From Prochlorococcus sp. MIT 0801 (lineage in GTDB: Bacteria; Cyanobacteriota; Cyanobacteriia; PCC-6307; Cyanobiaceae), in NCBI RefSeq assembly GCF_000757865.1, contig NZ_CP007754.1, positions 1,770,001 to 1,802,000 of the forward strand: DNA of 32,000 nt. Reading direction: 5' to 3'. Made by a program: the position numbers and the translations under genes. Under the pieces are notes generated by a model, which saw only the letters and a list, made by a program, of their open reading frames with translations, had not been told where the DNA came from and made no database searches. Below, one piece after another: positions 1 to 32,000 of the stretch; position 1 is the stretch's first letter, and each line of letters starts with the position of its first letter.

Positions 1-484
1 AAATATCTTCTTCCGCTTTGCTCCCCAAAATAATCAATCCAGTCGCATCACCACCATCGTCAAGAATCATATTTGCATATTCACCATCTCTCCACTCAAA
101 AATTTTATGAGTATATTCCCAGTATTCATCCAAAGTTTCACCCTTCTTAGCAAATACTGGGACTCCTAAATTTGCAATAGCTGCAGCAGCATGATCTTGC
201 GTGGAAAAAATATTACATGAAGCCCATCTCACTTTTGCACCAAGTTCTACAAGAGTCTCAATAAGAACTCCTGTTTGAATAGTCATGTGGAGACTACCTG
301 CTATGAAAGCCCCTTTTAATGGTTTTTGGGCTCCATATTTTTTTCTCAATGCCATTAAACCTGGCATTTCTGTTTCGGCGATCAAAAGTTCTTTTCTACC
401 GAATTCTGCTTCGGTTATGTCTTTAACTACATAATCAGTATTCTTCTCAATACTGTTGAGATTTGACTTGGTTGCTGCGAACAT
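1..484 (-). CDS. ahcY: S-adenosyl-L-homocysteine hydrolase, N-terminal part (gene runs off the left edge)
   Basis: Absent from the ORF track because it is truncated. My reverse-complement translation from the ATG (complement of 482-484) reads [124 protein letters not shown]... and stays open to position 1. EMPGLM, SLHMTxQT and [18 protein letters not shown] are hallmark SAHH motifs. Confidence 0.85.
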
Positions 485-487
485 AAG

Positions 488-1033
488 TTGAACTCTCTAT
501 GGGAGATTGTGGAAAAAGATACTGAAAAACAATTCAATGATTTTAATTCATTTGCTCAGCAAACAAATAATTTCTGCTGGACTTTGGATAAACCTGAATC
601 AACGATGTTATTAGGTTCAACATTAACAAAAAAAATTCCAGATCTAAGGATTCTCCTTTTAATTGGGCCTCTTGGAGCAGGAAAGACCACATTAGTTAAA
701 GGAATTGCCAAAAGCCTAAAGATACAGGAGCCTATCACTTCTCCAACTTTTCCTTTATCCCAGCATTATCCTTTTGGATCTCCTCCATTGGTACATCTTG
801 ATCTGTACAGAATTGAAGAAGAAAATGCGGCAAACGAATTTTTTTTACAAGAGGAAGAGGAATCCAAAGCCATTGGTGCATTGATGGTTGTTGAATGGCC
901 AGAGAGGTTATCACTGCCAATGCCTGATGCTTGGATAGGAAAATTAGAATATTCCTCAGAAAATCAATCCCGTTTTTTTCAGCTAATTCCTCCTTTAGAT
1001 AAAGACAATAAATTATCAATTTCATCGAGATAA
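488..1033 (+). CDS. tsaE: tRNA threonylcarbamoyladenosine (t6A) biosynthesis ATPase TsaE/YjeE
   Basis: ORF track. Walker [10 protein letters not shown] is followed by SPTF and LVHLDLYR, as in TsaE. The start is uncertain. TTG 488 lies only 3 nt from the divergent ahcY ATG, and in-frame alternatives are GTG 509, TTG 584 and ATG 605. Residues before M40 ([14 protein letters not shown]) still resemble the TsaE N-terminus, so 509 or 584 are plausible starts. Confidence 0.75.
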
Positions 1034-1995
1034 GGTTGTGGTTCTATCGCTCCTACTCCCTTGCAAACATGAGAACCGCATGCAATTCCAAATTGAATAA
1101 TATCTTGAGCAATTTGTTGACTGATTTGATCTAATTCAACAGAGATGAGTTTATAAATTAATCCTGCAGTGAATGCATCACCAGCTCCAGTCGTATCAAC
1201 CACAGACGAGGGGATAATCGCAAATGATTTACCAAGGTGATTATTGAGCCGCCATAAAATGGGATTCGATCCATCGGTAACTACAACAGATGGACTTTGT
1301 GGAAGAGAAGAAGAGATTTCAGTTGGATCAGAGGTATTAAAAAACCATTGAGCCTCCTCTTTTGCGAGTTTTATTAATGAAACGTTTTTTAAAATTGACA
1401 ATATTTGATTTTTTTCTTTTAGAGAGGGCTCTAAGACGGTTGAAACTTCTTTTCGCCAAAAGGTTGGGCGCCAATTGAGATCAACTGCAATCTTTATTTC
1501 TGAATGCAAAGCATTTTCAATACACCACAAAAAAGCTTTAGATGATATTTCTGAAGCCAAAGGAATTGTTCCCGTAACTAACCATTTCGCATTTTCGGCA
1601 AGAAGTGGCCAATCTCGAATAATTTGTTCACAGAATATGGCTTGATCGGCAAAACCCAAGCCTTTTTCTCCCACAAATTTTTCAAAAAATCTTTCTCCAT
1701 CAGAGTCTCTGCGAACCAATACAACTCTTGTAGGACGAAGACTATCCTCCTGTAATCCAGAGGTATTCATTCCTCTCTGAATTAATAGATTCTTAAAATT
1801 TTCTCCAAAAGCATCATTTCCTAAAGAGCCAATAAAAGAAACATTTGCTCCTAGTCGACTTAAAGCACAAGCGACATTAGCTGGAGCACCACCAAAACAA
1901 TCTGTTATTGGCAAATCCAAAGATGGGTCTCCACCAGGAGGGCCAAGTCGATCTATTAAAGCTTCTCCAAACGCAATTACGCTTCCAGAATGCAT
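979..1995 (-). CDS. PfkB-family carbohydrate kinase (fructokinase/ribokinase-like)
   Basis: ORF track, 338 aa. The N-terminal GGAPANVA motif and the C-terminal DTTGAGDAFTAG motif are the two PfkB signatures. The substrate cannot be decided from the sequence alone. Confidence 0.8.
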   Translation of the reverse strand: MHSGSVIAFGEALIDRLGPPGGDPSLDLPITDCFGGAPANVACALSRLGANVSFIGSLGNDAFGENFKNLLIQRGMNTSGLQEDSLRPTRVVLVRRDSDGERFFEKFVGEKGLGFADQAIFCEQIIRDWPLLAENAKWLVTGTIPLASEISSKAFLWCIENALHSEIKIAVDLNWRPTFWRKEVSTVLEPSLKEKNQILSILKNVSLIKLAKEEAQWFFNTSDPTEISSSLPQSPSVVVTDGSNPILWRLNNHLGKSFAIIPSSVVDTTGAGDAFTAGLIYKLISVELDQISQQIAQDIIQFGIACGSHVCKGVGAIEPQPYLDEIDNLLSLSKGGIS

Positions 1996-2031
1996 GTCTA
2001 ATTAAATATCAATAACGTTATTATTAGTGAT

Positions 2032-3189
2032 TTAAAGTTTTTTATTTCTAATACAAAGATGTTTATGTAATTCAGAAATAATTTTAGTATTAGCAGCAGG
2101 AAAAGGAAAATCAAAAAGTTTGTCTGGAGACACCCAAAGTAATTTTTGACTAGCTAAAGGTTTCGGCTGACCTGATAACCATTCACAAATATGAACAATA
2201 AAATAAAGCTTCTTGTGGCTATAAGCGTGTTCAAAAGATAAAAGCTTTTCTCCAACTGTGACAATAATCCCAAGCTCCTCTTTTAATTCTCGCTCAATCG
2301 TTTTCTCAATCGATTCGTTGGGCATTTTTTTTCCTCCTGGAAATTCCCACATTCCGCCCATACTTGAGCCTTCTAATCGTTGATCTATAAGCAATTCTCC
2401 TTTTTTATTAAAAACAAGACCAATACCAATTTCTTGAATAGGCTTTATTTTGGTCATTTTTTTTTTAGGAAAATCATCAGGATCGTACTTTGTATAAGCA
2501 ACACAAAAGTTTTGCAGTGGGCAAGAAGAACAACTTGGTTTTTTGGGAGTACAAATAATTGCTCCTAAGTCCATCAATGCCTGATTCAAATCCCTTGGAC
2601 TTTGCGTTGAAATTAATAAAGAGCTAAATTCCCAGAACTTTTTATCATCTTTAATAGATTTGCTCTCATTGGCTGACAGTCTAGAAAAAATTCTTTTTAC
2701 ATTGCCATCCAATATTGGGGTTGGCAGGTCAAAGGCAGATGAGATAATGCTACCTGCAGTACTTCTACCAATTCCAGGAAGAGACATCCACTGATCTATT
2801 CGATTAGGCCAAGAATGTGGATCTTGTTCTATATTTTTGCCCAACAATTCAACTAATATTTTAGAGGATTGATTTATTCGATTTGCACGTGAATAATATC
2901 CCAGACCTTGCCATATCATAAGAACACTCTCTAAATCAGCCTCTGCTAAAGAAGTCAAAGTAGGAAAAGCCTTCATCCATTTTTCCCAATAAGGAATAAC
3001 GACCTTCAACTGAGTCTGCTGAAGCATGACCTCTGCAATCCAAATTCCATAAGGAGATATACTTTCACCCAATTGAGGAATAGAACCATCTTTTTTTAAT
3101 TTCCAGGGTATCCAGTATCTACCATGTCTCCTAAACCATTCCAGAAGTGAATATTGAATCTCTTGAGGAGAATCAAAAATGCCCATCAA
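2032..3189 (-). CDS. mutY: A/G-specific adenine DNA glycosylase MutY with a Nudix-box-containing C-terminal domain
   Basis: ORF track, 385 aa. It has an HhH-GPD core (AEVMLQQTQ, LPGIGRSTAGSI, LDGNVKRIF) and a 4Fe-4S loop CTPKKPSCSSCPLQNFC (C-x6-C-x2-C-x5-C). The C-terminal MutT-like domain reads WEFPGGKKMPNESIEKTIERELKEELGI. Confidence 0.88.
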   Translation of the reverse strand: MMGIFDSPQEIQYSLLEWFRRHGRYWIPWKLKKDGSIPQLGESISPYGIWIAEVMLQQTQLKVVIPYWEKWMKAFPTLTSLAEADLESVLMIWQGLGYYSRANRINQSSKILVELLGKNIEQDPHSWPNRIDQWMSLPGIGRSTAGSIISSAFDLPTPILDGNVKRIFSRLSANESKSIKDDKKFWEFSSLLISTQSPRDLNQALMDLGAIICTPKKPSCSSCPLQNFCVAYTKYDPDDFPKKKMTKIKPIQEIGIGLVFNKKGELLIDQRLEGSSMGGMWEFPGGKKMPNESIEKTIERELKEELGIIVTVGEKLLSFEHAYSHKKLYFIVHICEWLSGQPKPLASQKLLWVSPDKLFDFPFPAANTKIISELHKHLCIRNKKL

Positions 3190-3312
3190 AATAAATCAAA
3201 ATTGAAAAAATATTTTTTAACACTATCATTATTTTGATAATTTTTATCAACTCAAATTAATACTTTCTGAACATCTAATCTATAGGATAATATGAATAAA
3301 AAAGCCATTCAC

Positions 3313-3338
3313 TTTACTAAAGATATATCTTTAGTAAA
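3313..3338. repeat. 26-bp perfect palindrome TTTACTAAAGATA|TATCTTTAGTAAA in the mutY / hydrolase divergent intergenic region
   Basis: I checked it base by base: all 13 pairs (3313/3338 through 3325/3326) are complementary, and 3312/3339 are not. It ends 26 nt upstream of the hydrolase ATG (3365) and starts 124 nt from the mutY start codon at 3189. Confidence 0.9.
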
Positions 3339-3364
3339 AATAATTTATATTCTTCTCTAAAAAT

Positions 3365-4264
3365 ATGAAGCAATTCTGGAATTGGAAAAATTATCAAATT
3401 GCATGGCAAGTAGAAGATAAAGATAAGAATTCTAAAATCGCAATAGTATTAATTCATGGTTTTGGAGCATGTAAAGATCATTGGAGATTTAATCAAAAAA
3501 ACATCAGCTCAATTGCACCATGCTATGCATTAGATTTAATAGGTTTTGGAGACAGTAGTCAGCCAAATTCACAGATTTCATATGAAAAGAAAACCTCTCA
3601 AAATTTCAATTATTGTTTTGATAATTGGAGTCAGCTAGTTTATGATTTCTGCAACGAAATAGTTAAAAAACCTGTCTTACTAATAGGAAATTCAATTGGG
3701 GGAGTTATTGCATTAAATACATCGAAAAAATTATCTCGAAAATGCTTAGGGGTAATATTAATTGATTGTGCTCAAAGGACAATGGATGATAAGCGCTTAG
3801 CTGAGCAATCATTATTAATGAGATTTTTTAGACCAGTGATTAAAACTTTTGTAAGACAAAGACTTTTAAGTTCCAACATTTTTAAAAATGCAGCAAATCC
3901 AACTTTTATTGAAAAAATTTTAAAAGTAGCTTATCCAAGTGGAAATAATGTTGATGAAGAGTTAATAGATTTACTTTTTCAACCAACCCAAAGAAAAGGA
4001 GCTCCTGAGGCTTTTCGAGGATTTATCAACTTATTTGATGATTATCTCGCTCCAGATTTACTAAAGAAATTGGATAATCCAGTACATTTAATCTGGGGTG
4101 AAAAAGATCCTTGGGAACCTGTTAAAGAAGCTCAAAAATGGTTTGAAACTTTTGAATGTATAAAAAGTTTAGATGTTATTCCTGAAGCGGGGCATTGTCC
4201 TCATGATGAGAAGCCAGAAAAAGTTAACCCTATTCTTACAAGAATAATTCAGGACGCCATATAA
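3365..4264 (+). CDS. alpha/beta-fold hydrolase
   Basis: ORF track, 299 aa. It has the HGFGA oxyanion-region motif, the nucleophile elbow GNSIGG (G-x-S-x-G) and a C-terminal GHCPHDEKP catalytic His context. The substrate is unknown. Confidence 0.75.
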   Translation: MKQFWNWKNYQIAWQVEDKDKNSKIAIVLIHGFGACKDHWRFNQKNISSIAPCYALDLIGFGDSSQPNSQISYEKKTSQNFNYCFDNWSQLVYDFCNEIVKKPVLLIGNSIGGVIALNTSKKLSRKCLGVILIDCAQRTMDDKRLAEQSLLMRFFRPVIKTFVRQRLLSSNIFKNAANPTFIEKILKVAYPSGNNVDEELIDLLFQPTQRKGAPEAFRGFINLFDDYLAPDLLKKLDNPVHLIWGEKDPWEPVKEAQKWFETFECIKSLDVIPEAGHCPHDEKPEKVNPILTRIIQDAI

Positions 4265-5256
4265 GCTTCAACTGATTCTCCAGTTTTTCGTAAGCCTCTC
4301 AAACCGTCTCTTTCTAAATTTCTGACTCTATCTCTACTAATACCCAAGACTCGACCAATACCTGTGAGACTCATTGGATCATCACCATCTATACCATATC
4401 TCATTCTTAAAACACGGTTTTGCAATTCCGGTAGTTGTTCAAGAAGTGTTTCCAAGTCACCTTTCATGCAGTCACTTTCTATTTGTTCGGAGGGCATATC
4501 AATTTCGTTAGACAATAAGTCCAATAAAATAGTGTCTTCACCATCGCCAATTTTGGTTTCCAAGCTAACCGGCTGACCAGCTCTACTCATTAAATCTTTA
4601 ACGTCACTTTCCGGTAACTCAACGTATTCAGATAATTCTTTCAAGGTTGGAGTTCTTGAAAGTTCTTGACTTAATTCACGTTGACCTTTTTTCAACTTGT
4701 TTAGCATTTCAGTTATATGAATAGGGAGTCTTATGGATCTACTCTTTTCAGCAATTGCACGTGTGATGCCTTGACGTATCCACCAGTAGGCATAGGTAGA
4801 AAACTTGTATCCACGAGTGGGATCAAATTTCTCAACTCCCCGAACCAAACCAATAGTTCCTTCTTGAATTAAATCAAGTAATTCCATATTTCTTTTTGTA
4901 TATTTCTTAGCAACACTTACTACCAAACGAAGATTGGCTGCAACCATTCTCTCTTTTGCTCTTCTCCCACTCTTCAACTTCTTTTTTAATTGAATTGGAG
5001 AAATTCCTGCCTTATCAGCGAAAAAGTTGATATCTGGCTTTTCCCCCAAATCACTCTCAAGTTCGGTCTCAAGATTTTCAAGTACAACAAGATCTTGAAC
5101 TTGTCTTCCTAATGTGATTTCCTGCTCGTGTGACAACAAAGGAACTCTTCCAATATCTCTTAAGTAAGAACGAACTAAGTCAATGTCCGATAAGGATCTT
5201 GCGGAAGCAGCGGAAGATGAATTCTTAGTCTTAGTAACCTCTACTGCCGTTGTCAT
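4249..5256 (-). CDS. RNA polymerase sigma-70 family factor, group 2 (RpoD-like)
   Basis: ORF track, 335 aa. Motifs are DLVRSYLRDIGRVPLLSHEQE (region 1.2/2.1), FSTYAYWWIRQGITRAI (region 2.3/2.4), and MSLTGIGRVLGISRDRVRNLERDGLRGLR (region 4.2 HTH). Confidence 0.9.
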   Translation of the reverse strand: MTTAVEVTKTKNSSSAASARSLSDIDLVRSYLRDIGRVPLLSHEQEITLGRQVQDLVVLENLETELESDLGEKPDINFFADKAGISPIQLKKKLKSGRRAKERMVAANLRLVVSVAKKYTKRNMELLDLIQEGTIGLVRGVEKFDPTRGYKFSTYAYWWIRQGITRAIAEKSRSIRLPIHITEMLNKLKKGQRELSQELSRTPTLKELSEYVELPESDVKDLMSRAGQPVSLETKIGDGEDTILLDLLSNEIDMPSEQIESDCMKGDLETLLEQLPELQNRVLRMRYGIDGDDPMSLTGIGRVLGISRDRVRNLERDGLRGLRKTGESVEAYMAS

Positions 5257-5356
5257 AGGTTTGTTGAGTTTTGTAAAGCTTACTACTAAGAATTGTAAAG
5301 ATCAAATAAGAATAGCTCGGCTTCCCACACTTTGAGTAAAAACACTCATTCAGCTT

Positions 5357-6766
5357 CTACCCCAATCTCCCTAAGAGCCAAGAAGCTGTTTTCAAATAAA
5401 TAAGAACTCCTGCAACATCTGTGGCAGTAGTAATAAATGGTGCAGACATTAAAGCGGGGTCTAAGCCCATACGATCAAAAAGCAAAGGTAATGATGCCCC
5501 TGCAGTGGCAGCAAGAGTTGTAATAGCAATCAAGCTTATTCCTACAGCAGTTGCGACCAAAGGTCCCTGTCCTTGCCACCAAGCAAAAGGTACAACAAAA
5601 ACAGCCATCAAAACTCCCAACAAGGCTCCTGCCAAAGTTTCTTTTGCAATAGCCCTAAACAGACCAAGTCGTTGTATTCGTTGAGTACTCAAACCGCGTA
5701 TAACAACCGTTGAGCTTTGAGCCCCAACATTCCCTCCTGCGCCAATCAATAAAGGAATGAAAGCAGTCAATAAAACCACTTGCTTTAAAACCTCGTCATT
5801 CATAGCAATCACTTGAGTTGTTAATCCATTTGCTAATACCAAAACGGCAAGCCAGACAATACGTCTTCTGGCTACAACGAATAAATTGCTTTGGAAGTAA
5901 TCATCTTCATCTCCAGCTTGAACCGCTCCAGCTGCATAAATATCCCTAGTAGCTTCTTGCTCAATGACATCAATCACATCATCAACAGTGACAATGCCCA
6001 CTAGTCTTTTCTCAAGATCAACAACCGGTAAAGCTAAAAAATCATATCTTTGAATTGCTCTTGCAACCTCTTCTTGATCAGTATCGGTTCTGACATTGAC
6101 AACCTCTCTGGTCATCACTTCTCCAATAAGTGATTCAGGATCGGCAACTACTAAATCCCTTAAAGATAAAATTCCAGTCAAATGCCTCTCTTTATCAGTC
6201 ACATAAAGGCTGTAAATGGTTTCTGAAAAAGTAGCTCTTTGTCTGACTAGTTTTAAAGCTTGTGAAACACTAAGAAATTCTTTGAGATCTATAAATTCTG
6301 TTGTCATTAATCTGCCAGCCGTTTCAGACTCATATCCCAACAGCTGAGCAGTTACTCTTCTTTCTTCGGGACTAAGCTCTGCAAGTAAACGCCTTACAAC
6401 TTTTGCAGGTAACTCATCAAATAATCGGACACGATCATCGGGTGACATTTCTTCAACCAAATCAAGTACTTCGTTTGATCTCAAACGATCTAAAAGATTT
6501 TGTTGTACCAAAGGATCTAAGTATTCGTAAACCTCGATTGCTTCGTTTTTATTCAAAAGCCTAAAAGCCAAGGCTTGTAAAATCATCGGCAAAGTTCCAA
6601 TAGCCTGAGCTATATCGACAGGCTGCACAGGGCTCAGAAGTAATTTGACGCCGTCGTAATTTCCCGCTGAAAGCATTGCCTCTAATTGCTGAGCAACTGC
6701 ATCAGCGACCAAACTGCAATTAGCCAAAGCTTGAGTCTCACGAGATACACCTATTTCTTCGTTCAT
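5357..6766 (-). CDS. mgtE: magnesium transporter MgtE
   Basis: ORF track, 469 aa. It has the N-domain PDDRVRLFDELP, a CBS pair (ALPVVD...LVGIVTVDDVIDVI), and a C-terminal TM domain with GAGGNVGAQSS and TTATDVAGVLIYL. Confidence 0.9.
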   Translation of the reverse strand: MNEEIGVSRETQALANCSLVADAVAQQLEAMLSAGNYDGVKLLLSPVQPVDIAQAIGTLPMILQALAFRLLNKNEAIEVYEYLDPLVQQNLLDRLRSNEVLDLVEEMSPDDRVRLFDELPAKVVRRLLAELSPEERRVTAQLLGYESETAGRLMTTEFIDLKEFLSVSQALKLVRQRATFSETIYSLYVTDKERHLTGILSLRDLVVADPESLIGEVMTREVVNVRTDTDQEEVARAIQRYDFLALPVVDLEKRLVGIVTVDDVIDVIEQEATRDIYAAGAVQAGDEDDYFQSNLFVVARRRIVWLAVLVLANGLTTQVIAMNDEVLKQVVLLTAFIPLLIGAGGNVGAQSSTVVIRGLSTQRIQRLGLFRAIAKETLAGALLGVLMAVFVVPFAWWQGQGPLVATAVGISLIAITTLAATAGASLPLLFDRMGLDPALMSAPFITTATDVAGVLIYLKTASWLLGRLG

Positions 6767-6829
6767 ATTTGGAGCAGCAAGCGACTATTATTTTATGGCT
6801 AACTTCCTTTTTTTATTACTTCCATATCC

Positions 6830-7306
6830 ATGTCCGTAAATATCAGCAAAGTGGAGGTTTTCTCTTTTAACAATCAGAAAATAACTTTTGATCATTACAA
6901 AGGAAATGTTTTATTGATTGTCAATGTCGCAAGCAAGTGCGGATTTACTAAGCAATATAAAGCCCTTCAACATCTTCAGGATAAATATGAATCCAAAGGC
7001 TTCAAAGTTTTAGGCTTTCCTTGCAATGACTTTGGGAACCAAGAGCCTGGGCAATTGGAAGAAATAAAAGACTTCTGTTCAACAACTTATGGAGTAAATT
7101 TCCAACTTTTCCAAAAAGTTCATGCCAGAGGCAAAACAACAGAACCATTTACTACCTTGAATCAATTAAGTCCAGCAGGAGACGTTGAGTGGAACTTTGA
7201 AAAATTTCTCATTAATAGTAAGGGAGATGCGGTCGAACGATTTAAAAGTTCAATAGAACCCGACAGTCTTGAAATTACTCAAGCAATAGAAAAATTACTC
7301 GATTAA
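6830..7306 (+). CDS. glutathione peroxidase-family thiol peroxidase (Cys type)
   Basis: ORF track, 158 aa. Motifs are VNVASKCGFT (peroxidatic Cys), LGFPCNDFGNQEPG and WNFEKFL. Confidence 0.85.
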   Translation: MSVNISKVEVFSFNNQKITFDHYKGNVLLIVNVASKCGFTKQYKALQHLQDKYESKGFKVLGFPCNDFGNQEPGQLEEIKDFCSTTYGVNFQLFQKVHARGKTTEPFTTLNQLSPAGDVEWNFEKFLINSKGDAVERFKSSIEPDSLEITQAIEKLLD

Positions 7307-7635
7307 GCATTTAATTTCTTAGCAAAGATGTGTCCTAAACCAATAGCCAAAACTCCCAACAATACAATTGATATCGAGTCAAGTAAAAACAATTGATAAA
7401 GGCCTTGATTTAATAATTTATACAAATAAAAAGACCAGCCACTAAAGGTAGTCATAGAGCCACAAAGTCCAACACAGAGAGTTAATTTATATCTCTTTAA
7501 AATATCTAATGAATTAAAAAAACCTAATAAAAAGCAACCAATTAAATTGACTATAAAAATTTCATCAATTTGCCATCGAAATACAGCTCCTAGAATGGCT
7601 CCTACAGATACTAAAAAAAATGTATTATTTTTAAT
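7303..7635 (-). CDS. crcB: second CrcB/Fluc fluoride channel subunit; no canonical start codon (proposed ATT start)
   Basis: Absent from the ORF track. My translation of the minus strand after the TAG at 7648-7650 is RGKDIKNNTFFLVSVGAILGAVFRWQIDEIFIVNLIGCFLLGFFNSLDILKRYKLTLCVGLCGSMTTFSGWSFYLYKLLNQGLYQLFLLDSISIVLLGVLAIGLGHIFAKKLNA*. It has CrcB hallmarks (GAxxRW..., GxxGxxTTFS). There is no in-frame ATG, GTG or TTG before GSM. An ATT at 7633-7635 is preceded by GAGGGG. The 5' end is tentative. Confidence 0.6.
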   Translation of the reverse strand: MKNNTFFLVSVGAILGAVFRWQIDEIFIVNLIGCFLLGFFNSLDILKRYKLTLCVGLCGSMTTFSGWSFYLYKLLNQGLYQLFLLDSISIVLLGVLAIGLGHIFAKKLNA

Positions 7636-7647
7636 ATCTTTACCCCT

Positions 7648-8022
7648 CTATTGATTACCTAAGAAAAATCCAAATGCAACAGCAATGATTCCTATAGACG
7701 CAGAAATGATAAATAACTTTAAAGCTCTAAAAAATTCCAATTGCAAACATAAATCAAACAGATCATATATAAATGAAGAGAAAGTACTGAGGCTTCCAAA
7801 AAAACCAATTGAAAAGAATAAAACTAATTGGTGATAATAAGTAAAAGTTCTAAACTGCTCTAGAAGTGCAAGGAATAAACCAACACAAAATGAAGAAAAA
7901 GTATTTATTATTAGTATTAAATAATATTTACTGAAGTTTAATTTTACTAATTTATTATGAATTTTAAATCTAATATTAGCACCTAGAATTGCTCCAATAG
8001 AAACAAGAAAGATATCAGACAT
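7648..8022 (-). CDS. crcB: CrcB/Fluc fluoride channel subunit
   Basis: ORF track, 124 aa, four hydrophobic segments. Motifs are SIGAILGANIRF and GFFGSLSTFSSF (the CrcB G-x-x-T-F-S type motif). Confidence 0.8.
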   Translation of the reverse strand: MSDIFLVSIGAILGANIRFKIHNKLVKLNFSKYYLILIINTFSSFCVGLFLALLEQFRTFTYYHQLVLFFSIGFFGSLSTFSSFIYDLFDLCLQLEFFRALKLFIISASIGIIAVAFGFFLGNQ

Positions 8023-8025
8023 ATA

Positions 8026-10364
<2,339 letters not shown>

Positions 10365-10493
10365 TTAGCCGAAACCTTTCCCCAAGTTTCAATTTAACAT
10401 CGGTATCAAGGAAAGTCTTAGGAAAAATTTAAAACCAAATTAAACAATTTAATTTCATGCAATTACTGCTAATAAAACCCCTCAAAGGCAATC

Positions 10494-11393
10494 ATGCAAC
10501 CCAATAAACCTCTTGTCGTAGCTCTTATGGGCCCAACTGCAAGTGGTAAAACTGAACTTGCGATTGATATTGCAAAAAAAATCAATTCTAATATTCATAA
10601 TATTGATTCTCGCCAAATCTATATCGATATGGATATTGGCACCGCAAAGCCAACAGCAGTTCAACAAAGCCAAGTAAACCATTTCCTTATTGATGTTTGC
10701 TTGCCATCTAAACCAATCAATCTTCATGACTTTCAATCCATAGCCCAAACATCCATTGAGAGAGATCTAGAAGAAAAGGGTATAACGTTACTTGTAGGAG
10801 GAAGTGGCTTATATCTTCAAGCCTTAATTGGAGGCCTTAATCCTCCAGCGGTACCTCCTCAAAAATTCTTAAGAGATCAACTTAACAAAATCGATAAAAC
10901 CGAACGACACAAATTATTAAAGTTATGTGACCCTTTTTCAGGGCAGAGAATACATCCAGAAGACTCAATAAGAGTAATTCGTGCTCTTGAAGTTTTTTAT
11001 GCAACAGGAAAAATGTTTTCGAAGGAAAGAAACATGAGGCCTCTACCTTGGAGAGTTTTGGAACTTGGATTAAATCCTGAAAATTTAATCAGTAGAATTC
11101 AACGTAGAACTGAAGAAATGTATAAAAAAGGGTTAATAGAAGAAACAAGAGATTTGATCAATAAATACGGAAATAATTTAGAGTTGCTTAAAACTATTGG
11201 ATATGGTGAAGTAAGGTCTATGATTAATGGAAAGATTAATTATGAGGAGGCTTTAGAAATAACAATAAAACGAACTTGCCAATTAGCCAAAAGACAAAAA
11301 ACTTGGTTTAGAAATAAGCATAATTCTAAATGGCTAAATGATGAAAATGCATTACCCGAAGCTTTAACTTCTATCTATGAGTTTCTAGGTTGA
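10494..11393 (+). CDS. miaA: tRNA dimethylallyltransferase
   Basis: ORF track, 299 aa. Motifs are the P-loop [24 protein letters not shown] and [10 protein letters not shown]. Confidence 0.9.
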
Positions 11394-11453
11394 TTAGATC
11401 ATATATGCTTAGAATTGCTCCAAAAGGTTCTTTCCACGTTAATTAATTACTGA

Positions 11454-12062
11454 ATGCCACCACGTCCCCGTTTTGATCGTCGCGCTCCAGAAAGGGAGTT
11501 GCCCAACATTAATGAAAGAATCAGCTATTCGAACTTGAGGGTTGTTGATTCAGATGGCACTCAACTTGGTGTCATCAGTCGAGATGAAGCTCTAGAGGTC
11601 GCGAAAGAGAGAGAATTAGATCTTGTTTTAGTAAGTGAGAAGGCTACTCCTCCTGTATGCCGAATAATGAATTATGGTAAATTTAAGTTTGAGCAAGAAA
11701 AAAAAGCAAAAGAAGCCAAGAAAAAATCACATCAAACGGAAGTTAAAGAAGTAAAAATGAGGTATAAAATTGACCAGCATGATTATCAAGTCCGTATTAG
11801 TCAGGCCACTAGATTCTTAAAGTCTGGAGATAAAGTAAAATGCACGGTTATATTTAGAGGCCGAGAAATTCAACATACTGCTCTAGCAGAAACACTTTTA
11901 AAAAGAATGGCCAAGGATTTGGAAGAAAAGGCTGAAGTACAACAATCGCCCAAAAGAGAGGGAAGAAATATGATCATGTTTTTGACTCCTCGTAAAACGC
12001 CTCTTCTGAAAAAAGAGACAGAGACAACTGAGCCCAAAAAAGCTATGAGAAAAATTAATTAA
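11454..12062 (+). CDS. infC: translation initiation factor IF-3
   Basis: ORF track, 202 aa. Motifs are [62 protein letters not shown] and IFRGREI. Confidence 0.9.
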
Positions 12063-12072
12063 ATAAACAAAC

Positions 12073-12107
12073 TTGTCAATGGACAAACAATTAATTGTCA
12101 CTTGTCA
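12073..12107. promoter_or_regulatory. operator-like array upstream of the GntR gene: inverted repeat TTGTC-AATG-GACAA, palindrome ACAATTAATTGT, and two further TTGTCA copies
   Basis: Read directly from the sequence. TTGTCA occurs at 12073-12078, 12095-12100 and 12102-12107. GACAA at 12082-12086 pairs with TTGTC at 12073-12077. A 12-bp perfect palindrome lies at 12087-12098. The array sits 47-81 nt upstream of the GTG start at 12154. The GT-Nx-AC inverted-repeat architecture fits the general GntR-family operator pattern. Confidence 0.4.
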
Positions 12108-12153
12108 TTCTATTTATTAGTGTAGCCACATTCACACTTGGCATATATAGCGC

Positions 12154-13143
12154 GTGAGATTCCATATACAACAGGAAAGTGAAATCCCTGCATCAAGTCA
12201 GTTATATAACCAAATTTGCTTTGCCATTGCAGCAAGGCATTATCCTCCTGGACACAGATTGCCTAGTACTAGGCAACTTGCTATGCAAACAGGTTTGCAT
12301 AGAAATACCATCAGTAAAGTTTATCGACAATTAGAAACAGATGGAGTTGTCGAGGCTATCGCAGGCTCAGGTATCTATGCTCGAGATCAACAAAAGCAAA
12401 AAGATTTGAGAACTAACTCTCAATCAATCCGTAAAAAAGGAATAAAAGATATTGACCACGAGGTTCGTCAAAGTATTGATGAACTTTTAAATGCAGGATG
12501 CACTTTGCAGCAAACTAGAGAATTATTTACCCGAGAAATCGATTGGCGTTTGAGATGCGGAGCTCGTTTACTGGTTAGCACACCAAGAGAAGACATTGGA
12601 GCATCTCTGTTGATTGCCGAAGAGTTAGCACCACACCTCGAGGTTCCTGTTGAAGTAGTACCTATGGAAGAGCTGGAGAGTGTATTAGAAAGCTCTAGCA
12701 AAGGTACAGTTGTGACTAGTAGATATTTTTTACAACCTATTGAAGAAGTTGCCAAGCGACATCAAGTAAGAGCAATAGCTGTTGATTTAAGTGATTTCCA
12801 AAAAGAGTTAACTATATTAAAAAAACTACGATCCGGAAGTTGCGTTGGAATTGTAAGCATTAGTCCAGGAATTCTTAGAGCTGCGGAAGTGATTTTACAT
12901 AGCATGCGCGGAAATGAAATTCTTTTAATGACAGCCAATCCAGATGTAGGAAGTCGTCTTATTGCACTTTTAAGAGCAGCAAATCATGTTATTTGCGATA
13001 GTCCAAGCCTTCCTCTTGTTGAGCATACACTCAGACAAAACAGATCACAATTAATGCGTTTGCCTCAAGTGCATTGTGCCCAGAAATATCTGAGTGTTTC
13101 TACTATTGAAGAGCTTCGAAAAGAGATTGGTGTTGTTGATTAA
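12154..13143 (+). CDS. GntR-family transcriptional regulator (probably the cyanobacterial PlmA subfamily)
   Basis: ORF track, 329 aa, GTG start. The N-terminal winged HTH is LPSTRQLAMQTGLHRNTISKVYRQLETDGVVEAIAGSGIYA. The long C-terminal domain is unlike FadR/HutC/MocR as far as I can judge. The PlmA assignment is from memory. Confidence 0.75.
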   Translation: MRFHIQQESEIPASSQLYNQICFAIAARHYPPGHRLPSTRQLAMQTGLHRNTISKVYRQLETDGVVEAIAGSGIYARDQQKQKDLRTNSQSIRKKGIKDIDHEVRQSIDELLNAGCTLQQTRELFTREIDWRLRCGARLLVSTPREDIGASLLIAEELAPHLEVPVEVVPMEELESVLESSSKGTVVTSRYFLQPIEEVAKRHQVRAIAVDLSDFQKELTILKKLRSGSCVGIVSISPGILRAAEVILHSMRGNEILLMTANPDVGSRLIALLRAANHVICDSPSLPLVEHTLRQNRSQLMRLPQVHCAQKYLSVSTIEELRKEIGVVD

Positions 13144-13163
13144 AAGAACTATTTATTAAATCA

Positions 13164-13919
13164 ATGTTTCGATCAATAAGATCCGATTTCTCAATTATTA
13201 AAGAGCGAGATCCAGCCGCAAAAGGATTCCTAGAAATTATTCTTTGTTACCCAGGTTTCCAAGCTTTGATAATCCATAGAATTAGCCATCAATTATGGAA
13301 ATCAAAACTTCCACTTATACCAAGAGTGCTGAGTCATATTTCAAGGATTTTCACAGGTGTAGAGATTCATCCAGGAGCAAAGATTGGGCGTGGAGTATTC
13401 ATTGATCATGGCATGGGAGTTGTTATTGGTGAGACTAGTGAAATAGGTAGTCGCTGTCTTCTTTATCAAGGAGTAACTTTGGGAGGAACTGGTAAAGAAA
13501 GTGGCAAAAGGCATCCAACACTTGAGGATAATGTTGTTATTGGAGCCGGTGCCAAAGTACTTGGAGCTATTCACGTAGGAACTAACACAAGAATTGGAGC
13601 TGGCTCAGTGGTAGTTAAAAACGTAGAAGCCAACAGTACTGTTGTTGGAATACCTGGCAGAATTGTTCATCAAAGCGGTGTAAAGATCAACCCTCTTGCG
13701 CACTCTGCTTTGCCTGACACTGAAGCAAATGTAATAAGAAATTTAATGGAGAGAATTGATCAATTAGAAGCTGAAATTCTTTCGCTCAGAAATTCAGCAA
13801 AAAATAAGCTAAAAAATTCTGAACTTATAAATAGTGAAATAAGACCTTCTCAGAGTTTAAAAGATAAAGAAATAATAGAGTTCCTAGGAGAGGAAAACAA
13901 TATTGAAGAACTAAACTAA
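13164..13919 (+). CDS. cysE: serine O-acetyltransferase
   Basis: ORF track, 251 aa. The hexapeptide-repeat core is GAKIGRGVFIDHGMGVVIGETSEIG, LYQGVTLGGTG and RHPTLEDNVVIGAGAKVLG. Confidence 0.9.
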   Translation: MFRSIRSDFSIIKERDPAAKGFLEIILCYPGFQALIIHRISHQLWKSKLPLIPRVLSHISRIFTGVEIHPGAKIGRGVFIDHGMGVVIGETSEIGSRCLLYQGVTLGGTGKESGKRHPTLEDNVVIGAGAKVLGAIHVGTNTRIGAGSVVVKNVEANSTVVGIPGRIVHQSGVKINPLAHSALPDTEANVIRNLMERIDQLEAEILSLRNSAKNKLKNSELINSEIRPSQSLKDKEIIEFLGEENNIEELN

Positions 13920-14708
13920 AAAGGGTAACTCCCTAGTACTTTTTTGCAATAAGAAAAAAGAAATCAGAATACCAACTATATTCACTAATAAAGTGATAAA
14001 AACAAGCTTATAATCAACATTACCTTGAATTAGCGACACCCTAAGTGGTTCGAGAATTTTGTATATCAAATTATAATTAGTTATCCATTCCAAACCTCCG
14101 AGATTTTCCTTTCTATATAATATGGGTGAGGTTAGAAAAACTAATTGCAATATAATTGGTACTAATTGTGCAAAGTCTGTATATCTGACACCAACTAAAC
14201 AAATAATAAGAGGAAACCAATATAAAAACATTAAAAGATTAATAAATGGAAGCCAAGAAAACAAAATAATATTAAATATAAGAGATTTTTTAATAAATAA
14301 AAGAATAAAGAATACAAGTGAAAAAGACTGGAAAAAGGTTTGAATTTGGAATGCCCATTCTTCTAGTGTATAGAACAGTGGATTAATATTTATGTTCTTT
14401 ATATTCTGAGAGTTATGAGCAAATAAATCAGGCGCAGAAGATATTGAAGAAGAAATAGTATTCCAAATAACTAAACCAATTCCCAAGTATACAAAATATT
14501 CTTTAAAGTCATTAACTGAAAAAACCGTTCCATAAACTATACCCAGTGTTGATATTGACAATAAATTAGAAAAACCTAACCAAAAGCTTCCAAGATTGGT
14601 TTTTGCAAATCTTGCTCGTGTCCTTGATGTAGCTGTATACAACCAAAATCTTCGAGAATTCCAGGCAAATTTTAAATTATCAAGAAGCATAATTATTATT
14701 ATAATCAT
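13911..14708 (-). CDS. ABC-2 type polysaccharide/glycan export permease (Wzm/KpsM/TagG-like)
   Basis: ORF track, 265 aa. It has the N-terminal basic motif RTRARFAKTNLGSFW followed by about 6 hydrophobic segments, typical of ABC-2 permeases. It is translationally overlapped with the upstream ATPase gene. The start is probably the ATG at 14690 (MLLDNLKFAW) rather than 14708. Confidence 0.7.
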   Translation of the reverse strand: MIIIIIMLLDNLKFAWNSRRFWLYTATSRTRARFAKTNLGSFWLGFSNLLSISTLGIVYGTVFSVNDFKEYFVYLGIGLVIWNTISSSISSAPDLFAHNSQNIKNININPLFYTLEEWAFQIQTFFQSFSLVFFILLFIKKSLIFNIILFSWLPFINLLMFLYWFPLIICLVGVRYTDFAQLVPIILQLVFLTSPILYRKENLGGLEWITNYNLIYKILEPLRVSLIQGNVDYKLVFITLLVNIVGILISFFLLQKSTRELPFLV

Positions 14709-16053
14709 GAGTATGATAATAATTTAAGGCGGCATCTAGCTGACCATCATAAACAACAGATCCATGGTTAAAAACTATACCTCTAAAGCAAAATTGTTTC
14801 AAAAGTTGTTCAGAGTGACTTGCTAAAATCAATGTGGTTGCGGAATCCATAAAAGATTGCATTCTCTCCTGAGCTCTTTCAAAGAAATCTGCATCACCAG
14901 TTCCAAAACCTTCATCAATCGCTAAACATTCATGTGGGTATGAAGTCAACATAGAAAAAATCAAACGTGCACACATTCCCTCGCTATATGTTTTGATAGG
15001 TAAATTTATAAATGAACCTAAACCAGAAAAAGTCACAATATCTTCTAAAAAAATATCAAAACCTTTCAAGTTATTATTTATCATTAAATAATAGGCTTTG
15101 GAAGCATCCAATCCACTTAGTTCATTACTTGTCAAAAAAGTTTTTTGGAGCATAGGATAAACCTCTATTTTTTTTATAAATTGACCAGAGTTAGGTGTAT
15201 AAATACCAGATATTAACCTCAGAAAACTACTTTTTCCCGAACCATTATGACCAATCAATGCAACTCGTTCACCATTCATAATAGTTAGATTTATATTTTT
15301 TAAAGCTTCAATATTAGTTCTCTTATCCTTATATACTAATTCTCCACCTATGACACTATTAAACATTTTTTCTGTTAATATTTTTGTAAACTTTCTATTT
15401 TCTGCGCAATAAATTGGTATTTTTAAACTTACATCTTTCAACTGTATTACAGGATCCTTAAGTATTTCGATAGAGTCTAAGGTAATTGATTTCAAGGTAT
15501 CCATAACATGATCTATTGAGGCTATCTTTTCATGATTAAATTGACGAAGAAATACAAATCCTGCATTTAAAGCTTTACCTGTTTTCCATGGATCAAGAGA
15601 TTCAGGCTGATATAAATTAATCCAACTTATGCTAGAACTTACTTTTTTTGTGAATAACTCTGCTGCATTAACCTTGCTCTCCAAAGTTATATAATCTTTT
15701 CTTAATTGATCATTGTTTTTAATATTCCTATCACAAGAAATCAATTCACATACAAAGTCACTAATAATACTTTTACCCTGATCAATTGAAGAATGCCAAT
15801 TATTAATACAATCAAAATCAACTTTCCTACCAAATAAATTCATATGAATATAATTAATCTGGGATTCAATTGATCTATCAGAAAGTATCGATTCCGTATA
15901 TTCATCTTGTGTAGAAATTATCTCTGAAATATCATTAATCGTAGTACCTGGAGGAGAATTGATTAACCAATAATTGATACCAGAAGGATCAGCAGGTCTT
16001 CCAAAATAAGCTATATATAGTTTTTGTATGTGACTAGATTTAACATTCATCAC
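14680..16053 (-). CDS. ABC-2 system ATP-binding protein (Wzt/KpsT/TagH-like) with an N-terminal extension of about 200 aa carrying two DUF4214-like repeats
   Basis: ORF track, 457 aa. The NBD has Walker A GHNGSGKSS, the signature YSEGMCARL (YSxGM type as in Wzt/KpsT), Walker B CLAIDEG, and H-loop ASHS. The N-terminus has IQKLYIAYFGRPADPSGINYW and INYIHMNLFGRKVDFDCINNW. The start is GTG 16053 or ATG 16050. Confidence 0.8.
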   Translation of the reverse strand: MMNVKSSHIQKLYIAYFGRPADPSGINYWLINSPPGTTINDISEIISTQDEYTESILSDRSIESQINYIHMNLFGRKVDFDCINNWHSSIDQGKSIISDFVCELISCDRNIKNNDQLRKDYITLESKVNAAELFTKKVSSSISWINLYQPESLDPWKTGKALNAGFVFLRQFNHEKIASIDHVMDTLKSITLDSIEILKDPVIQLKDVSLKIPIYCAENRKFTKILTEKMFNSVIGGELVYKDKRTNIEALKNINLTIMNGERVALIGHNGSGKSSFLRLISGIYTPNSGQFIKKIEVYPMLQKTFLTSNELSGLDASKAYYLMINNNLKGFDIFLEDIVTFSGLGSFINLPIKTYSEGMCARLIFSMLTSYPHECLAIDEGFGTGDADFFERAQERMQSFMDSATTLILASHSEQLLKQFCFRGIVFNHGSVVYDGQLDAALNYYHTHDYNNNYAS

Positions 16054-16065
16054 CTATTATTCGAA

Positions 16066-18909
16066 TTAGGAAGTTTGTTTTGTCTTTTGAGCTGGCTCAA
16101 ACATAAACATAGAATAAATCACATTCCTTCTCATATTAATCATCATCTCCAAAAACATATCATATCCCTCATTTTTATATTCAATTAATGGATCTTTTTG
16201 GCCATAACCTCTTAATCCAACTGACTCGCGTAATGAATCCATGGATTGGAGATGTTCTCTCCATAAAGTATCTAATTGTTGAAGTATAAAAAATCTTTCA
16301 GCTTGTCGCATTATTCCTGGATGCGTAGATTCAACCATTTGCTCTTTCAAATCGTACGCATTTCTCATTTGTTCTTTTAAAAATTCCTTTAATTGATCAA
16401 TATTTAATCCGGTTAATTCTATGGGTTTTAAATCTTTCAATAAGTAAATAAACTCCTTTACTTTTGACAATAATTTTTCAAGATCCCATTCCTCAGGAGG
16501 AAGATCTTCGTTCACATAAGCTTCAACAATTTCTTCCATCGTTCTTTGTCCATAGCTAATAACTTGCTCTTTTAATTCATTACCTTTGAGAACTCTCCTA
16601 CGTTCAGAATAAACTGCTCTCCTTTGATTATTCATCACTTCATCGTATTCAAATATTTGCTTTCTAATGTCATAATAATATGTTTCTACCTTTTTCTGAG
16701 CTCCTTCAAGTGAACGAGTAAGCATCCCAGATTCTATTGGCATATCTTCTTCAACTCTAAAAGCATTCATTAATCCAGCGACACGATCACCTCCAAAGAT
16801 TCTTAACAAATTATCCTCAAGAGATAAAAAGAATCTTGTACTTCCCAAATCACCCTGTCTTCCCGAGCGTCCTCTTAACTGATTATCAACTCGTCTAGAT
16901 TCATGCCTCTCAGTACCAATAACATGTAGCCCCCCTGCTTCCCTGACAGCTTTTTCCTCATTTTTTATCACTGATTCGTACTCTTCCTTAATTAACTTAA
17001 TTGCTGAACGTAAAGAGGAAATTTCATCATCATCTGTCGGAGTATTTTCAGCCGCAGTAGCAATTCGATCCTCAAGTTCTATTAAGCTAAGACTCCTATC
17101 CCCCCAAGATGCGACCAAGTTAGAAGCAAGTTTTGCGAGAACTCGATCTGTTTCTTCCGTTAATGTAACCGGAAATAATTTTTTCAATGAAGATGATTGC
17201 TTGACCTTGAAAGAATTTGACTCAATCTCTTTACTTGTGGACTTAAAACCTTGAGTATCATTTTTCCTCTGAGATGGAATAGGAGGTTTATGATCTTCTT
17301 CGGGTTTGACCAATCTAGAGCTCAAAATTTCTTTTATTTTTAATCGAGCCATGTAATCGCTATTACCTCCTAAAATTATGTCAGTTCCACGACCAGCCAT
17401 ATTCGTAGCAATAGTCACGGCACCAGATCGACCAGCTTGGGCAACTATTTCAGCTTCCCTTTCTACATTTTCAGGCTTAGCGTTAAGCAAGTTATGAGGG
17501 ATCTCTTCTTCTGCAAGCAATGAACTTAAAAGTTCACTTTTTTCAACACTAGTTGTACCAACAAGTACAGGCCTACCTTTTTTATAAATAGCTGCTGTTT
17601 CTTTCGCTACTGCTCTCCATTTTGCCGCCTCTGTTTTAAAAACTTGATCACTCCAATCCTCTCTTGAAATTTTTCTATTTGTAGGAATAACTGATGTCTG
17701 CAATTTATAAGTTTTTTCAAATTCAACTTCTTCTGTTTTAGCAGTACCTGTCATTCCAGAAAGACGAGGATAAAGTAAAAAGAAATTTTGATATGTTATG
17801 GAAGCAAGAGTTTGAGTTTCAGGCTGAATCGGAAGATTTTCTTTAGCCTCAATAGCTTGATGCTGTCCATCGCTCCAACGCCTGCCAGGCATAACCCTTC
17901 CGGTAAATTCATCAACAATTACAGCCTCATCATTTCTAACTATGTAGTTAACATCTTTAGTAAAAAGTTCTTTTGCTTTTAGTGCATTAGTAACATAATG
18001 AGCCCATGGATCTTTAGGATTAAATAAATCTTCGACCTTTAATAATTTCTCAGTCTTTGCAAAACCTTCGTCAGTTAATATGCAACTTCTTTGCTTTTCA
18101 TCTACTTCATAATCGCCTTCAGGATCAACACCATCCTTACTCATATCAGCTGCTCTGAGCAATTGATTAACAACTTCAGCCGCTTTTTGATATTTTTCTT
18201 GTGGTCGCTCAACTTGACCAGATATTATCAAAGGAGTTCTAGCCTCATCAATCAATATTGAATCGACTTCATCGATAACACAAAAATTAAAATCCTTTTG
18301 CACTATTTCTGCTTGATCAGCAGCCATATTATCTCTTAAATAATCAAATCCAAGTTCAGAATTTGTAGCATAAGTAATGTCGCAAGCATAATTTTTTTTT
18401 CTTTCAATTGGATTCATATTTTGCTGAATAAGTCCAACACTTAATCCAAGGAAACGATGCACCTGACCCATCCACTCCGCATCACGACGAGCTAAATAAT
18501 CATTAACAGTTACAACATGCACGCCTCTTCCAGTAAGAGCATTCAAAAAGCTTGGCAAAGTTGAAACTAATGTTTTCCCTTCACCTGTTTTCATTTCTGC
18601 TATCTGACCTTCATGCAGAACCATGCCCCCCAATAATTGAACATCAAAATGACGCATCCCTAAGACTCTTTTAGAAGCCTCTCTAACTAAGGCAAAGCAT
18701 TGAGGTAATAGTTCATCTAATAAAACCAATTGATTTTTAGTATCCGACGCATTAGCTAATTTCTGACGAAACTCATTGACATTTCTTCTAAGTTCATCAT
18801 CTGTAAGAGGAGAAAAATCTTCTTCAAGTAAATTGATATCGCTGATTAACGGGGCATAACTGCGCAACTTGCGAGCATTAGGATCACCAAAGAGATTCTT
18901 AAGCATCAA
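16066..18909 (-). CDS. secA: preprotein translocase ATPase SecA
   Basis: ORF track, 947 aa. Motifs are [36 protein letters not shown] and [29 protein letters not shown]. Confidence 0.95.
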
Positions 18910-19106
18910 CTATTTTGTTATTGATTTTATTTTTCATTTTACGATACTGAAAATAACTTGAAGATGCATTACAAAATAATACTTCTGAATTATTGACCCT
19001 CAACTACGTTATTTCACTTTCTGGAACAAAGATCCTTTTACAATCAATTAGATTAAAAATTCAATAAGTTGATGGGGTACAATAATCTTTTGTAAGTTGA
19101 ACAAGA

Positions 19107-20162
19107 GTGGCAGGTCAACAGAAAACTGCTCTTATAACAGGGATTACAGGTCAAGATGGAAGCTATCTTGCCGAACTATTACTCGAAAAAGGCTACAAAG
19201 TTCATGGGATCAAAAGACGAACGAGTACAAGTAATACAACTAGAATAGACCATATTTTAAAAGAGAAAAATGGGCACGATTTAGTTAATCTTCACTATGG
19301 AGATCTAACTCATAGTACAAACATTATAAGAATAATTAATGAAATTGAACCTGATGAAATATATAACTTAGGAGCACAAAGTCATGTAGCAGTAAGCTTC
19401 GAATCTCCAGAATATACAGCTCAAACTGATGCATTAGGACCATTGAGGATACTCGAAGCTGTACGAATTTTAAATTTACAGAAAAAAACAAAAATTTATC
19501 AAGCTAGTACTTCTGAACTTTTTGGTAAGGCATGTCAAATTCCACAATCAGAAAACACTCCTTTTTATCCAAGAAGTCCATATGGCGTAGCTAAACTTTA
19601 CGCCTATTGGATAACAATTAACTACAGAGAATCATACGGAATGTTTGCATGCAATGGCATCCTTTTTAATCACGAATCTCCCAGAAGAGGTGAAACTTTT
19701 GTAACCAGGAAAATCACCAAAGGTTTGGCAAGAATTGAGTTAGGTTTGCAAGATTTACTTCACATGGGGAACCTTAACTCACTTCGAGATTGGGGTCATG
19801 CTCGTGATTATGTTGAAATGCAATGGAGAATGCTCCAACAAGATAAAGCAGAAGATTATGTAATTGCTACTGGAATTCAAGCTTCAGTAAGAGAGTTCAT
19901 TGAATTATCTGCAATCAAATTAGGCTGGGGAGGTATTGAATGGACAGGGTCAGGAATAGAAGAAATTGGGATTAGAAAAGATACGGGGAAAAAAGTTATT
20001 AAAATCAGTCCAAAATATTTCCGTCCAGCTGAGGTCGAAACACTTTTAGGTGATCCAAGTAAGGCACATGCTCAACTTGGATGGCAACCAACAACTACGC
20101 TTGATTCATTAGTTGAAGAAATGATTGATTTTGACTTAAAACAAGAAAGGATCAACACATAA
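19107..20162 (+). CDS. gmd: GDP-mannose 4,6-dehydratase
   Basis: ORF track, 351 aa, GTG start. Motifs are [43 protein letters not shown] (Y-x3-K) and FNHESPRRG. Confidence 0.9.
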
Positions 20163-20266
20163 AGTTTTAAAATTGAAAATCTTAATTAAAAGCAAAAATT
20201 TTTTGGGCGGGTAACCCCACTAGCAACATACATTTACCTGGATTATTATCCGAAAAAATTTTTACA

Positions 20267-20458
20267 ATGGCTAAAGTAACAATTGATGGCAAAGAATACA
20301 ATACTGACGAGCTCAGTGATACAGTTAATTCTCAGCTTTTAAGTTTACAGTTTGCCCAAAATGAACTTAAAAGATTAGATGCTCAAATTGCTGTTTTCAA
20401 AACTGCCGTATCAGCTTATTCTCAAGCTCTTAAAGATGAATTATCAAAACAAAGTTAA
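20267..20458 (+). CDS. 63-aa acidic, predicted coiled-coil protein of unknown function (first gene of the secretion-like module)
   Basis: ORF track: MAKVTIDGKEYNTDELSDTVNSQLLSLQFAQNELKRLDAQIAVFKTAVSAYSQALKDELSKQS. It has an ATG start and lies 11 nt upstream of the next gene on the same strand. It has no signal peptide, no Gly-Gly leader and no Cys. Coding status is inferred from operon position and a clean heptad-like sequence. Confidence 0.55.
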   Translation: MAKVTIDGKEYNTDELSDTVNSQLLSLQFAQNELKRLDAQIAVFKTAVSAYSQALKDELSKQS

Positions 20459-20469
20459 CAGCAATTTAA

Positions 20470-21186
20470 ATGGATGAATTAAAAAATCTTGATCAAGCAA
20501 CTATAAAACTTTTACATAAACATGATATTTTACTTGCTTTAATTAAAAATATTTTTTATGAAAAAAGTATTAACGATGTTGAATTAACTTCTATAGAGAA
20601 AAAAAATATTCAAGATCAATTCCGAAAGGAACATAAACTAAATAGCGATGAAGAGTATTACGAATGGATTAAAACTAATAATTTTAAAAAAGATGAATTT
20701 GAAACTAACATTTATTATAATGAAAAATTGAAAAAACTCTGTATAGATAAATTCTTCCACAAAACTGAATCTAGGTTTTTAAAAAGAAAATCGGAACTTG
20801 ATATTGTCGTATATAGCCTAATCAGATTAAAAGATCAATTTCAAGCTAGAGAAATTTACTTAAAACTAAAAGAGCAAGAAGCTAATTTCAATGATTTAGC
20901 ATTCCAATTCTCTGAGGGAGTTGAAAAGGTAACTAAAGGATTAATAGGTCCAATACCTCTTAACAAAGCTCACCCCAAAGTAATCGAAATCCTTAGTTCT
21001 ATAAAACCAGGAGAAATTTACAAACCTTTTACTCTGGATAATTGGCACATTATTCTTCGGTTAGAATCCTTTGAATCTGCAACTCTAGATCACAATATGA
21101 AGTTACATATGGCTAAAGAATTACTAATGGAATGGGTAGAGGAACAATCAAAGTCTATAATGAGTAGATTATTGAGTAATCCATAA
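20470..21186 (+). CDS. parvulin (PpiC/SurA/PrsA)-like peptidyl-prolyl isomerase-domain protein, no signal peptide
   Basis: ORF track, 238 aa. The C-terminal half, AREIYLKLKEQEANFNDLAFQFSEG...GLIGPIPLNKAHPKVIEILSSIKPGEIYKPFTLDNWHIILRLE, aligns by eye to the parvulin rotamase fold (E. coli PpiC ...DFGKLAKKHS...GDLGEF...FGYHIIKV). The N-terminus MDELKNLDQ is hydrophilic. Confidence 0.6.
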   Translation: MDELKNLDQATIKLLHKHDILLALIKNIFYEKSINDVELTSIEKKNIQDQFRKEHKLNSDEEYYEWIKTNNFKKDEFETNIYYNEKLKKLCIDKFFHKTESRFLKRKSELDIVVYSLIRLKDQFQAREIYLKLKEQEANFNDLAFQFSEGVEKVTKGLIGPIPLNKAHPKVIEILSSIKPGEIYKPFTLDNWHIILRLESFESATLDHNMKLHMAKELLMEWVEEQSKSIMSRLLSNP

Positions 21187-21206
21187 TTTACGCAGATTTA
21201 TAGAAA

Positions 21207-24164
21207 ATGGATAACATCAATACTCTTTCACTTAACAACTTACCACCATTCAAACTATTAAGTGAAAAAGCCTTAAACAAAGTCTTAGGTAGCTCAAAAT
21301 CTGTCATTTTTAATATCGGCCAACCATTATCTAAGGAAGAAAATATACAAGATTCAATATTATTTATTCTTGATGGAACTGCAAGACTAATAGGTCAAGA
21401 TGGCAATGAGAACTATACTATTGGCAAATTAGGTGCAGGAGCATTTGTTGGGTTAGCTTCATTGCTTAGAGTCGAAGGTTGTGAAGAAGTAAGTGCCATC
21501 ACTAAAGTAATTGCTTTATCAATACCTGATCAAATTATTATTAGTTTATATGAAGAAGAACCAGATTTTAGAGAATGGTGCAAAAGTAAACTCTTTCCTG
21601 CAGAAATACATTCTTTAGTGAGAAATCTGGCAAATGAAAACGCATTACAAGAGAATAACTTCATGTCTTTCTTTAAAGATTCATTAGCTCAAGTTAATCT
21701 ACATACTCTTCAAAATAATGAATATCTAAAAGAAGATAAAAATAGAATATTTTTTACTGCAAGTTCAAATATCGAAAATCATAATTTACATCAAATAATA
21801 GATCATAAGACTAAATTAATTGCCCGTCCACCGTTAGAGACAAGAATAATTTCTATACCTATAGATTTTTATAGATCAATAAGCAAACAGAAGGAAGATA
21901 TTTCACAGAATGAAACTGAAATAAACAATAATCTCATAGAAACCGATTCTAAAAATTTAGCACCAATTTTACCTAGCCGCAGTAGTATTGATTTGGGAAA
22001 AAATACAAATAAGAAATTTAAAAACAGAGCAATAATCAGAGCAAAAGGTAGGGCTGAAGAGGCACTTGCTTGTCTACAAATGTTATCTATACAAATGGAT
22101 TTGCCATTCAGAAAAGATGCTGTTCAAAAAATCTTAAGAGATAATTTGTCTGATGGCAGAGCACCAACAATGGAGCTTTTAGGCGGCATATGTGCAATGC
22201 TTGGATTACATGCTGGAAGTGCAAGAATATCCGCAGAGAGTGGTACTCGGTTGCAAACTCCATCTCTAATTCCATGGAAAGGAAGTTTTGTATTGGTTCA
22301 AGAAAGTAATTCCAAAGGATTAGTTATTGCATCACCTAGTGAGGGTGAATTAATAATTAATTCCGAAGAACTAGAGGATATTTTTCCCGATGGTATTGAA
22401 GTTCTATTTGTAGATAGAACCAACTCAAGTCCTCAAATTAAATTTGGAGCAAATTGGTTTTGGCCATCACTTAAAAAATATAAAACAGTTTTATCTCAAG
22501 TATTTTTAGCTTCATTCATCGTTCAACTTTTTGGTTTAGCTAATCCTTTATTAATCCAGGTTATTATCGACAAAGTCATTAATCAAAGAAGTTTAGACAC
22601 TCTTCAAATACTTGGTATTGCCCTCATTTTTGTAACTATTCTTGGTGGCATAATGGGTGGTCTAAGAACATTTATGTTTACAGAAACTACGAATCGTATA
22701 GATACCAGATTAGGATCTGAAGTTATAGATCATTTATTAAGATTACCACTTAATTATTTTGATAAAAGACCCGTTGGTGAACTCGGAAGTCGAATTGCAG
22801 AATTAGAAAAGATTAGAAACTTTTTAACTGGTCAAGCCCTTACAACTGTTCTTGATGCGGCATTCTCTGTAATATATATATTAGTGATGGTTATTTATAG
22901 CTGGCTATTAACATTTATAGCTTTAGCAGTTGTTCCTTTACAAGTTGGTTTAACTTTAATAGGAACTCCTTTAATAAGAAAACAAATAAGAGAGGTCGCA
23001 ATTGAAAATGCAAATACACAAAGTCACCTAGTTGAAGTTCTTACTGGAATTCAAACGGTAAAAGCACAAAATGTTGAAACTGTTAGTCGTTGGAAATGGC
23101 AAAACCTTTACAATAAATACATTTCCAGAACATTTGAGAGAACCATAACTGGGACAGCTTTAAACGAAACTAGTCAAGTATTACAGCAACTCTCTCAACT
23201 GCTAGTCCTTTGGGTTGGTGCTTCTTTAGTTTTATCTGGGAAACTAACATTAGGTCAACTAATTGCTTTTAGAATAATTTCTGGTTACGTAACACAACCA
23301 CTTCTAAGACTCAGTACTATTTGGCAAAACCTACAAGAATTGAGAGTTTCTTTCGAAAGATTAGCCGATATAATTGACACCCCTGAGGAATCTTCAGAAT
23401 CCGACAAAACCAACATTCCACTACCATCTATAAAAGGTAAAGTAGAGTTCAAAAATGTATCTTTTGCTTTTGATAACAGTGAAATTAATGTATTAAATAA
23501 CATTAACCTTGATATAGATCAGGGAACTTTTACTGGAATAGTTGGACAGAGCGGAAGCGGAAAAAGCACTTTAATGAAATTGCTTCCAAGACTATATAGC
23601 CCTAATTCAGGAACAATAAAAATAGATAACTATGACATTAATAAAGTTGAACTTTATTCTTTGAGACGACAAGTAGGTATCGTTCCACAAGACCCTCTGT
23701 TATTTGCTGGAACAGTCAGTGAAAATATTGCATTAACTGATCCTGAGGCATCTAGCGACAAAATTGTGCAAGCTGCAAGAATCGCTGGTGCTCATGAGTT
23801 TATAATGGAATTACCAAATGGATATAGTTCAAATGTAGGAGAGAGAGGAGCTGGGCTTTCAGGCGGTCAAAGACAAAGAATTGCAATAGCTAGAACAATA
23901 ATCAGTAAACCTAAACTTCTTATAATGGATGAGGCTACTAGTGCACTTGATTACAACACTGAGAGGCAAGTCTGCGACAACTTAAAAGAATTCTGTAAAA
24001 ACACAACAGTATTTTTCATTACGCACCGCTTAAGTACAATCAAAAATGCCGATTTAGTTGTGATGTTACACCAAGGATCATTATGTGAAATTGGCACCCA
24101 TGAAGAGCTAATGAATAAACTTGGAAGGTACTATGCTCTTTATAGACAGCAGGAGGCAAGTTGA
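21207..24164 (+). CDS. ABC exporter (type I secretion / bacteriocin-exporter architecture): cNMP-binding-like domain + C39-peptidase-like domain + 6-TM domain + NBD
   Basis: ORF track, 985 aa. The NBD has Walker A GQSGSGKST, signature LSGGQRQRIAIAR, Walker B LLIMDEATSALD and H-loop ITHRL. The TM domain spans roughly residues 425-700. The N-terminal CAP-effector-like segment is FNIGQPLSKEENIQDSILFILDGTARLIG...GAGAFVGLASLL. The C39-like segment covers about residues 275-405. Confidence 0.85.
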   Translation: MDNINTLSLNNLPPFKLLSEKALNKVLGSSKSVIFNIGQPLSKEENIQDSILFILDGTARLIGQDGNENYTIGKLGAGAFVGLASLLRVEGCEEVSAITKVIALSIPDQIIISLYEEEPDFREWCKSKLFPAEIHSLVRNLANENALQENNFMSFFKDSLAQVNLHTLQNNEYLKEDKNRIFFTASSNIENHNLHQIIDHKTKLIARPPLETRIISIPIDFYRSISKQKEDISQNETEINNNLIETDSKNLAPILPSRSSIDLGKNTNKKFKNRAIIRAKGRAEEALACLQMLSIQMDLPFRKDAVQKILRDNLSDGRAPTMELLGGICAMLGLHAGSARISAESGTRLQTPSLIPWKGSFVLVQESNSKGLVIASPSEGELIINSEELEDIFPDGIEVLFVDRTNSSPQIKFGANWFWPSLKKYKTVLSQVFLASFIVQLFGLANPLLIQVIIDKVINQRSLDTLQILGIALIFVTILGGIMGGLRTFMFTETTNRIDTRLGSEVIDHLLRLPLNYFDKRPVGELGSRIAELEKIRNFLTGQALTTVLDAAFSVIYILVMVIYSWLLTFIALAVVPLQVGLTLIGTPLIRKQIREVAIENANTQSHLVEVLTGIQTVKAQNVETVSRWKWQNLYNKYISRTFERTITGTALNETSQVLQQLSQLLVLWVGASLVLSGKLTLGQLIAFRIISGYVTQPLLRLSTIWQNLQELRVSFERLADIIDTPEESSESDKTNIPLPSIKGKVEFKNVSFAFDNSEINVLNNINLDIDQGTFTGIVGQSGSGKSTLMKLLPRLYSPNSGTIKIDNYDINKVELYSLRRQVGIVPQDPLLFAGTVSENIALTDPEASSDKIVQAARIAGAHEFIMELPNGYSSNVGERGAGLSGGQRQRIAIARTIISKPKLLIMDEATSALDYNTERQVCDNLKEFCKNTTVFFITHRLSTIKNADLVVMLHQGSLCEIGTHEELMNKLGRYYALYRQQEAS

Positions 24165-25300
24165 TTAATAAAATTAAAAAACTAAATATTTCTTCGTTAT
24201 ATGAAAAAAACTTTTGGATAAATAATAAAAAAATTATTCTTGATAAAATCAAAATCAATAAATTAGTTAAAAAATTCAATTATTTAAGACAGAATAATAT
24301 TATTGGAAAAACATATAATCAAATTTCACTTGATAAAATAGAACCTAATAGATGGATTAAGAAATTAAAAGATTTCAGTGAAAAAGCTATTGCTCGAAAC
24401 TCAAATGAAGTTGTTTTAAAAGATTCAACTTATTGGGCAAGCGCAATTAGTTGGTCAATTATGGGTGGAACTGTGTTTGGCTTAAGTTGGTTGGCATTTG
24501 CCAAGACAGAAGAGATAGTAATCGCTCAAGGGAAACTCGAACCAATAAATGGTGTAGTAGATGTTCAAATGCCTTTTGAGGGTATCATTGGAGAAATACT
24601 TGTTGAGGAAGGTGAGAAAGTTGAAAAAGGTCAAATCCTACTTAAATTAGATACCGAAGTGACTGATGCAAGGAGAAAAGCATTATCTAATAGTTTATTG
24701 ATTAGTAAAGATTTGCTAGAAAGATATAAAGCTCTTGTTAAAGAAGGGGCAATTGCAGAAATACAGCTTCTCGATCAACAAAATAAAATTTCTGAATTAG
24801 AAAGCAGGATAGCCGAGTCAAACGTCACACTAAAATATCAATCGATTATTGCACCTTCAAATGGAATAGTTTTTGATTTGAAGCCAAAAGCATCTGGTTT
24901 TGTTGGGAGAACAACCGAGCCAGTCATGAAAATAGTCCCTATTGAAAAACTAAAAGCAACAGTAGAAATAGCAAGCAAAGATATAGGTTTTGTAAGTGTT
25001 GGTAAATCAGTGGATATAAGTATTGATTCATTTCCTGCTACAGATTTTGGAGTAATTCACGGACAGGTAACTAAAATTGGATCCGATGCATTGGTGCCCG
25101 AGCCATCTCAAAATAAGGGGTTTAGGTTCCCTGCAGATATCAAATTGGAATCACAGCACTTAATCTTAAAGAATAAAAAAAGGCTACCATTGCAAACAGG
25201 TATGAGTCTTACTGCAAATATAAAATTAAGAAAAGTTAGCTATCTACAATTGCTTTTAAATAATTTTGAAGACAAAGCTGATTCTTTGAGAGCTCTATAA
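24161..25300 (+). CDS. HlyD-family membrane fusion / periplasmic adaptor protein
   Basis: ORF track, 379 aa. The TTG start overlaps the ABC gene stop by 4 nt, with AGGAGG at 24151-24156. It has one TM segment (WASAISWSIMGGTVFGLSWLAF), a lipoyl-like motif (GIIGEILVEEGEKVEKGQILLKLD), a short coiled-coil hairpin, and a beta-barrel (IIAPSNGIVFDL...). Confidence 0.8.
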   Translation: MINKIKKLNISSLYEKNFWINNKKIILDKIKINKLVKKFNYLRQNNIIGKTYNQISLDKIEPNRWIKKLKDFSEKAIARNSNEVVLKDSTYWASAISWSIMGGTVFGLSWLAFAKTEEIVIAQGKLEPINGVVDVQMPFEGIIGEILVEEGEKVEKGQILLKLDTEVTDARRKALSNSLLISKDLLERYKALVKEGAIAEIQLLDQQNKISELESRIAESNVTLKYQSIIAPSNGIVFDLKPKASGFVGRTTEPVMKIVPIEKLKATVEIASKDIGFVSVGKSVDISIDSFPATDFGVIHGQVTKIGSDALVPEPSQNKGFRFPADIKLESQHLILKNKKRLPLQTGMSLTANIKLRKVSYLQLLLNNFEDKADSLRAL

Positions 25301-25303
25301 AAA

Positions 25304-25909
25304 TTGAGTATTAACTATAAAAAAAAGTTTCTCCATGTTGGATGCGGAGTTAAAGACATCTCTAATACTCCTTTTAAGTTATCAAGTTGGGAAGAAATTA
25401 GATTTGATATTGATCCGCAAGTAAATCCTGATGTTGTTGGAAGTATGACAGAGATGAATAACATTGAAAATAATTCACTAGATGCAATTTTCTCATCTCA
25501 TAATATTGAGCATTTATATCCACACGAAGTCACAGTAGCATTAAAAGAATTTCAAAAAAAACTTAAACCTCAAGGATTTATTTTGATAACATGCCCTGAT
25601 TTAAAGTCTGTTTGTTCACTTGTTGTACAAGATAAATTACTCGAACCTGCTTATGAAAGTGGCAAAGGACCTATCTCGCCATTAGATATAATTTACGGTC
25701 ACAGAAGTTCAATTGCAAAAGGTAATACATTTATGGCACATAAATGCGGATTCACAGAGAAAGTGCTTATCAAAGTTCTTCAAAAATCTGGTTTTTGTCA
25801 AGTTATAAGTCAAACGAGAAGTTCGGAATTTGATATTTGGGCATTGGCAACTTGTAAGGAATGGCAAGAAAAAGATATAAAATCTTTAGCAATAGATTTA
25901 TTTCCATAA
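25304..25909 (+). CDS. small class I SAM-dependent methyltransferase
   Basis: ORF track, 201 aa. Motif I is FLHVGCG near the N-terminus, followed by an acidic-loop D (IRFDID) and LDAIFSSHNIEHL (Methyltransf_11-like). The TTG start lies 3 nt after the HlyD stop and in the same frame. Confidence 0.7.
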   Translation: MSINYKKKFLHVGCGVKDISNTPFKLSSWEEIRFDIDPQVNPDVVGSMTEMNNIENNSLDAIFSSHNIEHLYPHEVTVALKEFQKKLKPQGFILITCPDLKSVCSLVVQDKLLEPAYESGKGPISPLDIIYGHRSSIAKGNTFMAHKCGFTEKVLIKVLQKSGFCQVISQTRSSEFDIWALATCKEWQEKDIKSLAIDLFP

Positions 25910-25910
25910 T

Positions 25911-27140
25911 TCATAAAAGACTTTTAACCCATGAAATTTGCTTTGGTAAGCATATAGTTTTCAAATCGTAAGTTTTCACAATAAATTTTCTGGCATTCTC
26001 AGATAGTTTTGATCGTAATTTAAAATTATTTAAAATACTTAAGATTTGTTTTGAAAGATCCTCAAAATCAAAAAAATCTACATACACACCATTTTCATGA
26101 TCTTTTATAATTTCATGTAAGGGTTCTGTATTACTGACAATCACAGGACAACCAATACTCATTGCCTCCAATAAACTCCAAGAGAGTACAAATGGATAGG
26201 TTAAATATACATGAATAGTTGATATTTGTAAAACAGACATATATTTATCATATGTCAAAGTTCCAAGAAAGATTACTCTTTTATATTGATCATCGGTCAA
26301 TTTCTCTTTAACCTCATTGGCATAAATATCTTTCCAAGTTTTACCATTCTCAGGGAGGGTTCCATAACTAGTTGAGTCTCCTCCTACAATTAATACATAT
26401 AAATTAGGCCTTTCCTTTAATATCTTAGGTAATGACCTCATAAAAGTATGAAATCCTCGATAAGGCTCGAGATTACGATTGACAAAGGTTATAATCTCAT
26501 TACTTTTTGATAATTTCAATCCAGAATCTAAAGTAATTTCAATCGAATCATTAGGCCTTAATAAAGTAGTATTTATACCATCATGAATAACACTAATTTT
26601 TTTTTGGAAATATTCTGGAAAGGTACTTTTTTGCCATTTGGTTGGACTAATACCAACATCAGCAATTTGTAAATGAAGATTATTATTAATATTTTTCATC
26701 ATTACTCTACATGGATCACCAGGGTCCGTAATCGGAAATTCAGGATCAAAATTAATATCTGCTCCTAAAGAACGATAAAAGAATTCGCAGTAAATAGCTA
26801 TTTTGGCATCAGGCCATATTTCTTTTAAAAATAGACTTTCTCCCCATGCTGGATGAGAAATTATAAGATTTGGTTTATATCCTTTTTGACATAATTCATA
26901 TGCAGCCCTAAAACAATATTCTCCTCTAATAGTTTTAGTTTCTAAATCAGTAAGCCAAGGATGTATATTTTTCGAACTTGATCGTTTAATAGGATAATTA
27001 AAAAATCGTATTCCATCAATATTTTTAGAAACTGATTGTGAATTGGTCAAGGTGGTTATATTAAGTCCTTCACGAACAAGAGCAGGGGCTAAATGAATAA
27101 ACTGGGCTGGAAAATTTTGATGTATAAATAATATATCCAT
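25911..27140 (-). CDS. GT-B fold glycosyltransferase (group 1 / GT4-like)
   Basis: ORF track, 409 aa. The C-terminal motif LLEAMSIGCPVIVSNTEPLHEIIKDHENGVYVDF is the EAM-x-G-x-PV...E...G signature of retaining GT4 enzymes. It is the last gene of the minus-strand operon. Confidence 0.75.
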   Translation of the reverse strand: MDILFIHQNFPAQFIHLAPALVREGLNITTLTNSQSVSKNIDGIRFFNYPIKRSSSKNIHPWLTDLETKTIRGEYCFRAAYELCQKGYKPNLIISHPAWGESLFLKEIWPDAKIAIYCEFFYRSLGADINFDPEFPITDPGDPCRVMMKNINNNLHLQIADVGISPTKWQKSTFPEYFQKKISVIHDGINTTLLRPNDSIEITLDSGLKLSKSNEIITFVNRNLEPYRGFHTFMRSLPKILKERPNLYVLIVGGDSTSYGTLPENGKTWKDIYANEVKEKLTDDQYKRVIFLGTLTYDKYMSVLQISTIHVYLTYPFVLSWSLLEAMSIGCPVIVSNTEPLHEIIKDHENGVYVDFFDFEDLSKQILSILNNFKLRSKLSENARKFIVKTYDLKTICLPKQISWVKSLL

Positions 27141-27154
27141 GTCTATGTAAAATC

Positions 27155-28699
27155 CTATGAGGAGCTAATATTTTCTAATCTTAGTATATTTAATATATTC
27201 CATTCTAAAAAATCATAACGTTTTATAAGAGATGCTTCAATCATTAATCTTTTATTTATTGGTTGAATTAATTTATCCAAATTCAAAATGGAACTATTCT
27301 TTTCAAAATATGTTAATAGTTCAAGTCCCATTAAATTTTTATTAGCAAAATATATCCTACTAGGTGATTGAAATCCAATTTTCTTCCTATATACAATGTC
27401 ATGAGGTAGATATTTGATCAGAATATCTTTAATACATTTTTTATAAATACTTTCATTATTTAATATATTAAATTGAGTTGAAAAACAGAAATCAAAAAAA
27501 TCATTTGTTAGGAAGGGAAAAATCATAGCCATTTTTGAACATCCAGATGCAGCAAATAATGTCGATATATGATCTTGTAAAACAAATAAAGAATGAAAGC
27601 ATCTTTGGTTATCAGCAAATGACTTTTTCGTATTAAAACTTTGTTCAACTAATTTTGTAAAATTTAAATCCTGAATACAAACTTTTTCTAAGAAGTATTC
27701 AGAAACTTCTTCTAATGGAATTTTATTATAATCTTGAGCAGTGAATAAATAATTAAAATAATCTTGATAGCTTTTATTTCCTTGATTAATTAAGGTAGAA
27801 ACTTCTATCTTTTCGGTTCCAATAATTACTTCATCAGGGCCTGATCCGTTAATAATTATACTCTCATTATCTAGATTATTCTTAACAAATGATGTTTGAC
27901 AATGAAATGCAGTTCCATATGTATGGTACAAACCTTTAGTTTGATGTATCAATTCTAAATTAAATTTATTGAAATCTGAAACATCAATCTTACATAATTG
28001 ATTATTTATAGAATAAATATCCGCAACCCTTTTTGACCAAATCCAATCATCAAAATCAGTTCTCCAATCAGAATGATAGAAAGTATTTGAAATAATAGAA
28101 TCAGAATCAAAACCTACATGATTCATTAATGATAATAATAAAGATGAATCATTTCCTCCAGAAAGATTGAGAAGTATTTTATTTGAATTATCTTCAATTG
28201 ATCTAATATTTTCTATAGAATTCAAAATTATTTCTTCTAAAATCTCAATTTTGAAATCATTAGATATATTAGGAAAATAATTTTCTATATTTATCACCTT
28301 AAAATTTTTATTTATGAAAATTAATCTTTCATAAGGACATAATTTCTTGATATTTTTATATGGAGTATCTGAGCCAAAAAGGATTCCATTCGTAATATAA
28401 TGACTCATTGAATTAATACAATATTCATCATCTGGTAAAACCAAATCACTTAAGGATGTAGATATATAAGAACAATCCAAGCGATAATAAAGAGGAATAC
28501 TACCAAATTTATCTCTTAAAATTGAAACCTTATTATCAGAAAATTTAATTTCTATATAATTACCATCTATTTTATTTATCAAACCTTTATATTGTCTTCC
28601 AACTAATATTCTTCCAGAGGATCCATTTAAGGTCTCTTTTACATAACGCGAAGGGAATAGAGTTGAAAACCTTATTCCATTAAATTCAAAATTCTTCAT
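27155..28699 (-). CDS. asparagine synthetase B-family adenylating enzyme lacking the N-terminal glutaminase nucleophile
   Basis: ORF track, 514 aa. The PP-loop is LLNLSGGNDSSLLL (SGGxDS). A remnant of the Ntn domain is present (LRDKFGSIPLYY), but the protein starts MKNFEFNG with no Met-Cys, and about 80 residues of the glutaminase domain seem absent. Confidence 0.7.
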   Translation of the reverse strand: MKNFEFNGIRFSTLFPSRYVKETLNGSSGRILVGRQYKGLINKIDGNYIEIKFSDNKVSILRDKFGSIPLYYRLDCSYISTSLSDLVLPDDEYCINSMSHYITNGILFGSDTPYKNIKKLCPYERLIFINKNFKVINIENYFPNISNDFKIEILEEIILNSIENIRSIEDNSNKILLNLSGGNDSSLLLSLMNHVGFDSDSIISNTFYHSDWRTDFDDWIWSKRVADIYSINNQLCKIDVSDFNKFNLELIHQTKGLYHTYGTAFHCQTSFVKNNLDNESIIINGSGPDEVIIGTEKIEVSTLINQGNKSYQDYFNYLFTAQDYNKIPLEEVSEYFLEKVCIQDLNFTKLVEQSFNTKKSFADNQRCFHSLFVLQDHISTLFAASGCSKMAMIFPFLTNDFFDFCFSTQFNILNNESIYKKCIKDILIKYLPHDIVYRKKIGFQSPSRIYFANKNLMGLELLTYFEKNSSILNLDKLIQPINKRLMIEASLIKRYDFLEWNILNILRLENISSS

Positions 28700-28758
28700 A
28701 CATAAGATAATCGATCAGAATTTAGGATAATTCATAAATACTAAGATTAATATTTAAG

Positions 28759-29559
28759 CTATGAAATACGCTTTAAATATCCATTTGGGGCAGAAGATAT
28801 CATTAATTTATTATCTATTTCTAAATCTATTACAAATTCTTTATGTGTAGACAGATACTCTTTCAATGCAGTCTTAGGGTTATCATTTGGCCCCCAAGGA
28901 CGATCTAAAAATAGATCCTTTGGCATTGTTTCAACAACAGTATCAAATACAACACAATAGGACCCTTTACTAACAAGTGGTGCGTATGAATTCAATTCAG
29001 ACAGTACATGTTCATGAGAATGATTAGAATCTAAACAAACCATGATATTTTTAAACTCGGAAGAAAAATCTTTAACCTCATCAACTACATCAGGATTAAT
29101 GCTTGACCCCTCAATCATTTCAATCCTAGATGCCATCGGATGTGAATCAATCATTGCTTGATTATGCTTTCTTATATCAATATCAATTCCCAAAACTTTA
29201 CGCTTAGATATTCTTGGATCTAATGATTGATTATTGAGAATTGCTTCAGACATATCCATTAGAGCCAAAATAGAAGCATTCATGATTAATGATCCTCCAT
29301 GAGCAATTCCAGTTTCAATTATTAAATCAGGCTTTGTTTTCCAAATAATTTCTTGTAAAGCCCATGAGTCATTAGGAAATTGTATGATTGGTCTTCCTAG
29401 CCAACTAAAGTTGTATGTGTATCGATAAGGAGCGGCAGCATTTATCCAGTCTTTTGAAAACCTTTTAAGTTCGTCTGCAGAAGATAATTTTTTAAGATTC
29501 TCACTTACTTCGTTTTGAAAGTCTAAAACAGGCTCAAGATTTAAAGACCCTTCTCCCAT
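28759..29559 (-). CDS. CmcI / cephalosporin hydroxylase-family SAM-dependent (sugar O-)methyltransferase
   Basis: ORF track, 266 aa. FSWLGRPIIQFPNDSWALQEIIWKTKPDLIIETGIAHGGSLIM matches my memory of the CmcI family core (W.G....Q.P.D......i....kPd.iiE.G...GGS). Confidence 0.7.
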   Translation of the reverse strand: MGEGSLNLEPVLDFQNEVSENLKKLSSADELKRFSKDWINAAAPYRYTYNFSWLGRPIIQFPNDSWALQEIIWKTKPDLIIETGIAHGGSLIMNASILALMDMSEAILNNQSLDPRISKRKVLGIDIDIRKHNQAMIDSHPMASRIEMIEGSSINPDVVDEVKDFSSEFKNIMVCLDSNHSHEHVLSELNSYAPLVSKGSYCVVFDTVVETMPKDLFLDRPWGPNDNPKTALKEYLSTHKEFVIDLEIDNKLMISSAPNGYLKRIS

Positions 29560-31154
29560 AAAAAAAAGCTGGAAAGTATGAATATAATTCTGGAATAAAA
29601 ATATGAATTTTGGTGAGGAATCAGTAAAGTCTTAATATCATTAATCATCTCATTTGAGCGACTAGATATAATTTTCTCTAAAGAACCATCAACCCAGGAA
29701 TTTAGCGGATAATCAAAACCCCTTTTTCTTCGATAAATAAAATCATTAGATAATGATCCTGCAAGCATTTTTTTTAACTGAATCTTAGTGATAGTTTTAT
29801 TTGCAGTTTTTTGATCTAAAGAAAAAGATCTTGAAAATTCATATAAAGAATTAGAAAGGAATGGAACTCTATTTTCTATTGAATGTTTCATGCCAGTCAA
29901 ATCTGCTCTTGTTAACCATCTTTGAAGATAATATTTAATAAAAAATTCATCCATACTCATCTCAGTGAATTTTGGTGGATTGAAATTCTGTATTCCTAAG
30001 ACCTTTGCAATAATTGAAGAAGGAACATAACCAAGAATATTTTCCATATTGATTGAATCTTGTAAGTGCCATCTATAGCCGCAGAATAATTCATCTGCAC
30101 CCTCTCCAGAGATCAAAACTTTAAGTCCATAGAATTTAGCTTTTTCGGCAATTGCTAGTGCTCCTAAAAAATTAGGATGTGTAATAGGTAAATCTAATTG
30201 ATATAAAGAATGATAAATATTCTCAGGAGTAAAATCATTATTGTTAGTTTTTACTTCATAGTAATTAGATTTAATATTAAAAGTTTTTATTACCAAATCT
30301 TGCCAATATTTTTCATTCATCTCAATATCATCTAGAGTAATAGAAAATATTGAAGTTAGTTTCTTATTTTTCATTAGCTCTAATAAAATTAAAGTAGAAT
30401 CAATTCCACCGCTAAACAAAATTCCAAAAGGCAAATCAGGAATTTGGCTTTTTACAGAATTCGAAAAAATTTCAGAGTATGTTTTTTTAGCTTTGAGAGT
30501 TTTATTAACTATCAAATCAAATGAATATTGATTTCTCTTATTATTTTTTAAATTAAAATGAATAATTTCACCTGCATTAATTTTATTTATAGATTTATAA
30601 ATAGTATCTGAATTCCAAGTAGTGCCATAAGATAAATATTCTACTAAAGCCTGAGAATTATATGAAGAATTTAAATGAGAAGAAAGAGGCCTTAATTCAC
30701 TTGAAATATATAGTTTTCCGTTTAGAAAAGAATAATAAGCTGGTTTAACTCCAAAGAAGTCTCTCGCTAAAAAGACTTCATTTCTTCTAAAATTTATATA
30801 AGCAAAAGCAAATATCCCATCAAGTTTTGGTATAATTTCTTTAATATTAAACTTTAAAAGTTTATACAAAACTTCTGTATCAGAAATTTTTGAGGATTTA
30901 ATATCATATTCATCTGCTAGTTCTTTAAAATTATAAATTTCTCCATTAAAAACTAAGCAATCTTCATTACTATTTTCTGTATAAGGTTGATCAAAATCTT
31001 CTTGATTTCCCACTATAGAAAGACGATTAAAACCAATTTGCCAATTATTTTTTATAAGAGTTTTAGATGAATCAGGTCCTCTATGACTAATTAAATTAAG
31101 AGAATTAGTTAGTTGAAAACTATTATCATTATAAGAACAAACGAAACCACACAT
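29541..31154 (-). CDS. asparagine synthetase B-family glutamine-dependent amidotransferase
   Basis: The ORF track gives 29541..31184, but I set the start at the ATG at 31154 because this gives MCGFVCSY, with the obligatory Cys2 Ntn nucleophile. Other motifs are HRGPD, NGEIYNF, ARDFFGVKPAYY and the PP-loop ILFSGGIDSTLIL. With this start there is a 4-nt gap from the upstream gene. Confidence 0.85.
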   Translation of the reverse strand: MCGFVCSYNDNSFQLTNSLNLISHRGPDSSKTLIKNNWQIGFNRLSIVGNQEDFDQPYTENSNEDCLVFNGEIYNFKELADEYDIKSSKISDTEVLYKLLKFNIKEIIPKLDGIFAFAYINFRRNEVFLARDFFGVKPAYYSFLNGKLYISSELRPLSSHLNSSYNSQALVEYLSYGTTWNSDTIYKSINKINAGEIIHFNLKNNKRNQYSFDLIVNKTLKAKKTYSEIFSNSVKSQIPDLPFGILFSGGIDSTLILLELMKNKKLTSIFSITLDDIEMNEKYWQDLVIKTFNIKSNYYEVKTNNNDFTPENIYHSLYQLDLPITHPNFLGALAIAEKAKFYGLKVLISGEGADELFCGYRWHLQDSINMENILGYVPSSIIAKVLGIQNFNPPKFTEMSMDEFFIKYYLQRWLTRADLTGMKHSIENRVPFLSNSLYEFSRSFSLDQKTANKTITKIQLKKMLAGSLSNDFIYRRKRGFDYPLNSWVDGSLEKIISSRSNEMINDIKTLLIPHQNSYFYSRIIFILSSFFLWEKGL

Positions 31155-31158
31155 ATAT

Positions 31159-31791
31159 TTAAAATGGTTTTGCTGGGACACCACGCACTCTGCTATTGGA
31201 TTTTATATCAGAAATAACAACAGCACCAGCAGCAATCAAAGAATCAGATCCCAGAGTAAGTCTAGGTAGGACTTTTGCTCCTACACCTATGTATACTAAA
31301 TCACAAATTTTCACTTTGCCACAGATATAAGAGGCAGGTCCAATAAAATTATAATCACCAATAGAACTTTCATGAGCTATACCAGAACAACTAGATATAA
31401 CATTATGAGATCCAATTTTTACTTGAGGATGAATCATGGAATTTTCATATACTATATTACCCTGACCAAAAGTAACAGAATCTATATTAATTGAAGGGTG
31501 AATTACATTTAAAAAATTAAATCCTTGTTCAATAAATGAATTAGTAATTTCTTTTCTAAGATTTGTTTTGCTAGCGATTGTGTTAATTAAACTGACATCT
31601 TCGGGAAAATATTTTAAATCATTTAAACCTCCTAAGATAGGAATTCCATGATAGAAATTACCTATATTCTGAAAATTATTATCTATAAATCCTAAAACAT
31701 TTATTGTTTTTGAAAAACTATTGATATCATTAATAGTTCTAATAATTGTAGGATTATTAGCACCAATAATTATCGTATTTTTAAATTTCAT
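31159..31791 (-). CDS. hexapeptide-repeat sugar N-acetyltransferase (NeuD/PglD/PerB-like)
   Basis: ORF track, 210 aa. The N-terminal Rossmann-like part is IIIGANNPTIIRTINDIN...VLGFIDNN. The C-terminal left-handed beta-helix repeats are IHPQVKIGSHNVISSCSGIAHESSIGDYNFIGPASYICGKVKICDLVYIGVGAKV. Confidence 0.75.
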   Translation of the reverse strand: MKFKNTIIIGANNPTIIRTINDINSFSKTINVLGFIDNNFQNIGNFYHGIPILGGLNDLKYFPEDVSLINTIASKTNLRKEITNSFIEQGFNFLNVIHPSINIDSVTFGQGNIVYENSMIHPQVKIGSHNVISSCSGIAHESSIGDYNFIGPASYICGKVKICDLVYIGVGAKVLPRLTLGSDSLIAAGAVVISDIKSNSRVRGVPAKPF

Positions 31792-32000
31792 TTGGTTTGA
31801 TTAAATAAATGACGAATACAATTAACAGATCTCATAATTTGTTCCTCCGAAATATCGTGAAAGCTTGGAAGATTTATTGCCCTCTCTGGTATAGACCATG
31901 AATTAATATTATTTCGCTGGGATGTAAACATAGGAAGCGAAGAAAGTGGCCAAAAAAATACCCTTGCATCAATATTCTGCTCTGCAAAAGCATGAGCTAA
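31788..32000 (-). CDS. DegT/DnrJ/EryC1/StrS-family sugar aminotransferase, C-terminal 70 codons (gene runs off the right edge)
   Basis: Absent from the ORF track because it is truncated. My translation is LAHAFAEQNIDARVFFWPLSSLPMFTSQRNNINSWSIPERAINLPSFHDISEEQIMRSVNCIRHLFNQTK*. The pattern (gI..r.f..Pl...P.f...........e..i.LP.h..l...q) is typical of the C-terminus of this family. Its TGA overlaps the ATG of the acetyltransferase (ATGA). Confidence 0.6.
   Translation of the reverse strand, partial: LAHAFAEQNIDARVFFWPLSSLPMFTSQRNNINSWSIPERAINLPSFHDISEEQIMRSVNCIRHLFNQTK

Follow-up and report, generated by a model that had tools for sequence, protein, structure and literature searches.

The closest described counterparts of the locus analyzed here are type I secretion systems (T1SSs). 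In the hemolysin system of E. coli (HlyB/HlyD/TolC, with the RTX toxin HlyA as the cargo), a half-size ABC transporter with a non-catalytic C39-like domain (CLD) is accompanied by an adjacent HlyD adaptor, and the outer-membrane channel is encoded apart, which is usual for TolC in T1SSs; cargo genes, too, are not always linked to the exporter genes. Exporters containing a CLD pair with RTX cargo larger than 50 kDa, and secretion of HasA needs SecB (PMC8277102). In Synechocystis PCC 6803, according to a passage of PMC11594277 that cites Agarwal (2018), Sll1180, Sll1181 and the outer-membrane partner Slr1270, a TolC homolog, export the S-layer RTX protein Sll1951. By this description, the Synechocystis system is a cyanobacterial analog of HlyB/HlyD with a TolC partner and an RTX S-layer cargo. 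In marine Synechococcus WH8102, the cluster SYNW0192–0195, which includes the annotated ABC transporter SYNW0193, is reportedly required for the localization of SwmA. SwmA itself is an S-layer protein of the RTX type and is glycosylated (PMC3034196).

The analyzed window, a whole stretch of 32,000 nucleotides of Prochlorococcus sp. MIT 0801, contains five plus-strand ORFs that an earlier sequence-only reading had described as one apparent operon; all five were found at the positions given there. The first gene (20267–20458, ATG) encodes a small DUF6447-family protein of 63 aa and is followed after 11 nt by the gene of a parvulin-like, PrsA/SurA-type chaperone-like protein of 238 aa (20470–21186, ATG). 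After a further 20 nt comes the gene of an HlyB-type T1SS ABC exporter of 985 aa (21207–24164, ATG), which overlaps by 4 nt (TTGA) with the gene of an HlyD-type periplasmic adaptor of 379 aa (24161–25300, TTG); a SAM methyltransferase of 201 aa (25304–25909, TTG) is encoded 3 nt downstream. Direct reading of the sequence confirmed these gaps and the Shine-Dalgarno-like AGGAGG (24151–24156, plus strand), located in the terminal part of the ABC gene and separated by 4 nt from the adaptor TTG that follows. As far as start-site context can show, the adaptor is translationally coupled to the ABC gene. Profile-HMM searches of the five proteins returned every family that had been named beforehand (Rotamase, cNMP_binding, Peptidase_C39, ABC_membrane, ABC_tran, HlyD, and Methyltransf_11). 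Pfam matches also bore out the placement of the module between gmd (494 bits), upstream, and surface-glycan genes. The downstream glycan cluster on the minus strand comprises a GT4 glycosyltransferase of 409 aa (25911–27140, convergent with the operon; Glyco_trans_4_3 and Glycos_transf_1 domains, Pfam scores of 190 and 87 bits), two asparagine-synthase-like genes, a CmcI methyltransferase, and a hexapeptide transferase. A Wzm/Wzt-like exporter adjoins the module in the same region.

The ABC protein is an HlyB-like half-transporter with intact ATPase motifs (Walker A, residues 780–788; signature, 884–891; Walker B, 904–912; H-loop, 937–943). TIGR01846 (type_I_sec_HlyB) was by far its top-scoring family, with 697.3 bits, just under the curated NCBIfam cutoff of 725.55, whereas TIGR01193 (double-glycine peptide exporter) reached 390 bits, under its cutoff of 524. 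Among solved structures, E. coli HlyB (PDB 7sgr/8dck) was the best match with 530 bits, and PCAT1 scored 347 bits. The protein consists of tandem cyclic-nucleotide-binding (CNB)-like domains (residues ~1–225), a disordered linker, a CLD (277–405; 22035–22421, plus strand), a transmembrane region (432–699), and a nucleotide-binding domain (763–985). Pfam scores were 30.2 bits for cNMP_binding in the first CNB-like domain (gathering score 27.5; residues 37–117; 21315–21557, plus strand), 28 bits for Peptidase_C39 (residues 277–397), 180 bits for ABC_membrane, and 122 bits for ABC_tran. An AlphaFold model (pLDDT 79) matched the tandem-CNB regulatory subunits of PKA and PKG over ~250 columns. In place of the two extra N-terminal domains proposed earlier, these matches therefore indicated three, namely the CNB tandem and the CLD. 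In the family alignment, inspected by eye, the CNB cassette had the form VGLASLL...GCEEVxA (GCEEVSA in this strain), in which the canonical phosphate-binding Glu and Arg were not recognizable.

Compared with E. coli HlyB, the exporter has ~275 additional N-terminal residues, composed of the two CNB-like domains and the linker. The two proteins also differ at the catalytic Cys position of the CLD, which is Glu here and Tyr in HlyB, and no equivalent of His83 was present. The CLD alone matched only TIGR01846 HlyB (profile positions 2–132). With motifs aligned by eye, partly against those of ComA, HlyB, and C39 sequences, the catalytic Cys position corresponded to Glu285, invariant in the family, and the catalytic His position to Ser360. 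By this alignment, the N-terminal C39 domain is a non-catalytic CLD and not a peptidase. Sll1180 of Synechocystis is presumably similar in its cNMP-binding N-terminus and in its length of ~1000 aa; to our knowledge, neither a parvulin-like nor a DUF6447 partner has been reported for the Synechocystis S-layer T1SS.

The adaptor matched HlyD_3 (63 bits, over the Pfam threshold), HlyD_D23 (45 bits), and TIGR01843 (162.6 bits, below the cutoff of 208.65), and has a single N-terminal membrane helix formed by a hydrophobic segment at about residues 95–113. The TIGR01846 and TIGR01843 matches, together with those to the HlyB structures, uphold the previous assignment of the ABC and HlyD proteins to the inner-membrane half of a T1SS-like system. 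No TolC-like outer-membrane factor was found among the scanned window ORFs, i.e., those from ~12 kb onward. The sequence-only reading had counted this factor, together with a cargo and a Gly-Gly peptide, as missing from the window; these absences hold for the window ORFs scanned, but lack of a linked outer-membrane factor is normal for a T1SS, as with Slr1270 in Synechocystis, and the channel is presumed here to be encoded apart.

The 238-aa protein scored 35.4 bits for Pfam Rotamase, over the gathering score of 21.7, and in its AlphaFold model (pLDDT 93) a parvulin domain is inserted into a helical N/C domain. Foldseek returned full-length matches to PrsA (6vj4, 4wo7, 5tvl, 5htf), SurA, PEB4, and CBF2 (E 8e-9 to 1e-4), and the parvulin subdomain superposed on the PPIase domains of Pin1, PrsA, and SurA at 1.5–3.5 Å. 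The protein shares the two-part architecture and fold of the foldases PrsA, SurA, and PEB4 over its full length; however, these are extracytoplasmic proteins with signal peptides or lipid anchors, whereas neither a signal peptide nor a hydrophobic N-terminus was detected here (best 19-residue Kyte-Doolittle mean 0.83), and the parvulin catalytic residues are lacking as well. Ser116 occupies the position of the PrsA parvulin His, which we take to be equivalent to Pin1 H59; the position of Pin1 C113 is Gly150, invariant in the parvulin-like family, and that of Pin1 H157 is His193 in this strain and Tyr, Phe, Gln, or Trp in most relatives. Judging by the aligned residues, the parvulin domain is probably inactive. 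In all picocyanobacterial loci extending far enough, the parvulin-like gene adjoins the ABC gene. The nearest functional parallel is the SecB-dependent secretion of HasA by the Serratia Has system, in which the cargo of a T1SS depends on an anti-folding chaperone in the cytoplasm. SecB, however, is a general chaperone of unrelated fold encoded elsewhere, whereas here a protein of the PrsA/SurA fold is encoded within the operon.

Although the 63-aa protein matched Pfam DUF6447 (PF20045) with 21.4 bits, under the gathering score of 27, several close homologs (62–84% identity) carry a precomputed PF20045 match, and the L011 copy scored 24.9 bits. By its sequence relationships, the protein is a DUF6447 member or a close relative, and the coiled coil described previously is thus not just a generic one. 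A profile search for the family yielded 1444 representative clusters, with 490 clusters at E ≤ 1e-10; many members are tandem duplicates, and some are fused to the C-terminus of TPR/GT41-like proteins. In at least nine unrelated contigs, including L032, L039, L046, L051, L053, L060, L064, and L068, DUF6447 lies directly 3′ of RTX genes, and in eight contigs (GC 0.39–0.59) the RTX gene immediately 5′ of DUF6447 was confirmed by Pfam. The genes that follow DUF6447 in those RTX contigs encode GT1, GT4_3, and methyltransferase proteins 48–57% identical to the Prochlorococcus ones. Judging by its gene neighborhood, the 63-aa protein probably serves RTX-type cargo, or the enzymes that modify it, as an adaptor or chaperone.

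The methyltransferase (Methyltransf_11, 31.9 bits) follows HlyD only in this locus and in L017, and is 53–57% identical to methyltransferases found beside DUF6447 and GT4 in contigs with a GC of 0.39–0.53. Homologs of the GT4, whose gene is located past the span described in the sequence-only reading but forms part of the conserved neighborhood, flank the module in L001, L007, and L017 and accompany DUF6447 in L035, L039, L044, L048, L051, L060, and L064 (38–56% identity). Unrelated bacteria of higher GC share a cassette made up of DUF6447, the methyltransferase, and the convergent GT4; there it is placed immediately 3′ of RTX genes, and it can occur with neither the chaperone nor an ABC gene of the picocyanobacterial type. 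In this comparison, the methyltransferase is a predicted part of a cargo-modification cassette and not of the conserved secretion core. The earlier remark that the accessory set matches no described secretion system still stands, and both DUF6447 and the parvulin-like protein are uncharacterized. In the E. coli hemolysin operon, by contrast, a cargo gene and an acyltransferase are present; here, their place is taken by DUF6447, the cytoplasmic PrsA-like protein, and the methyltransferase.

In a comparison of gene neighborhoods, the parvulin-like gene came after DUF6447 in each of 12 low-GC metagenome contigs, with the ABC gene next in all seven that extend far enough, and HlyD after it in two of two. 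The same order was observed in related loci of genome assemblies and in longer marine contigs, and the core DUF6447–parvulin-like–ABC–HlyD recurs in about 15 picocyanobacterial contigs. This recurrence indicates that the arrangement is not a chance adjacency. The conserved unit is the four-gene core, and the five genes proposed earlier as one module are not co-conserved as a whole, with the methyltransferase lying outside the core. L017 keeps the same five-gene layout with a chaperone-like protein only 59% identical, and independent metagenomes contain forms of the small protein and of the chaperone that are 93–97% identical. Synteny of the module with secA extends from Prochlorococcus to Cyanobium (L003), and this span makes an ortholog in WH8102 plausible. 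Surroundings of the module differ greatly among strains. Signs of decay were seen in some relatives, namely a split ABC gene in L017, a split gmd in L001, and a metzincin fragment in L026.

No ORF encoding an RTX protein, a DUF4214 cargo, or a protein with the tail described below was found in the 32-kb window or in ~3.8 kb past its end, no swmA-like gene occurs in the window, and the GT1 gene that accompanies the cargo in relatives has no homolog there; cargo within reach was also not found in L007 and L024. In other relatives, large candidate proteins are encoded close by. Near the module, L001 encodes a protein of 1209 aa or more whose annotation includes DUF4214 and RTX (HemolysinCabind, 86 bits in the 947 aa analyzed), and L011 a DUF4214 protein of 864 aa that has the same tail at its C-terminus. 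In L014, the gene directly after HlyD encodes a protein of 1519 aa or more, probably cargo. A metzincin with a DUF4214 domain is located immediately 5′ of DUF6447 in seven loci (L011–13, L018, L020, L021, and L030), a metzincin-DUF4214 gene lies between secA and gmd in L047, and a diverged metzincin copy is found directly 5′ of the PPIase-like gene in L005; in L004, the chaperone homolog adjoins an RTX protein. The conserved C-terminal tail of the RTX and/or DUF4214 surface proteins spans ~70 aa (…AYDDGxDTY…LxGVxDxTxLTAANFxDF). These loci point to a large calcium-binding surface protein (RTX and/or DUF4214), or a metzincin protease with a C-terminal DUF4214 domain, as the probable cargo, and we infer that its gene was either lost from this strain or is located beyond the window. 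The claim that no substrate is recognizable was thus correct for the window, but the puzzle is largely resolved by the relatives, many of which carry likely cargo near the module. The sequence-only reading had stated that its claim would fail if an RTX or Gly-Gly-leader gene consistently adjoined homologous modules, making this an ordinary exporter, and this was seen in part: RTX, DUF4214, or metzincin genes often adjoin, whereas DUF6447, the only small conserved ORF, has no Gly-Gly leader.

Taken together, we moderately favor reading these genes as the inner-membrane half of an HlyB/HlyD-type T1SS plus cytoplasmic cargo helpers; the system would export a cytoplasmically modified RTX-type surface protein with the aid of a dedicated chaperone. 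In a different proposal, the module would serve double-glycine peptides or bacteriocins, with a peptidase-containing ABC transporter cleaving a small leader-bearing peptide, possibly the 63-aa protein itself, and exporting it; this appears very improbable. The Peptidase_C39 match, the weaker matches to NHLP and bacteriocin ABC families, the small gene at the start of the operon, and the weak resemblance of the parvulin-like protein to TIGR04500 (“peptide maturation system,” PpiC-related; 33.9 bits) would fit it, but the last score is far below the cutoff of 180. Moreover, none of the 20 aligned members of the 63-aa family has a Gly-Gly motif, and the family is also fused to TPR/GT41-like C-termini, partners that we presume to be cytoplasmic from family knowledge. 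This alternative, raised in the sequence-only reading, was dropped, and with it a RiPP exporter, because the C39 domain, throughout the family, has no catalytic Cys and His (Glu285 and Ser360 here), and HlyB families and structures score far above the bacteriocin exporters.

Export of a glycan or glycolipid instead of a protein, within a surface-polysaccharide island, is also improbable, though less so. It would agree with the position between gmd and the glycan operon, the attached methyltransferase and GT4, the absence of a protein cargo from the window, and sub-threshold matches of the ABC protein to MsbA, HepA, and glucan exporters. Nevertheless, a CLD and similarity at the level of HlyB are typical of exporters that transport proteins, and the gene of a chaperone-fold protein stays in close linkage with the ABC gene. 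Moreover, RTX, metzincin, or giant proteins recur beside the module and beside DUF6447, and the neighboring Wzm/Wzt pair already provides a dedicated glycan exporter. The possibility that the module has been orphaned here, its cargo and GT1 genes lost from a hypervariable island and the remaining genes functionless or decaying, is unlikely, yet carries more weight than export of a glycan. Neither gene has a homolog in the window, and the variable neighborhoods and the broken ABC, gmd, and metzincin genes of relatives point in this direction. On the other hand, none of the five ORFs is truncated and the ATPase motifs are intact, closely similar variants of the small protein and chaperone occur in independent metagenomes, L017 retains the layout in spite of its diverged chaperone, and a T1SS cargo gene can be unlinked to the exporter.

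For the T1SS interpretation, the following scheme may be proposed. As in established T1SSs, the ABC/HlyD pair would dock to a TolC-like channel encoded elsewhere and export, in one step, a large, unfolded, acidic, Cys-free cargo with a C-terminal signal. The signal-less PrsA/SurA-like protein may hold the cargo unfolded in the cytoplasm, by analogy with SecB and HasA; GT4 and the methyltransferase might modify the cargo; DUF6447 could connect the exporter with the cargo or with the enzymes that modify it; and the tandem CNB-like domains may gate the exporter on a ligand. A link to a surface (glyco)protein, for which the SwmA system had been suggested as an analogy, appears plausible. More tentatively, and with considerable doubt, DUF6447 and the PrsA-like protein could be dedicated cytoplasmic T1SS factors, such that DUF6447 recognizes the ~70-aa tail (…LTAANFxDF) of a widespread class of RTX surface proteins and couples their cytoplasmic glycosylation and methylation by GT1, GT4_3, and the methyltransferase to export, with the PrsA-like holdase and a CNB-gated HlyB completing the picocyanobacterial pathway. 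If true, this would represent a cross-phylum pipeline in which RTX surface glycoproteins are modified and then secreted, with previously unrecognized roles for DUF6447 and PrsA-like proteins.

The module occupies five plus-strand open reading frames read from the window sequence, which encode a 63-aa protein (20267–20458), a 238-aa parvulin-like protein (20470–21186), a 985-aa ABC transporter (21207–24164), a 379-aa adaptor (24161–25300), and a 201-aa methyltransferase (25304–25909), the last two with TTG starts. The first two gaps measure 11 and 20 nt, the ABC and adaptor genes overlap by 4 nt, and the methyltransferase gene comes after a further 3 nt; an AGGAGG (24151–24156) is located 4 nt upstream of the adaptor start. 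The sequence-only reading had placed the genes, their spacings, and the AGGAGG exactly. It had also placed the module between gmd and a glycan operon, which was borne out: gmd (Pfam 494 bits) lies directly upstream, and the 3′ side is occupied by a minus-strand glycan cluster of GT4, two asparagine-synthase-like genes, a CmcI-type methyltransferase, and a hexapeptide transferase, which extends beyond the window end with a DegT aminotransferase, a methyltransferase, and a sugar isomerase. In the window, secA and gmd are separated by only ~200 nt, and gmd and the gene of the 63-aa protein by 104 nt. The GC content is ~0.29–0.36; the closest relatives are Prochlorococcus single-cell genomes, and the window sequence itself was matched solely in assemblies of run SRR12829168. 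The promoter scan was uninformative (32 sites seen versus 40.6 expected), and the terminator scan detected none between the module genes. On the minus strand, the latter flagged an AT-rich inverted repeat of 20 pairs (3 G-C) at 21223–21270, in the extreme 5′ part of the ABC coding sequence, which may be a translational or RNA-stability element or a chance occurrence in AT-rich DNA.

Judged by its sequence, the ABC protein is an HlyB-type exporter. It scored 697 bits against TIGR01846 (type_I_sec_HlyB), just under the curated cutoff of 725 and far ahead of every other family (LssB-type T1SS, 498; NHLP bacteriocin, 452; MsbA, 409; bacteriocin_ABC, 390). The best solved relative was E. coli HlyB (7sgr/8dck, 530 bits), compared with 347 bits for the bacteriocin exporter PCAT1, and all ATPase motifs are intact. 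The adaptor is of the HlyD type (HlyD_3, 63 bits; TIGR01843, 163 bits) and has one membrane helix. Assignment of the pair to the HlyB and HlyD families is thus supported on architecture, with scores just under the curated cutoffs.

The AlphaFold model of ABC residues 1–420 (pLDDT 79) matched the tandem cyclic-nucleotide-binding (CNB) regulatory subunits of PKA/PKG over ~250 columns. Accordingly, the N-terminus is predicted to comprise two CNB-like domains, a disordered linker (229–273), and a C39-like domain (CLD, 277–405), that is, three extra domains instead of the two proposed earlier. A sequence search with this region gave at least 11 partial matches, sufficient to build a structure model, though too few to survey the family. 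By eye, the canonical phosphate-binding Glu and Arg are absent from the CNB domain (VGLASLL…GCEEVSA), and therefore its ligand is uncertain.

Since hhalign with the HlyB N-terminus aligned only the region after the CLD, the catalytic register was set partly by eye from known motifs, in agreement with Pfam and TIGR01846 coordinates. Against the canonical C39 peptidase motif, which we take to be D-C-G-x-A-[AC]-L-x-M, the nine-sequence family alignment showed E-x-L-A-C-[LF]-x-M: an invariant Glu285 stands in place of the catalytic Cys, Cys289 corresponds to the frequent second Cys, which is not catalytic, and Ser360 occupies the site of the canonical His, where relatives have Ser, Thr, Gly, or Arg. 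Searched alone, the CLD matched only TIGR01846, and phmmer against PDB sequences gave no relevant match. CLDs have no proteolytic function, and the exporters that carry them pair with RTX cargo above 50 kDa bearing a C-terminal signal, whereas active C39 exporters transport peptides of up to ~10 kDa (PMC8277102). Of the two earlier options, a T1SS or a double-glycine exporter, the former stood as a HlyB/HlyD-type system, and the latter was rejected on the catalytic residues, the family scores, and the lack of a leader; none of 20 aligned members of the 63-aa family contains a Gly-Gly motif.

The 238-aa protein matched Rotamase above the Pfam threshold, and its model (pLDDT 93) matched PrsA, SurA, PEB4, and CBF2 over the full length, which suggests a parvulin domain inserted in a helical N/C chaperone domain. 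Its N-terminus lacks a hydrophobic segment, and the protein is therefore presumably cytoplasmic. The catalytic positions of parvulins are not preserved in it: the PrsA parvulin His, which we take to be the equivalent of Pin1 H59, is matched by Ser116; Pin1 C113 aligns with an invariant Gly150, and the position of Pin1 H157 is His193 in the window protein and Tyr, Phe, Gln, or Trp in most relatives. Membership in TIGR04500 was rejected (34 bits against a cutoff of 180). Distant parvulin-like paralogues (22–31% identity) with no adjacent ABC gene occur on two very low-GC Prochlorococcus contigs (L006:1619–2344 and L008:1071–1796), and in L008 a diverged DUF6447-like ORF lies beside the paralogue on the opposite strand (1816–2031, minus).

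The 63-aa protein scored 21 bits against DUF6447, and several of its homologues carry PF20045; it belongs to this family or sits next to it. The family profile search returned 1444 representative clusters (50% identity level) at E ≤ 0.001 and 490 at ≤ 1e-10. Many members are two-copy tandem proteins of ~130 aa (P0063–P0076), and in a few fusions DUF6447 is located at the extreme C-terminus of TPR proteins; the catalytic part of two of them (P0150 and P0196) looks GT41 glycosyltransferase-like by eye, and the third (P0183) is another TPR protein. Because the GT41-like enzymes are expected to be cytoplasmic, DUF6447 was rejected as the secreted substrate. The literature searched held no mention of DUF6447.

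Comparison with contigs of relatives (L numbers) demonstrated a core of three genes. The order parvulin-like, ABC, HlyD was found, as far as the contigs reach, in Prochlorococcus single-cell genomes and one Cyanobium genome bin from the genome collection (L001, L003, L005) and in marine metagenome or assembly contigs recovered via chaperone homologues (L011, L014, L017); L007 has the same genes in the order HlyD, parvulin-like, ABC. The scan of the genome collection with a seven-sequence chaperone alignment returned only seven loci. Among low-GC metagenome contigs found via DUF6447, the chaperone gene follows DUF6447 in all 12, with ABC next in 7 of the 7 extending far enough and HlyD in 2 of 2. 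The exporter and its translationally coupled adaptor are conserved together with the cytoplasmic PrsA-fold protein, and the module adjoins secA from Prochlorococcus to Cyanobium. Co-conservation of all five genes as one module, as had been suggested, was rejected: a methyltransferase gene after HlyD is confined to the window and L017, the latter of which also keeps the convergent GT4. No DUF6447 was found in L003, L005, L007, or L014. The ABC gene of L017 (3072–6024) is split into ORFs of 150 and 840 aa, and gmd of L001 (8490–9540) into two ORFs, by decay or sequencing error. Enzymes of types often met in protein or glycan modification flank the module in relatives (L024:10980–12707, minus strand; L007:4774–7158 and 16252–20308; L011:7554–8186), including a TPR-sulfotransferase, two Maf/MptE-like putative glycosyltransferases, and a 2OG-Fe(II) oxygenase. 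The complement of such modifying enzymes seems to differ between strains.

The absence of a recognisable substrate, central to the sequence-only reading, held for the window itself, but RTX, DUF4214, and metzincin proteins are encoded beside the module in relatives. In L001, the other strand after the module carries GT4_3, a 558-aa GT1, and a protein of at least 1209 aa annotated with DUF4214 and RTX, of which the 947 aa scanned gave 86 bits to HemolysinCabind. The L011 module lies between two candidates, a 391-aa metzincin whose C-terminus carries DUF4214 (107 bits) and an 864-aa protein that has this domain at its N-terminus. In L014, the gene directly after HlyD encodes at least 1519 aa. 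The metzincin-DUF4214 protein (~391–402 aa) is weakly serralysin-like and has no RTX repeats. Its gene lies directly upstream of DUF6447 in L011–L013, L018, L020, L021, and L030 (L011:907–2082, L018:1750–2955, L020:258–1439, L021:1–981, L030:3–1133), and L022 opens with a fragment that probably belongs to this gene too; L026 has a fragment only. Where gmd is visible on the Prochlorococcus-type contigs, the gene is located between gmd and DUF6447, with the exception of L047 (2430–3614), where it lies between secA and gmd. A diverged copy directly precedes the PPIase-like gene in L005, and none is present in the window. In L004, a chaperone homologue adjoins a 351-aa RTX protein, with no ABC gene within 10 kb. 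The cargo candidates are acidic and free or nearly free of Cys, several of them with a high content of Ser, Thr, and Gly. The missing substrate is thus mostly a matter of the window end and strain variation, not of a new kind of secretion system.

The window also encodes a Wzm/Wzt-like ABC-2 glycan exporter (13911–16053, minus strand), whose ATPase scored 180 bits against the galactan Wzt/RfbE family. Its N-terminal extension of ~200–250 aa contains a DUF4214 domain, which is also present in the candidate secreted proteins of relatives, and matched the N-terminus of the 864-aa L011 protein at 75 bits. Caulobacter RsaA binds O-antigen; by analogy, one possibility is that DUF4214 binds surface glycan and anchors secreted proteins to it.

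A second association, presumably cross-phylum, was seen on contigs of GC 0.39–0.59, where DUF6447 occurs without a neighbouring parvulin-like gene or CNB-CLD ABC gene; L031 and L060 have generic ABC and HlyD homologues several kb away. In eight of these contigs (L032, L039, L046, L051, L053, L060, L064, and L068), DUF6447 is directly 3′ of a large RTX gene, the product of which scored 29–144 bits against HemolysinCabind, all above threshold, and in L027 the RTX gene is downstream. By our count, the adjacency holds in ~10 of the 24 contigs of this GC range with enough flank. DUF6447 is typically followed by GT1 (48–53% identity to that of L001), GT4_3 (48–56% to the window glycosyltransferase at 25911–27140), and a methyltransferase (53–57% to that of the window). 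Compared with the much higher-GC L064, L051, L048, and L053, the window methyltransferase and GT4 (25304–27140) showed 48–57% identity. The GT4 is as close to these homologues as to that of another Prochlorococcus (56% to L001), which points to lateral transfer or to a strongly constrained cassette. L051 additionally carries SapC, a Pfam family whose name derives from the S-layer secretion locus of Campylobacter fetus.

A C-terminal tail of ~70 aa (…AYDDGxDTY…LxGVxDxTxLTAANFxDF), which is probably a T1SS targeting domain, is common to the RTX proteins of these contigs, the RTX protein of L001, and the 864-aa L011 protein. Tail-bearing genes, which include L001:17885–20725, L011:8246–10840, L039:2–1573, L051:1–1971, L053:3–2936, L060:6677–9499, L064:265–8718, and L068:147–5528, nearly always terminate just 5′ of DUF6447. 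The tail HMM also matched a truncated ORF that immediately precedes DUF6447 in L048 and had no match in the window; in an NCBIfam scan of two tail-bearing proteins, no model covered the tail.

Export of a glycan or lipid by the ABC/HlyD pair is unlikely, given the CLD, the protein cargo recurring beside the module, and the separate Wzm/Wzt exporter. The module might also be an orphan left after cargo loss, a reading favoured by the hypervariable region and by a window without cargo or GT1. We consider it possible but rather improbable, since no module gene is broken, other samples contain near-identical copies, and L017 retains the layout with a chaperone-like protein of 59% identity.

We favour a working T1SS for large proteins. 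The ABC/HlyD pair, with a TolC-like channel encoded elsewhere, would export a large unfolded protein in one step via a C-terminal signal (PMC8277102). Judging by the neighbourhoods, the cargo would be tail-bearing RTX and/or DUF4214 surface proteins or metzincin-DUF4214 proteases; in the window strain, the cargo gene would lie beyond the window or have been lost. Since T1SS cargo exits straight from the cytoplasm, any nucleotide-sugar- or SAM-dependent modification must take place there before export, and GT4 and the methyltransferase may perform it. The PrsA-like protein could be a holdase for the cargo, for which the requirement of SecB for HasA secretion provides a precedent (PMC8277102). 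DUF6447 may dock cargo or modifying enzymes, a role in keeping with its location immediately 3′ of RTX genes and with the GT41-like fusions, and the CNB-like domains might regulate the exporter.

In its operation, the module would resemble the hemolysin and cyanobacterial S-layer systems. According to the part of PMC11594277 that cites Agarwal 2018, Sll1180/Sll1181/Slr1270 export the RTX S-layer protein Sll1951, and SwmA is a glycosylated RTX S-layer protein (PMC3034196). The module appears to differ from those systems in a tandem CNB-like N-terminus on the ABC protein, an operon-encoded cytoplasmic PrsA-fold protein, and the cassette of DUF6447, methyltransferase, and GT4. The literature searched contained no description of these accessory parts and no paper on a Prochlorococcus T1SS with such genes; SYNW0192–0195 had no main-text mention there, with an annotation of SYNW0193 only, from a supplement. 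Overall, the original observation was confirmed, and its interpretation was upheld in part.

The cell-surface islands of Prochlorococcus are believed to play a part in encounters with phages and grazers. One such island holds a conserved T1SS core with strain-variable cargo and modification genes, which offers a handle on the surface and secreted proteins that these minimal cells display. Two uncharacterised families, DUF6447 and the cytoplasmic PrsA-fold protein, are consistently tied to RTX export. To our knowledge, the route by which T1SS cargo such as SwmA or oscillin is glycosylated appears not to have been worked out; the recurrent RTX-DUF6447-GT1-GT4-methyltransferase cassette suggests that RTX surface proteins may be modified in the cytoplasm before one-step export.

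Follow-up and report, generated by a model that had tools for sequence, protein, structure and literature searches.

A HlyB/Sll1180-type ABC exporter of Prochlorococcus sp. MIT 0801 with conserved N-terminal domains that resemble a cyclic-nucleotide sensor and a C39 peptidase and have lost the textbook active sites of both

A review ties the C39-like domains (CLDs) of ABC exporters to RTX cargo and ascribes to them a tethering role akin to that of a chaperone (PMC8277102). In HlyB of Escherichia coli (3ZUA, 7SGR, 8DCK), the partner of HlyD, no domain lies N-terminal to the CLD. HetC of Nostoc PCC 7120, in which a cNMP-like domain is combined with an active C39 domain and an ABC exporter, has been dissected by experiment: its cNMP-like domain is essential in vivo and binds ppGpp (KD about 59 uM) and GTP, not cAMP or cCMP, while HetC function requires the catalytic residues C347 and H420 (PMC10986499). 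In Synechocystis, Sll1180 and Sll1181, together with the TolC-like Slr1270, export the S-layer protein Sll1951 (Agarwal 2018, cited in PMC11594277 and PMC11053131); within the Sll1180 family, experimental proof of such S-layer or RTX export is known for Synechocystis only. No published analysis of the degenerate sites of Sll1180 was found.

The window analysed here, a 32-kb stretch of DNA from Prochlorococcus sp. MIT 0801, holds an intact ORF for a HlyB/Sll1180-type exporter, which lies with its neighbours on one strand:

20267..20458, + strand: 63-aa gene, weakly DUF6447-like (Pfam DUF6447, 21.4 bits, below the cutoff of 27)
20470..21186, + strand: PrsA/PpiC-like protein, 238 aa (Pfam Rotamase, 35.4 bits; PrsA1, 5htf, E 1e-4)
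21207..24164, + strand: HlyB/Sll1180-type type I secretion ABC exporter, a single ORF of 985 aa (AIQ98262.1)
22500..23303, + strand: its transmembrane domain (TMD), residues 432-699 (Pfam ABC_membrane, 179.7 bits; aligned to HlyB over its whole length)
23493..24161, + strand: its nucleotide-binding domain (NBD) (Pfam ABC_tran, 121.6 bits)
24161..25300, + strand: HlyD-family membrane fusion protein, 379 aa (HlyD_3, 63 bits; TIGR01843, 162.6 bits, below the cutoff of 208.65)

Pfam analysis of the 985-aa protein matched cNMP_binding, Peptidase_C39, ABC_membrane and ABC_tran. The TMD and NBD match those of HlyB, whose structures were hit at E 1e-157, and the NBD motifs of a type IV ABC exporter core are intact (Walker A GQSGSGKST, signature LSGGQRQR, Walker B LLIMDEATSALD, H-loop ITHRLS). 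Among the curated models the HlyB type was closest: TIGR01846 (type_I_sec_HlyB) scored 697.3 bits over residues 288-982, a near miss against its cutoff of 725.55 by a model that leaves out the extra 275 N-terminal residues (residue 288 aligns to model position 3), compared with 390 bits for the bacteriocin type. Taken as a whole, the data are best explained if this exporter is the ABC component, in the inner membrane, of a type I secretion system (T1SS) of the cyanobacterial Sll1180 (HlyB-analogue) family; together with the substrate-docking and regulatory roles proposed below, this reading is given a probability of roughly 0.72.

Sequences matching the N-terminal region of the exporter fall into 623 clusters (50% identity) and form a large cyanobacterial family; the nearest database relative is ~40% identical in this region. 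The Synechocystis PCC 6803 'HlyB family' protein BAA18265.1, which from its name and length is most probably Sll1180, shares 46.1% identity over 1002 columns (residues 9-984 against 12-1006), and the N-terminal 420 aa matched the Sll1180 family at E 4.5e-26. Domain order is collinear in these proteins of ~1000 aa (CNB-like domain, middle domain, linker, C39-like domain, TMD, NBD), a HlyD gene is adjacent, and R60, G82, R88, C92, E93, A97, E133, R213, C289, W357, P377 and G380 are common to both sequences. They differ at position 83 (Asp in Synechocystis, Leu in MIT 0801) and at position 285 (Ala and Glu, respectively), and in the MIT 0801 window no substrate gene lies nearby, the ABC gene being preceded by the 63-aa and PrsA-like genes. 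The first-pass annotation knew of no described case of a pseudo-cNMP domain paired with a dead C39 domain. Instead, this pairing defines a large cyanobacterial family that includes the Sll1180-type protein, and a relative, HetC, has already been dissected; the architecture is not new and the MIT 0801 protein belongs to the known Sll1180 family.

Metagenome loci were scanned with an alignment of the C39-like domain and TM1 as the profile; the N-terminal alignment has no conserved block of 7-10 columns. A HlyD gene lies directly downstream of the ABC gene in 51 of 54 related loci; that of MIT 0801 has a TTG start that overlaps the ABC stop codon by 4 nt and is translationally coupled to the ABC gene. 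Directly upstream, a PpiC/PrsA-like gene is found in 53 of the 70 loci with enough flank. No signal peptide was detected in the 238-aa protein, and its parvulin active site is degenerate throughout the family: the first parvulin His is replaced by Ser116 and the Pin1 Cys113 position is Gly150 (63/64 each), while the second parvulin His is Trp in 57/64.

The region ahead of the C39-like domain comprises the following features:

21234..21587, + strand: CNB-like domain 1, residues ~10-127, a beta-roll with C-terminal helices (Pfam, family profile, AlphaFold, Foldseek)
21444..21497, + strand: remodelled phosphate-binding cassette FVGLASLLRVEGCEEVSA, residues 80-97 (profile alignments to PKG cGMP sites; family tallies)
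21588..21896, + strand: folded middle domain, residues ~128-230 (AlphaFold, Foldseek)
21897..22031, + strand: true disordered linker, residues ~231-275, Asn/Lys/Ser-rich (pLDDT; family alignment)

A cNMP-like domain at about residues 20-125, as first noticed by eye, is confirmed by Pfam (cNMP_binding at residues 37-117, 30.2 bits against a cutoff of 27.5), by a profile of 27 relatives that matches PKG/PKA cNMP domains (per-domain E ~1e-12) and by Foldseek comparison of an AlphaFold model of residues 1-420 with CNB proteins (E ~1e-10); the block-mean pLDDT of this domain is ~81-95. The canonical cassette G-E...R-[ST]-A is absent from it. In profile alignments to PKG cGMP sites, G82 and A97 are kept, L83 occupies the Glu site, C92 the Ser/Thr site and E93 the Ala site, and the Arg site falls on G91 or on a one-residue gap. 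The original claim that both the Gly-Glu pair and the Arg are substituted therefore stands for Glu and Arg and falls for Gly, the manual alignment having been one residue out of register: G82 is present in 126/126 family members. C92 (119/126), E93 (124/126) and A97 (122/126) are nearly as constant, while position 83 is L in 74, A in 20, W in 11 and E in nine of the 126, and position 91 is P in 65, A in 29, G in 25 and R in one. Because the cassette lacks the Glu and Arg that hold the cyclic nucleotide, canonical binding of cAMP or cGMP by the domain is predicted to be impossible. If 'pseudo' is taken to mean decayed, the word does not describe it, as the cassette is the best-conserved stretch of the domain (consensus pG..vGlaSlLr..pCE.v.As) and R60, E133 and R213 are, like G82, C92, E93 and A97, invariant or nearly so. 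A reading of R60 as a charge swap of the D170-R209 salt bridge of PKA RIalpha was ruled out by recounting the registers: D170 pairs with D49, a variable position, and R60 lines up with A48 of CAP and with the Asn in the 'GKVNV' stretch of PKG.

Residues ~125-270 had been described as a low-complexity, Asn-rich linker, and Asn does make up 13% of them, against 6.5% overall. Residues 126-228 are nevertheless predicted to be folded and hold the invariant E133 and R213; disorder is confined to ~229-275, where pLDDT is ~30 for residues 229-251 and 64-74 on to residue 280, and where length and sequence vary in the family alignment. The middle domain has block-mean pLDDT values mostly of 82-92 with a single dip to 68 in full context, and a mean of 87 when modelled alone. 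Its top-50 PDB matches in Foldseek are all CNB domains, at E-values (7e-4 to 5e-3; TMq 0.35-0.57) that are marginal for such an assignment, and a test for a duplicated CNB domain by hhalign against CNB-like domain 1 found no sequence relation (probability 2.4%). As modelled, the middle domain probably represents a second CNB-like domain in stripped-down form. Residues 1-230 find their best structural matches in the tandem CNB modules of PKA R subunits and PKG; in contrast to these, neither MIT 0801 domain has a functional cassette, and the second is ~100 aa long, has a smaller beta-roll and shows no sequence similarity that could be detected.

The N-terminal module, with its one clear CNB-like domain and probable second, may serve as a regulatory input that senses something other than cAMP or cGMP and sets the position or availability of the C39-like domain. 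One candidate signal would be (p)ppGpp or a guanine nucleotide, by analogy with HetC, which is of a paralogous type and has an active peptidase; another would be a metal or thiol/redox signal acting via C92-E93. HetC resembles the MIT 0801 protein in being a cyanobacterial ABC exporter with an N-terminal cNMP-like domain ahead of a C39 fold, at similar spacing (in HetC the cNMP-like domain spans 60-146 and the Cys is residue 347; the corresponding positions in MIT 0801 are 37-117 and 285), although a ligand, ppGpp, is known for HetC only. Most genomes of Prochlorococcus and marine Synechococcus are without class III adenylate cyclases and cAMP receptors (PMC4284465); the CNB-like domain is nevertheless conserved in genomes of these genera. 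A role for the module specifically as a regulatory sensor is put forward tentatively.

It is possible, if doubtful, that the module is instead a ligand-free structural or docking platform for the PrsA-like chaperone, the substrate or the NBD. R60, E93, E133 and R213 would then be joined in salt bridges between the domains, and the carboxylate of E93 would fill what was once the phosphate site. The four invariant charged residues are indeed spread over CNB-like domain 1 and the middle domain, these two pack with confidence in the AlphaFold model (pTM 0.74), the PrsA-like partner is conserved, and a Glu at the small-Ala position of a CNB fold would presumably occupy the phosphate pocket. On the other hand, domains that act only as scaffolds usually let the pocket drift, whereas here the cassette, C92 included, is best conserved, and the counterpart of the domain in HetC binds a small ligand. 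A working cAMP/cGMP receptor giving cNMP-gated secretion is very improbable: the Pfam match above cutoff, the intact fold and the retained G82 speak for it, but the ribose/phosphate-contacting Glu and Arg occur in only 9/126 and 1/126 members, apparently never together, a negatively charged Glu replaces the conserved Ala, the HetC domain bound neither cAMP nor cCMP, and picocyanobacteria mostly lack adenylate cyclases.

The second N-terminal domain and its former catalytic positions are:

22032..22421, + strand: C39-like domain (CLD), residues ~276-405, without the Cys, His, Asp and oxyanion Gln
22059..22061, + strand: E285 codon, catalytic Cys site (PCAT1 C21, HlyB Y9; profile alignment)
22284..22286, + strand: S360 codon, catalytic His site (PCAT1 H99; profile alignment)
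22332..22334, + strand: S376 codon, catalytic Asp site (PCAT1 D115, HlyB D100; profile alignment)

The earlier proposals of a C39 domain at about residues 275-405, of Glu285 at the catalytic Cys position and of a missing His and Asp were all borne out. Pfam places Peptidase_C39 at residues 277-397 (28.1 bits, cutoff 22), and a family profile of the region finds PCAT1 at E 2e-5, a match that, like those of the cNMP-like domain, lies far outside chance expectation, and also HlyB, at E 0.11. Position 285 is E in 105 relatives, S in eight, A in eight and G in six, with Cys in 0/133; position 360 is G in 63, S in 42 and A in 10, with His in 2/136; and position 376 is S in 98, H in 13 and V in 13, with Asp in none of ~133 relatives. 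A279 aligns to the oxyanion Gln15 of PCAT1. HMM-guided alignment thus placed neither a Cys/His/Asp triad nor an intact cNMP cassette at the functional positions, and on these alignments the domain is predicted to be proteolytically dead, of the HlyB 'CLD' type.

Like HlyB, the MIT 0801 protein has a residue other than Cys at the nucleophile site, a HlyD partner and an expected RTX-type cargo that would not be cleaved. It differs in its ~275 additional N-terminal residues and in that HlyB retains His83 and Asp100 while the Sll1180 family has lost both (S360, S376). The retained His stacked on a conserved Trp that has been proposed as a hallmark of CLDs (H83/W77 in HlyB) was not found, Ser being at the His site; a possible counterpart of W77 is the conserved W357 (114/136), which lies three residues before this site, compared with six from W77 to H83 in HlyB. 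HetC differs in that it retains both C347 and H420, which makes it a genuine peptidase (PCAT). With PCAT1, ComA and LahT the protein shares an N-terminal C39 fold and an 'AC' motif (C25 in PCAT1, C289 here); in contrast, all four of the PCAT1 residues Cys21, His99, Asp115 and Gln15 are replaced, and no GG-leader substrate accompanies the MIT 0801 exporter. Docking or gating rather than leader cleavage, as suggested at the outset, is a reasonable reading that follows from the dead C39-like domain and the predicted lack of canonical cAMP/cGMP binding.

Little credence can be given to a PCAT-like, peptide-processing exporter that uses another nucleophile, such as C289, to export the 63-aa protein. 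C289 is conserved in 128/134 members, and the 63-aa gene, the first of the cassette, is co-oriented with the PpiC-like gene and, in this clade, situated 12 nt upstream of it. However, the equivalent C25 is also present in active PCAT1 near the real nucleophile C21, which argues that C289 is not catalytic; the catalytic His and Asp are likewise gone, the curated model that fits best is of the HlyB type, and the 63-aa protein has no GG or GA leader motif and is absent from most cassette-bearing loci. The gene occurs in only 3/84 related loci and is limited to an LLI-like Prochlorococcus clade; its homologues (60-89 aa) all came from marine metagenomes, and the gene order there was without exception gmd - 63-aa gene - PpiC-like gene - ABC gene. 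This restriction to one clade rules out the 63-aa protein as a general partner or substrate, and the conserved partner is the PpiC/PrsA-like gene. The reported absence of a GG-leader gene nearby is upheld, since the 63-aa gene, which lacks the motif, is the sole small gene in the vicinity and the intergenic gaps of the cassette are too small for another gene.

Finally, the view that both N-terminal domains are functionless relics drifting to loss could appeal to the absent canonical residues and to the modest identity with the nearest relative, but it is most unlikely given invariant or near-invariant residues in ~130 unique members, which come from filamentous as well as marine and freshwater cyanobacteria, confident AlphaFold models and a HetC cNMP-like domain that is essential in vivo. 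Residue conservation indicates strong purifying selection on both remodelled domains throughout the family and, since it persists despite the loss of the textbook active sites, the protease-like and cyclic-nucleotide-sensor-like domains are repurposed rather than decaying. The HlyB-type, Sll1180-family identity and the 'dead but conserved' character of these domains, taken jointly, are highly probable. To label a member of the Sll1180 family, for example, a 'peptidase domain-containing ABC transporter' or a 'cyclic nucleotide-regulated exporter' is misleading, as neither activity is expected.

Regulation of type I secretion is usually placed at the level of transcription, and how an ABC exporter chooses when to engage its substrate is poorly understood. 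In the Sll1180-type exporter proposed here, the dead C39-like domain would tether an unfolded, probably RTX-type surface or S-layer protein, as in HlyB, and feed it into the transporter for export through HlyD and a TolC-like channel encoded elsewhere, with the cytoplasmic PrsA-like protein as a holdase for the exported substrate. The most specific version, a non-cNMP sensor (G82...C92-E93, R60, E133, R213) that switches the T1SS, with the pseudo-parvulin PrsA-like protein as its dedicated cytoplasmic chaperone, is speculative. If true, it would describe a ligand-gated T1SS controlled at the protein level, and the cassette would consist of three 'dead' folds put to new use. In the whole cyanobacterial family, which takes in Sll1180 of Synechocystis, with its tractable genetics, as well as marine picocyanobacteria that are abundant, the putative substrate-docking domain is preceded by a conserved CNB-like module that is predicted not to be a cNMP sensor; with R60, C92, E93, E133, R213 and E285 singled out, post-translational control of S-layer/RTX export becomes directly testable.

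In the 32-kb window, no TolC gene was found, and a search for an RTX substrate gave one chance motif and no RTX gene. RTX-like ORFs adjoin the cassette in four related loci (L001, L003, L022 and L023). Separately, a profile search of the genome contigs returned one distant locus, L001.

The ABC gene of the window is a single ORF, the third in a run of co-oriented genes, and its product (AIQ98262.1) is annotated as a 'peptidase domain-containing ABC transporter'. The ABC protein, its upstream neighbour and the IF-3, GyrB, sigma factor and Gmd encoded in the window are each identical to a protein of Prochlorococcus sp. MIT 0801.

Genes of the cassette in the window
20267-20458, + strand, gene for a 63-aa protein, first of the cassette
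20470-21186, + strand, PpiC/PrsA-like gene (AIQ98261.1, annotated 'peptidylprolyl isomerase')
21207-24164, + strand, HlyB-type ABC exporter gene (985 aa)
24161-25300, + strand, HlyD-family gene, its start overlapping the ABC stop codon

Pfam domains of the ABC protein
Residues 37-117, cNMP_binding (30.2 bits, cutoff 27.5)
Residues 277-397, Peptidase_C39 (28.1 bits, cutoff 22)
Residues 432-699, ABC_membrane
Residues 763-912, ABC_tran

The top curated model for this protein was TIGR01846 (type_I_sec_HlyB; 697 bits over residues 288-982, slightly below the cutoff of 725.55), with bacteriocin-type models scoring far lower, and comparison with HlyB structures gave an E-value of 1e-157. Its NBD carries complete Walker A, signature, Walker B and H-loop motifs; the exporter core and adaptor of the cassette are intact. 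Relatives were gathered with the N-terminal 420 residues (623 clusters at 50% identity, E <= 1e-3) and used to make family profiles of the N-terminal and C39 regions.

The family profile matched genuine cyclic-nucleotide sites (cGMP and cAMP) in PKG and PKA with per-domain E-values down to about 1e-12, allowing each position of the phosphate-binding cassette of the first cyclic-nucleotide-binding domain (CNB-1) to be assigned.

Phosphate-binding cassette of CNB-1 by profile alignment to PKG/PKA sites, with family tallies
Canonical Gly: G82 (126/126)
Canonical Glu: L83 (position 83: L 74, A 20, W 11, E 9)
Canonical Arg: G91 or a one-residue gap (position 91: P 65, A 29, G 25, R 1)
Canonical Ser/Thr: C92 (119/126)
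Canonical conserved Ala: E93 (124/126)
Canonical final Ala: A97 (122/126)

The first-pass annotation had both the Gly-Glu and the Arg substituted; Glu and Arg are indeed gone, but the Gly is kept, so its alignment was one residue out of register. In the family alignment this cassette is the most conserved segment of CNB-1, and R60 is present in 123/123 members. Canonical CNB domains have a small Ala where E93 sits, and a negatively charged Glu there should, as CNB structures are generally understood, keep out a cyclic phosphate on steric as well as electrostatic grounds. CNB-1 is remodelled rather than decayed, and the CNB fold of the ABC protein is predicted to be incompetent for cNMP.

The reading that we favour, with a probability of roughly 0.4, is that the CNB-like module is a regulatory input sensing something besides a cyclic nucleotide. 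It is preferred because constraint on the domain is strongest at the pocket, because the analogous cNMP-like domain of HetC binds ppGpp and GTP, not cAMP, and is essential (PMC10986499), and because picocyanobacteria, in which adenylate cyclases and cAMP receptors are mostly missing (PMC4284465), still keep the CNB-like domain. The main rival, a ligand-free docking or salt-bridge scaffold, is somewhat less probable. A working cNMP receptor is very improbable.

Residues of about 125-270 had been taken for an Asn-rich linker, a description which does not hold for 126-228. An AlphaFold model of residues 1-420 (input alignment of 21 sequences; mean pLDDT 82, pTM 0.74) confined disorder to residues 1-6, 229-251, 268-270 and 412-420, and predicted residues 126-228 to be folded, with three helices, then a small sheet and one further helix (block-mean pLDDT mostly 82-92, with a single dip to 68). 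This middle region holds the invariant residues E133 (128/128) and R213 (132/132). When residues 126-235 were modelled alone (pLDDT 87, pTM 0.78), all 50 of the 50 best Foldseek PDB matches were CNB domains, among them HCN, PKG, PKA RIalpha and CRP-family proteins (probability 0.84-1.0, E 7e-4 to 5e-3, TMq 0.35-0.57), and the top structural matches of the whole 1-420 model were tandem-CNB proteins. Residues 126-228 are therefore predicted to be a folded domain, probably CNB-like.

The C39-region family profile matched PCAT1 (E 2e-5) and HlyB (E 0.11). Site correspondences were taken from profile alignments and checked with hmmalign, for which the HlyB sequence was verified from residue 94 onward against aligned HlyB. 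By both, A279 occupies the position of the oxyanion Gln15.

Catalytic positions of the C39-like domain (tallies from about 133 unique family members)
Cys site (PCAT1 Cys21, HlyB Tyr9): E285, codon 22059-22061; E 105, S 8, A 8, G 6, Cys in none
His site (PCAT1 His99): S360; G 63, S 42, His in 2
Asp site (PCAT1 Asp115, HlyB Asp100): S376; S 98, H 13, V 13, Asp in none

The manual alignment of the first-pass annotation, with E285 at the Cys site and the His and Asp missing, was correct. On its sequence the peptidase fold is dead, and the proposal of docking rather than cleavage is a reasonable one. The domain is more degenerate than its HlyB counterpart, which retains His83 and Asp100, and W357 (114/136 members) precedes the His position with a spacing unlike that of HlyB W77 and H83. 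C289 was rejected as a replacement nucleophile, since active PCAT1 carries the equivalent C25, four residues past its true nucleophile. A peptidase with an alternative nucleophile acting on the 63-aa protein is scarcely credible; inspection of that helical, DUF6447-like protein revealed neither a GG leader nor an obvious secretion signal. Two cysteines, C92 (21480-21482), beside near-invariant E93 in the remodelled cassette, and C289 (22071-22073), in the C39-like domain on its first helix, are kept in about 95% of the family and could possibly have a metal or redox role; Zn2+ stabilises HetC's N-terminal part (PMC10986499).

The intact exporter core and adaptor, the dead peptidase fold and the CNB fold predicted to be cNMP-incompetent are all under purifying selection, and that the N-terminal domains are a decaying relic, as their lost catalytic and ligand residues might suggest, is most unlikely.

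The domain combination, thought to be undescribed, marks a widespread cyanobacterial T1SS family, with Sll1180 as a studied member and HetC as a studied paralogous type. The cluster of one relative (P0092) includes the Synechocystis PCC 6803 'HlyB family' protein BAA18265.1 (1011 aa), which is 46.1% identical to the window protein over 1002 columns and has every special residue in common with it. By name and length it is most probably Sll1180 (UniProt P74176, 'toxin secretion ABC transporter'), which is described as exporting the S-layer protein Sll1951 with Sll1181 and the TolC-like Slr1270 (PMC11594277 and PMC11053131, citing Agarwal et al. 2018). C39-like domains have been linked to the tethering of RTX cargo (PMC8277102). 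By extension from HlyB and Sll1180, the domain described here would tether an unfolded RTX-type surface protein and feed it to the pore, while the PrsA-like protein would keep it unfolded in the cytoplasm. New here are the residue-level maps of both dead sites with evidence of their conservation, the probable CNB-like domain predicted in place of the linker, the conserved pseudo-parvulin partner of the exporter and a shortlist of residues for mutation; no papers on these four points were found in the open-access literature searched.

Gene order was scored in 80 metagenomic loci and four others. A PpiC-like gene lies immediately upstream of the ABC gene in 53/70 loci with sufficient flank, and an HlyD gene immediately downstream in 51/54. 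The 63-aa gene is present in only 3 of the 84, its homologues being confined to near relatives of the Prochlorococcus lineage of MIT 0801 (loci L085-L093, L005 and L051), where the order gmd, 63-aa, PpiC-like, ABC is constant and the gene lies 12-13 nt upstream of the PpiC-like gene. The PpiC-like protein is similar to PrsA (E 1e-4), and across its family the parvulin catalytic residues are lost: Ser116 replaces His in 63/64, Gly150 occupies the Pin1 Cys113 position in 63/64 and Trp replaces the second His in 57/64. Lacking a signal peptide, it may serve in the cytoplasm as a chaperone dedicated to the T1SS. There is, besides, a weak match to TIGR04500 ('peptide maturation system protein'; 33.9 bits against a cutoff of 180). 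In loci L003 (Nostocales) and L004 the homologous ABC gene is broken into several called genes; in L004, an ENA contig of coverage 2.2, these are probably assembly frameshifts from low coverage.

Candidate substrates were predicted at four loci, where RTX-like ORFs with 4-20 GGxGxD-type repeats adjoin the cassette; none was found within the 32-kb window.

RTX-like ORFs
L001 (Prochlorococcus AG-355-O17), 11518-11979, - strand
L003, 3346-8768
L022, 7992-8633
L023, 7185-8039

GT4 glycosyltransferases (Glyco_trans_4_3 and Glycos_transf_1) adjoin the cassette in the window (25911-27140, - strand) and in three unrelated loci (L037, 11414-12661; L076, 8422-9669; L003, 1171-3310), one copy in L003 being fused to a Rotamase (PpiC) domain. 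Together these hint at cytoplasmic glycosylation of the secreted protein ahead of its export.

To one side of the cassette lie secA and gmd; the other side carries genes for glycosyltransferase, asparagine-synthase-like, methyltransferase and ABC-2 polysaccharide-export proteins. These surroundings are a cell-surface island. The ABC protein and Gmd are the sole members of their 90%-identity clusters and the ABC N-terminal region has no database relative closer than about 40% identity, which places the cassette in a fast-evolving island; GyrB (8355-10322) and the sigma factor (4249-5256) of the window fall into clusters with Prochlorococcus NATL1A. The gene that follows the HlyD gene at 4 nt (25304-25909, + strand), for a small class I methyltransferase, has homologues in only two related loci and is therefore probably outside the conserved cassette. 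The ATPase of the ABC-2 type polysaccharide-export pair (14680-16053 and 13911-14708, - strand) carries a DUF4214-like segment at its N-terminus (24.6 bits).
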